Positions 1-64,000 of a stretch of 64,000 nt of DNA are shown here, one piece after another. The notes beneath the pieces were generated by a model. The model was not told the origin of the DNA and ran no database searches. It saw only the letters and a program-made list of their open reading frames with translations. The stretch is from Prasinococcaceae sp. CCMP 1430 (Eukaryota > Plantae > Prasinodermophyta). The position numbers and the translations under genes were made by a program. Location: contig RQSC01000314.1 in assembly GCA_013416795.1 (NCBI GenBank), forward strand, positions 1-64,000. Reading direction: 5' to 3'. Within the stretch, counting starts at the first letter, position 1. Each line of letters begins with the position of its first letter.

Positions 1-595
1 GGCGGCTTCGCGCGCTCTCGGCCTCAGAATGCCGCGCGCGCGCGCCGGAACCGCGCCTTATCGCCCGATCCGCGCGCGGACGTTCCGCGAATTCGGCCCC
101 GCCGCGCCACGCCCCGCGCATTTACGGTCAGGCCCATCCCACAAAAAAGGGTCCACAAAACCAAGCAAGTGCAAGCAAACGCAGCCATTTCGAATGGGCC
201 CGCGGGCGGCGCGGGGCGAACGCGGAGGGCCGCGCGCCCTCAGCATCGAGCGCATGCTCGCATGTACCCACGGGCGAGTATTCAACGCGCCCATCAAAAC
301 GCATCGCACATGGCGCGCGCCTGCGCGCGCACGCCGTCGCTCCGCCCATGTCAAAAAGTGCCTCATTCGTTTTGATATACTAATAGGGTCTTACCCCAAT
401 GGCGCGTGCCTTCGTGCGTGATATGTCACTTCTCATCTGTATAGGTTAGGGTTATGTGCTCGTACGCGCGCGGGCGCCTCCGCCTCCGCCTCCGCCTCCG
501 TCGCGTCGGCGTCGGGTTGAGGTTTCGTCGCGTTTTCGCCGCCGCGATTTCGCGGGCAATTCGGCGCGCGCGCGCGCCGCGCGCGCCGCGCGGCC

Positions 596-1332
596 NNNNN
601 NNNNNNNNNNNNNNNNNNNNNNNNNNNNNNNNNNNNNNNNNNNNNNNNNNNNNNNNNNNNNNNNNNNNNNNNNNNNNNNNNNNNNNNNNNNNNNNNNNNN
701 NNNNNNNNNNNNNNNNNNNNNNNNNNNNNNNNNNNNNNNNNNNNNNNNNNNNNNNNNNNNNNNNNNNNNNNNNNNNNNNNNNNNNNNNNNNNNNNNNNNN
801 NNNNNNNNNNNNNNNNNNNNNNNNNNNNNNNNNNNNNNNNNNNNNNNNNNNNNNNNNNNNNNNNNNNNNNNNNNNNNNNNNNNNNNNNNNNNNNNNNNNN
901 NNNNNNNNNNNNNNNNNNNNNNNNNNNNNNNNNNNNNNNNNNNNNNNNNNNNNNNNNNNNNNNNNNNNNNNNNNNNNNNNNNNNNNNNNNNNNNNNNNNN
1001 NNNNNNNNNNNNNNNNNNNNNNNNNNNNNNNNNNNNNNNNNNNNNNNNNNNNNNNNNNNNNNNNNNNNNNNNNNNNNNNNNNNNNNNNNNNNNNNNNNNN
1101 NNNNNNNNNNNNNNNNNNNNNNNNNNNNNNNNNNNNNNNNNNNNNNNNNNNNNNNNNNNNNNNNNNNNNNNNNNNNNNNNNNNNNNNNNNNNNNNNNNNN
1201 NNNNNNNNNNNNNNNNNNNNNNNNNNNNNNNNNNNNNNNNNNNNNNNNNNNNNNNNNNNNNNNNNNNNNNNNNNNNNNNNNNNNNNNNNNNNNNNNNNNN
1301 NNNNNNNNNNNNNNNNNNNNNNNNNNNNNNNN
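596..1332. other. assembly gap (N run); hides the 5' end/transit peptide of GBSS
   Basis: Run of N in the sequence. Confidence 0.99.
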
Positions 1333-2976
1333 GCGCAGCGCACCGCGCGCGCTGCCACCACCGGCGGCATGAACATCGTGTTCGTGGGCGCCGAGGTCGC
1401 GCCGTGGTCGAAGACCGGCGGCCTGGGCGACGTGCTCGGCGGCCTGCCCGCGGCGCTCGCCGCGCGCGGCCACCGCGTGATGACCATCTCGCCGCGCTAC
1501 GACCAGTACCGCGACGCGTGGGACACGTCCACCACGTGGACCGCCAAGATGGGCGACGGCGAGACCTCGGGCACCTACTTCCACACGTACAAGCGCGGCG
1601 TCGACCGCGTGTTCGTCGACCACCCCAGCTTCCTCGCCAAGGTGTGGGGCAAGACCGGCAGCAAGATCTACGGCAAGAAGCCCGGCGTCGACTACGCCGA
1701 CAACGAGCTGCGCTTCTCCGTCTTCTGCCAGGCCGCGCTCCAGGCGCCGCTGCTGCTGAACCTCGAGAACAACCCGGCGTTCGGCGGCGCGTACGGCGAC
1801 GACGTGGTGTTCGTGGCCAACGACTGGCACTCCGCGCTCGTGCCGGCCTACCTCAAGTCCATGTACCAGTCGCAGGGCATCTACAGCCAGGCCAAGGTGG
1901 GCTTCTGCACGCACAACATCGCCTACCAGGGCCGCTTCCCGGCCGCGAACTACGGCTTCCTCAACCTGCCCGAGGAGCTCAAGGAGACCTTCGCCTTCGA
2001 GTCGGAGGCCGACAGCAAGATCAAGGGCCCCAAGATCAACTGGATGAAGGCCGGCTTCTCCAACAGCGACAAGAACTTCACCGTGTCGCCCAACTACGCC
2101 AAGGAGATCACCTCGGGCCCCTCGCTCGGCGTCGAGCTCGACGGCGTCATCACCAAGTCCGGCGGCATCACCGGCATCATCAACGGCATGGACGTCGTGG
2201 AGTGGAACCCGGCGACCGACAAGTACCTCGCCGACTCGCCCTACGACGAGACCTGCCCCGAGGTCAAGCAGGAGATCAAGGCGCAGCTGCAGGCCGAGGT
2301 CGGCCTGCCGGTCGACCCGACCGTCCCCATGATGGTGTTCGTCGGCCGCCTCGAGGAGCAGAAGGGCTACGACATCCTCCACGAGGCCATCCCCAAGGTG
2401 CTCGCGAACACCCAGTGCCAGATCATCGTGCTCGGCACCGGCAAGAAGAAGTACGAGAAGAAGCTCGAGGCCCTCGAGGAGCAGTACCCCGACAACGCCC
2501 GCGGCATCGTCAAGTTCAACGTGCCGCTCGCCCACATGATGACCGCCGGCGCGGACTTCTTCGTGGTGCCCTCGCGCTTCGAGCCGTGCGGCCTCATCCA
2601 GCTGCACGCCATGCGCTACGGCACCGTGCCCATCGTGGCCACCACCGGCGGCCTGGTCGACACCGTCATCGACGGCGTCACCGGCTTCCACATGGGCGCC
2701 ATGGACGTCGACTGCGACTCGGTCGCCCCCGCCGACGTGCAGGCGTGCGCGAGCGCGATGACCCGCGCGGTCGACTACTGCGCCTCCAACCCCGCGGGCA
2801 TGAGGCAGATGATCTCCACCTGCATGTCGCAGGACCTCAGCTGGGCGGGCCCCGCGAAGGTGTGGGAGACGGAGCTGCTCGAGATGACCACGGAGGCGTC
2901 GAGCTCGGCGCCGGGCATGGACCTGATCGAGTGCCCCAAGTCGGCCAAGCTGCCCGCCAACGCCGCCGCGCCCTAA
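1333..2976 (+). CDS. GBSS: granule-bound starch synthase (GT5), 5' truncated by the gap; mature region starts at MNIVFV (1369)
   Basis: [27 protein letters not shown] (KTGGL ADP-glucose motif), [41 protein letters not shown]. Almost all codons end in G/C. Confidence 0.95.
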
Positions 2977-3366
2977 ATTGGCCTAGCGGCGCGGGTGCCG
3001 GCGAACGCATGCTTTGCTACGATACACGAGGGGTCAGGGGGTGCGAGAGGAGGCCCACTGACCGCGTGCTCGATACGATAGACTGCTGTAAATTTGAGAG
3101 TGAAGGTCGCTTTGTGACGACTCTGGTCGACGGTGGCGGCGCATGCGCGCGCGTGCGCGCGCGCTTTCGTCCTTGCCTGCGCATTTGGCATGAGTGGGCC
3201 GGGCGCGCGCGGGGGGCGGCGGGGAGGTGCTGCCCGAGTCTCGCCTCGATGACCTCGAAAGTCGTCCAAAAATGTGGCAGCTTTACGCACCGCGGCTGGG
3301 CGCGGCGGAGCTGGCGCGGAGAGGGAGGGAGGGGCTAAGGCGGCGAAAGCTTGCGCGAGCTCCGGC

Positions 3367-3449
3367 TTACGAGCTCAGCACGAAGTCCTGGCACGCGGTG
3401 CACCCTGGTGTGAGGCGCGGGGAAACGGGGGGGGGGGGGGGGGGGGAAA

Positions 3450-3499
<50 letters not shown>

Positions 3500-4298
3500 C
3501 GCGGAAAGTGGGCGCCAAACCAGTCAGCACCCACGAGCGCATGGTTGGTGGGTGCACCCGCACGCCGCGTGTGCGCGCAGGCGGGGGCAGTGGGCGGGTA
3601 CGGGGATCAGGTAGGAGGGCGCGTGTCCGCCTGCGCACATGTGCCGCGCATGCGCGCTATCTCTCTCACAGTACAGCGACGCCCATGCGATGCCGAGCGC
3701 CTTCAAGAAGGTGAAGACGCCCCCCGACACTTGCCTCGGAATGCCGTACTCCTCGTAGCCGAACGCGCTCAGGATGGACGCGACGACGAGTAGGATGATC
3801 TGAAAGTCGCCGCTCATTGCGGGGTCCACCGCCCACACCTGCGCGCGCGGGGGGGTGCGCGCGCGTCAGCGCCTCGTGCGCGCCGCGACCGCGCTCGTGC
3901 GCGCAGGCTCGCGCTGGCGGGCGCGCGCTCGCGCCGGCCGTTGCACGCCCCCCCACCTTGAAGTCGGCGTACGAGCCGGGGACGACGATGATGCCATCCT
4001 GGCGCACCCACGAGCCATTTTCGTTCTTGTACTCACTCGCGCCGCGCTGCACCTCGACCTTCTTGGTGCGACGGTCGGCGAGCCTCGCCTCGCGCTTGCA
4101 CCTCGCGATCTTCGCGCGGCGGTGGTTGGGGAAATGGTGGACGGACGGGCCAGGTTGGGCGGGGCGGCGCGCGAGGCGTCAGCGCGAGGAGCTCGCCTGC
4201 GCGCGCCCCGGCGCCCGCGCGCGAGCCCATGCCCCGCGACCGGATTGGGCGATCATCGCGGGAGCCCCCACCGCCCGCGCCGCGCGCGCCACCGCCAT
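3367..4298 (-). CDS. hypothetical spliced membrane protein, probably plastid-targeted; exons about 4298-?, ?-3957, 3838-3670, 3404-3367
   Basis: ATGGCG start at 4298 followed by an Ala/Arg-rich N-terminus. GT-AG introns 3956-3839 and 3669-3405 join frames to give ...SYADFK|VWAVDP...FQIILLVVASILSAFG...LGIAWASLY|WCTACQDFVLSS*. The first intron is unresolved. Confidence 0.55.
3427..3499. repeat. poly-G tract (G20-AAA-G50) inside a predicted intron
   Basis: Read directly from the sequence. Confidence 0.9.
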
Positions 4299-4989
4299 CC
4301 CTGCGGGCGAACGCCGAGGCTCGCAGCGCACGCCCCACCCCGCGCGCGCGCGCGCGCCGTGTGTGTGGCACACGGTGCGGATCGCGCATATCCGCACACT
4401 CGCACGCCGCACATCAAATCGCATGCTGAGAAGGAACCGCAACCCCCACATCAAACGACGTGTAATAAAACCCTATCATTATCACCTCAATATCCTCAAC
4501 CCAAACATCCTTCCCACCCGTCAAATCGAACCCAGCAGGCACCCAACAGACCAACTCCAAGGCACACACAGTCAGTCTTGTGTGTGTACTGCTTTTACGT
4601 GCACACGAGGACCCTAATAACACATTTGACCGAATATCTGCAACCTAAACCTCCGTTCCACGCACGCGCTGTATCAAATCGAATCCAGAGAGGTCCGGCA
4701 CGTCAAACGCCGTGCGAAAAGGTGTTAACGTTCCCCGACGCCACCCCCCCCCCCCCGGCTGGGCCGCGGCGCGCGTCTCCCTTGGGCGTGGGCGAGGGGT
4801 ACGCCAGGGGAGGGAGGGCGGGAGGGAGGGTGGGTGCCCCGGTGGGGAAGTTCTTGCTGCGGTTGCGGGGCTTGGGTCGGACAGCGGCCAGGCGGCCGCC
4901 AGAGCCGCGCGCTCCGGCGCCGCGCGGTGCCGCGGGCGCGGGGGCGAGGCGTACGGGCTGGCCGGCCCTGCTCCAAAAAACGGCGCGAC

Positions 4990-7493
4990 ATGGTGATGGA
5001 GCGGCCGCCGCGCCGGCCGTCGCTGCCGCTGTACCACGCCGTGCCGGAGGACGCGCGCGAGGTGCGGCGCGCGCTCGGCGACGCGCCGGCGACGAGCGGG
5101 TCGCGGGCGGGTGGACTGCTGCGAGTGAGCCAGGCGCGCGCGGGCGTGGCCGCCCAGCACGAGGGCGGCGCCGCCGCCAACGACGGCACCGGGGGCGCCG
5201 GGGCCGGGCCCGAGTCCGGAGCGTACCTGGGCAGTCGCCGCGGCGGCGCCCCGACGGTGTTCCCAACGCCACCGCCGGCCGTGCTGCTTTGCGCTGTATG
5301 CGAAGATGTCTTCGCGAACCCCGTCATGCTCTCGTGCGGCCACACCTTCTGCTCGGAGTGCGTGGGCATCGATGCGGGGCAGGGCGCGCGCGAGGCGCCC
5401 GCCCGGCTCGCCACCAACACGAGCGCAGGCATGCGCAGCGCGGCGGCCATCGCGAGCACCGTCACGCGCGACGGACGAATACGCGAGGGCGACGGCAAGT
5501 CGCGCGGAGCGGACGAGCTGGCAGACATGCGCGCGGCATGCCCGGTGTGCGCGTCGCCCTTCGACCCGTCGTCAGGCGCGGTGCCCGATGCGCCGCGAGC
5601 GGACGCAGTCGCCGCGCTCACCATCTTTTGCAGGCACGCAGTGGAGCGCGTGCGTGACGCCTCCAGCCTCGCGGGCGAAACACGGTACGCCATGCGCATG
5701 GCGACGGACGGGTGCCGCCAGACCATCCCCCTGGGCGAGCGATGGAAACACGAGGAGAGCTGCGACTTTGCGACCGAGCAGTGTGGACTCGTCGACGACA
5801 CCGACAGAGACGCACCGCGCGCGTGCCCCGTCGTTGTGCGGCGCTCAGCGATGGCCGCGCACCGCCAGCGATGTGCCTTCGCCAAGCGCCGCTGTCGACG
5901 ATGCCGCCGGCGCGTGATTGCGCGCCGCATGCGCGAACATGAGGAGATGTGCGACGTGGTGGAGTGCCCCGAGGGCTGCGGTGCGATGCTGCGCCCGGAG
6001 GACATCCAGGCTCACATCGACGGCAGCTGCGAGGCTGCAACCCAGCGGTGTGACTTCACCGACGACTTCATGCCCGCGCTTGCGACTGCAGAGGTCCGTC
6101 TGGTCGCTTCAGCGCCCGCCCGGCAGCTGCACGCCCGCAGCGTCCGTCGCGCTGTAGCCTGCTTGGTAGCGTCCCCGTGCTGACGCTGCCCCCGCGCGCT
6201 CGCAAGGCGGCCGCGGCCTTTGACGCCGGGGGGGGCGGCCTAGACGACGGCGGCGCCGACCGACTGCTCAATGCGATGGCCTGCGGGGCGCCGCGCGGGC
6301 AGCCCGTGCGCTGTCCGCACCGGTGCCGTCGCAGCGAGATGAGCGCGCACAGACGAACCTGCGACTTCCGCCCGTTGCGCTGCCCGGACTGCAATGAGAC
6401 CTTCGCAGCGCGTCGTGGGGAGCAGCACGCGCGCGAATGCCCTGCCGCGATGGTATCGTGCCACAACTGCGGCGAGCGCCTCAAGCGCGCGCAACTGCGT
6501 GCGCATCTGCGGGACGAGTGCGCGAGCCGGTACGTAGCGTGCCCTTTCGCAGAGATGGGCTGTCACGCACGCATGCATGCGGCAGATGTCGCCAAACACA
6601 TCGAGGAGAACGCGGGCAACCATGCAGAGATGGCCGCGCGCTTTGCGGCAGGCCTTGCTTCGCGAGTGCTCGCGCTGGAGGAGAAGCTCGAAGACACCAG
6701 GGGCGAGCTGGCGGCAGAGAGGGCCGCACGAGCATCCGACGCTGAGGCGGCGCGACGACAGGTCCAAGCGGAGCGCGCTCGGGCCACTGAGGACAGCGCA
6801 GCGCTCACTGCTGAGGTGCGCCGACGCGCCTTCCCCCCCTTCCGGCCAACCTGCCCGAACGCAATTCATCCCACCCACACAGGCGAGCCCCTGTGCTCGC
6901 TTCCGCGCCATGCCAGTGCTGTGGTGCCTGCACGCGGCTGACTCTGCGTGCGATGTCGACGTCATCGCCGCTGCCGCGCTGCCGCGCTGCCGCACGTAGG
7001 TGGACTGGTTGGCCGAGCTGGCGCGCAGCGGTGCCGAGAATGCAGCCCGCGAAGCGCGACGTCGCCAGCGCGAAGCAGACGAGCACGCGCACAAACTGTA
7101 CGCTGAGGCCGTCAGCGCCCGGCGGGCTGCGCAGGACGCCGCCAAGAACCCACTTGCGGACTTGCGGGACGTCCAGGCGGCGCTCGGTGCGTGCACAGCG
7201 CCGCGGCGATGTGGCGCTGGGTGCACGCGCCCTGAGCGCGCTCAGGCTAACGCGCGCGTGCACCACCACGCGCGCTGGCCGGTTGCCTCCCAGGCGACCT
7301 CAGACTGCGCGTGGACGAGCACAAGGACGAGGCGCGAGCGAGCGTGGCCGCGCTGCTCGCCAAAGCGCTGCACGAGCAGCGCTCGGAAACCGAGCTCTTG
7401 CGAGGGCGCCTCAGAGCGCTCGAGGACCGAGTGTCGGAGGACGTCGCTTTGCTCATGTACGGGGCGGGCTCCAAGCCCTCACGCGCCTATTAG
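4990..7493 (+). CDS. RING-type E3 ligase with multiple TRAF-type zinc fingers and a C-terminal coiled coil; exons 4990-6093, 6207-6815, 7000-7186, 7294-7493
   Basis: CAVCEDVFANPVMLSCGHTFCSEC...CPVC RING; repeated CxxxC...H...C TRAF-like fingers (e.g. CPFAEMGCHARM..HIEE). Three GT-AG introns each restore the frame. Confidence 0.85.
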
Positions 7494-7693
7494 GTGTGCG
7501 GCCGCGCCGGCGCCGCGATGGTGCGGATGATGTCCGGTACTGGACCGTGAGAATGCGGGGTAAATTCTGTGCAACGCTGCGCGTTCGCGCCGGCTGCGGC
7601 GATTCTGCACCTCGCGGCCGCGGCGCGTGCACGGCTCGCCGCAGGCGTCCCCGTGTCCGCCGCGAGCGCCGGCTCCGCGACCCCGCCCGAGCC

Positions 7694-8760
7694 CTACGTA
7701 CCCTTGGAGCCCTTCTTCCCCTTGGAGCCCTTCTTCCCCTTGGAGCTCTTCGTACCCTTTGCGCCCTTGGAGCCCTTTGTAACCTTGGCACTCTTCGTAC
7801 TCTTCGTACCCGCTGCCGCATCGACGGCCGCCTGCATGAGCCACCTGTCGCTCTCAGCCTGGCGCTCGAAGGTCTCCATGAGGACCGCGGCCTCGGCTGC
7901 ACCCCAATCGCGCTTCACCCAGTCCCCGCCGTCCTCTTTCGTCGAGTCTGCCATCTCAGCCTTGATGAAGACCTCTTGCTCCCTGCCGGCAAGCAGGCGC
8001 GCGCGCGCCTGCTCCCACGGCAGCACGTACGGGTTGGCCTGGGGGCGGCCCTCGCGCACGAGCGCCAGAGCGTCGTCGAGCTCCATGCCGCGCGCGTACG
8101 TCAGGTAGCCCAGCACGCAGAGATTGGCCCGATTGATACCCGCCGTGCAGTGCACATACACCGGCTTGTCGGACGCCCGCACGAGCGCGTTGAGCGCCCG
8201 CACCATGACGGGGAGCATGGCGGCCTGGTCCAGGCGGTCGAAGTCACGGACCCCCACGCGGTGCATGAGGATGCCCTCCTCCGCGCCCGCCGGGCGCACC
8301 TCGTCCTCCCAGTCGATGTCCAGCGCCTCGAGGCAAAGGTCGCTCTGCAGGCTCAGCACGGCGCCAACGCCCGCCTCGCGCGCCAGACGCGACACGTCGG
8401 CGGCCGAGCGCGGGCAGCTGCCAACGAGCACGGCCGCGTCCGCCGCGTCTGCCGCCACGACAGGGTCCCAGTTCAGCGTCCACTGCCATCGGCCGGGGGG
8501 TGGCGGATCGCCGCCGCGCGGTGGGCGCACGCCCCCCGTCAGGCCGGCCGCCGCGCTCTCCTCCTCGCGTTTCTTGAACCCCGCGGCCTCGTCCGTCTGG
8601 GCCTCCGCGACCTCGGTCTCGTCCGCATCGTCCGCCGCGTCCGCCGCGTCGGTCTCGCCCTTGGTCGCGCGCGGCGCGCGAGGGACCGCCCGCCGGCGCA
8701 GGCGCGCGCGGCAGCGCGCGCCGCGCGCGGCGGCGAGAGCGCCGCCCGCGCCAGCGCCAT
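7694..8760 (-). CDS. dual-specificity phosphatase, SEX4/LSF2-like glucan phosphatase; the 5' ATG at 8760 is out of frame
   Basis: VYVHCTAGINRA (HCxxGxxR catalytic loop), LVGSCPRSAADV, VLSLQSD, RDFD, and a WxLNW motif, as in plant starch phosphatases. Lys-rich repeat tail. Confidence 0.8.
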
Positions 8761-9075
8761 CAGAGCTCGACCCACCCAACCTCTCTGCCCGCTCAACCGC
8801 TCCTCCCTCCCCCTACCACAGGCACTCGCGCCTTGCGTGCGCAGTGTGGCGCGGGCCGGGGGCGCAACTTGCGCGTGTGCGCTGCGCGCGGCGGCTGGGA
8901 TATTTTTCGCCTGTGGACCCTATCATATAAACCCTAACTGTACAACCCAAATTACAGAATGCCGGGCACAGTCCGTGCGCGGTACTAAGAAGCTTCTTCC
9001 TGTGCACCTACAGCTACGCGCGGTGCGTCGGTGCGAGCGAACGTGCGCGTTGCTTACTGCGGCACCCGACAACGC

Positions 9076-12000
9076 TCACGGTCGGGAGGTGTCGCTGTGC
9101 ATCGAGTCGTACTTGCGCAGGGCGCGCGACTTGACGCCCGATAGGAGCTTGCTCATGTCCTTGTGTGAGCCGCTGCCAACCCCGGCGCCGAACAATTCGA
9201 GCGGATCCCTGCTGATCTCCACCTCGGACCCGGCCGCCTCGCCGAAGCTGTTGCCGCCGGCGCTCCCCTTGCTTAGGGTGCTCGAGTACGTGGGCACGAC
9301 GTGGCGCACCTTGGCGGCCACCCAGCCCTTGGGCCGCCCGAAGTCAGCGGCGGGGGCTTCCGCGAGCTGCACCTGCACGAGCATCTTATCGCCGGTGACG
9401 CCCTTCAGCACGCACGCGCCGATGTTGCGAAGGCGCAGCGCGGGCAGTGCGACGCTGCCGTCGCTCGCAGCAATCGCCGCGCAAGTGCACTCGCCTGTGG
9501 CGTCCCACTTGAGCGTAACGGGCAGCACTGACTCGTCGGTGAACGTCATCTCGGCGACTGCCTGCCCCGGTTGGGCTTGCCCCATGGTGCGCGCCGCCAA
9601 GTTGGCAGTGGCGCCAAAGTAGTCCGCGCGGCCGGTGGCTAGGGGTTTCCGGAAGACGTCAGCGCCGTGCGCCATGCCAATCTGCACGCTGACGAGCGCG
9701 CCCATGCCATTGGGGTCGTCGCGCGTGGCGAGGAGATGCTCCGAAAGGCTCGCGCCGAACGCCAGGGCGGCGTGCATGCTCTGAAAGGCGACGGTAAACT
9801 TGCCCATTTCGGGCATCTTGCACTCATAGCCGCCGAAATGAGCCAGCGCTTCGCGACAAACCGCCTCCCAGTGATGCATGGCCGCCAGGCCCTCGGTGGA
9901 GCCCGCGGCGGCGCTCTTGGTGTTCTGCGTGCTGTGCGAGATGGATGCCCCGGCGAGCTGCGCCCTGCAAAAGACGATAGTGACGCCCGTTTCAGGAACC
10001 GGCGACTGGTAATAGCTGGGGGACACCATCGTCGTCAGCCGCGGCGGGGGAAACTTGCGACCGGCCGCTGCGGCAGGTGACACCTCAATGAGCGCCACGG
10101 CCCTCGGGAGCTCGCTATCCTCGCGAGGATGATTGTTCATGACTAGCCTACCGCCCTCATCAATGTGCACGCTCAGGCTGGCACCGCGCACCCCCGGACC
10201 CGCCAGGCTGTGCACGACAGCTGGGGCCGAGGACTCGAGCAGATGGTCACCGAGGGAAACCACCATCGTACGCGGTGCAAGACCGTAGCGCTGGGCCTGT
10301 TTCCACGCAGCCTCGCTGACGACGGTCTGGCCGCCCCATGCGCAGCGCGCAAGCGCGATCGCAGCGCGCACGCCGCTGCCGCTAATTATGCGGCGCGTAG
10401 CCGCGCTCGACGCCTGCGCCGAGTCGGCAAATGAGGGCACTGTGAAGGAGTCACCGCCGCTCGTGCCCGAGCCGAAGGTGGCACCACCCAACACGCGGCC
10501 AGAGGCAGTGCGGGCGTAGCCTGCGGGCTGCGGGAGGCCGGTGCTGTCGCCGGCGGTGCTGTCGCCATCACGGCCACCGTTGCCAACAGAAATGCGCACT
10601 TCATGCGTCCCAACGTCACTCAGCCCTGCGCCTTCGTCGCTGACCTCGGTCAGGGACGAGGGGTAGCCTCGCCCTCCGTGCGAGCCCTTGCCTGGCTTGC
10701 GCTCGAGTATCTTGAGACTCATGTCGGGCGCGGCGTGCACTGCAAGTGCAAAGCGTGGCCCCGGCTGCGAGAGCGCGCTGCGCGCCTCCCCAAACGAAGT
10801 CACGCCCAGGAAGTAGGGCCACGCGGCGAATGTGAGCGCGAGCTGCAAGGCGCTGGCACACGCCACCGCCGCCGCAGGACAAGCAAAGCCCACGAGCACG
10901 ACGCCACGCAGCGCAAGGCCGCCATCGTCGCTCACATATCCTCCGAACTGCTGCGCAACAGAACACAGAATTTCGTGCGCCAACACGGCGAGCCCCTCAG
11001 GCACGTGGTCGGGGGACTCGCCGAGGGGCGAGTCCGCGCACAACCGCAGCGCGCACACGGCGCGCACTGGGTACGAGCGCATCGCGCCGTCGCCGTTCAT
11101 CGCGTCACTGGTATCGTCGGTGCCCTCCTTGTCGCGCGCGTCCGCGTCGAGCGTGGCCGCGCTGCGATAGTTGGCGTGTAGCACCAGCAAGTTCAGCGTG
11201 GGCGGCTCGGTCGACACGCGCCGCACGTTGGGGAAGCGCGGGGCGAAGGTGCGCCACGGAATGGGGCTTCCCCAGTACGGATGTGCCGTGTACAAGCATG
11301 TCGCGCCGGGCGTAGTGTCCACCTTACTTGAAGTGTCCGGGGGCTTGTCCGCGCCAGTCTGTAGAACGCGGCCCTCAAAGGCCCCAACGCACTCAATGGT
11401 GGGGTTGCCTGCGACATGCATGGCGCCTGCGAGCGCTTTTGCGGTAGCGTGCGTGAGCAACACCTGGCCGCCGTGAGCCATATCGCCTACGGCGCGCGCG
11501 AGCTCGAAGCCAGGACCCTTGAACACCAGATGACGGCTCATGTCATGGAGCTTGGCCTCGTACTCGTCGGCCTCGGCGAGGTGTACGCCCATGCGCACGC
11601 GAGGACCAGAGAACATGAGCGCTCCGTCTGGCGAGCGAACTTGCTCGCACGAGGGCAGTTGCAGCACCCTGTCTGGCCAGCGAGCCAGCAGGAGCTTCTC
11701 CTGCACATCGACGCAAAAGCGGACTGCAACTGCCGCTGAAGGGAACGCAATCTCAAAGCTGTCTCCCTGCGTGGCCATTTCTGTGCCGCCCAGCTCGTCG
11801 AGGGCTGCGCGCACGATGCGATCGTGCGTGTCCTGCACCATGCGGTACGCGGCAGCGTCCTCAACACTCATCGCTGTCGAGCCCTCCAGGTCCGTCACCA
11901 CGAAAGCCACCGGGTCACCCTGGCGTGGCACGTAGCGTGCCGACGTCAGTGCGCTGTATCCGTCGTCTGACACCTGCGACACCTGTAGCGCGTGCTGGCG

Positions 12001-13771
12001 CGGGCCGGCAGCGTGCGCGTCGGCTTCCTTCCGATCACCCAAAACAGGAAGCACGCCGGCCACGCCTCGCAGTACCTGTCGCATCGCGGCCGCCTGTGCG
12101 AGTTGGCGGTCGCGCCACGCCATCAAGCTCTCGTACTGTCGCCGCAGTCGCAAACGCTGGAGCAAAATGTACGCGATTGCCAGGATGAGCAGGACCCCGG
12201 CCACGACGGCCGTCACCCAGATGGTGATACCGTCGTCGCCCGAAGCTGGCGTCACCACGCGCACGCCCACCGTGCTCAGCTTGTAGCCCGTGCCCATGGC
12301 AGCGTTGTGCGCGCTCACGTTCGCGTGCATCTCAACGCCATCCTCCAACGCAAGATTCTCGAAGAGTACCGAAGTCTCGTTCGCTGAGACGCTCACCGTT
12401 TCGCCCACTTGCGCGCCGCCCACCTTCACAAGTTTAACCTCGTACGACTCAATCCACGACTCATCTTCGACGAAGGGCTGCCAGCACGCGCGCAGCGCAC
12501 CGTCCGTGCCATGCGTGCTCGAGCCAGACGAGGGCGCCACCGTGGTGATCGCTGACAGCGGATTGAGAGGGTCGCACTCCTCACCCGCAGTCAGTACGAT
12601 GCCGCGCGCCGCCGGCGGCGTGGAATCCACAAGCACCGTCGCGCTGCTGACGTTGGATGAGAGTGGCGGGCCGCCTTTGTTGGTTCCCACCACCGTCACG
12701 TAGTACCGCTGTCCATTGCGCAACGCCAGGCCGCTCGCCTCGAATCGCTGCTCGAAGTCCTCGACCGGCTCACTCGCGTTTATTGCGACTGGCTCAAGCG
12801 CGCGGGCGTCGGCCATGCCCGGTGAGTTGCCCAGGCCCCATTCGTACGAGCGCATGCCGCTCTGCGCGTCCGTGAACGCGCTGAAGGTGAACTTGAATGT
12901 GTCGAGGGAGCCCACAACCGCGGGTGCCGAGACGCCGCACGCAGGCGGATCGCACGTGGGCGGTGTGCCGTCGCAGTAGCCGCTCACTCGTCCGCTGTCT
13001 TCGTCCGAGTAGATCAGGTACGTGCCAACCACGTGCGCCTCGTTGAGCCACTTGCCCCACAGGCATCTGGGCACCTCCCCGCAAAGATAGGGATTGTTAG
13101 ATGGCTGGATGACGTTGAGGATCGAGCTGGGCCGCTCGACCAGGTCGCACCACGCGTCGGGGATGGCGCCCTCGAGCGAGTTGACGTCAAAGTAGAGGTC
13201 CTTCATGCCGTCAATGGCGGCGATCTCGGGCGGCAGAGTGCCGGTGAGCAGGTTGTCGCGCAACAACAGGCGCTGCATTTTGCGAAGCCGTCCGAGCTCA
13301 GGCGGGATTCCCCCGCTGAACTTGTTGACGTGGAGGTAGTATTGGCGCGCCTCGGTCAAGTTGCCCAGGTAGGGCGTGAGCACGCCCGTGAGCCGCTTGT
13401 TGGAGGGCTTGCGCGGGCCGAAGTCAATTCTGTACACGTGGTTGAACCCATCGCCGTGGGCGTCTTCTGGTGCAGGGCAAGGGTACGGCTCGGGCGGCGG
13501 CGGGTAGAGCGCGAAGCAGTCGCAGTCGATGGCCTCCCACTGGCATGGGTCGACGGCGTCGTCCCATGTGGACAGCAGGCCCGCGTCATTCGTGACCGCA
13601 GCCCTGAACTGGCGCAGCGCCTCGGCCTCATCCGGGTGCAGCGGGAGGCTGACGTCCCACGTGCCCTGGGACTCGGGGGCGCCCTCGTCCGCAGACATGG
13701 TCGCGCGCGCACGCGCGCGCGGGCCCCCCGGCGCGCGCGAGCGCCGGGGCGCGCGCTGCGCACCCCGTGTG

Positions 13772-13804
<33 letters not shown>

Positions 13805-13929
13805 CGCCTTACGTTCACGCCCGCCCCGCGCCGATTTTGCGCGCGCGGTCGCTGCGGCGGCTGCGGCCTTTTACCCGCTGGCCGTCTGCAGATATGCTTG
13901 CCGACTGCTGAGAGCAGCGGCGGCGGCAT
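9076..13929 (-). CDS. receptor-type class III nucleotidyl cyclase: LRR + FN3/Ig-like ectodomain, one TM helix, three cyclase-homology domains; start at 13929 or 13698
   Basis: LRRNT (EAEALRQF..LSTWDDAVDPCQWEAIDC), plant-type LRRs (NKFSGGIPPELGRL, NLLTGTLPPEI), TM IWVTAVVAGVLLILAIAYILL, cyclase motifs VTDLEGST/TQGDSFEIAF/GPRVRMGVH and GGYECK/DYFGATANLAAR. Confidence 0.88.
13773..13802. repeat. (AC)15 microsatellite
   Basis: Read directly from the sequence. Confidence 0.95.
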
Positions 13930-14158
13930 CGCCCGCGGGCGCGTGCCGCGATATGATCCGCGCGGCGCCCGCGCGCAGCACTTGCAGCGCCCGCCAGCTC
14001 AGATGTCAGTCGTACCGTACTCGTACGCGCTCGCGCCCCACCCCCACCCCCCACGCGCGGGGCGGCGGCCCCACCAACCAAGGGCATCGCCCACCAGCCA
14101 GCCAGGGCTGCACAGGCCCGGCCCGCCGAGGGGCACGCACATCCCACCGGCCGGCCCC

Positions 14159-14192
14159 CGCGCGCGCGCGCGCGCGCGCGCGCGCGCGCGCG
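14159..14192. repeat. (CG)17 alternating tract in an intergenic region
   Basis: Read directly from the sequence. Confidence 0.9.
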
Positions 14193-14587
14193 GCCACCAC
14201 CACGCCGCGCCGTTCGGGGAACGGCCAGAGGTCAAAAAGCATTGCGTCGTCCGGGCGCGGCCTCGCATATGTAAAACCCTAACCTGTCACACGGGGTGTT
14301 TAGGTGTGCTGTACGATAGGGTTTACACATAGCTTCTTTTAGTGACCAAGCTTTTTTTGTGGGGCGCGGTTTTCTCGCATTTTCAGGGGAAGTTGGATGC
14401 CGGTGGGAAGAGGTTGGGGGGGAGTGCCTGGGCCGGCGCCCTCGCGGCCCTCAGCCTGCCCCAACCCGCACCCTTCCACCGGCGGGCGCGGGTGTGCGGC
14501 AGCTACGACGCCCCGCTCAGCGCCCGATCGCCCCCACTCGCGCTCAAGGAGGGGCGCGCGGGCGCGCGCGCGCGCGCGGCGGCTTTC

Positions 14588-15306
14588 TCAATCCTCCTTG
14601 AGCAGGCTGGACCACTTGGCGTCGCCGACGGGCGCCAGCAGCAGCTGGAGCTCGGTGCCCTTCTCGGCGATGCACCAGCTGCACTCGTCGCTGTACACGC
14701 GGCCAGCCAGGGCGGCCTTGTCGAAGACGGTGTCACCGAACACCGTGACAGAGATCGAGCCAGGTGCGAACGACACCTTCAGGTCGGCCTTCTTCGCCGG
14801 CTTGCTCAGCTCGATGCGCACTGTGATCTCGTCGTCGCTCTGCTCCCACTTCCACGACGTCTTGCCGTCGCCGCCATCCTTCTCGACGCCAGCATTGAGG
14901 TCGGGCATGCCACCACCACCACCCATCATGCCAGGCATGCCACCCGCGCCGCCCGCGCCGCCGCCCATTTGCGCCATCATCTCCTGCAGCTTGGCCATGT
15001 CGAAGTTCCCGTCCCCCCCGAAGCCGCCGTCTTCGGCGCCGCCGCCGATAAAGCCACCGTCGCCCGCGAGGTCTGCGAGGCCCTCGATTCCCTCGCTAGC
15101 AGGCGCAGCATCTGTGCGCACGCCGCGCCGATCGGCGGGCGGTCGGAGGACGGCGGCGAGGTCAGCGGTATGCACGCATGCACACGCCGCACCGTGCAAG
15201 GCGGGGCGCAGGTGACCCCCGATCGCGCGTCGGCGAGCGAGCGGCGGCACGCACCCTCCTCCTCCTCCTCGTCCGTCACGTCGATGATCTTCGGCTCCTC
15301 CGTCAT
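14588..15306 (-). CDS. CS (p23/NudC-like) domain co-chaperone; exons 15306-15255, 15111-14588
   Basis: MTEEPKIIDVTDEEEEE, then a phase-1 GT-AG intron, then a Gly/Met-rich linker and WKWEQSDDEITVRI...DECSWCI...KWSSLLK (CS domain). Confidence 0.85.
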
Positions 15307-15765
15307 GGCTGCGGCGGCGGCGCTCCGCGGCGGCGCGCGCGGTGTGGCGCGCGCGCGCGCGCCGGGGCGCTCGAGAGCGAGCCATCAAAACGCACCCGCG
15401 CAGACAAGATCGAGCAGATCTATAAACCCTTTTCCCGACAAACAAGCTGCGCTGATATCGAGGTCAGTTCAGTACTGTAGACCAAACCTGAAATGCTGCG
15501 GGAGGCGCACCAGTTGGAGCAGCAGCAGCGCCGAGCGCGAGCGCGGTGGCATGCGAGGGGAGGGGGAGGGGGGAGCAGTCAGGGCCTTAGCGCCCCCGTG
15601 AGTCGCCATTCCGCTCGCTATGGGGGGGAGTGGGGGGGTGTGGGGGGGGGCGGGGGGGGTCTCAGTGCTCTGGGACTGAAGGCCGCGGGGTCCAAGGCGC
15701 CCGCGGCCCCGTCAACCTGCGCCGCCAGCCCGCTCGCTGAGCCTCGCTGAGCCTCGCCCGCGATC

Positions 15766-17283
15766 ATGGGCGGGTGCCTGAGCGCGCGCCCAGCGGATGC
15801 GCGGCCGGCGGTGCACGACTTCGTCGCCGCGCGGGCGCAGGCTGCTGACGACGGGGCGGGCGGGCACGCTCCGAAAAGACGAGGGGGCGACGCGCGCGCA
15901 GGCCAGTCCAGGAAGGGAGGAGGGGGGGCGCCTTCCTCCTCCTCGGCCAAAAGTACCCGGGCGCAGACGGCTGCTCGAGGGTCGCCAGTTGCCACGGCTG
16001 CACGCGCCGTGAGCTCGTTTCTCACGTCGCGTCCCGCCCCGCCCTCAGAACCCATCGTCCGCCCGCTTGCCGAAGCACGTGCGGCGAGGAGGCTCGCCGC
16101 GGCTGCGGGGGTGCGCGTCGATCAGAGGCTCAGCGGTGACACTGATGCGGCGCGCGCGCGTGGTGACGGCAGGGCCGAAGAGGTCGTAGCGCACGGTTCT
16201 TATGAAGGGCCAGTCGATGATGGCTTGTGCACTGCCACCACTCCTACGCGTGCGCCACCAAACGACTCTGGCACCGACCTGCGGGGCGTGCGCAGGAATC
16301 CTCCGGAGCTTAGTGCGAGCGTGCTCAGGATCATAGATGTCGTTCTCGGACCACCCGTCAGCACCGTCACCCCGGCGCAGGCCGCATGGAGCACCACTGC
16401 CCTGTCGTCGCCCGCGCCAGCGGACCACACTGTGACGCAGGTCCTACCATTGGCACAGGCGCGTGTGAATGGCGACTCTCCGGACTCGGACGGCCTGGCC
16501 ACGAGCGAGGTTGCAAACGGCGTGGCAAATGGCACCGCGAGCGGCGGCGCGCAGGTGCCGCCGCTCCTCGCGCTGCCGCCGCCGTCATTTCTCGCAGCAT
16601 CGTCGGCGAAGGTGTTTGCAGAGCGGCGCTCGCTCGCTGTGCGGCTCACGCGGGCAAGCTCGCTCAAGGCCTTTCGCAACTCGAAGGTGGCCAACCCGCG
16701 CGCGGCATCGCGGTATGAGTCGGAGTACGCGCGTAGCGACAGCACCGCTGGCCTGGCCGAGGCCGTCGAGCTCGAGACGCGCTCCATGGCAGAGGGCAAG
16801 CAGCTCATCGACGCGCGTCTCGCGAGGCTCGGCCTTTCGTCGGTCTTGATGATGGATGACGGCAACTGCCAGTTCAGAGCACTGAGTCACCAATTGTTCG
16901 GCGATCAGAGCTTCCACAAGGAGGTTCGAGCGGAGGTCGTCGCATGGATGAAAACACACGCGGCCAGCTTCGCCCCATTCGTTGGTGGCCGGAGCGATTT
17001 CTACCGATACGTCGCGGACATGGGGAAGAACCGCTGCTGGGGCGACGAGCTGACCCTGAGAGCCGCGTGCGACGCCTTCCGATGCGTCCTGTTCATCGTG
17101 CAGTCCACCAAAACCAATTGGCTTCTTGTGTACGAGCCCGGCCGGAACGCCCGGCGCTCGCGCGCCGAGGACAGGGACGCGCACCGCAAGACGGTCTTCC
17201 TTTCCTACATCGCCCCCGTGCACTACAACTCGGTCCTGCTGCCGCCCGGCTACGGCCAGAAGGGGGGGCGTGCGGCCGGCTGA
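15766..17283 (+). CDS. OTU-domain deubiquitinase (plant OTU9-12-like) with an N-terminal acylation motif
   Basis: DDGNCQFRALSHQL, WGDELTL, LSYIAPVHYNSV (Cys/His catalytic motifs); N-terminus MGGCLS. Confidence 0.88.
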   Translation: MGGCLSARPADARPAVHDFVAARAQAADDGAGGHAPKRRGGDARAGQSRKGGGGAPSSSSAKSTRAQTAARGSPVATAARAVSSFLTSRPAPPSEPIVRPLAEARAARRLAAAAGVRVDQRLSGDTDAARARGDGRAEEVVAHGSYEGPVDDGLCTATTPTRAPPNDSGTDLRGVRRNPPELSASVLRIIDVVLGPPVSTVTPAQAAWSTTALSSPAPADHTVTQVLPLAQARVNGDSPDSDGLATSEVANGVANGTASGGAQVPPLLALPPPSFLAASSAKVFAERRSLAVRLTRASSLKAFRNSKVANPRAASRYESEYARSDSTAGLAEAVELETRSMAEGKQLIDARLARLGLSSVLMMDDGNCQFRALSHQLFGDQSFHKEVRAEVVAWMKTHAASFAPFVGGRSDFYRYVADMGKNRCWGDELTLRAACDAFRCVLFIVQSTKTNWLLVYEPGRNARRSRAEDRDAHRKTVFLSYIAPVHYNSVLLPPGYGQKGGRAAG

Positions 17284-17554
17284 CGCGCGCCAGGAAGGGA
17301 GGGTCTGGACGGACACATGTCAACGACGCACCTTAACCCAACCACCGCGAGCCACGAGCCGCTCGAAAAGTTCGCTCGCACGCTCGCGCTCGCAGGGAGT
17401 ACCACCTCCGCGTCCGCGCCGTCGCCAACGCCCACCTCACCGGCGTCCGCGCCGCTCGCACCGAGGCCCGGGCCGAGCGCACGACGGCGGGCGCTGGCGG
17501 CTGACGGGAGGCCCGGGGAGGAGGGGGCTGAGGACCCGGAATCAGAAATGATTA

Positions 17555-17572
17555 TTAGGGTTTAGGGTTTAG
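17555..17572. promoter_or_regulatory. telo-box-like TTAGGGTTTAGGGTTTAG upstream of myosin
   Basis: Plant telomere-type repeat in an AT-richer intergenic segment. Confidence 0.55.
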
Positions 17573-17822
17573 TATCGATGGCGTTGCAGTTGCATGGCAT
17601 GGCATGGCATGGCACGGCGCCCCAACCCCCGGAACACACACACAGGCACAGGTGGCAATGGGCCAATGGCGTTTGATGGGGCTCGCGCGCGCGCGCGCGC
17701 GCGCGGGCGCCCTGCTACGGCGGGAAGCGCCGCACTCGTAACAGCCACAGCGCCAACAGCCCCACGCATCCCCCCCCCCCCCTCCCCCCCCCTAGCGGGG
17801 GCGGGGCGAGCGGGGGCGCGGC

Positions 17823-20800
17823 ATGGCGCCGCCCAGGGATGGGCCGCCGTCGCTGCTGCGCCTGGACGCGATGGACACGCCCAGCGTGCTCGAGTGCCTC
17901 CGCGCGCGGTCCGAGCGCGGCGAGGTGTACACCTCGGCCGGCGACGACATGCTCGTGAGCGTCAACCCGTTCAAGGCGACCGCCGCGTGCAGCGACGCGG
18001 CGCTCGACGCGGCGGTGAGCGCGGCGGTGGGCCGCGGCGGAGGGGGGGATGACGGGCCGCCCTCGGCGTTCTCGATAGGCTCGCGCTGCTGGACGCGCCT
18101 GCTGGCGACGCATCGCTCGCAGGCGGTGGTCATCTCGGGCGAGAGCGGCGCGGGAAAGACAGAGTGCGCCAAGATGGTGTTCCGCGCCCTCGTGGGCCTG
18201 TCCGAGCACAGCTCCAAGCACCCGCGCGCCTCACTCACCGCGGGCGACGGCCAGTCGAGCCAGCGCCCATCGGCGCGCGTGTCGACCACGCACACCTCGA
18301 ACATCGAGGCGCGCCTGCTGGTGGGTGGCCTCGCCCTGGAGGCGTTCGGCAACGCGCGCACCGTGCGCAACGACAATTCGAGCCGCTTCGGCAAGTACCT
18401 GTCCTGCGCGGTCGATCGCAAGGGTCGCCTGGCGGGCGCGCGCATCATCACCTACCTCCTCGAGCGCAGCCGCGTGGTCTCGCAGGCGCCACGGGAGGCG
18501 CCCTTCCACGTCATGGGTGCGCTCGCCGGAGCGGGCTACGGCTCGCACCTGGCGGCGGGCTCCGCGCGCGCGTACGTGCGCGAGGCGCCGCCCGCGTCCG
18601 AGGCGGGCCGCCTGCTGCGCCAGATTACCGATCGGCTGTCCGCCGCCGGCGTGAGCAAGGCAGGCGTGAACAGCATCATGAGCGCTGCCGCGGCTGTGCT
18701 GTGCCTGGGCGAAGTCTCCTTTGAAGATGCTGGCAACGAAGGCTGCACCGTGAATGCCGGCGAGTCAGCCAGGAAGCTCGCAGCGGCCGCGGCGCTGTTG
18801 GGCAAGCCCGACGGACAGATCGCCGAGCTGCTCACGGAGCGGCTGCTGCCGCTGCCGGGTGCGGAGCGCGTGACGGTCAAGCTCTCCGCCGACGCGGCCG
18901 CCCAAGCGCGCGACGCCACTGCCAAAGCGCTGTACGCACGTGTTTTCGAGGTGCTAGTCATGGAGCTCAACGCGGGCCTGGCAGCTGGCAGCGGCAGGAC
19001 CGACGCCACGTCCGTCAGCGTGCTAGACATCTTCGGATTCGAGAATTTTGCGTCCAACAGCCTCGAGCAACTGCTCATCAACTATGCGAACGGTGCGTGT
19101 GTCGGTCCGTGGCGAGTCCTGGCGCAAGGCAGGCGCGATGCCGTCGCTGACAACCGTTTGCGCGCCCGACTCGCACTGTCGCTCTCTGCCCCCGCACGCT
19201 CACCCGCGCCAACCAGAAAAATTGCAGGGCCTGTGCACCAGCATGTTGCTCGCAGCCGAGCAAGCCGAGTACGTTGAGGAGGGCGTGCCATGGACGCCGA
19301 TCGAGTTCGTGGACAACGAGGCCACTCTCGCAGCGTTTGAGCGGCGCGCAGGGCTGCTTGGCATGCTGCACGAAGAGGCCACGCTGCAGCAAGGTGGGGA
19401 CGCGACGCTGCACGGCAAGCTCAAGGCCGCCCTGAACGACGACGCGTGCTTTTCGATGCCCTCCGCAGCCGGTGCGCGCGGCCAGTTCGTCGTCAAGCAC
19501 TTTACCGGCGATGCGGTGGTGTACGATACGCAAGGCATGGTGGAGAAGGCGCGCCAGACACTGCCGCCTGACCTCGAGGCCCTGCTTGACGATGTGCTTC
19601 CACTTCAGCGCGAGGACGCGCCCACGGGTGGCAGCGCGGCGAGCGGCGGTGGGGGTATTCGCGCATCGAAGCGCGGCAGCGCCACCGGGCGCAAGGGCAA
19701 TCGCCGCGTCGGGTCGACAGTGCTGCAATTCAAGGCGCAGCTCGCCTCGCTTCACTCGGCGCTCGCAGCGTCGCAGCTCAGCTTCGTGCGATGCGTGAAG
19801 CCAAACGCCGCCAACAAGCCAGATTGCTTCGACGATGAGTACTGCAAGCCACAGGTGCTGGCCGCAGGGGCCGCAGAGCTCGCGCGCATTCGCTCCGCCG
19901 GCTGGGCGGTACGCCTGCCAGCCAAAGACCTCGCCGAGAAGTTCAGCTGCGTGTTGGGCGAAGGCGCACCCGAGGACGACAACATCGCGCTCGCAAATGC
20001 GGACGTGGGTGGGGCAAGACAGGCCGCCGAGGCCGTTCTCAGAGCCGGCGGCGTTCCCGCTGAGCAGTGGTGTTTCGGGAAGGCCACCGCGCGTGTGTTT
20101 GTGCGTGACGAGTCGGCCATGGAAGGGCTCTGGGCGATGCGCAGGGCGGAGATGGAACGCCGTGCCGAGGCCGCGCGCAAGGCGCGAGAGGAGGCGGAAC
20201 GCCTCGAACGCGAGCGGCAGAGGCAGATGACAGCCGAGGCTGAGGCGGCGGCCGCGGCCGCGGCGGCACAGGCGGCGGCTGCAGCGGCACGCGCACCTAG
20301 CGCGGAGGAGCTGGACCTTCCCGTGCACCTGCGCGACCTCCTTGCATCCGGGGTGCTGTCGCTCCCAAGCAGCAGGGCGGGCGGCGTGCGGCGCACAGCG
20401 TCGATGGAGGATTTGGTGGTCGACTCGCAAGCGATTGACCTGGACGAGGCCCTCGTGGCAGCACTGGCTTTCGAGGAGCAGCAGGCGGCAGCCGCGCACG
20501 CGCAGATGCTGCTGGACGACGAGGCACTTGCTCTGCGGCTGCAGGAGGAGGAAGATCGCGCGGCAAGGGAGCACGAGCGTGCGCAAGCAATGGCAGTGAA
20601 TGGCGGCGCGAGTGAGGCTGATCAGATGCTGTGGGCCATGCAAGAGAGCGCCCGGATGGCAGGTCGCGCCGGCGATGCCGTCGACGAGCGTGGGACCGAC
20701 GCAGTTGGGCCGGATGGCATAGCACTCGAGCACGCCGGCAGCACGCAACCCTCCACGCCGCCGCGTTCGCCCGCGCACGCGTACAGCCAGAGTCCATACT

Positions 20801-21003
20801 CGTCGCCGCAGGCGCACCAGCAGCTGTTGGCGGGGCGCGGCACGAGCGCGGATGGCAGTCCCGCTGCGGGCACGTGGGTGCCGCCGTCGGGAGGACAAAC
20901 CGCCTCCGTTCACTCGTCCTCGGCGAGCTCGGTGGTCGGTGCCAGCCGTGGTGGCGATGTGACGTCGGCGGAGAGCAAACCTGGATGCTGCGTCATATCC
21001 TGA
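17823..21003 (+). CDS. unconventional myosin (about 1018 aa); exons 17823-19092, 19217-21003
   Basis: P-loop ISGESGAGKTE, switch I LEAFGNARTVRNDNSSRFGKY, switch II LDIFGFE, EQLLINYAN|EKLQ across the GT-AG intron, FVRCVKPN. Tail has E/R-rich helix, DEALALRLQEEE and C-terminal CCVIS. Confidence 0.92.
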
Positions 21004-21252
21004 GTGGGCGAGATTGCCGAGCCCCGACCCCACCACACCCCCACCCATCCAATTTTTGGCGCCCCTGCCACTCGCCTGATGCGCGACAGCGGCGGCGCCG
21101 GGAGCGTGCAATGGCGGTGCGTGCGTTTCCGGTGAGGCGCACACGCGTGCGAGTGACAACTACCGCAAATGTAAAGAAATATTCCGCTCATGGAGCTGTT
21201 TACAACGTCCACGGGAGGTCCTACGCGCCCCTCTCTGGATCTCTCTGCCCTC

Positions 21253-23935
21253 TCAGATGTACGCGGGCTCGTCGGTGGCCAGCTCGTGTGAATTGTGCGG
21301 CACAGCCTCGAGCACGACGCAAGAGTGCTTGAGCACGCGCACATGTCCGAACTCGGCGATCGCCTCTCGCCTGGCGCCGACGAGCGGGACCCCGGCGTTC
21401 ATGAAGTCATCCTGCAGCAAATCACTGCGCAAGAAGTCGAATGGAGCCTCCGCGCCGGTGTCGGCAACGACATCCCACCTGCGGATGGCGTTCGCGAGCG
21501 TGTCAGCAACGCATTCGAGCGGCGGCCCCGCCACGCTCCACCCTGATCGCGCTCGCGCCCGCTGGCTGCTGGCGGCTCGCAGCGCGTACCTCATGCCACC
21601 ACCCAAGTGGGGGAGCTCCAGCGTCCTCGCCACGCCGCCCGCGTTAAACGCTACATATACGTCGCCGCCGCCCTCCTCGAAGAGCCTGAAAGCGCAGAGC
21701 TCCGACGTATCCTCCCAGTCGGGCTGGCCGGCGAAATCTCCATGCCACTCAATTTGATCGTGGCCGGGGAAGTTGCGGCCGCGCAGGCACGCCTTGCTCT
21801 TGCGGAAGGCGACCATCCCCGCCGTGAATCGCAGCATGGCGCGCGCGTCATTGCCACGCGAACCCGCCGAGACGAGCACGTCCCACGGCAGGTAGTTGAC
21901 GTCCGTATCCCAGCAGTACGTGTTGTTGTTACCGCCTTTCGTGTGGTTGATCTCGTCACCCATGTTTATCATGGGAGTGCCATGCGCAAGGAGCAGGGCC
22001 GCCATGAGGTTCCGACGGTTGCGCGCGCGCATGCGACGGACCTCGACGTTCTTCGTCGGACCCTCCTCACCACAGTTCCAGCTGAGGTTGTGTTCCTCAC
22101 CGTCGCGGTTGTTCTCGCCGTTCGCCATGTTGTGGCGCTGCGCGCGGGCGCGATGCGGCGCGGCGCGTCAGCCGGGCACGCACCGGGGTCAGCCGCGGCC
22201 GCTGTCGCCGCGTCACGCGAGCGCGCTCGTGTGGCGACAGCGCGCGCGCGCGCAGCACGCACCTCGTTGAATGCCGTCAGGTCGGCCGTTGTGAACCCGT
22301 CGTGACACGTCACGAAGTTGAGGCTCGCTTTTGGCCCCCTGTCCCCGGGGTACAGGTCGGGCGAGCCGCACATGCGTTTGGCGAAATCGCTGATGGCGCC
22401 GCCGCCGCCCGGCAGCAGCAGGAAGCGCCTGACGTCGTCGCGGAATTTGCCGTTCCACTCGGCCCAGCGCTGGCCGCAGGGGAAGCTGCCGACCTGATAG
22501 AGCCCGCCGGCGTCCCAGGGCTCGGCGAAGAGTTTGACGTGAGCCAACGCCGGGTCGCGCGAGATCGCCTCCACAAGCGGGGGCGCACCGAGGGGCGTGC
22601 CGGTGTACACGCCTCCGCCGTACTCAGCTGCCGCGGCGGGCCTGCCGTCGCCGTCGCCCCCGTGGCCGGAGTGGCCGCCGGTGACGACCGAGCCGTAGGC
22701 GCTCTCGCCGTCCCACCTGGTGCTGGAGCGCGTGAGAATGGACGCGAGGTCGAAGCGGAAGCCGTCCACGCGGCACTCTATTGCCCAGAAGCGCAGGCAG
22801 TCCAGCACAAACTGCCGCGCGAGTGGGGTGTTGCAGTTGAAGGTGTTGCCGCAGCCACTGTAGTTGTAGTGCTCGCCGGCGGGCGCCATCACGTAGTAGG
22901 AGCGCTCGTCGAGCCCACGGAAGGTGACGGAGGGACCCATCTCGTTGCCCTCGGCGGTGTGGTTGAACACCACGTCCAGGATGACCTCAATGCCCAAGCG
23001 GTGGCACTCGCGCACCATCTCCTGCATCTCGCGCAGGGCGGTCAAGGCGCCGTCCCCGGAGCTGTAGCGCGCCATGGGCGCAAAGAACGACAGCGTCGAG
23101 TAGCCCCAGAAGTTGAGGCGCGTGGTGCCGTTGTCGAGCAGCTTGTAGTGCTCCACCTCGTTGAATTCGTAAATGGGCAGCAGCTCCAGTGCGTTCACGC
23201 CCAGGAACGCCAGGTGTGGCAGGGCGTCCTTGACTGCCGCGTACGTGCCCGCCTTGGCATCGCCCTCCTCAGTCTGCCGCAGCGCGGTCAGCCCGCGCAC
23301 GTGCGCCTCGTACACCACCAGGTCCTCGCGCGCGTGGCGCGGCGGTCGCGTGCCCTCCCAGTCGAACTCGGGCAGCTCCACCGTCGCCGCGCCCACCGGT
23401 AACACGCCAGCCATCTGCGGCCACAGGCCGCCCTCCGCTTCAGACGCCACGTCGCCAAACTCGGGCCGCGCGGCCGTGCCCACACCCGGCGCGCGCGGGT
23501 CGACGAGCACGGGGGGCGGGCCGGGCGGGGCGGGCGGCGCGGCGGGCGGCCTGGGGCCGTCGGGCTCCGTCACCCGCCAGCCGTAGTAGCTGTAGTTTCC
23601 CTTCTTCAGCATGTCCGCAGTCAGGCGGCAGTGCCACACGTCGCCGGTGCGATGCTCCTCAGGGGATAGCTCGTGCTCCGCGGACGGCTTGGCATTGCCG
23701 CGCCCGCCGATGAGCGCGTCCTCGCTCCAGAGCACGATCGAGACGCCCCTCGAGGGCGTCGCCACCGCGAGGTTGACGCCGCCGTCAGGCAGCGCCGTCG
23801 CGCCGAGCGGCGCGGGCGCGCCCGCGAGCGTGGACCCGCCCCTGCCCAGCAGCGCGCCCAAGCCCTCTGTGGCACCCCCGAGCGCGCGCTTCCCCCCATC
23901 CCCCCCCCCCTCACCCCCCTTCCTCCTGCCCGCAT
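21253..23935 (-). CDS. ISA1: isoamylase (GH13 debranching enzyme, ISA1-like); introns 22262-22138 and 21589-21479; start uncertain near a poly-G run
   Basis: YEAHVRG, VNALELLPIYEFNE, NFWGYST, LDVVFNHTAEG, VDGFRFDLAS, AEPWDAGGLYQVG, NFVTCHDGFT, NNNTYC. Subfamily assignment is inferred. Confidence 0.92.
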
Positions 23936-24675
23936 CCTATCCTCGCGCGCTCGGTCCCGCTCTAAACCCCCGCAAACACCAGAATACTGTATTTCATCAA
24001 ACCAAAACGAACAAAATCCCATCAAAATGCCCCGAATAAACATCGGAATTGACGCACTCCGCGCTTTGTCGCTTTCGGCTTTCGCGCGCCCTTTTCGGCT
24101 TCCGCGGGTGACCTGGCGCGCGCCGCGCGCGCGCCGCGCGCCCCCCCTCGCGCCCCCGGTTTCATCCCCGATTCGACCCCGGTCTCGCGGGGTAATGACC
24201 CGGTACGGCCCGCGGGGAACCGTCGCCAGACCCGGTTCGACGACCAACCCTAGCGGCGCCGGGCCGGAGCAGCGCGCCTGCGCCTGGGACCGCGCCGCCT
24301 TTTTTTTTTTTTCGCGGAGTGGTTTGCCTGGACGGATTTGATCGCACATTATATGGGAAATGAGTGCGACGTGCACAGACGGTGAGGGGGGTTCGCGCTG
24401 GACGTACCGAACAATACATGGGAAAAAGAGGTTTAAAACTTTTTGGTTCTTTTTTTTTTTGGCGCGAGGCGTGAGTGGCGGCGGCTGTGGCGGCTGCGCG
24501 GGCGCGTGCGCGGGCGCGGGTGGGCGGCGGGAGGCACAGCCGCGAGAAAAAGAGCGCGCGCGCCCCGCGTGCGGGCGGAGTCGTCGTCGTCAGTGGGCGG
24601 TTGCCGCGCATAGCGGTGGGCGTGCGTGCGTGCGTGCGTGGCGCTGCCGGCCGTCGTGTGTCGTACGGAGGCACC

Positions 24676-25803
24676 ATGCTGCGCTTCGAGGGCGCGCGCC
24701 ACTTTCGCGCGCGCCTGCTCGCGGCGTGCCTCACCGGCCGTGGCATCCGCATAGACCGCATCCGCGAGGCGGCGGCGACGCCCGGGCTGCGCACGCATGA
24801 GGCGTCAATGCTGCGCCTGCTGGAGAAGGTGCTCGTCGGCGCGGAGGTTGTCATCAATGAAACGGGCACGTCACTGACGTTTCGACCCGGCCTCATGGGC
24901 GGCGGCGCGGTGTCGCACGCGTGCAGCGGGCGTGCCATCGGCTACTTCCTGGAGCCGCTGGTCGCGCTGGCGCTGTTCGGCAAAAAGGAGCTGCGCGCGA
25001 CACTCAAGGGCGTGACCAACGACGACGTGGACGTGAGTGTGGACGCAGTGCGCATGGCGCTGCTACCGCTCGTGCGCCGCTTCGGCGTTGAGGAGCGCGT
25101 GGAGCTCGAGGTTCGCTCCCGCGGCTGCTGGCCGGCCGGCGGCGGCGAGGTCGCTCTGCGGGTGCCTCCGGCGCGCGCGCTGCGACCTCTGGAGCTCACC
25201 GAGGAGGGGTTGGTCAAGCGCGTGCGCGGCGTGGCGTACGCCTGCCGCGTCAGCCCGCAGATGGCCAACCGCATGGCCGGCGCCGCGCGAGGCGTTCTGA
25301 ATCGCCTGCTGCCGGACGTGTTCATCGTGACCGACCACGCGAAGGGCGCCACGGGCGGTGCCTCTGCGGGCTACGGAGTACTGCTCCTCGCCGAGACCAC
25401 CGCCGGCGTGACGTACTGCGTGGAGGTGGCCGCGTCGCCGCGCGCGGACGCGAGCGGCACCGCGGGCGGCGGCGGTGCTGGCGGCGCGCAGCATGGGGGG
25501 GAAATGGAGGCGCCAGAGGACCTCGGCAAGGTCGCGGCCGAGCAACTGCTGGAAGAGATAGCACGCGGGGGATGCGTGGACAGCGAACGCCAACCGTTCG
25601 TGCTAACGCTGGCGGCAGCGTGCCCCGGCGGTGCGTCACGTCTGCGCCTCGGGCCTCTCTCCGAGCAGGCAGTCGAGATGCTGCGCATCTTACGCGATGT
25701 GATGGGCGTCACGTACCGCTTAGATGCCGAGCCAAACACCAAAACGGTCATTGCCGCGTGCGTGGGCGCGGGCGTGAAGAACGCTGCCGCGAGGTATCAC
25801 TAG
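24676..25803 (+). CDS. RCL1: RNA 3'-terminal phosphate cyclase-like protein (18S rRNA biogenesis)
   Basis: MLRFEGARHFRARL..LTGRGIRIDRIR..PGLRTHEASMLRLLEK, SRGCWPAGGGEV, RVSPQMANR, PEDLG, GGCVDS, CVGAG. Confidence 0.93.
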   Translation: MLRFEGARHFRARLLAACLTGRGIRIDRIREAAATPGLRTHEASMLRLLEKVLVGAEVVINETGTSLTFRPGLMGGGAVSHACSGRAIGYFLEPLVALALFGKKELRATLKGVTNDDVDVSVDAVRMALLPLVRRFGVEERVELEVRSRGCWPAGGGEVALRVPPARALRPLELTEEGLVKRVRGVAYACRVSPQMANRMAGAARGVLNRLLPDVFIVTDHAKGATGGASAGYGVLLLAETTAGVTYCVEVAASPRADASGTAGGGGAGGAQHGGEMEAPEDLGKVAAEQLLEEIARGGCVDSERQPFVLTLAAACPGGASRLRLGPLSEQAVEMLRILRDVMGVTYRLDAEPNTKTVIAACVGAGVKNAAARYH

Positions 25804-25945
25804 CACCCTCCCCCAACTCCCAACCCCACCGCACCCTGCTGCTGCTGCTGCTGCGCGCGCGCACGAGCCGTGTGCATGCGAATGTAATTATGTATTGCCT
25901 CAACGTGGGAGTCGCTCGCGCCGCTCGCTGAGCACGCCGCGCACA

Positions 25946-28378
25946 TCACTCGACGAGCGGGGGGAAGCCGCTGTCGGGCTTGGATCGCAGCGGGGTAGGC
26001 GTGTGCACGCGCACCTCTGGCTTCTTCGCCTCGGCTGTCAACTCGGCCTTGCTGGCTGCTCCTTCACCCCCCGCCGCGCTAGCGGCACTGTCGGCCTTGG
26101 CTTTGCCATCGGGAACCGCCGAACCCGGATGGAGGCCTTGGTGGCCGCCGAAGCGGCTGGGTGGGTGCCACAGGTGGTAATAGAACGGCTCCTTGGAGCG
26201 GTAGACTTGGTAGCCGGCCTTCTCGAAGCGCGTCATCAGGTCGGTGTCCTCGGTGCCGTAGCCAGTGATGGTCTCGTCGTAGGATCCCACTGCTATGAGG
26301 TCACTCAGGTAGGCGGCCATCATGCCGGAGCCCTCAGAGCGCCACCAGCCCTGGCCATACAAGTGCTGGGGCCTGTTCCACGGGACGCCCTTGGCCTTCG
26401 CGGCAGCGACGAGCGTGTCACGGCTGCGCCCCTGGTGAAAGGAGAAGCACACAGGCACGAACACGCGCCGACCGGGAACGACGCGCGCGAGGATCGTGGA
26501 GACGAAGTCTGGAGGCAGCTCCATGTCCGTGTCCACGGCGAAGACGACCTCATCGCGCTCGCCCGCCGACGCCGCGTCCGCGGCGATCTTGTCGATGCCG
26601 GCCCTCAGCGCGATTGCGCGCGACCCATTGAACGACTCGTGGCTGCGGTCGATGCGGTCGATGCGCACCCCGGCGTCGGCCGCCGCTGCCAGCGCGGGCG
26701 CGCGCACCTCTGCAGGGCTGTAGTCCACCAGCACCAGCCGGAAGTCGCCGCGCAGCGCGGCCGCACGTGCCACGAAGCCCTCAAACTCCTCCTTGCGCTC
26801 GTACAGGGGCATGACCATGTGCACAGTCTGCGCACGCGCACCCTCACGGCGCGGCCTCGCTGCGGTGAGCTCGTGCACGATCGGCGGTATGCGCACATCG
26901 GCGAACGTCACCATGTGCAGGGTCACCGCATTGGCGAGGGGATCGCCGCGCACGGCGAGGTCCATCGTGTATTCGACCGTGTGCTTCGACACGTCCGCCG
27001 CGCGGTCGATGCGCTCCCAACGCGCGAGCGAGAGCGGCGCGATGGGCTCCGGCGCGGCGCGCTCACCCTCGCCGGCCCAGCCGGCGCCCGCGGCTGCGAC
27101 AGCGTCGGCGGCACGGTTGTCGTTCAGCTGCGAGATAGCGTACGCGGCGACGCGCTGCAGCTCGACCTTGTCGACGTCCGAGATGGCGAAGCTCTCATCG
27201 TTCAGCAGCGCGTCGGCCTCGAGGCGCACGCCCGTGCGTTCGCCGTGCGGCAGCTCGGCCTGCGAGAGCCCCGCCGCCGCAGCGCCCTCCCTCCCGCGCG
27301 CCTCAACGGCGATCCAACTAGACTCCCACGCGCGACGCGTGTCGAAGCCCGGGAAGGGCGGCCCCAGGCCGTGCTTGTCGAGGACGTCCTTCCAGCGGTT
27401 GAACAGGTCGCCCTTGGAAGAGATGCCCGCGTCGACGTAGTACTTGTGCTGGAAATCGCCCTCGACCTTGACGCCACTGCCACCGCGCCGCACGAGGCTC
27501 AGCCACATGTCGTAATCCTGCAGGCGCTTGAGCTCGCCGTCGAAGCCGGGCCAAAAGCTCGCCGTGCGCACGAGCGTGAGCGTGTCCACGTACGGCTGGC
27601 GCTCCATGAGCGCGGCGTCGAACTGCGCCGCGCGGTGCAGGAAGTTGTGCGGCTGCCAGTGCGACTCGGCGCGAAGCACGATGCCCCAGTAGTCTGTGTA
27701 GGCGAAATCGACGCTCGGCGCGGCCTCGAGCGCCGCGTGTAGCGCCGCGAGCGCGTCGGCGGCCATGACGCAGTCGTCGTCCCAGAAGAAGAGATACGGC
27801 TGCGTGGCCTTGCGCGCGCCGGCGTTGCGCTTGCAGTTGGCGATCGCGGTGCCGCGCTTGAGGCACTCGGGCGGGTTGCCAGCCTCGACGATCACCTCCG
27901 CCGGCGCGTTGGCCTCGATCGCCGGCACAACGTACTTCTCGAAGAAGCCGAGGCGCTTCGGCCCCAGCGGAATGACCACCGACACAGGCAGCGGCGGGCG
28001 CGCCGATGAGGAAGCCCAGGAAGAGGCCGTTGGACACCACCACCACCAGCTCCGCCCAGTTGCGCCGGAGCAGCCTGAATTCGCGTGAGAGCAGCATGCG
28101 AGTCTGGAAGAGGGCTCCTTGCGGTTGCCGCTGAGAGCGGGGGAGCGCACGCAGTGCGGCCTTCTGCTCGGCGATTATCTCGCTGAAGGGGCGCAGCGGC
28201 GGCGGCGAAGCGGCGGCATCAGCAGCGGCCTCCTCACCCGCCTCGCCGTCCTCTTTGTCGACCTCGTGTTCGGCGCCACCGTTCGTGTCTCCGCCTTCCT
28301 CCGAGTCGCGGTCATCTCGGGGGCTGATCTCGGCATCAGGCCTCTCTTCGGCGGTGTCGCCGCCATTTGCATTCTCCT
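25946..28378 (-). CDS. type II membrane two-domain glycosyltransferase (GT2-like + chondroitin synthase/CHGN-like); 5' end lost at N28379, one frameshift near 27990-28005
   Basis: GT2: VSVVIP..RNAGARKATQPYLFFWDDDC..LQDYDMWL. CHGN-like: VHMVMPL..FAVDTDM..VFVPVCFS..GWWRSEGSGM..YDETITGYGTEDTDL..YYHLWHP. TM segment LVVVVSNGLFLGFLIG lies in the adjacent frame. Confidence 0.8.
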
Positions 28379-28379
28379 N

Positions 28380-29496
28380 GACGCCGGCTGGCGCGCTCGC
28401 CGCGGCGGCGCTCGTGCGCGGCGCGTCGGCCGGCGAGGCCGGCAAGGCTGACGTCGCCGCCGCCGCCGTGGAGGGGGCGCAGCGAGGCGCCAACACGGGT
28501 GGCATCAGCAGCGCCCCCAACGAGATCCACGTGCTCGTGACGTCGAACGGCTCGCCGTACCTCAACTTCCAGACGCGCATCATGTACGGCACGTACAAGA
28601 AGGTGCGCGACCTGCCGGGCAGCGAGCTGCGGTACTTCACGCGGCTGCTCCACCGCAGCGATGACGACATCCTCATGGGCGAGGTGCCCACCGTCCGCGT
28701 GGACCCGCTCACGCCCAAGTGCGACCAGTGGTGCGAGTTCCCCGTCTCGGACCGCCCGGACGCCGTCGCCAAGTGGCTCGCGACGGACGACGCGAAGGAG
28801 GGCACGCACGTGCTCATGATCGAGACTGACTACGTGTGGATGAAGCCGATATCCGTGCCCGCGGAGATGGCCGCAGGCGGCGCGGTGTCGTACTCGTTCT
28901 CGTACATCTCGCCCAGCGCCCAGACGCACCGCATGGACAAGCTGTGGAAGACGGAGTTCCCCGACAAGGAGGTGCCGATCAAGTCGGTGCCACCGAGCGG
29001 GCCCGCGCCGGCGCTCCTCCGCACGGCCGACCTGCGCAGCATCACGCCGTACTGGGTGCGCTTCACTGCTGCCATCGAGGCCGACAAGGCCTTGAAGGAC
29101 GCCCTCGGGTGGGTGCGCGAGATGTACGCGTACTCGCTGGCAGCCGCGGCGGCCGGGGTGAAGCACCACACCAAGGCCGCCAACGCGGGCGGTATGCTCA
29201 TCGCGCAGCCGCCCAGCGACACCAAGCCCTACCAGGCGGCCATGTACCACTACACCTGGGGCACGCAGTTCAAGAACAAGACTGGCAAGGTGGTGTGGGA
29301 GTTCGACAAGCGCAAGTATACGGCGCCCGAGTACGTGACCAACCCGCGCGAGCTCGAGCTCCCGCCGGGCGACGTCGAGGGCCTCACGCAGCAGTTCCCG
29401 CGCGACGGCATGGCCGTCGACAAGGACACGCGCGACACGCTCGCCGACATGATTGGTCGCATGAACGCGGTGCTGCGCGAGCTGCCGCCGCTGTGA
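28380..29496 (+). CDS. hydroxyproline O-arabinosyltransferase-like (GT95/HPAT), 5' truncated at N28379
   Basis: HVLVTSNGSPYLNFQTRIMY, FTRLLH, RPDAVAKWL, VLMIETDYVWMKP, GWVREMYAYSLAAA, YHYTWG, WEFDKR. Confidence 0.88.
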
Positions 29497-29818
29497 GCGC
29501 GCGGCGCCGGCGGTGCTCGCCTTGTCAAATTTTGTCCCAGCGAATGCATCACTCGGTCAGTACCGCCGGGGGGGGGGTGGGGGGGCGGTCCCTGGCGCGG
29601 TGCGCGTCGGCGTGGCCGCGTGGGGTTGCGTGCTGATCAGACAGACGGGGGGGAGGGGAAGCGCCCCTCCGTCCTTCGTAGGTTTACATCACTTCCCGCG
29701 AGCGCATTGACCAGCCGGTCCACGGCAGCGTTGTGCAGCGGCTCGGGCTCGCCGGCGCGCGAGCTCGCGCGGCCCCTCGCGGCCGCATCTGTTTTCTAAG
29801 GTGCGGCGACGGCCTCGC

Positions 29819-30590
29819 CTAGCCGCTGAAGCCCACCGAGCCGACGAAGGCGTCCGTGCCGGGCACCGCGGGCACGGCCGGGGCGTCCTTGGCCTTCTTG
29901 GCGGCGGCGTCCTTGTCCTTCGGCTTGCGGGGCTTGTAGCTGCCGCGCAGCTTGCGGACGACGAGCTCCTTCTGGCCGGTGGCCTCGTCGAGCTCGCGCG
30001 CGAAGCGCATGCCGTCGCCGGCGCCGAGCACGAGCTCGGCGGTGGTGGCCACGGCGTCGTCGCCGACGAGCTGGCCGCCCACCACGGTGCCGTCGGGCTT
30101 GGCGAGGGCGATGTGGAGGTGCGCGTCGCCGCACGACGAGATGGTGCCGGCGAGCGAGACGATCTCGACGGGCCCCTGCACCATCATGAAGCGCTCGTTG
30201 CCCGGCGCGGAGCCGGCCAGGCGCAGCTTCGCGCCGTTGAGGGTGCCCACGCAGGTGGTCACCCACGCGCTCTGCACGCCCGACTTGTTGACGGTCGCGC
30301 AGACCTCCTCCTTGAGGTTCTGGCCCGGCTTGAGGCGCGCGCACAGCGTGCGGTTGTTTGGGGTCCACGCGGTGCCGGGCACCTTCTTGGGGGCGCCCGG
30401 GGTGCGCTTGTTGTCGTAGGCCCTGAGCGCCTCGTCGGACGACTTGTAGGGCTTCACCCACTCGGCGAGCGTCGTGATCGCCAGGTCGTACTCGCGCGCG
30501 AGCTGCGTGATGAGGCCGTGCTTGCGCTTGCCCGACTTCTGGAAGGCCGAGGCCGCGAAGCACTTCTTGATGGCCGCGCGCGCCGAGGCG
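29819..30590 (-). CDS. PPC (DUF296) domain protein with an N-terminal HTH-like segment; start codon not found
   Basis: RLKPGQNL..CVGTL..LRLAG..EIVSLAGTIS..HLHIALAKPDGTVVGGQL (PPC); LITQLAREYDLAITTLAEWVK (HTH-like). Strong GC3 bias. Confidence 0.8.
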
Positions 30591-30699
30591 GGGTCGCGGC
30601 GCACGCGCGGGCCGCGGCGGACGGGGAAGGGGAGCCAAGGGCCGCGCGGGAGGGCAGGCGGGCCCGGCGCTGGGAGTATCGACAGCAGGGCAGCGCCGT

Positions 30700-32839
30700 T
30701 GATGCCCCCAAGTGCGCGGGGGTGCAGCAGCCTCGGCCGACGGAGGAGGCGGAGGCGCGAACTCGTCCGTCCTACGCCGACTCGCCAGTGGCCGCGCTGC
30801 TGCGCAGCGACGAGCGAGCGCCCCCGCCGCGACGGACGCAGTGTGAGGGAAGCGATGCCGACGAAAGGGGTCGTTGGGGACGCTCTGTAGCTCGCAGCCT
30901 TTCGCTCTGCCAGAGGCAGCCCGGCGACGGAGACGGCACGGCGCGTGATGCAGACAATCGTGTGGGAGGTGACGCAGACTTGGTGAGCGACGAATGTGAT
31001 TGCCGCGACGGCAAGGCGAGCGCCGAAGAGGCAGCAGCGAGCCCCGTCAGCAATGATGGCGATGCCACCGACCGCACGGACGGCACGCCGAGCACTACAG
31101 GCGCGGGATTTGCGGCCCTGCCACCGTCGTGCGACGGCACCTCTGTCGCGTCTGAGCGAGGACCTGCGCAACATCTGATTTGCGACGCCATCGGCGCTCG
31201 CGCGCTCGCGGCGTATGTCGCGGCCGAAGTCGTACGCGAGATGCGAGCGCTGCGTCCCGGCGACGCCAATGCCAACACCAGCGCTGGTGCTGGCGAGTGT
31301 CGAGAGGTCCGCAGCACAGATCGCAACGCAGGCGCAGGCGTGCAAACAAAGGACTCGCCATCGGGCGCAAAGGCTGAAGACGCGGTGGATGCCGCCGCTG
31401 CTTTTAGCGGCGCCCTGCGTCGCCACGCCGACGAGCTGGCAGCGCAGTGTGAGTGGGAGATACTGACATGTCTGCGCAATGAGAACGCTGCGCTGAAGGT
31501 GCGTCCACCTCGCTCGCTCGCTCGCCCTGGTACACACTGATTCAAGTTCTGCGTGCGCATGCGCGGCGCCGCTGACTGGCGACGCGCTGTGACCTACGTC
31601 ACCCCCCTGGGCGGACGAACCGGCCAATAGCGGCGCAACGCCGCTCTCGCGGAGAACCCCGGGCGCGCATGGGTGAGCGTGCAGATGGCCGCGGCAGCAG
31701 AGACGCAGCGGGTTTTGCGCGCGGAGTTGAACGCGGCGCACGAGGCGCTGCAGGCTGCGGGCGTGCGCCTGGACGAGAGCGAGACGATGAGCAGCCTTGG
31801 GGGCAGCAGCATGGGCGGCGCAGGCTCGCTCTCGCCATCGAATGGCGGCACCGGCGAATCTGGAACCGCTGATGCGGCTTGTGGTGATATCGCTCCTTCG
31901 CCAGAATTTTGCTCGCCAGGCACAGGGCATCGCAACTTGGACAACGACGGCAAGGGCGCGGCAGATCATGATGTTCTGCCGCCGCCGTCTGAAGCGCAGC
32001 TCCACGCTGCACTGTCGCTGGTCGAAAACGCCCGCCGCGTGCAGGCCATGCGCATTGCCGTCCTCGAGCGCCGCCTGAGCGAGGTGGACGCCGCACGCGC
32101 GGCAGCCGTGGCGAGGTTGCGCGCTCTGCAGGCAGCAATAAAGTGTGACGATGCGCCGAGCGTCGACCTCGGCTCTCCTCACAGAGCGCTCCTCAGTTTT
32201 GCCTCCGCGGAGATGGCATCCATTGCATCCGTCCTAAACCGGCGCGACAACGAGGCCGCCAATTCGACGGAGCGCAAGACGCTCGGGAATGGCCACGTGC
32301 GTGACCGTGTTGCAGGAGGGGAGCAGGGCACGGGGTCACCGATGAAGCTCGCGACTGTTGACGAGGCTTGGTCAGACTCCGAGCTGGAGGCGAGTGTGTC
32401 ATCTGAGAGCGCCCACGAAGTCGTCGAGTCTCCGACCCTGCTAACGCCGCGGGACCACAACTGTGACGGCGGCGAGCACCCCGCAAATGGTATTGCGCTT
32501 CCACCGCCAACGGCGAAGAGTTGCGTTGCCGCTGCCGCCAACGCTGCGACTGTGCATGGGAGCGATTCCTGGACCTCGTCTTCCTCACTGCGTGGCGACG
32601 GCACTGAGCACCATGATGCATACGCGACGCCCGCGTCTCTCAGCTGGCGGGAGGTGATGCTCGGCGCACAGCCTCGGGAGGAGGAATCTGCTCCGGTATT
32701 CGTCGCACCTTCGACTGGCACGCTCATGGCGTGCGAGGACTCGGAGCTCGATGAGCTCGACAGCACGTTGGCCGCGCTCATGACGCGCATCGCTGACCTG
32801 CAGGGGGAATTCGACGATGGTGCGGCTATCATGGTGTGA
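30700..32839 (+). CDS. hypothetical low-complexity/coiled-coil protein; intron 31499-31684; start not found
   Basis: Phase-0 GT-AG intron joins LRNENAALK to MAAAAETQRVLRAEL; heptad-like segments; C-terminal ELDELDSTLAAL. Confidence 0.5.
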
Positions 32840-32935
32840 GGAAGAACGCCATCCATCCATGGTCGATGCCGGCGTCCCCATTATTTTACAGTGTGTCACG
32901 TACATCGGTAAGGCGGCCCTACATCCAACGGCGGC

Positions 32936-35077
32936 TCACCTGCGCTTCTTCTTGCCCGCACCGCGGCTCCCGCCGCCACCGAACACGCTCTGCTCCATCG
33001 CGGACCGCTGGCGCCCGCCGGTGTTGGCGGTGCTTTTCTTCGCTGCGGCTTCGCGTTCGAGCTCATCCAGCGCCCTGATGTCATCGTCGTCCGAATCGAC
33101 CTCCCGCTTCTTCTTGTTCTTCTTGGACTTGGAGCCAATCTTTTTGTCGTCCTTCATTGACTTCCAGTCCCGAGCCATGGCCTCCTCGTCTCGAACGTTG
33201 TGGTCATCGTCGAAGCTGCCGCCGATGACCCCGGCGCGTGAGGCGTCCTGCCTGCGCCTCTTTCGCTCCTTCTTGGCCTTGTTGTCCTCGCGCCGCGTGC
33301 GCTCCTCCTGCTGCTGCTTGCGCCGCGTCTCGCGCTGCGCCTCGCGCTGCGCCTCGCGCTCAAGCTCGGCGGCCGCTCGCTCCGCCATGGCCTTCCGGCG
33401 CTGCTTCTCGCGCGCTTTGTCCTTGAATTGCACCTTGTCTGGGTCGACCTCCGAGGCCGTGAATCCCTCGAGCAGCGTCGACTTCGCCTTCTGCAGCTCG
33501 GGCATGCGCGGCATGCGCAGCAGCGCAAACATCATGGCCAGCTGCCCCCACGGTAGCTGGTTCATACGGAAGATGAAGCGGCACTGGTGCTCGCGGTATC
33601 CCCGCGCGAACGACACGAACGCCTTGGTGGCCTTCTCCAGCAGGTCGCGGTCTGCCGCCATGGCTGCGCGGGCAGACTGCAACAGCTCGTCCGACTCGGA
33701 GGCCATCCCCTCGCTGACGCTGACCTCCGCCTCCTCGACGCCCTCGCCATCATCCTCGCCGCTGCTCACTCGACCGGCCGCGTCCTCCCCTCCCGCCTCG
33801 AGCGGCACCTGCACGACGGGAACCTTTCTAATGTGCAGAAACTCGACGTACGAGTCCTCGTGCGGCATGAGCAGCGCGAGGCTCGCGCCGCGCTTGCCCA
33901 TGCGCGCGGCGCGCCCTACGCGATGCACGAAGGCGTTTGGATCCTGTGGAGCGTCAAATTGCACCACCCAGTCAACGTCGGGGATGTCGAGGCCACGCGC
34001 GGCCACATCGGTACACAGCAGTGCCGCAGAGCTCTGCCCCGCGAACGCTGCCAGCGCTGCGTCGCGCTGGCGCTGCGGCTGGCGGCCGTGCAGCGCGTGG
34101 AGCGGCGGTAGCGCGCGCGCGCCATCCAGACCGAGCACCGGCAGCAGTGCCGCGAAGTAGTCCACGCAGGCACATGTGAGGAAGTACACGATGAGCTTCT
34201 CCTCCCGGTGCTCCGCCAGGAAGCGGCAGAGCGCCGTCAGTTTGTGCCGCGCGGGCGCAAGCGCGTACTTGAGCTCAAGCGTCTCGGGGGTGCGCTGCTG
34301 GGAGGAGCCGCCACCGGCCGCGCCGCCGGCGGGTCGCGCGGCCTGCACGGCGACGCGCACGGGGTTGCGCATGCCCGCACGCGCCAGCTCGGCCACTGCC
34401 TCGGTCTGCGTCGCGGAGAAGAGCCCCGTGCGCCGCTGCTTGGGCAGATACTTCATGATGGCCTGCAGCTGGCGCTCGAAGCCCATCTCCAGGCAGCGGT
34501 CGGCCTCGTCCAACACTAGCAGCTCAAATGAGCGGAAATTGAGGGACGGCAGGCGCAGGAAGATGTCTGCCAGGCGCCCTGGCGTGCCGATGAGCACGTT
34601 GGCGCCGCTGTGCGCCGCCCGCGCGCGCTCGCCCTCGGCGTCGCCGCCGACCGCGCCGCCGCCAGCCGCCGCCTTCAGGGCGCGCACGTCGGCGAGCACG
34701 TCGGTGCCGCCCACGAGTAGCGCGGAGCGCAACGGCGCTTTGGGCAGCGCGGCAGCCTCCAGCAGTGGCTGCGCCACGCGTGCAATCTGCGTCGCCAGCT
34801 CGCGCGTCGGCGACACCACAAGCGCACCCACCTCCAAGGGGCGCAGCGGTGTCTCCAGGCGCGTCAGCATCTCCACCATTGGCACCACGAAGGCAAGCGT
34901 CTTGCCGGAGCCGGTCGTCGCGTCGACGGCGACGTCCTTATGACCGAGCAGCAGCGGGATGGTGGCTGCCTGCACGGGCGTCGCCTGCACGAAGCCTTCG
35001 ACCGAGAGCGCCTCAACGAGCCTCGCCGACGGCCCCGGCGACAGCGCCGCGAACGACGGGCGTGCGCCGCCCGCCAT
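32936..35077 (-). CDS. DDX55: DEAD-box RNA helicase DDX55/Spb4 (60S biogenesis)
   Basis: TPVQAATIP, TTGSGKTLAF, SPTRELA, GTPGRL, LDEADR, RRTGLFSAT, CTDVAARGLDIPDVDWVVQFDAP, FVHRVGRAARMG, AFVSFARGYREHQCRFIF; basic tail. Confidence 0.95.
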   Translation of the reverse strand: MAGGARPSFAALSPGPSARLVEALSVEGFVQATPVQAATIPLLLGHKDVAVDATTGSGKTLAFVVPMVEMLTRLETPLRPLEVGALVVSPTRELATQIARVAQPLLEAAALPKAPLRSALLVGGTDVLADVRALKAAAGGGAVGGDAEGERARAAHSGANVLIGTPGRLADIFLRLPSLNFRSFELLVLDEADRCLEMGFERQLQAIMKYLPKQRRTGLFSATQTEAVAELARAGMRNPVRVAVQAARPAGGAAGGGSSQQRTPETLELKYALAPARHKLTALCRFLAEHREEKLIVYFLTCACVDYFAALLPVLGLDGARALPPLHALHGRQPQRQRDAALAAFAGQSSAALLCTDVAARGLDIPDVDWVVQFDAPQDPNAFVHRVGRAARMGKRGASLALLMPHEDSYVEFLHIRKVPVVQVPLEAGGEDAAGRVSSGEDDGEGVEEAEVSVSEGMASESDELLQSARAAMAADRDLLEKATKAFVSFARGYREHQCRFIFRMNQLPWGQLAMMFALLRMPRMPELQKAKSTLLEGFTASEVDPDKVQFKDKAREKQRRKAMAERAAAELEREAQREAQRETRRKQQQEERTRREDNKAKKERKRRRQDASRAGVIGGSFDDDHNVRDEEAMARDWKSMKDDKKIGSKSKKNKKKREVDSDDDDIRALDELEREAAAKKSTANTGGRQRSAMEQSVFGGGGSRGAGKKKRR

Positions 35078-35783
35078 CGCTTCGACGGGGAGCGGGGTCA
35101 GCGCGCCCCCCTCCCCCGCGCGCGCTCGCGCGCTGCCTTTACGCGGCCTCCGCGGCGCGCACGAACTCCCTCAGCCCCGCAACGCCGCGGGGGGCGACGC
35201 CGCGCGCGCGCGCTGTGGCGGCGGCTGCGGCCGCCGGCGCATCGACCTCGGACGCCCATCCGCAAATCAAATGTAGATTCATTGTGATATGATATTTACT
35301 CTCCCGTGGCTTGTCATTACGCACGCTTTTTGACGTGCGAAGGGCGGCGGAGCCGCGGAGCTGCGGTTGGCCGGTTCCCCCTCGACGGCCGCGCGCAGTG
35401 CGGCGCGGGCGGGCGAGGCTAGGCCATGCGCTGGAGGTGCGCCACGCACGCGCGAGCCATCTATGCGGCGCGGGCGGGCGAGGCGCGCGCCGCCGGCGCC
35501 ACTCAGGGCGCGGAGCGGGGGGGGCTGCCGGCCGCGCGTGCCCTCCTCCTCTCCCTGTGCTGGAAGAGAGGGGCGGCGAGGGGTGAGGGAAAGGGTAGGG
35601 TCCGCTGCGGCTGAGGTGCCCGCGCGGGATTGCTGCCCTGGGCGTGGGAACCACCCGTTGGCGTTGGGGACGGCGGAGCTGTTGTGAGATAGTGGAGGGG
35701 GCTGACCTCGCCCCGGGCTCTTGCCGCTGAGCCATAGTGCTCGCACAACGCGGCCTGGCCTCGTTGGCGTGCCGCGTTGGGCG

Positions 35784-36179
35784 ATGAGCGCCTGGGATGA
35801 GCATGGGATGGCTTCATCGCCCGAGCGCACCGCCGGTGAGGCGGTGCTGCTTTCGGGTGTGCCATTCGCTCAGGGCGCTCTCACCATGGTCTTCGCCGTG
35901 CCCGTGCTGCTGCTCGTGCTTGTCTCGGTGGCCGTGTGTGGCGCGCTCCTGCTACGTGCATGCGGTATCAACTTCGCATCGTCGCACGGCGGCCTAACGC
36001 CAGCGTTTGGCGGCGTTGCGCTGCTTGTGACGGCGTCGCTGATCGCGCAGCTGGTCGGCGGCTGGGTGTGGGAGCAGGAGGACACGAGTGCGGCGCTCAG
36101 CCGAGCAAAGGAGCGATGGGAACAATACCCGCGCTCAGCGCTCGGCTCGGGCGGCGGCACGCGCCGCGCCATGCTTTAG
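35784..36179 (+). CDS. small hypothetical membrane protein (2 predicted TM)
   Basis: Hydrophobic stretches MVFAVPVLLLVLVSVAVCGALLL and FGGVALLVTASLIAQLVGGW; no family recognised. Confidence 0.45.
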   Translation: MSAWDEHGMASSPERTAGEAVLLSGVPFAQGALTMVFAVPVLLLVLVSVAVCGALLLRACGINFASSHGGLTPAFGGVALLVTASLIAQLVGGWVWEQEDTSAALSRAKERWEQYPRSALGSGGGTRRAML

Positions 36180-36351
36180 CTTCCCTGTAACATCGTGTAC
36201 AGTAGTCTACTGTATGAAGAACAGAAATGAGTTCGTAGCTGTCCCGTCCGCATCGCGTGCACCTTGCTCGCCTGACTCGTGAGCAAAAGGGTGGATTATC
36301 TTTTGGATTACAATGTACAGATTGCGCACCCGTCGCGTCGGCACGGCACGG

Positions 36352-39300
36352 CTACAACGCCATCGCGCTCGCCTGTTTGTTGAGGTCGAAGCCATGCGCG
36401 ATCTGCACGTGCACGTTGACACATGCCAGGCATGCGGCGGCGTGCGAGAGGAGCGCGCCTGCACCCGCGACCGCCTCTGCGGCACCCCGCGCGGCGGAGG
36501 GATCGCCTCCCTCCGCGGCCATAGCAATTGCCTCGGCGCGCGCACGATGCTCGGCCGCTCTTAGTGCGTCTCTTGTTCCCTCGCCCATCGAGTGAAGCAT
36601 CGCGATCACCTTCTGCCCGTTGTGCACCAACGCCCAAAGCGCCGAAGCGGCGTGCGCGCGCGCCGCGGCGGTGTACGCCCCTCCGGTGCGGTCCCCAGCA
36701 ACCTGGATGAGCACGCGCAAGGGGCCACCGCCACTGCTGACGAAGTGTGCCTTGGCCTCGGATACGAACGCGCAGTTTCGCAGGAGGGCAACGGCGGCAG
36801 CGGCAGCACGCCGCGATGCCGCGCCTTTACCGCCCTCAGCGGGCGCCCGCGCGGCCACACACGCCAGCTGCACGAGACCGCAGAGCTTGGGCCCGCGCAG
36901 CACTGCGCTCGCGCCGTCGGCGTGCGCAGCGATTGCCGCCAACGTGAGCAGTGCCTGTTCTGCGAGACGGACCGCCGAGGCTGTGCCGACGACGACGCCT
37001 CCCTGCCTTTTCTTCCCCGAGGACTTCACAGACGCAGGCTTGCGCGTCGCCAGCGCCACGTCTGTCGACGACGGGTATGCTTCGCCAATGATGCGGCCGC
37101 ACGCGGCCAGCACGACGCTCTTCGGAGACCCGAGCACAGCCCTCGTCTCCGATCCGGCTGCGGCGCAGTGGGCGGCTCGCAACGAGGCTTTGATGAGAGC
37201 TGCCGGCGACTTGACGTCTGCGGCCGGGCCCACAGCCAGGCCCAGCGCACCGTTGTTATTGCCGGCCGCTAGCGCCCGCCGCGCGCCGCTGCCGCCGCTC
37301 GCAGCCACGTTCGCAACGAGCGCGATGAGCTCGAGTCGGAGGGCACCCCCGTCAGAAGTGCCCGATGCACAAGCTGCGGCGGAGCGCGCCACAGGCCACA
37401 GGGAGACAACGACCCTGGCGGCCCCTGCCGCAGCGGCGGCATCGGCGCCCCGCCTCGAGCCGAGCGCGAGGTGGCGCAGCAGGGACGTTGCACGCGTCGC
37501 ACCAGCGAGCAGCTGGGCCCTGCGGTTCGCGCCAGCACCTACGCCGCCGCTGAGCGTCCAGGCCTCCCGCGCGGCCAGTGCCTGCGCCGCCAGCGCCGTG
37601 TGCAGACCGGCATCAATTGTGGCTCCCTTGGCCGCACCCGAGTGCGCGATCAGGCTGCGCAGACAACTCAGCGCCGCCGCGCCCGTCGGCGACTCCTCGC
37701 CAGCACTGTTGACGATCGTGAGCAGGTCCATCGCCAGCTGTGCACCGTGCCTGTCCCCCTTCCCGAGGGCAGCTGCAGCCTCCGCCGGCGTCGCGAGCAG
37801 TGCTGCGGCGCCGCGGCAGACAGATGCGACAATTTCGGCGTTCGAAGTCACCGAGGGTGCCTTGAGGAGACGTGACACGCCAGCCAGGGCAGCCGACGCA
37901 AGCTGGCGCCCATCGGGGCCCTGCCACCACGGGGCGCTCTTGTCCCCTGTGAGCATGGCCAAGGCAGAAGAGGCGCTGGCCGCCGCCGCCGCGCGCTCCG
38001 CCTCTGCAGCCGGATCCTGCGCCAGGCCGCCTGCGGCGGCGAGCGCAGCGAGCACGCCAGCAGCGACGAGCGCCCCGCCGCATGCACGCAGTACCTGTCG
38101 GTGGGACTCGCTGCGGGCGGCCGCGATGCACATGAGCTCGCAGACCGCCGAGATTGCGCCGCACGCGTCCGCTGCGTGCGGGCCAGGGAACGCCACGTGC
38201 GCGAGGAGAGCTCCGGCATCCTCGTCGCCTTCTTCTGCGGCACTCGGCACACTCAAGGCCCGGAGGAGCACGGGCCACGTCTGATCCGCAGCAGGCAGTG
38301 GGCCACATGCAGCCTCGTCCAAGGTGTCAGTGGCGAGGACCGCGCGTGCGAGGGCCTCGCATGCGCCCCGGAGCACGCAGGGGGCCTGCGCACTGCGCTC
38401 GTTGGTGGCTGCCGCGGCGACCTCCCACAGCTGCAAACTGCGGGCGAGGCCAGCGGCGAGGTCGTGCGGCCGCCGCCCAGGCAGCTCCTCGGGGTCCTCG
38501 ACGCCAGCGGCAGCTCTTTGCTCGAGCATCGCCGTGACGCACCGCAACGCCGCGCCCCTGACGGCGGCGCACTCGCGCACGTCGAGCGACGCCAGCAAGG
38601 CGCACTGACCCGCCTCGAGCCAGGATCGCTCGACGAGCGCCCTGGACGCGTCGCAGCTTGCAAGGGCTGCCAACAGCGCGTGCGAGGTGCAGCGCGCGGG
38701 CGCCCACGGATCGCGACACGCGCGACTCAGCCAGTACGTGCCACCCGAAGCTGCAATGGACTGCGCCCACACGTCCTTCGAGCACGTTGATGCTATCGTC
38801 AGAAGGGCGTCGAGAGAGCTGTGCACGGCGCCTCGTCCGCGCAGGCCCACAGGTCTCTCGCGACGCTCCACAGCGACGCAGGTCACAAGGCTCGCAGAAC
38901 TTTTGGCAACAACATCCATGGCGTCGATAGACCCGGCGGCAGCTGCCACCGGCGCGAGGGCACAAATGAAGCGAATGGCGAGCACTCGCAGGCCGTAGCG
39001 CGCAGCGTCTTGCTTCGTGCGCCACTCAGTCGAGTCACGCCATGGAATGATAGAGTCCACCAGCATCTCGAGCAGGGAACGAGATTCGGGGTTGTCCGAG
39101 GTGCACACCGTTGCAGCCAGCGCGCTTGCCTCGCGCGAGGTGCCCCTCGCAGCAACCACGCCAGAAAGAGCCGCCAGCACGCGCATGCACTGCTGCGTCA
39201 CAACCACCAAAGAGCTCGGCACGCCGGTCGCGGCATCCAGGCTCGCGCTGTCCTGCTTCACCAGGGCATGGCAACATGCGTCCACTATCGGACAGAACGC

Positions 39301-42300
39301 GGCCCGCACAGCCGACGTAAGCATTGCCACAAAGCCGGTCGGGATATCGCCAGGAGGGGCCGCAACAAGGAGCTGCTCGGCGAGCGCGAGGACCTCAATC
39401 AGCAGCGCGCGGTCCGCTGATGTCGCGGGCACGACCGAGAGAAAGCGTGCCAGCGCCTCGCCCGCACCCGCAGCCAGCCAGCCCGAGGCCCCTTCGCACG
39501 ATGAGCAGGTGTCGCGCGCAATTGCGATCTGTGCCATCGCCTCCGAGTGGCCAGCGGCGCGCCCGAGGGCCTCCTTGAAGGCCCTCGGAGCAACGTCGAC
39601 ATGGAGCGCGCTGATGATGGACACGTCGAGCGAGGACATACTGCCCACGGCGCCGTCAACCGCGGTATCGCGCGCGCTCTGCAGCGATTCGAGCGCCTCG
39701 CGCGCGCTGCCCGAGAAGAGCACGAGCGACGCCACCAGCTCACGTGCGGCATCGAAGTCCGCAGATCCTGAAGTGGCGCCGGCGTCGCCTGTCACCTTCA
39801 CTTCACATGGGAGTTTGTAGGCGTCAGCAAATGGTCCAGGGAGTGCGATCATATGAGCAGGCACGCCGTCCGGCACCAGCGAATCGGCGCCTGCGAGGCC
39901 GAGGGCACGCGGATCGAAGACGATGTAGGCGATCGCCGCCGCCGCCGCCCGACGCACAGCCATAGATGCGTGGAACACGAGGGGCACGAGCTGCAGGAGC
40001 CGGCCGTCGTGTGCCAACCACTGACGCGCGACGCTAGAGGCACCCACGGCCGACGCGAGCAGTCCCGCAGCCGAGGCCCGAGCTGCGCCGCCCCAGCTCT
40101 CGCCCGAGCTGCACTCTCGCAGCAAGGGTTCAAGCAGTGTGTCATCGGACAGAATGGGCTCGAGACGGGGGTCGTGCGAGAGAGCGATGAGCTGCTCCGC
40201 TGCGGCCGCCCTGACATTGCCTCCGATGTTGAGGTTGCCGGCGACGCGCGCCAAGTCAGGCGCGTTAGCGCAGCTCCCGCTCGCACGGGAGCGGTACACC
40301 GTGCCAGGCATACCGTACGGGCGATCGGGTTCGTAGCCAGCAGCGAGCGCCGCGCCCAGCGGATCCGCAACGACGTCGCTCAGGTTGGCAGCCTCCGCGA
40401 GCGTCACAGCGCGCGCCGCAGCACCGCGCCACTCCACCTCAGCATCTGCGGCGGCGTCCTTGGCGCTCGCGCCCCCCTGGGCCACGTCGATGACGGTAGC
40501 GGCGGCTCGCGCACGGCACGCCGAATCCACGCTGAAAAGCGCGCGCAGGGCAGGCGCAAGCTGGGCAAGGTCGTTCCTGGCGGCGCTGGACCCGTAAAAG
40601 GGTGCATCCATGGCGGCTCCCTCGATGAGCGCGGAAAGCGAGCCCATCGCACTGCCGGCCGCGGAGGCCGCGGCAGATCCAGCGCGCGCCGCACACGCGA
40701 TCCACGGCGCACGGTCTACAATGCCGGCCCTACCCTCGGCAGTGCCCTGCGCAGCAGCGAGCAGGCACCGCGCGGCGTTCGCAGCGACATCCTCGACCTC
40801 GCAGTGCAACGCACTGCACGCTAGCGCGTCTAGTAGCTGCGGGGAGGGCAGCATGAGGACCGCGGAAGCGATAGGCCTCTCCCCGCCCGTTGCTGCACTC
40901 GCGGCCACCTCCGCCTCGACCTTGGCCGCGAGGACACCGAGAGCAGCCGCGCGCACCTCGTTTGATTTGTGAGACACGAGGCTCGCTGTCGCGCCGGCAG
41001 CCTCGAGAGCCGCACCCGAGCCCAGCGCGGCAGCCTGAATCAGCAGGGCCTGGGTCCTAAGTGCCGCCTCGGCCGGTTTCGGCGCTGCTCCGAGCGTCGG
41101 AACGGCCCGGGCGATGGCCTCGAGTGCGGCAGGCACGTCGACCTTCGCATCACTGCCGATGTCTGCCACCTCGCCCAGGTGTGCGGCGGCGTCCTCGAGG
41201 CTCTCAAGCGCCGCGGCAGCCTCAGATGCCAGGGCGAAAGCCGCCGCGGCAGCTGGGTCTGCAGCAGCAGCGTACGGCCTGAGTCTCGCAGCCAGCTTCG
41301 GCCGGCTCATCTGCATGGCGCCGGTGAAGGACGCGCGGGCGATGCGCCCCGCCAGCGGAGCCGGAACAGTGACGGCCGCAACCTCGGGCTCCAACAGCTC
41401 CAAGAACGCGGCAGCCACAGACAGGACGCGCGTCAGCGCCCTGGCGATGGCGTCAGTACCGCCAGCATCCACGTCTCTCTCGGCGACCTCGGCAGCGCTG
41501 GAGAGGGCCTCGAAGTACCCCTTGAAGCGCGCGCTGGCTTGCAGCACAAGCTTGCCTCGGGCATCACCCTTCGTGATGATGTCCTCATCTTTGACGCCAA
41601 GGAGCGGCACAGCAACTGCGAGTAGCGGGAGCAGCTCCTGGTTGCGAGTTGCCGTGTGAAGCGCGCCGAGCGCGTGATGCGCGACGATGTGCGCCGCTTC
41701 AGAGACGTCCACCCACTCGCCGTCGGACCCAACCATTCCCAGCGGAGGCGTAGGGTACGAGCGCGGGAAGTCAACCGTACCCGGTGTGTGCCGCGACTCA
41801 CCTGCCTCGGTGCTGGGTGCTGGCGCAGCAGGGAGCGACACGTCGAAAGATCCGTCCTGGGCCAGCGCGAGAGCGCGGGCTGCCGACCTCAGCACGGCGG
41901 CCAGCGCGGTGGCGGCCAGCGCTGGCAAGCCCGAGCCTGAGGTCGCATGCAGGCACGCCGACACGTTGCGCACCAGCGCTTTGCGGGCCAACACGGCCCC
42001 CGCCATGCAGTCCACAGAAGCGCGATCCTTGAGCTCCGTGAGCACACGAAGCGCCACGTCCGCATCTGCGGCGTGCTCAAGGCGCAAGTTGATTTCGAAC
42101 AACGCCTGTGCGTCCTCGGGAGCCACGGGAGGTGCGCGCAGGCACAGACCCCAAGGAACGCCCCCGTCGCCTGTGCCGCTGACGCCAGCGCGCGCTTCGG
42201 CCGCTGCGGCGCGGCCGCGGGCGTACTCGGCTCGCTCGGCCTCGCCGAACAGACCTGCCGCCGCGAGCGCTGCGCCGTCGCCGGGGTGCGGCAGCGGGGA

Positions 42301-42822
42301 CACATTGGCGGTGCCGGCCGCCTCCACCTGCGCGTCATCGCCCCCAGCCACCTCGCCATCGTCCGGCGCGACGCTGGGGGGCGTTGCCGAGTCGGGCGCG
42401 GCGCCGCCGCGCAGGTCGTCCGCCAGGGGCACTTCGCTCGCTGGCGGCGACCCGCACACGGGCGCGCGCATCATTGCCTCCTGCAGCGCGTCGAGCTCCA
42501 TGGGGAGCGCAGGGACCTCGTCTCTGAGGTCTTCCCACACCGCCGCGAAGAACTCCACCGCGCCAAGCTCGGCCAGCCTGGCCTTGCACGCCTCGTCCGC
42601 TGCGAGCGACGTGAGCAGCTGTGCGACGTCGCAGTGGCGCGTGCAGTCGGCGAAGTTGTACCACTCCATGAGCGCCTCGAGGAAGCCCGTGCACGCGACG
42701 GCGTCGGCCGGAGTGGCGAGCCCGCTGTCGAGCTTGAACGCCGCGCTGTCCAGCGCGCGGCAGCGCACCTCCCGCAGGCGGTGCCCGAGCTTCTGCGCGA
42801 GCGCCGCCGGCAGCGCGCCCGT
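36352..42822 (-). CDS. RTTN: rotatin (RTTN/Ana3)-like large ARM-repeat centriole protein; main exon
   Basis: N-terminal KLGHRLREVRCRALDSAAFKL...LEALMEWYNF matches the RTTN N-terminal signature. About 2150 codons of helical repeats. C-terminal AASALWALVHNGQK. Confidence 0.8.
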   Translation of the reverse strand, partial: TGALPAALAQKLGHRLREVRCRALDSAAFKLDSGLATPADAVACTGFLEALMEWYNFADCTRHCDVAQLLTSLAADEACKARLAELGAVEFFAAVWEDLRDEVPALPMELDALQEAMMRAPVCGSPPASEVPLADDLRGGAAPDSATPPSVAPDDGEVAGGDDAQVEAAGTANVSPLPHPGDGAALAAAGLFGEAERAEYARGRAAAAEARAGVSGTGDGGVPWGLCLRAPPVAPEDAQALFEINLRLEHAADADVALRVLTELKDRASVDCMAGAVLARKALVRNVSACLHATSGSGLPALAATALAAVLRSAARALALAQDGSFDVSLPAAPAPSTEAGESRHTPGTVDFPRSYPTPPLGMVGSDGEWVDVSEAAHIVAHHALGALHTATRNQELLPLLAVAVPLLGVKDEDIITKGDARGKLVLQASARFKGYFEALSSAAEVAERDVDAGGTDAIARALTRVLSVAAAFLELLEPEVAAVTVPAPLAGRIARASFTGAMQMSRPKLAARLRPYAAAADPAAAAAFALASEAAAALESLEDAAAHLGEVADIGSDAKVDVPAALEAIARAVPTLGAAPKPAEAALRTQALLIQAAALGSGAALEAAGATASLVSHKSNEVRAAALGVLAAKVEAEVAASAATGGERPIASAVLMLPSPQLLDALACSALHCEVEDVAANAARCLLAAAQGTAEGRAGIVDRAPWIACAARAGSAAASAAGSAMGSLSALIEGAAMDAPFYGSSAARNDLAQLAPALRALFSVDSACRARAAATVIDVAQGGASAKDAAADAEVEWRGAAARAVTLAEAANLSDVVADPLGAALAAGYEPDRPYGMPGTVYRSRASGSCANAPDLARVAGNLNIGGNVRAAAAEQLIALSHDPRLEPILSDDTLLEPLLRECSSGESWGGAARASAAGLLASAVGASSVARQWLAHDGRLLQLVPLVFHASMAVRRAAAAAIAYIVFDPRALGLAGADSLVPDGVPAHMIALPGPFADAYKLPCEVKVTGDAGATSGSADFDAARELVASLVLFSGSAREALESLQSARDTAVDGAVGSMSSLDVSIISALHVDVAPRAFKEALGRAAGHSEAMAQIAIARDTCSSCEGASGWLAAGAGEALARFLSVVPATSADRALLIEVLALAEQLLVAAPPGDIPTGFVAMLTSAVRAAFCPIVDACCHALVKQDSASLDAATGVPSSLVVVTQQCMRVLAALSGVVAARGTSREASALAATVCTSDNPESRSLLEMLVDSIIPWRDSTEWRTKQDAARYGLRVLAIRFICALAPVAAAAGSIDAMDVVAKSSASLVTCVAVERRERPVGLRGRGAVHSSLDALLTIASTCSKDVWAQSIAASGGTYWLSRACRDPWAPARCTSHALLAALASCDASRALVERSWLEAGQCALLASLDVRECAAVRGAALRCVTAMLEQRAAAGVEDPEELPGRRPHDLAAGLARSLQLWEVAAAATNERSAQAPCVLRGACEALARAVLATDTLDEAACGPLPAADQTWPVLLRALSVPSAAEEGDEDAGALLAHVAFPGPHAADACGAISAVCELMCIAAARSESHRQVLRACGGALVAAGVLAALAAAGGLAQDPAAEAERAAAAASASSALAMLTGDKSAPWWQGPDGRQLASAALAGVSRLLKAPSVTSNAEIVASVCRGAAALLATPAEAAAALGKGDRHGAQLAMDLLTIVNSAGEESPTGAAALSCLRSLIAHSGAAKGATIDAGLHTALAAQALAAREAWTLSGGVGAGANRRAQLLAGATRATSLLRHLALGSRRGADAAAAAGAARVVVSLWPVARSAAACASGTSDGGALRLELIALVANVAASGGSGARRALAAGNNNGALGLAVGPAADVKSPAALIKASLRAAHCAAAGSETRAVLGSPKSVVLAACGRIIGEAYPSSTDVALATRKPASVKSSGKKRQGGVVVGTASAVRLAEQALLTLAAIAAHADGASAVLRGPKLCGLVQLACVAARAPAEGGKGAASRRAAAAAVALLRNCAFVSEAKAHFVSSGGGPLRVLIQVAGDRTGGAYTAAARAHAASALWALVHNGQKVIAMLHSMGEGTRDALRAAEHRARAEAIAMAAEGGDPSAARGAAEAVAGAGALLSHAAACLACVNVHVQIAHGFDLNKQASAMAL

Positions 42823-42823
42823 C

Positions 42824-43293
42824 TAGTCGAATACTTGCATATTTGCCTTCTTTAGCAACTACTTGCGCTGATGTTCCTGCAGCTCGTACTAATTTAGCTC
42901 CTTGTGTCGGCGCTAATTCAATATTATGAATTTCTGAACCTACTGGAATTGCTGTTAAAGGTAATGCGTTTCCTGTTTTTAAAGGTGCTATCGGACTTGA
43001 TTCAATTACTTGACCTAATTCTAACCCTTGTGGAGCTAAAATATAGTGTTGTTGTTCGCTGGTTTCAATTTTTGCAAGAAATGCGTTACGGTTTGGATCA
43101 TATTCTAATCCCATAACTTTTCCTGGATTATTTTGAGCGAAACGTTTCCATAAAACAAAACGGTAACGTCGTTTATGCCCACCACCGCGATGTCGAGCTG
43201 TAATTCGTCCTTGGTTATTGCGACCTTTTGAACGTTGGAAGCCCTTAATATTAGCACTTTTTTTAGTTTGTGCTGTATTTGGGAATCTAACTA
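42824..43293 (-). pseudogene. rpl2: organelle-derived (probably plastid) rpl2 fragment (NUPT/NUMT-like), no internal stops, lacking the C-terminal part
   Basis: Abrupt AT-rich island with A/T-ending codons encoding GRNNQGRITARHRGGGHKRRYR..LEYDPNRNA..GNALPL..IHNIEL..GAKLVRAAGTSAQVVAKEGKYASIRL. Confidence 0.92.
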
Positions 43294-43508
43294 CCCCCCC
43301 CCCACACACCGCACGCACGCGCGCGCGCGCGCGTGCGCGCCCCGCCATCAAACGCCATTGAAAAAAAATTCAAACGCGACGGGCGCGCGCGCAAAAAAAA
43401 AAAAGAAATGCGCCCCAAAAAGAAAAAAAAGAAAAAAGTGCGCGGGCGCGGTGCCGCATGTGTGAGAGACTTCCGCCGCGGCGATGGCGGAGGCGAAACC
43501 CCGTCGAA

Positions 43509-44233
43509 ATGTGCATCTGGGGTTTACACGAGGATTCGGTCGCACGTGAAATGTTAAAAAAACGCGGGGTGCGATGCGCGCAATCCGGGAAATGCGCCGC
43601 GCGTCGTGTTAGGGCGCGACGGGCGCCACACCGCGCGGCGGCGCCGGCAGCGGCGAGGGGGGAGGGGGGGGGGATTGCGCGAGGAACCCTGCCCCACCGT
43701 TCGCCTCCTCTCCTCCTTCGCCCCGCGCCTCTGTTGGGGGGGGGGAAGGGGTGCGGGCGGACGGGGCGGGCCGGGGAGGCGCCCCGGCCTCCCGCGCGCA
43801 TCGCCGACGCCGACGAGCGCGTGTCCGGGGTGGGGGCCTTACCCCGAGGAAGGAGGCCAGGCTGCGGGTGGGAAGGTACGCCGCGCGTGCACGCGCGGCG
43901 AGGGGTTTGCAGGGTAGAGAGCGCTAGGCAGCATTGGCCGGGTGGGACCGGAGGCGTGCCATGCGCCGCGCGTGCTGCCCGCCGCCTGGCCGCCGCCCAA
44001 CAGCGCGCACGAAATACACGCAAGACACACTCAGCCTCGGGCCTCGCTGGCTTGCTCGCGGCTATTTATTTCCCTTGCAAGAACACTGCGTCAAGGCAGC
44101 GGTCGTACAACCCAAGAGGACAAGTCAGTTCCACCGCTTGAGCCTTACTTTACACCGTCCGGACACAACACCCTTGAACGCAGCTCCTGCCCTCGCATCG
44201 AGCAGCTCTGTACCAGCGAACGCCTGTGGCTGA
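43509..44233 (+). CDS. possible unannotated spliced gene; intron 43876-44003; start uncertain
   Basis: A 128-nt GTACG...AACAG intron joins two ORF-track frames in phase (..PGCGWE|ARTKYTQDTLSLGPRWLARGYLFP..). No family recognised. Confidence 0.3.
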
Positions 44234-44540
44234 CCCTCTCGCTGCCGCGCTCGTCGCTTCGCACAGACCTCCGACGCCTCCATGTCGCCAGACGGCGAGT
44301 ATCGAGCAACCTCCCTGCGACAGCCACACAGTGGCAACCACTGACACGCCTTCCAGTGGGCCTGGAGAGAGTAGGCATCACCTCGCACAGGCTTGCGGCG
44401 GCGTTCTCTCCCCCGGGTACACCACAGTCGAGGCAAACGACAAACAGGCGTTTCCAGACGCTGGCATCCCACAGAAGTGCGCTCAAGCGAGAACGCGACG
44501 CAGACAAACGAGCAAGAGTATTATCGAGAGTGGCGCTCCC

Positions 44541-46804
44541 TCAGCGCACTGCAACGATTGTCTCAACGCCCCCGCCGCGGCACCACCAGCCGAGATCACC
44601 GTCGCTTGCCTGGGGAAGCGGGCAGCGGGCGGACGTGTCTGACTGGCCTGCACTCTTGCCCGCTTCTAGCATTCTCTGCCTGCATCCAGGCCCGGCGTGC
44701 ACAATCTCTGTAAAGCCCTCGCTGCGCAAGGCGGACACGGCAGCGGCCATCGCACCGTCTACGACAGCCGTCTCGAGCACGACGGCGCCCAGGTTTGATC
44801 CACTAGGTCTGACCTCAGCCAGAGCGGTCGTGAGCGCCGATACGGGGTCGACGGCACTCGTGCCGACGCGCAGCGCACACACCACGCCAGCCTGAGCATC
44901 GCTTGCCCGCAGCGAGCGCATCGCAGATAGTAAAGAGCCCGCCGACAGTGGCGTTCTGGCCGTGTCAACACTGCCACATGGCTCGCCTGGCGCTGCGTCG
45001 TACGCCTGCAAGCGCGCACCAGCGAGCGTGTCCCACGCCGTCCCATCGACCTCGGCCACGCCACCGGACATGCGCCACAGCTGCCGTATCAACCGCTTCG
45101 GCAGGCCGACCAACCACCCTGCCCAACGGGTGACGAGCCACCCGCCACTCATCGCGGCACCGAGACACCTGACTCGTGCCCCTGCGTCGCCTCGGACTGC
45201 CTGTCCCTCGCCGCCGACTATCTGGATGGAACGCCCAGATGGCGTCGTGACGGCGGCTGCGCTCACGGCCGCACGCAGCTCGGCTCCCTCGGCGGCACTC
45301 GCGGCGACCGCTGCCACACTCGCGCCACGCGCGGCGACGCGCAGCCCCAGCGCTAGTCCATCCGAGCCCGGGGCGGCGTCCACGACCAAGCCGCCCCTGC
45401 CGCCCCCGCATGCCCGAATAATGACGTCCAGCGCGGCCTCATCGCCGTCGCTGCCCTCGCCCAGCGCCGCGAGCGACGCAAACGCCGCGGTGCGGCGTTC
45501 CTGACCTCCAACCATGCGTTCCCGCGCGGGGAGCCTCGTCACGAGGCCCTCTCGCGTGGTCACGCTGTCGTAGCTGCCGAGGGTTCCCCACGCGCGCTGC
45601 GCGTCATCAGCGTCGGCGTCCGCGCTCGCCGCCACGCGAGTGCCCGTCTTCGACGGCGCCACGGTGGTCCCCGCGATTGCCTCCGACGACGGCATAAGCG
45701 CGCGTCTGACCCTCGCGACGAGCCTGGTGGCCTTTCGCCGCACCTTGCGGCCCAGCAAGCCGCCCTCGCGCCTTCCGCCTGCCTTCCAGCTCCCGGCCGC
45801 ATAGTGGCGCAGCACGACGCGCTCATCGCCCTCAGGCACTGCCAGCGGCCCACCGCCACCTGCCGCGTCGGCGAGCTCCCAGCGCCCCCTGCCCGCGTCC
45901 CAATTGGTTGCCATCGCCACGCGAGGCAGGAAGCGCACACGCCACTTCTCGTCGCCAGCCGCGGCGCGCCGCGCGGCGTGGCGCAGCGCGTCTGTGAAAA
46001 GGCCCGGGCCGGTGCGCTCAAGGGTGGACGAATCCGAGTCTGCGCCGAGCGCGCGCGCGCTGCCGTCGCCGAGCACCGCGTCCGCGATGCGCTCCGCCAT
46101 CAGCAACAGCGCCGGGTGTCCCGCCCTTGCCGCGAAGGCCCACTGCAGCGCCTGCCGCCGCCTGACGTCACCCCTCGCGAGCATGGCGTCCACGCCCGCC
46201 GAGTCGGCCTCCCAGCCGGCGACGAGGGCGTCGTCCGGCCTCAGCCAGCCCGAGAGGGGCGCCGCCGCGGCTGTGTCCAAGTCGGCGTATACGCCGCCCT
46301 CGAGATACACCACTAGATAGCGGAACAGGTCGGCGCGCTCGACGGGCGCGTCCATCGACTCGTACGCGCGCACGACACGCGCGGGCAGCCGTCCGTCGCG
46401 CGCGGCGCTGCGAAGCAGCGCCGCGCACTCCTCGTCGCCGTAGTAGCGCAGCTCGCCTCCCGATGCCGCGGCCCACGTGGCGCGCAGCTCGCGCGTCGGA
46501 GCGTCGAGCGCCGCGGCGGACACCTCGCGGCCCGTCTGGTGCACGACGGGCGGGATGCTGTACGCCGCCCATTCGGCGCGCCCAAGCACCTCCTGGGGCA
46601 CGCGAGCGGGCATCGGCGCCGTCATCCGTGCACTTCTCCCCGTGCCCGCACGGAGGAGCGAGATTGCCGCCGCCGCCGCCGCCGCGCACAGCGCGAGCGC
46701 CGCGAGCGTCGCCGCCGCGCGCCACGCTCTGCCACCCCGGCCACCTCGCCCGCCCGCGCGCCCCCGCGCCGCGCGCCGGGGGAACGCGCGCGACGCGTTG
46801 CCAT
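44541..46804 (-). CDS. GT32 (OCH1/DXD-motif) glycosyltransferase with a degenerate C-terminal Rossmann/methyltransferase-like region; ATG at 46804 out of frame
   Basis: IPPVVHQT, ERADLFRYLVVYLEGGVYADLDT, QWAFAARAGHP, TGPGLFT. In-frame signal anchor AATLAALALCAAAAAAISLL lies upstream of Met46625. Confidence 0.82.
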
Positions 46805-46812
46805 CCTTTTTT

Positions 46813-46939
46813 AAACCCTAACCCTAAACATGCAATCATCAAACCCGGATGCGCGGCGTGGCGCGATGCGCGCGATTCGCATGTGTTCCGTACCTGTCGC
46901 GCATATTCGTTTCTAAACCCTAAAACTAAAACCCTAAAC
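46813..46939. promoter_or_regulatory. telo-box cluster (AAACCCTAACCCTAAAC; CTAAACCCTAAAACTAAAACCCTAAAC) in a divergent promoter
   Basis: Read directly, between the divergent GT32 and KHE-like genes. Confidence 0.6.
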
Positions 46940-47237
46940 AGGCGGCGTCACGCGGTGATCAAAACGCGTGCGTTGGGGCGGGGCGTTTTTTTTTTTGTAA
47001 CGGGGCGGCGCGCGCGCTTCTCCCCGCCGAAAAGCGAGCCTCCCGCGCGAATACTAAGGGCATTCACAGTCAGGGTTTACAACCTCCTCGGCGGTGCGCG
47101 CGCGCGACGTCTGTTTCCAAGCCTTTTCGCTTGGGCTCCTCGGGTCGGGGTTTGGGTTGGGGGCGGCGGTGATGGACGCGCGTGCGTCGCCAATGCCGTG
47201 TGTTTGCATGTGGAGGGCCTCGTGTCGTTTTGTGAGC

Positions 47238-48201
47238 ATGAGCTTGAGCTCGCGCGTGCGGACGTGCGGGCTGCCGNTCGGCGCTTGGGCCCGTCGGCAC
47301 CGCCGGCGATGCGGCGGCCCGCGCCGCGCAGGCGGCTGCCGGCGGCGTGTTCAGGGTGGTGCTCGTGCCCGTGCACCGCCGCGGATGGGTGTTTTGCCCC
47401 GAGCGCGTGCTACTCTTGGCGCCGCCTGGGCCGTGCCCGAGCTGGGCGGACGTGCGCGCGCAGCCCACGCTCGGCGGAAAGTGGTACGCGCTGCTGTCGC
47501 GCCAGCTGCACTGGGGCGAGGAGCACTGGTGGGCGCTGCAGAATGCCCCGCGCGACACGCGCCTCGGGAGGCTCAAGCACTGGGTGTTCGAGACGGGGAC
47601 CTCGCTCGCCGCGAGGACCGTGGGGCCAGAGGAGGCCTTCCTCAAGAGCATACCGGAGGGGGCCGTGCTCGAGGTCGTCTACCCGCATGCGGCGGGCGCG
47701 GAGGCGGGTGCGTCTCTGCCGCAGCGGCTCGTGCGACGCAGGCTGCGGCTGCTCGCGCGCCAGCGCGAGCGATACCACCGCCGTGGTCGGCTTGTGAACC
47801 TCGCGGTGCTGCCGTTCACCTCGCTCATGCTCCTGCTACCGACGCCCAACTGGCTCTTCTACTGGAACCTCTTCCGCCTGCACTCGCACTACCGCGCCAA
47901 GCTCAGCTGCAAAGCGCTGCTGAAATTGAGGACGTGCGATGCAGGCCGGCTGCGAGGGAGCGCCGAGCGCGCCGACGCACCGGTGCGCCCCGGTGCGCCG
48001 GCAACCGAGGGCCTATCCGTGACCTTCACGGGCAGCGATGAGCTGGCAGCGCTCGTGGGCGATGGTGTGAACGAGGCGGTGCTCAAGGCGATCGCTGAGC
48101 GCTTCAGCGTGCCCGAGCTGCCGCAGCTAGGCGCCATGTTCATCGCCGACGCTCCACCCGCGGCCGCGGCGGCCGCGCATGCTTGCGCCCACGGCCGATA
48201 G
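47238..48201 (+). CDS. mitochondrial K+/H+ exchange-related protein (Mit_KHE1/YDL183C-like); single N at 47277
   Basis: EEAFLKSIP..LEVVYP..RYHRR..AVLPFTSLMLLLPTPNWLFYWNLFRLHSHYRA. Removing the N puts ATG47238 in frame. Confidence 0.7.
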
Positions 48202-48398
48202 CCACACGTAGCAGCAGCAGCAGCGCGCACGCGTGCTATTCTTTTTGTTGTGCCCACTCGATATGTGAACACCACCACCATTTTTTGTCCAACCTGCAGT
48301 CCCTGTGCACACGCACGCATGCCCGGCACGCAGCAGCAGCAGCAGCAGCCTCCGCGCGCGCGCGCACAGCTCCGTCTCTCGATAGCTATCGCGCCCCG

Positions 48399-49359
48399 TC
48401 ATTGGTAACACTCGATCAGGTCGCATCCGCGAAGCTTCCAGCCGAGCGCGTCCCGCAGGGCGTCCATGCGCGCCCTCTGGGCGCCGCCGTCGCGCCGCGC
48501 GGTCTGAAGCGGGTACTGGTACTTGACGACGCCGTTGATGGAGCGATACGCCACGATCGGCCCCTGGCCATCCTCCTCGGGGTCCCTGATGACGAACTCG
48601 ACCACGTCGCGAGCCCACGGCCCATCGCACTCGAAGCGCAGGTACGCGCTCGACTCAGCGTCCTCGCGAGCCTGGTACGCCGCGTTGGGCAGCGACGTGC
48701 TCGCGACGGTGGCGAGGCGATCGGCAGCCAGGGCCGCGCTTGAGAGCGCGGCCGGCGCCTGCCACACCGGCGCGTAGTTCTCAGGATTGCGCGAGTTCGT
48801 GCCCACGCAGTTGGGATTGACAGCTGCGCACGCGCACGCGCACGCGCACGCGCGTGAAGGGAAGTGCGAGCGCCAGCGCGAGCCAGCGCGAGCGCGTCAG
48901 TCCGTGTCTCCTCACCTGCAGGCGCAGGCCGCACATACCGCCGCGGGCGCCCGCGCACGCACCGGACGGGCACACTTTCAGCGCGCCGTTGGCATCCAGC
49001 CCAACGTCTGCCTTCGCCCCGGCGCGCTGGAACGGCGAGTCCGCCGCGCCCTCTGGAGACGCGCTCGCGATGATGTCCGCAGGCTCCCACGCGTTGCCGG
49101 CCTCGATAACCCCCTCGAGGGTCTCCCAAATGCTTCCTTGGGCGCGGGCGGGGCGCGGGCGCGCGGCCGCGATCCCCGCCCCAACCATCGCAGCAGTCCC
49201 TGCGAGGAGCGCCCGTCGGCCTTCCTGCCGCCCCCTGCTCCGCCCCTCTCCCTCCGCGCCCCCTCCGCGCACCCCGACGGCGCGCACCACCCTGCGCCTA
49301 CACGCCGTGCGCACCGCCGCCGCCGCCGCCGTAGGCGGAGCGCGCGCCGCCGCCGCCAT
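48399..49359 (-). CDS. DUF1499-family plastid (probably thylakoid lumen, Tat-type) protein; exons 49359-48963, 48823-48399
   Basis: Transit peptide, then GRRALLAG..ARA; LKVCPS|AVNPNCVGT across a phase-1 intron; DVVEF..VAYRS..QRARMDALRDALGW. Confidence 0.75.
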
Positions 49360-49567
49360 TGCGCGCGCCCGCCGAGGAGGAGATCCAGCGACGTGCGTTC
49401 GCGCGCTCTCGCTGGGGGCGAGCGGGCGGACGGCGGCGGGGATGGGGGAGGAGGGGCACGGGTGGGGGCGCCCGCTGCGCAGCTGTGGCACGGCGCGCGC
49501 TGCCCCTGCACCGTCGACAGCGACTTATCCAAAATGCAAAAAAAAATGGTTGGCCTTACAGGCAGCG

Positions 49568-51903
49568 TCAGTGGCTCGGCGGGTCGCACAGAGCGGGGTC
49601 CTGCTGGCCGTCGTTCTTCCCAACCTGGCCCGGGTCGAGCACCGTGCGCTTCTCCGCATACTTGTCGCCGGCCACATTAGGCGTGAGCTCGATGACCTGC
49701 GGGGGGGCGTGCGCGCGTGTAGTGCGCGGACGGGTGTGAGCTGCGGCGCTCAAGGGCCTCTCTCGATCCTTCGCTCGCTCGCTCGCTCGCTCGCTCGCGC
49801 TCGCACGCACGCGCGCGCTCGCACGCATCCACAGAGGCGGCGGGTGCTGGCACGCCTGGGCGCTCGCGCGCGGGTCGACCACAACGCACCGTGTTGAGCG
49901 GAATGGAGAGCCTCGGCGCCTCGTCGCGCGGGATGCCCGCGAAGTACGCGTACACCAGCCTCAGCACGGCCTGGTGGCCCACTATCAGCAGCGGCTCGCG
50001 GTAGGACTCCATCTCGTGCACGAGCGGCTCGAGGCGCGAGATGATGTCGAGGTACGATTCGCCGCGCGGGTAGCGATATGCGAGCTTGTCCTCCTGGCGA
50101 TGCTTAAACTCGTCCGGGTAGACCTCCTCGATCTCCGCGTACGTCATGCCATCGCAGATGCCCGCATAGAGCTCGTCGAGCTGCCGGTACACGCGGTGGC
50201 TCATCTGGACCCACCCGTCTCGCAGCTTGGGGTGGGGGATGTGGGTCACGGTTTGTATGGTGCGCTGCATGCTCGAGGTCCACAGGCGCGTTCGACGCTG
50301 CTCGCCGTCGGGTCCGTGCTGTATCTCCTCGCGCGCGAATCGCCCGAGCGCCACGGCGTATCTCCGCCCGACCTCGGTGAGCCCCGCGTCGCCGCCGATC
50401 TTGCCCGCGAGGTTGTACTCAGACTGCCCGTGGCGCGTGAGGTAGAGCGGCTTGTGGGTGGCATGGATGTTGGTCAAGAACTGCACGATGCGTCCCGGGA
50501 GGAAGCCATGGATGTTGTTGATGACCACACGCTGGCCGCTGTTGATGAGCTTTACCCACGTGAGCTCGCTCTCCTCGAGCGTGGCGTACACCTTCTCGTA
50601 CTGCTCAATGCGCCGCTTGAAGTCTCTGTACGCGCTCTCTTCGGCGACCTTCTTGTAGTCCTGATTGTTCACCTTGGACATCCAGATGTTGTTCTTGACC
50701 GTGAGTTTGTCGTCACAGTAGCTTTCGACAAAGATGAGCTTCACAGGGAGGCCGTCTAGCTGGTCACTGATCCACTTGCGCCTCTCGCGCGTTGAGTTGG
50801 TGGCGTCAAAGATACCGATGCGCCCCGAGGCGACATTCTTCCTAGCCAGCCCCTTTATGCCGCTCTCCTGGAAAAGGAAGTCAATCATGTCCTTCATTGC
50901 GCAGCGCGCGCACTCAGCACGTTTCGCAACGCCGTCGGGGTTGTCCGGGCTGAAGAAGCTCGCCTGCGCCTCCGGGCCGTACAGTTTGCGCCGATAGTCG
51001 CCGAGATTGAAGACCTGGCCAGCGTCCAAGAGGCGTCAGCACGCGCGGCACGCAAGCGCGTAGCGCGCGGCTCAATGCCCGCGCACTGTCCCGCGCTAAG
51101 CACTCGTGCCACCCCCTCGCGACGCTTACCTTCACGACTGCTCCATGAAAGAAACTCAGGTAGTGCGAGAGCTTCTGCGCCATGTATGACTTGCCGCGCG
51201 CAGGGAGGCCTACCATTGCGAGCACGTGCTTCTCACCGAGATCCTGCTTCTGCTCGGAGCCGCTGCTCACGTGCGGCGTGGGATTCTCCGGCGGCGTCGC
51301 CCCTGTAGGAAAGCCGCTAAAGGACGACTGGCGGCGGTGCTGGCCCTGAAGCGCGCGCTCGCGCTGCGCCCCCTTGATCGGCACGCTTCCAACCTTTGTC
51401 GCGGGCTCGCCCGCGGATCCGTGCTCCGACAAATGGTCGGCCGCGGCACTAGCGGGAAAAGCCTCGTCGGCCGCGGGCGCCACGGGCTCCCGCGTCCCTG
51501 GACGGGCGCCCGGCTGCACGCCGTCCACGTCCTCGTGCGTGAGCGCCGCGAACGACTTGTTGAGCGCACCCGGCGGCGCCTTGGCCAACAACGTGGGTGT
51601 CGTGTTTGTGGAGACTTCCTGCGTGCCGCCCGGCGCGCCCGCCTTGGCGACCCCTGCTCCACCTCTGCGCGAGGGCGGCTCAGCTAAAGGCGCATCCGGC
51701 AGCATCACTGTCAGACCGACACCGCCATCGCCCATGCCCTGCCGTTGCTCCTGCTGCTGCCCCTGCCCATGCTGCTCCTGTTGCTCCCGGTCTTGCTGCT
51801 GCTTCAGGGGCGCCTCGACGCCGCTGTTCACACCCGCATCGCCCGAGCGTTTCTCGCGGCGCAGGATTGAGTCGCCCACGAGATCCTCGATCATACCGTC
51901 CAT
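49568..51903 (-). CDS. F2KP: 6-phosphofructo-2-kinase/fructose-2,6-bisphosphatase; exons 51903-51130, 51014-49890, 49696-49568
   Basis: MVGLPARGKS P-loop, K|VFNLGDYRR, IFDATNSTRERR, YLTRHGQSEYN, LDELYAG, YRYPRGESY, GHQAVLR. Confidence 0.93.
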
Positions 51904-52297
51904 GGTGGGGCGCGCCTCCCTCGCGCCGCGCCCGCGCGAGCACGCGTCCCAGCGCCGCGCTGTGGCGCGCGCGCTCTGAGGCGGCGGCGCGAGCGCGCTC
52001 ACGCCCGCGCGCCGTGTCGCGGATATTCTCTTCCCGTGCGGAATCCAAGTGCTTATCGTTTGGATTCAAAGACATCATATTGAAGAATGATGTGTCTAGG
52101 ATTCCAAATAATCGCTTCTAAATGCAGATACGAAGGGGGATTCCGCGTCGCCCTCTCTCCTTCGAGATAAACAGCCGGGGCGAGCGTGTGGCGTGTCCCG
52201 CTGCGGCGGCTGTCCTTAAGAAGTGTATCTTACTCATCGTACAGCCGCGTCTCCCCACGGAGGAGGGCGGGCGAGGGGGGAGGGCGGGAGCGGGCGC

Positions 52298-54385
52298 TCA
52301 CAGGCCCAGGATGTCATCCACGGCGCTTGCTCTGCGCGGCGCTGGCGCGCCCGAGTTGCTGGCCGCCTCTTGCGTGCCCAGCCCGTCGAATTGTGTGGCG
52401 AGGTCGGCGAAAGGGTCTATCACCGCCGCCGCGGCGGCCGGCGCGCCCGCTCTCGCACTCCTGCGTGGTGGTGGCGACAACACGGGCATGGGTGTTGGCA
52501 TCGCCGCGGGCGTCGTGCTGGCGCTGGCGCTGGCGCTAGCACCGCGACCACCGCCACTGCCAATGCCACCGCCACTTCCATGCGCGGATGAGCCGCTCGG
52601 CTTGCGCGCAGCGCTGCGGCCGCTGTCGGCTGCGATGAACGGGTTCTTCGCAAGAGAGGGCGAGCGGGTAGAGGTGGGCGGCACCCGCGCCTGTGGCACT
52701 TGTGCCGTACGATGCACGTGCGACTGAGCTGGCGCCTGCCCGTTCTGGCGGCTGTTTGCGGGCAGCTCGAGCGATGTGGGCTGCTGTGTCGTTGCTGGCG
52801 TCGGCTCGGGCGCTCTGGGGATGGATGCCAGCACAGGCGCGCCCTGTTGAAAGTGGCTGACGCCACGGCTCCCGATGCCGTTGCGGCTCCCGCCGCCGCC
52901 GCTCGTGCGCGCCTGGGGATATTGCGAGTGCGCCGCCGCCACAGTGGCGGGCGCAGCTCGCGGCGCAGCCGCAGCAGGTGTCGCCATCGCAGTGCCCGCC
53001 GTCGCCGTGGCATGCATCTGTCGCCTGCGCGCCTGCAGCGACGGCGACAGCTCGGCAAGCTGCGTGACGATGCCATTGTTTGCTACCGCTTGCGCACGGG
53101 GCTGCTGATGTTGTGGTCGTGCCTGCGGTTGCGGTCGCTGCTGCGCCCCCGCGTCACCGCCGCCCCCTCTGTGGCTCATCTGCAGAGCGTGCAAGAGCTC
53201 GTTGTGCCGCGTGAGCACGCCTTGCAGCGCGTCGTTGAGCGAAAGCGCCTCACACATGATCTCATCGTGCTCGACTCCTTCGACCAGACTCATCACCCTC
53301 GGCTGCATCTGTTCACACTGGTCGGCGAGCTCCACAACAATGTCGTCCAAAACGCCCTCGGGGCTGCGCACCTCGTCGATGCTCGCCAGCATATCCGCGA
53401 GCACGGCCACTGAGTTGCGCGCGACGCTCAGCTCATCCTTGAGCTTGGCCACAGCCTCGGGCGTTGATGTGTCGACGTGCGCGGCTTGGAAGCGTCCCCG
53501 CGCCCGCTCCTGCTCGTGGACGTGCATCTCGTGCTGCGCGACGGCCACGGGCGGCCCGACTTGGATTGAGTGCGACGCACTCGGGTCGAAATACTGCTGG
53601 GTTTGGCCCATGTGCTGCACATGTCCGGGCGGAAGCGCCGCCACCTGCGCGTAGATGGGTATGACGCTGCTGGCTCCGACGCCCGGCACCTGGGCATACT
53701 GCACACCGTTCGCGTGCACCACCCGGGCGGGGTGATGGTTCACGGCGTTTCCCATGACCTGCGCGTCGAGCTCCGCCTGGGCCGCGGCGATGGCGGCCAA
53801 ATCGTCCTCGGTGACCTGTTGCTCGGGCCCGCCAAGCGCGCTTGCGCGCGCCGCCTGCCCGGCCACGCGCGTCGGCTGCGCCGCGAACGCGCTGCCGCTG
53901 GCGCCGACGGTGCCCGCCACGGGTGGGAAGCGAAAGCCGTTGCGCACCATAGACTGGTAGCACGTGGCGTACGCGGCCATCATGCCGCTCACGCCCGCAA
54001 ACGCGATTCCCCATTCCTGTATGAGCTCGAGGCAGCGCTCGCGCACGACCGGGTCCGTCGCGCGGCCACCAGCGACGCGCGTCATCTCCTGCAGCACGTC
54101 CTTGCGCGCCACCATCAGGTGCAGCTGCGCCCCGCAGTTCTTCATGAGCGCCGAGAGCAGTTCGAGCGCGAGCAGCTGCACGTGCGGCGCAGACGCTGCC
54201 CCCATGCGTGCGCGCACGGCTTTCACCACCGACTTGCCGTGCTCGTCCCAGCCCTGGTTCACCGTGTCGACAACGTCCATCATGAGCGCCCAGTCCGCGG
54301 CCGGCAGGGAGGCTTCCGTCGCCTTGCCGACCAGCGCGGCGCCCAGACCCGCCGCCGCGCCGCCGCGCCCGCGCCCGAACACCAT
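52298..54385 (-). CDS. TOM1-like (TOL) VHS-GAT ubiquitin adaptor; alternative start at 54436
   Basis: VHS: KATEASLPAADWALMMDVVD..QLLALELLSALMKNCG..VRERCLELIQEW. GAT: ELSVARNSVAVLADML..ELADQC..EALSLNDALQGVL. C-terminal DPFADL motif. Confidence 0.88.
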   Translation of the reverse strand: MVFGRGRGGAAAGLGAALVGKATEASLPAADWALMMDVVDTVNQGWDEHGKSVVKAVRARMGAASAPHVQLLALELLSALMKNCGAQLHLMVARKDVLQEMTRVAGGRATDPVVRERCLELIQEWGIAFAGVSGMMAAYATCYQSMVRNGFRFPPVAGTVGASGSAFAAQPTRVAGQAARASALGGPEQQVTEDDLAAIAAAQAELDAQVMGNAVNHHPARVVHANGVQYAQVPGVGASSVIPIYAQVAALPPGHVQHMGQTQQYFDPSASHSIQVGPPVAVAQHEMHVHEQERARGRFQAAHVDTSTPEAVAKLKDELSVARNSVAVLADMLASIDEVRSPEGVLDDIVVELADQCEQMQPRVMSLVEGVEHDEIMCEALSLNDALQGVLTRHNELLHALQMSHRGGGGDAGAQQRPQPQARPQHQQPRAQAVANNGIVTQLAELSPSLQARRRQMHATATAGTAMATPAAAAPRAAPATVAAAHSQYPQARTSGGGGSRNGIGSRGVSHFQQGAPVLASIPRAPEPTPATTQQPTSLELPANSRQNGQAPAQSHVHRTAQVPQARVPPTSTRSPSLAKNPFIAADSGRSAARKPSGSSAHGSGGGIGSGGGRGASASASASTTPAAMPTPMPVLSPPPRRSARAGAPAAAAAVIDPFADLATQFDGLGTQEAASNSGAPAPRRASAVDDILGL

Positions 54386-54769
54386 CTCGTCCGCCCGCTC
54401 CTCGCGGCGGAGCATGAGCCTGGGAGCGGAGCCCATCGAAGCAGCCACGACGCCCTCCGCAACCTCCTCCCCGCCCCGCCCACCTGCCCCGCCAGCAGCG
54501 CCGCACCCGCGGCGCCACGCGCGCGAAAAACTCGCCCCCGAATTGGATTCCATCACCCATGCAATCACACATTCAATACTCACAAGGATTCCAAACTAAT
54601 CCTATTCTGGCGCGGTATCACATTGAATCCCCTGGGCGCGCGCGGCGCTCGCGCCCGCTCGCGCGCGATATGTGGGTTCCTTATTCGTTCCATTTCATAA
54701 AAATGCATTCAATTGGTTTATGGATTCCACAATAGAAGGATTTTGTTGCGGTATCGCGGTTGAATCCGC

Positions 54770-56292
54770 ATGCGTATCTCCGGCGGAGCGGGTTTAGGGT
54801 GTGTGCGGGGCTGTGGTCGCGCCACAGCGGCGCGCGCGGGGGCGTGCGGGGTGCGGGCACTGGCCAGATTGCAGCGTCTCAATGAAGGAGCGGTTTGCGG
54901 GGTCCTCACGCGCGCGCGGCCGTCGTGCCGGCCGCTGCGGCGGGCGGCATCGCCGACAACGTGACCGAGCTCGTCGGCAAGACGCCGATGGTGTACCTCA
55001 AGGCGGTCACCGAGGGCTGCGGCGCGGCAGTCGCCGCCAAACTTGAGATCATGGAGCCGTGCTCGAGCGTCAAGGTGCGCTCACTGCTCCGCGCACACGC
55101 GAGCAAAGGGGCTCGCGCGCGTGTGCAGCGCCCCTCGCTCGCTCCTCGCGTGCTGCTGGGCGCGCATGGTTTTTTTGTGCGTGTGCGGAGGGATCCGCCT
55201 GCGGGAACGAGCCTCGGCCCGGTGGGCCTGCCACGCGCGAGTGCTAACGCGGATGCGCTCCTGCCTACACGCCCCTCAACTTCCTTGCTCGCCGCCTCCC
55301 ACCTGTGCTGTGTGCCCACGCCCTCGCCCGCTCTCTCTCTCTCTCTCTCGCGCGCGCTCGCGCGGGCAGGATCGCATCGGCCTCGCGATGATTGCCGACG
55401 CCGAGGAGTCGGGCGCGATCTCGCCCGGCAAGGCGACGCTCGTCGAGCCGACCTCGGGCAATACAGGCATCGGACTCGCGTTCGTTGCGGCCGCCAAAGG
55501 CTACCGGCTGGTGCTCACGATGCCGGCATCGATGTCGCTCGAGCGGCGCACGCTTCTCAAGGCCTTCGGCGCTGACCTGGTCCTCACAGACCCGGCGCTG
55601 GGGATGAAGGGGGCCGTCAACAAGGCGGAGGAGATCGTTCGCCAGGTGCCCGACTCGTACATGCTCCAGCAGTTCGAGAACCCCGCCAACCCGCGGGTGC
55701 ACTACGAGACAACAGGCCCGGAGATGTGGGAGTCCACCGGCGGCCAGATTGACATCCTTGTGGCGGGCGTGGGCACCGGCGGCACCATCAGCGGCGCGGG
55801 CAAGTACCTCAAGGAGAGGAACCCCAACGTCAAGGTACAGGATGCGCGTGCGCCACGCGTGCGCGCGCGCTGCGTGCGTATGACTCGCTAGCGCCCGCTC
55901 CACGCTGACGCGATGCCCACCCCGCGCAGGTGATTGCCATCGAGCCCGCGGAGAGCGCCGTGCTCAGCGGCGGAGTGCCCGGCCCGCACAAGATCCAAGG
56001 CATTGGGGCGGGCTTCGTGCCGGGGAACCTGGACGTCGACCTGCTTGACGAGGTGGTGCAGGTGGCCTCTGACGACGCCGTGGCCATGGCGCGCCGCCTG
56101 GCGATCGAGGAGGGGCTGCTCTGTGGCATCAGCAGTGGCGCAGCTGCGCACGCCGCGCGCACCATTGCGAGCCGCCCTGAGAACGCCGGCAAGCTCATTG
56201 TGACCGTGCTCCCATCCTTCGGCGAGCGCTACCTGTCGAGCGTGCTCTTCAACGACCTGCGAAACGAGGTTGAGACCATGGAGGTGCAGTAG
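54770..56292 (+). CDS. cysteine synthase / O-acetylserine(thiol)lyase; introns 55075-55369, 55835-55929; start uncertain
   Basis: [30 protein letters not shown]|DRIG (PLP lysine), [41 protein letters not shown]. Confidence 0.93.
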
Positions 56293-56402
56293 CGCGGTGC
56301 GACACGCGCGTGCGCGGTGACGCGATCTCGGTCGCAGCTGCAGGATAAATGGCCAGAGAATCGTTTCTGTACTGGCTCCTTGGAGAGCGAACGCGCAGCG
56401 CG

Positions 56403-57514
56403 TCAAACACCTGCGTCGTAGCTCGATCGAAGCAACACGTCGCTCACGTCGACCCTCCGCGGCGCGGCCAGCGCATGCACGACCGCATCAGCAACATCCT
56501 CCGCCTGCAGGACCTCATAGCGCGAATACCGTTGCTTCGCAATCTTGGGATCATCATAGAATGTGCGCACGAAATCTGGGCGGCGGGGCACTCCTGTCAG
56601 CGCTGCACGTGCATCTGGCGTGCGCGACAAGCGGGTGCAGTCTTTGCCAACGGCGCGTTGTTGGGTCCAAGGCCACTGATAACGTACCTGTCTCCACCAA
56701 GCCCGGACTGACGCACGTCACGCGGAGGTCTAGGTCAGCAGCGCGTGCCTCCTGGCGGAGGCCTTCTGCCAGCGCTCGCACAGCGTACTTTGATGCGCAA
56801 TACATGCCAGCCGTATTCCCCGGGCCTGGCACACGATGCCCTGACAGGCTGCCAAGCATGATCACGTGACCCGCGGGAAGCGGCTCTTCGCCATTCGCGT
56901 CGCTGTGCGCTTCGCGCTGTGCCGCACGCTCCCGCATGTGAGAGGTGGCGTGTTTGGTGACGACCGCCAGCCCGAGGACGTTGGTTTCGAGCGTGCGCTT
57001 CCACGCGGAGATTGTGCGAGCGTCCGCTCCGCCAGGCTTCCGACTGCCCTCGGGCTCCTCCCCCAGCAATGGCCCCTGCTTGCCCAGCCCCGCAGCATTC
57101 ACTAGGACCGAGACCTTGCCCGGCATCGAGGCGAACAGGTCAGCAACCGACGAAGGGTCGGTCACGTCCAGCGAGCGCGCCTCGAAGTTGTGCGGGTGGG
57201 CCTCTTCGAGGCCAATCATGCCATCGGCGCGGCGCGCGGCGCCCACGACGTTCATTCCAGCGGCGCACAGCCGCGCGGCAACCTCGCGCCCAATGCCGCT
57301 GCTGGCGCCGGTCACCAGCGCGACCTCACCGCGCCAGCGCTCGAGCCCGGGTGGGACGGCCGCGGTCGCCGCGTCGTGCTGCGCGCGAGCCGTCTACCAG
57401 CAACAGGCACGAGGGGGCGTGCGTGGCGCGGGCGGGGAAAGCGCGGCGAACGCCGCCGCGTGAGCGCGGGCGCGGCGGGTGCGCCGGCGCCCTCAGCCGA
57501 GCCGCCGCCTCCAT
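56403..57514 (-). CDS. short-chain dehydrogenase/reductase (DHRS11-like); intron 56687-56576; 5' structure tentative
   Basis: ERWRGEVALVTGASSGIG, VNAAGL, MYCASKYAV, VSPGLVET|DF across a phase-1 intron, LQAEDVADAVVHALAAP. Confidence 0.88.
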
Positions 57515-57933
57515 GGCGCACACTAACTCCCTCGCACTCCAATCCCCCCTCCCCCTCTCCCCCTCCTCCCGTGCTCGCACACGCGTCTGGCGGACCTGCT
57601 GCGCACGCACGCGCCCGCGTGCCCCCACGCGGCACTCGCGCGGCGCGCGCACGTGTGCACAGGCGAACGCGCGTACGCGCACTGAAAATACAAACCCTCT
57701 TTAAAACCCCATTCCTGCGAAGAAAGAGTTTTGCACTTGATTGACGCGTACTGATGGTACCATCCTGATGGTACACACGAACGTAACCGTAACCCAAAAC
57801 CCTCTTTTATCTTTTTTCTTTTTGTTTTTGTTTTTGCGCGCGCTTTTCTCGCCACGCGCGCGCGGCGGCACAGCGCGCGCGAGGGGCGGCGGCTGCGGGA
57901 GCGCGGGGCTGCTGCCTCGGGAGTCCCTGGGGG

Positions 57934-58685
57934 ATGGCGGCGGCGCGCGGGCTCAGCGTGCGGCGGGCGGTGCGGGCGCAGGCGGCGCGGCACCCGGGGA
58001 GGGCAAGGCGGGCGCGGCGGAGGAGGGCGCGGACGAGGCCGACGCCAAGGACAAGGATGGGGCCAAAAAGAAGCCCGCATTTGAGTCCGACTTTGACCTG
58101 AGCGAAACGCCGATCCCCGTCGACGACCGCGGCGACAAGCATGCCATTTTGTACGACTTCGCCATCGGTCTGCCGTACGGCGCCGCGGTTCTCGCGATCT
58201 CCGTCCACACGGAAAACATCCTGCTCTCTGTGCTCGGCGGGTACGTGATTGATCAGCGGCAATGCGCGTGCCTCTCACGCCGCTTGCGGCTCTCCTGAGG
58301 ATCGTCGCTGACATGAATGTACCGGCCCGCCGCACCCGCTCACCCACGCACGAACAGATTCAGCGCCTATGTGGCCTCTCTGTGCGTCAAAGCGTGGAAG
58401 CGCTCGCCGATACTCACCCGCGGCTACACGCTCGCGCAGATAGCGCTCACTGGCGGCACGGCGCTATGGTGCGCGCGCATGTGGCAAGCTGCGCGCGGCA
58501 CCGCAACGTCTTGGTTCTCGTCGTACCCGTGGGAGCCCGTTGCATGGCTGGCGGCAGCCGCGTGTGCGTACCACGTATACGTCATCTTCTCGGGTGGCAA
58601 CCCGCCGCACAAGTACGACCGCCTCGGCGTCAACTTCAAGCCAACCAAGGAGGACCTCGAGGAGGAATACGCGCTCGACTGGTAG
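57934..58685 (+). CDS. FAX/TMEM14-family plastid envelope fatty-acid export protein; intron 58241-58357; start uncertain
   Basis: LYDFAIGLPYG resembles the FAX1 HDFCxGIPYG motif; C-terminal VIFSGGNPP; the phase-2 intron restores the frame. Confidence 0.75.
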
Positions 58686-58994
58686 CGCTTCGGCGTCGCT
58701 AGAGATGTAAGTAGAAGCCTATCGCACACGTTGCTCCCAGGGTGCGCGCCAACGCGGGCATCGCGCGCGCGTCTCGTTTCCTTGGTACCAATCGCACAAC
58801 GCCCAAGCCCGCCATAAGGCCCGCATGACTTACTTGTGGTAATGCCAGAGCGCGGCGCGCGCATCCCACGCGCTCGCGTCACGTCGCCCCTGCGCCAAAC
58901 ACAACACACAACACGTCGCTTGGCCTCCTCCTCGCGTGCCGTCCTAGCCACCAACCCCGTGCGTGCCTGTGAAGCCGGTGCGAGCCTCCCGTGA

Positions 58995-60596
58995 TTAGGC
59001 GGACGGCGCAGACGCCTCGACCCTGCCATCTCCGGACGCAGCGGAAGCGGCGGCGGCCGCAGCGGCGGCAGAGCCCTTCCACTCGGTAGGGGAAGGCGGC
59101 AGCGCCTGAGTGTCGGCGGCGGGTGCGGTGGGGATTGGCGCTGCTGCGATGGGTATCGGATGCGTCGCTGACGCGTCGCCCGCCACCGCATGCAGCTGCG
59201 CCTCGGCACCGTCCGCAGCGCCTGCGTCGCCTGCCGGCTGCACCGCCTGTGCCGCCTGGACCGCGTGGGCGGCCTGCACCACCTGCGCCTGCGCTGCCTG
59301 CACCTGCGCCTGCGCCGCCTGCATTGCTTGTGCCGCCTGCGCCGCCTGCGCGCCCGCAACGCCACCCATCGCGCTCATAGCCTCGAGCTGCGCCATCGCT
59401 TGCGCTTGCGCCGCCCCCTGATGCGCGTACATCTCGGCGCCGGGCACGTGCGGCCACACCATACCGTAGTGCGAACCCGCCACGCCGCCGTACGGGAGCG
59501 CCGCTGCGTGCGCCGCCGATATCGCTGGCATGTTCGCAGCCATGGCCATGCCGGGGCCCACGAAGAGGCCCTCCCGCGTGTATCCCATCGGCGCCATTGC
59601 CATCGGGTGCGCGCCGTACCCCGTGTAGGGGTACGCGCCGCCGTGCATGCCGTACATACCCCCGTACCCGCGTGCGTGCGTGTGCGGCGCTAGCGTGAGC
59701 GTGCGCCCGCCGTACGACAACGCCCCGCGCGCGAGTGCCGCCTTGCAGGCCGAGGCCGCCGCCCCCGACCGATAGATGATGTGCGCCCCGCCGCGAGCAG
59801 CCCCCGTGGCGTGCTGCACGAACATGCGCACGTGGCGCACCTGCCCGAACTGCGCCGTGAGCTCACGCAGCCCCGCCTCGGTGGCGTCGGGCGGCAGGCC
59901 CTCCAGCGCCACGCGTCGGCCGTCGCCGTCGTTGTAGCCCCCCCCCTTGCCGTGCGGGCCCGCCTGCGAGCCCGGCCCCCCGCTGCCGCCTGCCCCGCTG
60001 CCGCCGGCACTGCGCACGGCCTTCGAAATGTTGAGCGTGCGCCCGGCGAACGGGACGAAGCCGCCGTCGCGCGCGGCCTGCGCGGCCGTGGCGTCGCGAA
60101 AGAGCACGAAGCCGTAGCCCTTGAACTTCATGGAGGAGTTGTCGTAAATGAACTTCACCTCCGACACGGGCCCGTACGTGTCCGACAGGAACTTCCCCAG
60201 CTCGGCCTCGGTGCTCGCGTAAGGGATGCCGCCCACGAACACACGCCGGTCGCCGCGCGCGTGCGACAGCGCGGGCGCTTCGGCGCTCCCATCGGCGCCA
60301 ACTCCCGCGCCCGCTGCGGCCTGGTCCCGGCCGTCAAGCGCCTCGGCCGGCGGCGTCACCGGCGCGAGCGCCGGGTCGGACGCATCGGCCTGCGGCCCCG
60401 CCCCGGTCTGCGCGGTGCCGGCAGTGTGATCGCCGCCGGTACTGACCTCCTGCGCGCCCGCGCGCGGCTCGGCGTCCGCGCCCTTGCGAGGCCCCGTGCC
60501 GGCCGCGTCTTCGGCGGGCACGCTCGAGCCAAGCTTCAGTGCGCCCAGGCCTTCCGCGGCCGCGTCCGCGGCCGCAGCGGGCAGGCCCGTCGTCAT
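58995..60596 (-). CDS. two-RRM RNA-binding protein with Tyr/Gly/Met- and Gln/Ala-rich C-terminus
   Basis: RVFVGGI (RNP2), KGYGFVLF (RNP1); second RRM RVALEGLP..RGGAHIIY. Confidence 0.88.
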   Translation of the reverse strand: MTTGLPAAAADAAAEGLGALKLGSSVPAEDAAGTGPRKGADAEPRAGAQEVSTGGDHTAGTAQTGAGPQADASDPALAPVTPPAEALDGRDQAAAGAGVGADGSAEAPALSHARGDRRVFVGGIPYASTEAELGKFLSDTYGPVSEVKFIYDNSSMKFKGYGFVLFRDATAAQAARDGGFVPFAGRTLNISKAVRSAGGSGAGGSGGPGSQAGPHGKGGGYNDGDGRRVALEGLPPDATEAGLRELTAQFGQVRHVRMFVQHATGAARGGAHIIYRSGAAASACKAALARGALSYGGRTLTLAPHTHARGYGGMYGMHGGAYPYTGYGAHPMAMAPMGYTREGLFVGPGMAMAANMPAISAAHAAALPYGGVAGSHYGMVWPHVPGAEMYAHQGAAQAQAMAQLEAMSAMGGVAGAQAAQAAQAMQAAQAQVQAAQAQVVQAAHAVQAAQAVQPAGDAGAADGAEAQLHAVAGDASATHPIPIAAAPIPTAPAADTQALPPSPTEWKGSAAAAAAAASAASGDGRVEASAPSA

Positions 60597-60766
60597 CGCG
60601 CCCCCTTCCTCTGACCGCGCGAGCACCCGCGCGGCCCGACCTCCTCGCGCGCGCGCGTGCGCGTGCGCGCGTTCTTTGGCCGTGCGTCCGGAGACGACGC
60701 GCGAGACGACGCAAACCCTCCTGTTGGTGCGAGCACGGGCGCGGCGCGCACAATTGGCAGTCGGCG

Positions 60767-61758
60767 TCAGCGACGGTCGAGAGCGCCCGGGCGAGCGCGC
60801 GCGGCGCGACGAGGCGCGCAGCGATTCGCGCGCTCGCTCGCGACGGCGGGCCCCGCGGGCGACGCAATCGGGCGATCGCGCGAAGGGGAGGCGAGGGCCG
60901 CGCCCAGCCGCATGTCCTGCTCGGCGCACGCGCGCTCCCACTCGTAGAGCCTGTCCGTGATAGCAGCGGCCGGATCCATCCGGATCTTTGTCGCGGCCGG
61001 AGGCGGCGCGCCAACGACGTGCGACTCACGCGCATGCGCGTCACCACGCGCATTTGCCTGCGGCGCGTGCCGACCCTGTCCGCTGGGTGCCGTGCGCGCA
61101 GCAGCACGAGGTGTGCCGCCTTGGGCGCCGGCCTTTCCGGCGAGTTTTGGGAGCGCGAGGCGCGTGTCGAACCGCACGGGCCGCCACTGCGGGCGCGCCG
61201 CGCGGCGCGCCTCCTCGCGCGCCTCGGCGAGTTCGAGCTTTCGCGATATCGCACTAAAGGACGCGCCCGCGCGGCAGCCGCGCACGCGCTGCCGCGACAT
61301 GGCGACCTGCGCGCGCAGGGCGCGATGACCCTCGCGCAGCACGCCGGGCTCGTCGGCAGCGCCAGCGGCGTCTGTACCCACCTCGCCCTGTGCGCCGTGT
61401 GGCGGCGATGTGTCGGCATTTGAGCGGCGGCCTACGGTGGACGACAGCCCGCCGGCGGCGCCCGCACCGGCCCCCGCCGCGCCGCCTCCCACTGCGCCAC
61501 CGGCATACGCGCTGCCAACGCCGCCGAGGCTGAGCGCATGGGCGCCCCCCCCCCCTGCGGCTGCGGCGCTCAGCAGGGGCGGCGGCTCCAGTTTCTCGCG
61601 TTCAAGGTCGGGCTGCCCCAGCGGTTGGTACGGCTTGTGACGTTCCGACGCCCACCCGCACTTGAAGGGCGCGGCGGCTGCGCTGGCGCGGCCAGGTGCT
61701 GAGAGGCCCGCGGCGCCCGCGGCGGGCCCCGTGGCCGCTGCAGTGCGGCGGCCGACCA
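60767..61758 (-). CDS. 3' part of a hypothetical protein, truncated by the gap
   Basis: Open frame from the gap edge with some non-low-complexity segments (HKPYQPLG, ITDRLYEWE). No family recognised. Confidence 0.35.
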
Positions 61759-62060
61759 NNNNNNNNNNNNNNNNNNNNNNNNNNNNNNNNNNNNNNNNNN
61801 NNNNNNNNNNNNNNNNNNNNNNNNNNNNNNNNNNNNNNNNNNNNNNNNNNNNNNNNNNNNNNNNNNNNNNNNNNNNNNNNNNNNNNNNNNNNNNNNNNNN
61901 NNNNNNNNNNNNNNNNNNNNNNNNNNNNNNNNNNNNNNNNNNNNNNNNNNNNNNNNNNNNNNNNNNNNNNNNNNNNNNNNNNNNNNNNNNNNNNNNNNNN
62001 NNNNNNNNNNNNNNNNNNNNNNNNNNNNNNNNNNNNNNNNNNNNNNNNNNNNNNNNNNNN
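61759..62060. other. assembly gap (N run)
   Basis: Run of N in the sequence. Confidence 0.99.

Positions 62061-62152
<92 letters not shown>
62061..62152. repeat. long (AC)n microsatellite at the gap edge
   Basis: About 45 AC units with one AT interruption. Confidence 0.95.
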
Positions 62153-62346
62153 GCCCGGCCAGCCGCAGCAGCGGCGCGCGCACGCAACAGTTATCCCTTT
62201 CTGCGCGGCCGCAGCCGTCCTTTTCATGCCCGCACAAATGTAATAGCAAACTTCAAAAACGTCACACTGTACGGTATTGGGAATTTTGGCTCGCGTTACG
62301 CGTAAAGCGCGCGGGCGGCGGCCGCCTCGCTGGCGCTCGCCCGATA

Positions 62347-62661
62347 TTATTTCCCGGGGAGTTGAGGTTCGAAGCCGTGTGTGGGATTTTGGGTTACATA
62401 GGCATTCGACCGAAGATAGGGTCTGTGGTTCGGGGAGCATACAATACATACGTACATACACGCTAAGACTTCGTGCCCCAGGAGGGTAGGGTACTCGGCG
62501 TTGCCAAAGACGTAACGCTTGCTGGGCTGCACGGCCGCGTAGGCGAAGAGCGCCGCCCTGCGCGTGATGAGGTCGGACACCACCGCGAACGCGTCGCTGT
62601 CGCTCACGTTGGGCGGCAGGGGCATCTGGAAGGTGGGGTCCTTCGAGTACGACGCCCCCAT
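62347..62661 (-). CDS. small hypothetical protein or first exon with an N-myristoylation-like start (MGASYS)
   Basis: GC3-biased codons over about 65 aa (MGASYSKDPTFQMPLPP..KRYVFGNAEYP); bias is lost afterwards, and there are candidate GTATGT donors near 62450-62460. Confidence 0.45.
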   Translation of the reverse strand: MGASYSKDPTFQMPLPPNVSDSDAFAVVSDLITRRAALFAYAAVQPSKRYVFGNAEYPTLLGHEVLACMYVCIVCSPNHRPYLRSNAYVTQNPTHGFEPQLPGK

Positions 62662-62730
62662 CGCCGCGGCGATGGGGGGGCCAGGCGCGCGAGAGCTCGG
62701 GAGCAGGACGTGCGCGCGCGCGTGTTGCGC

Positions 62731-63577
62731 ATGCGCGCGTGCGCGCGAGTGCAGCGCAACCCCGATGACTCGCCGCTGCGGGATGGCAACCGGGACCGGC
62801 TGATGGGCCTGCTCACCGAGCGCGCCGCGCACACGCTGCGCTTCTACCTGCTTGAGACGTCCCCGCCTGTGTGCAAGTGGTGGGACCTCTACATCAAGGC
62901 GCACAGAATCCCGCTCACGGGGGAATGGCATGAGGTCAGCGGGGACGAGTTCATCCGCGAGCTCATGCGCACGCCAGACGTGGAATACGGTGCGTGTCGT
63001 CCGCGGCGCGCGCGCGGGAGAGGGCGGAGCGAGGGGACACGCCGGAGCCTCTGCGCGCCTGCGCGCCTCGGCCGTCGCGCTGACGCGCGTCCGCGCGCGC
63101 AGACCCTTTCAACAACGATGAGAAGTTCGCGCGCGGTTCCTTTCGCATCAGCCCGCGAGAGATGGCGCAGCGCGTGCTCAGCGTGCGCTCGCAGCTCGCC
63201 AAGGAGTTCATCGAGGACCTCGGGGTGCGTGCGCACATGGTCGCCCGCGCGCGGATGCTCCCGCTCCTCGGCACACCGACCCAAGAGCTGACGCGATGCC
63301 CTCCATTGTCTTCACCCTTCCACCACCCCACGCACGCACACACGCACTCACGCACGCGACACACGCACGCGCACACGCACAGGGTGTGACCGAGGACAAC
63401 CAGGCGTTGTTGCGCGAGAACATCGAAGACTCTTTCAAGCTCGAGTCGCACGTCGACGAGGAGCACCCCGCCACCGTCAACGCGGACCTGCTCAAGGGCG
63501 GGGCGGACCAGCGACGCAGGGGCGGAGAGGGCGTGCCACGCTCGCGCGGCGGAGGGCAGACGCGTCGCGCGGACTAG
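62731..63577 (+). CDS. RbcX-like chaperone-fold plastid protein; exons ?-62989, 63103-63224, 63383-63577; start 62731 or 62672
   Basis: LLTERAAHTLRFYLLETSPPVCKWW..GDEFIRELM..EMAQRVLSVRSQLAKEFIEDL parallels the RbcX pattern LTxxAvxxv..l.E.nP...WL..dG..yl..L...La.RiltVR.hlAe. Two GT-AG introns keep the frame. Confidence 0.65.
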
Positions 63578-64000
63578 AGGACTCGGCGGGCCGCACACAC
63601 CGCGCGTGCCCTGTTGAGCGCGCACCGGCACGCGCGCGCAAACGCGCCGCGCGCCCAGGGCTGACTCGATGCGTGGCTCGGTCGCGCCGAGCCGCGGCGC
63701 ACGGCGAGGCGCGTTCGCTGCGGCAACGGAACGGTCTCCTTCGCACCCGCGTGGGGGCCGCCCTGCGCGCGCGCGCCTGCGCCTAGTAGTAGTGCGTGGA
63801 CGAGAGTAGTATGCAACCGTGCCTTACGCCCTCGTGTGGAAACACATATGCGTGCACACACAGTAGCGCGCGCTCGCTCTGCAAAACGCGCGCGCTCTCC
63901 CCGTTCGCCCTCCAATCCACCCACCCCCTCGGGCCTCCCGTCGCTCTCGCTCCACTCGCTCCCACCAGCGGCCTGACCTCGGCTGGGGCCCTCCTGCGGT

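What the first reader, a model, noticed from the sequence alone, without database searches (positions are those of the whole stretch)
42823..43348. Organellar rpl2 DNA inserted at the rotatin 5' end forms a perfect in-frame GT-AG intron, and is also in frame with the nuclear ATG
Seen: ATG43348 gives MAGRARARAR, then GTGCGT at 43318 (the donor used by many introns here), a G10 run, about 470 bp of AT-rich stop-free rpl2, and TAG at 42825-42823. Splicing 43318-42823 (496 nt, phase 0) yields MAGRARARAR-TGALPAALAQKLGHRLREVR..., restoring rotatin, which otherwise has no start. The acceptor AG lies at the rpl2/nuclear junction. Unspliced, the same ATG reads an Arg/Ala-rich leader fused in frame to about 155 aa of L2. 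Inference: a recent endosymbiotic transfer caught creating a new intron and/or a proto-targeted L2 fusion. Alternative: gap-filling with high-copy organelle reads next to a homopolymer.
Basis: partly seen in the sequence, partly recalled or inferred. Interest (0 to 1): 0.85.

Follow-up and report, generated by a model that had tools for sequence, protein, structure and literature searches.

The report
Plastid rpl2 piece replacing rotatin start
A 470-base copy of this green alga's own chloroplast rpl2 gene sits in the nuclear scaffold exactly where wild relatives carry the start codon of the centriole gene rotatin, so it is either a very young chloroplast-to-nucleus insertion that broke the gene or an assembly error, and nothing shows that it works as an intron.

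Summary
Window 43293..42824 (minus strand) is 470 bp, 38.5% GC, in a ~70% GC scaffold. It matches nt 62-531 of the same strain's plastid rpl2 at 470 of 470 bases. The ATG (43348), GTGCGT (43318), G10 run, junction TAG (42825-42823) and the start-less rotatin ORF (42822..36352) are all as described.

Three Tara Oceans metagenome scaffolds from wild Prasinoderma carry the same locus without rpl2. In its place they have about 207 bp of 82% GC nuclear DNA holding the real start, MGREMGDAAA-TGALPAAL..., with no intron. So the plastid piece replaces the start codon and ten codons. It is not a plain insertion.

The "exon 1" (MAGRARARAR) is 5' flanking DNA. The relatives differ there by frameshifting indels, so it is non-coding. 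Sixteen in-frame GT-AG pairs exist, so the "perfect intron" is expected by chance. The L2 fusion is truncated and runs into out-of-frame rotatin.

I lean towards a very young nuclear plastid insert (NUPT) with a target deletion (about 0.6) over an assembly artefact (about 0.35). No same-strain reads or transcripts across the junctions could be reached. The scan had noted this same stretch in an overlapping window, and two other unverified plastid fragments on other pieces of this genome.

The parts
42824..43293 (-). Plastid rpl2 fragment (CDS nt 62-531, L2 residues 22-177 of 276), in sense orientation relative to rotatin
   Evidence: 470/470 identical to L001:466-935. There are 1, 2 and 6 mismatches to the Tara plastid contigs L002, L003 and L004. 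The protein is 100% identical to P0134 and 96% to P. coloniale CCMP1220 chloroplast L2 YP_009057491.1. Pfam L2_N and partial L2_C.
36352..42822 (-). Rotatin ORF, single exon, 2156 codons plus stop, lacking its start codon and first 10 codons
   Evidence: RTTN_N hit. It is colinear, gap-free and stop-free against three Tara orthologues (dS 0.023-0.026; dN/dS 0.26-0.29). The orthologues begin MGREMGDAAA directly before TGALPAAL.
42823..42825 (-). TAG spanning the right junction (T and A from plastid, G nuclear).
43294..43303 (-). G10 run ending the nuclear left flank. Relatives read GGGGTGGGGTGGGGGG followed by T here.
   Evidence: Four of the 16 flank mismatches to L006 fall in the last 22 nt before the junction.
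43313..43318 (-). It reads GTGGGT in L006 and GTGCGT in L005.
43346..43348 (-). Upstream ATG in the ancestral 5' flank, about 234 nt before the true start in relatives. It opens the 337-codon chimeric ORF.
43294..43663 (-). Nuclear 5' flank (T-rich promoter-like tracts, (GC)n), orthologous to L006:1-383
   Evidence: 95.7% identity with several indels.
42667..42669 (-). First in-frame ATG left in the rotatin ORF (codon 52), inside the RTTN_N domain

Best explanation
A 470-bp piece of the strain's own chloroplast rpl2 gene lies in the nuclear scaffold in place of about 207 bp of very GC-rich nuclear DNA. In wild relatives that DNA holds the rotatin start codon and its first ten codons. The most likely origin is a very young nuclear plastid DNA insert (NUPT). 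Inferred steps: a double-strand break in the G-rich 5' end of rotatin was resected by about 200 bp, and end joining captured a plastid fragment. As assembled, the allele has lost its normal initiation codon. The junction creates an in-frame TAG, and the next ATG is codon 52 inside the conserved RTTN_N domain. The gene is therefore probably null or hypomorphic in this culture strain. The GT-AG 'intron' and the L2 fusion ORF are by-products of the sequence arrangement, not evolved features. Shown: plastid origin, zero divergence, replacement of the ancestral start, absence from three wild haplotypes, near-blunt junctions. Inferred: that the chimeric molecule exists in the cells, the repair mechanism, and the loss of function.
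For: Origin and youth:
- 470/470 identity to the same strain's plastid rpl2.
- Wild plastid haplotypes differ at 1-6 of these 470 sites.
- Lineage-specific nuclear divergence is about 0.012 per site, so about 5-6 changes would be expected if the insert were as old as the split from the Tara lineages. None is seen.

Pre-insertion site:
- It is defined by three independent Tara scaffolds (L005, L006, L007). Both flanks are colinear, there is no rpl2, and 206-208 bp including ATGGGGCGCGAAATGGGCGACGCGGCGGC sit there instead.

Junctions:
- They share 1 nt (left, T) and 0 nt (right). This matches the blunt or 1-nt joins reported for recent rice NUPTs (PMC3698918).
- The site is a promoter/5' end, the kind of open chromatin where organelle DNA preferentially inserts (same paper).
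- There are no Ns at either joint, although this assembly marks uncertain joins with N runs, including single Ns. With no shared k-mer at either junction, a graph or overlap assembler would need junction-spanning reads.

Gene state:
- The rotatin ORF is otherwise intact, as expected for a recent event.
- The window lineage has slightly more private nonsynonymous changes: 18 nonsynonymous to 15 synonymous, against 18 to 34 in the Tara lineages pooled (Fisher p = 0.077).
Against: - No read, long molecule or transcript of the same strain spanning either junction could be reached.
- The scaffold is a draft with gaps (737, 302, 1 and 1 N) next to simple repeats.
- The missing nuclear segment is 82% GC with G/C runs of 7-8. 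That is exactly what short-read assemblies lose; Tara contig L007 itself starts there with an artefactual poly-G run.
- Mismatches to the relatives cluster in the last 22 nt of the left flank, as at a low-quality contig end.
- Documented recent NUPTs rarely delete target DNA (2 of 14 in rice).
- Zero divergence is also what an artefact gives.
- In my understanding, algae with a single plastid per cell are expected to have few NUPTs.
Confidence: 0.6

Rival explanations
1. Assembly or gap-closing artefact. The 82% GC, G-run-rich 207 bp at the rotatin 5' end was not assembled, and a fragment of high-copy plastid DNA was placed in the gap. The strain would then really have the wild-type start.
For: - The draft scaffold has N gaps at low-complexity sequence.
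- The missing segment is the kind that drops out of short-read data. Tara contigs L005 and L007 also break or degrade at this point.
- Replacement rather than insertion is the natural outcome of a mis-filled gap, whereas real NUPTs seldom delete target DNA.
- Identity to the plastid is 100%.
- Flank mismatches cluster next to the left joint.
- The rotatin ORF is fully intact.
Against: - Both joints are direct, without N, and share no more than 1 nt with the plastid sequence. Overlap or de Bruijn methods cannot make them without reads that contain them.
- A random chimeric read would not return to the same nuclear locus 207 bp further on in the right orientation.
- Elsewhere this assembly marks unresolved joins with N, even single ones.
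Confidence: 0.35
2. One reading: the insert is real and is spliced out as a 496-nt phase-0 GT-AG intron (43318..42823). This would give MAGRARARAR-TGALPAAL... and so rescue rotatin with a new first exon. That would be a new intron born from plastid DNA.
For: - The GT and AG are present and in frame.
- In my understanding GTGCGT resembles donors of GC-rich green algae, and unverified scan notes describe GT-rich sequence after donors in this genome.
- The AT-rich interior would stand out from GC-rich exons.
Against: - Sixteen in-frame GT-AG combinations exist, so the fit is expected by chance.
- The ancestral gene has no intron here, and its true start lies in the deleted segment.
- The proposed exon 1 is non-coding 5' flank in relatives, with non-3n indels, and the donor reads GTGGGT in L006.
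- It is unknown whether transcription starts upstream of 43348.
- The 3' end (AAAGAAGGCAAATATGCAAGTATTCGACTAG) is purine-rich. It lacks a pyrimidine tract and the CTGAC/(CA)n features that scan notes ascribe to introns here.
- No spliced product is in the protein collections searched.
Confidence: 0.06
3. The unspliced ORF (337 codons from ATG 43348) is a nascent nuclear gene for a plastid-targeted L2.
For: The Arg/Ala-rich leader is in frame with 155 L2 residues.
Against: - Only residues 22-177 of 276 are present. The Ribosomal_L2_C match covers 51 of 126 profile positions.
- The C-terminal 160 residues are rotatin DNA read out of frame.
- An intact plastid rpl2 is expressed in the same strain.
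- No such protein appears in the collections.
Confidence: 0.01

Closest known systems
NUPTs: nuclear integrants of plastid DNA captured by non-homologous end joining at double-strand breaks (for example the indica-specific rice NUPTs, Wang & Timmis 2013, PMC3698918)
   Same: The fragment is identical to the plastid and flanked by nuclear DNA. It is absent at the orthologous pre-insertion site in close relatives. The junctions are blunt or share 1 nt. The location is a promoter/5' gene end.
   Different: It comes with a loss of about 207 bp of target DNA, which was seen in only 2 of 14 rice cases. It is in a picoalga. It removes a start codon. It is not verified at read level.
Organelle-derived spliceosomal introns or exons in nuclear genes (reports of an intron of mitochondrial DNA origin and of NUPT/NUMT-derived exon patches; recalled from memory, not read here)
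   Same: Organelle DNA lies inside a nuclear gene, bounded by GT and AG in a compatible phase.
   Different: There is no transcript evidence. The upstream 'exon' is ancestral non-coding flank. The ancestral N-terminus is deleted rather than preserved. The in-frame fit is expected by chance.
Organelle-nuclear chimeras produced by draft assembly, scaffolding or gap closing
   Same: Identity to a high-copy organelle is 100%. The piece sits at a hard-to-sequence GC-rich, homopolymer-rich spot in a gapped draft. It replaces rather than adds to the local sequence.
   Different: The joints carry no Ns and no overlap. Both nuclear sides are adjacent and correctly oriented.

Membership tests
NUPT (nuclear plastid DNA insert) | Sequence derived from the plastid genome of the same lineage | tested here: met
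   470/470 identity to the same-strain plastid rpl2 in its plastid operon context. The published mtDNA paper lists no rpl2.
NUPT (nuclear plastid DNA insert) | Nuclear DNA on both sides, and an orthologous site in relatives that lacks the insert | tested here: met
   Both flanks align to three Tara scaffolds that lack rpl2.
NUPT (nuclear plastid DNA insert) | End-joining type junctions (blunt or short microhomology) | tested here: met
   1 nt (left) and 0 nt (right) are shared. This compares with PMC3698918.
NUPT (nuclear plastid DNA insert) | Physical existence of the chimeric molecule (reads or PCR across both junctions) | not testable with these tools
   No same-strain genomic reads or contigs could be reached.
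Spliceosomal intron | GT...AG boundaries in a phase that keeps the ORF | tested here: met
   43318/42823, phase 0. However, 16 in-frame combinations exist, so the fit is uninformative.
Spliceosomal intron | Upstream exon is coding, and the intron position is shared or explains the protein N-terminus | tested here: not met
   Relatives start at MGREMGDAAA without an intron. The region upstream of that start has frameshifting indels.
Spliceosomal intron | Spliced transcripts | not testable with these tools
   No rotatin 5' transcript of this strain was found in the collections.
Spliceosomal intron | Branch site and acceptor context like other introns of the genome | tested here: inconclusive
   The 3' end is purine-rich with no CTGAC. 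My attempt to derive intron rules from this window gave too few cases.
Functional transferred rpl2 gene (endosymbiotic gene transfer) | Complete L2 coding sequence with its own stop | tested here: not met
   Only residues 22-177 of 276 are present, fused to out-of-frame rotatin.
Rotatin (RTTN) | RTTN_N domain at the N-terminus of a protein of about 2,000 aa or more | tested here: met
   Pfam PF14726, E 1.9e-13, at aa 18-102 of a 2156-codon ORF.

The most novel reading that the evidence does not exclude
The insert is real, and the cell splices the plastid DNA out from a cryptic donor in the old 5' leader. That would be a spliceosomal intron and a new first coding exon born in one step from a chloroplast DNA capture, in a strain whose wild relatives still show the intron-less ancestral state. 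A milder variant: the insert is real and unspliced, so the culture strain is a natural rotatin knock-out. That could bear on why no flagellate stage has been seen in culture, although the published genome analysis predicts one (PMC7455551).
Probability: 0.06. Interest if true: 0.8.

Novelty: new member of a known kind. Interest (0 to 1): 0.3.

Why it matters
If real, this is a dated, zero-divergence plastid-to-nucleus transfer in a picoalga, with its pre-insertion site preserved in wild populations. It would be a clean case for studying how such inserts form, here with a target deletion, and what they do to a gene. It would also mean that the reference strain lacks a normal start for rotatin, a centriole/basal-body gene. 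That matters for arguments about a hidden flagellate stage. If it is an artefact, the rotatin gene model of this assembly should be corrected: true start MGREMGDAAA, about 207 bp missing. The other plastid fragments noted in this genome would then also deserve suspicion.

Tried and rejected
Searches that found nothing:
- Exact DNA scans of JGI metagenome and transcriptome contigs for the first 38 nt of the rotatin ORF and for 41 nt of the left flank.
- A protein search with the first 200 rotatin residues for short fragments.
- An exact look-up of the upstream 694-aa glycosyltransferase-like ORF, to reach another same-strain contig.
- The exact look-up of the helicase ORF found only a transcript, which proves strain identity but does not reach the junction.
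- No chimeric L2 protein was among the L2 search hits of 126-402 aa.
- The full-length rotatin search returned only the Tara cluster. Proteins of 350-1186 aa were never covered by any search.

Other attempts:
- I tried to derive this genome's intron rules from the window by pattern scans. They gave nothing usable. GTGCGT simply occurs 40 and 39 times on the two strands.

Rejected readings:
- Mitochondrial origin: the published mtDNA paper lists no rpl2, and the operon context is plastid.
- Bacterial contamination: bacterial L2 proteins are at most about 62% identical.
- No other AT-rich island in the window looks organellar.

Full report
**What is in the sequence.**
Read on the minus strand, the region is as follows:
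- T-rich and (GC)n nuclear DNA;
- ATG at 43348;
- GTGCGT at 43318;
- a G10 run (43303-43294);
- a 470-bp block of 38.5% GC (43293-42824);
- GC-rich DNA again.

The scaffold around it is about 70% GC. The block gives Pfam Ribosomal_L2_N and the first 51 of 126 positions of Ribosomal_L2_C. The ORF that opens at 42822 gives the RTTN_N domain of rotatin at residues 18-102. That ORF runs as one exon of 2156 codons to the stop at 36352. A TAG at 42825-42823 closes the rotatin frame directly upstream. The first ATG inside the ORF is codon 52 (42669), within the conserved domain. From ATG 43348 an unspliced frame reads 337 codons: a short Arg/Ala leader, 155 L2 residues, then rotatin DNA out of frame.

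**Where the block comes from.**
- A search with the L2 piece found a cluster containing chloroplast L2 of Prasinoderma coloniale (YP_009057491.1). It is 96% identical. The cluster also holds a transcriptome-derived protein (P0134) that is 100% identical. Bacterial L2 proteins reach only about 60%.
- The contig encoding P0134 (L001, JGI sample 3300016765) carries rpl23-rpl2-rps19-rpl22-rps3-rpl16-rpl14-rpl5-rps8. Tara plastid contigs of 60-76 kb show the same operon next to psaJ, rps18 and a Mg-chelatase gene.
- At DNA level the block is 470/470 identical to L001:466-935, that is rpl2 CDS nt 62-531. Wild plastid haplotypes differ at 1, 2 and 6 sites.
- The same JGI sample contains the exact 713-aa helicase encoded at window 32939-35077. 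Its transcript is 100% identical to the window over about 2.37 kb. The plastid reference is therefore from the same strain.
- The published P. coloniale mitochondrial genome paper lists no rpl2, and that genome is 54% GC (PMC3873408). The chloroplast genome has rpl2 and is 34% GC (PMC4194372).
- The host is P. coloniale or a very close relative, in line with an earlier scan note and the 69.8% GC reported for that genome (PMC7455551).

**What should be there.**
A search with the whole rotatin ORF returned one cluster of Tara Oceans proteins of 2162-2219 aa. Three scaffolds from different samples (L005, L006, L007) carry the orthologous locus.
- Their rotatin is colinear with the window over all 2156 codons, with no gaps or stops. 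dS is 0.023-0.026. These are wild populations of essentially the same species.
- None contains rpl2. Between the G-rich tract and GACGGGCGCGCTGCC they have 206-208 bp of 82% GC DNA, ending in ATGGGGCGCGAAATGGGCGACGCGGCGGC. The protein therefore begins MGREMGDAAA-TGALPAALAQKL with no intron.
- The window's left flank (43294-43663) aligns to L006:1-383 at 95.7% with several indels, including the ATG at 43348.
- The plastid piece therefore replaces the ancestral start codon, ten codons and about 175 bp of leader. It is not a plain insertion.

**The proposed exon and intron.**
- Upstream of the true ATG the three wild sequences differ by indels that are not multiples of three, so the same DNA is read in different frames. 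The region is non-coding.
- In L006 the upstream ATG happens to be in frame with rotatin; in L005 it is not.
- The proposed donor reads GTGGGT in L006.
- In the window there are seven GT within 60 nt of the ATG (four in phase 0) and four in-frame AG at or just after the junction. That gives sixteen in-frame pairs. An apparently perfect intron is what chance gives here.
- The 3' end of the candidate intron is purine-rich plastid coding sequence.
- I could not derive the genome's own intron rules from this window. Unverified scan notes describe GT-rich sequence after donors and CTGAC plus (CA)n before acceptors. The donor side would fit that; the acceptor side would not.
- No spliced or chimeric product is present in the collections I could search.
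- Splicing is not excluded, but nothing supports it.
- The L2 fusion cannot be a working L2. It lacks 21 N-terminal and 99 C-terminal residues and ends in out-of-frame sequence.

**Real insert or artefact.**

For a real, very young NUPT:
- The two joints share 1 and 0 nt with the plastid sequence. This is like the blunt and 1-nt joins of recent rice NUPTs, which also favour open chromatin (PMC3698918).
- Both nuclear sides are adjacent and correctly oriented.
- There is no N at either joint, although this assembly uses N runs of 737, 302, 1 and 1 elsewhere.
- With no shared k-mers, an assembler would need reads that contain each joint.
- Zero differences in 470 bp compare with about 5-6 expected if the copy were as old as the split from the wild haplotypes (lineage divergence about 0.012 per site). 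This makes it much younger than that split.
- The window lineage shows a mild, non-significant excess of private nonsynonymous changes in rotatin: 18 nonsynonymous to 15 synonymous, against 18 to 34 (p = 0.077).

For an artefact:
- The scaffold is a gapped draft whose gaps sit at simple repeats.
- The missing 207 bp is 82% GC with G/C runs.
- The Tara assemblies themselves break or degrade at this point; L007 starts with a false poly-G run.
- Mismatches to the relatives cluster in the last 22 nt of the left flank.
- Real NUPTs usually do not delete target DNA (2 of 14).
- 100% identity is what misplaced plastid reads would give.

No read-level or same-strain transcript evidence across the joints was reachable. 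I put the real insert at about 0.6 and the artefact at about 0.35.

**Consequences.**
If real, the strain's rotatin has no normal start. It is probably null or N-terminally truncated unless the cryptic splice works. The published genome analysis argued from retained flagellar genes that P. coloniale can make flagellate cells, though none has been seen (PMC7455551). A broken centriole gene in the culture strain would bear on that. If it is an artefact, the gene model needs the 207 bp and the MGREMGDAAA start restored in the assembly.

**Relation to earlier scan notes.**
The same stretch had been flagged in an overlapping window (s1-370990). Two other plastid fragments (chlB, psbA) were flagged on other pieces of this genome but not followed up. 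They should be tested together with this one.

**Verdict.**
This is a new member of a known kind (a NUPT), if it is real.

Noticed in passing
window 596-1332, 28379, 47277, 61759-62060: There are N runs of 737, 1, 1 and 302 bases. The long ones abut simple repeats: (GC)n before the first, and about 90 bp of (CA)n after the last. The assembly is a gapped, scaffolded draft, which does not obviously match the gap-free long-read description in the P. coloniale genome paper.
   Followed up: partly
L008:1-35 vs window ~35230-35270 (minus strand): The first ~35 nt of the same-strain helicase transcript do not match the window directly upstream of the otherwise 100% identical 2.37 kb. This could be a spliced 5' leader exon or a chimeric transcript end.
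   Followed up: no
L007:1-25: This Tara scaffold starts with about 25 G where the other two read GGGGTGGGGTGGGGGGTGGGG. It looks like a poly-G sequencing or assembly artefact at the very spot where the window's junction lies.
   Followed up: partly
protein P0002 (ENA metagenome, 274 aa): This L2 protein has a bacterial-like first ~50 residues, while the rest is nearly identical to Prasinoderma plastid L2. It is probably a chimeric metagenome contig.
   Followed up: no
window 36355-42822 (rotatin) vs L005-L007: The window lineage has 18 private nonsynonymous and 15 private synonymous changes (for example R96W, C1051R, P1402L), against 18 and 34 in the three wild lineages pooled (Fisher p = 0.077). 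This is a weak hint of relaxed constraint in the culture strain.
   Followed up: partly
window 44544-46625 (minus strand): A 694-aa ORF upstream of rotatin has a weak glycosyltransferase DXD-region match (PF04488, E 6e-8). It is not on record as an exact protein anywhere in the collection.
   Followed up: no
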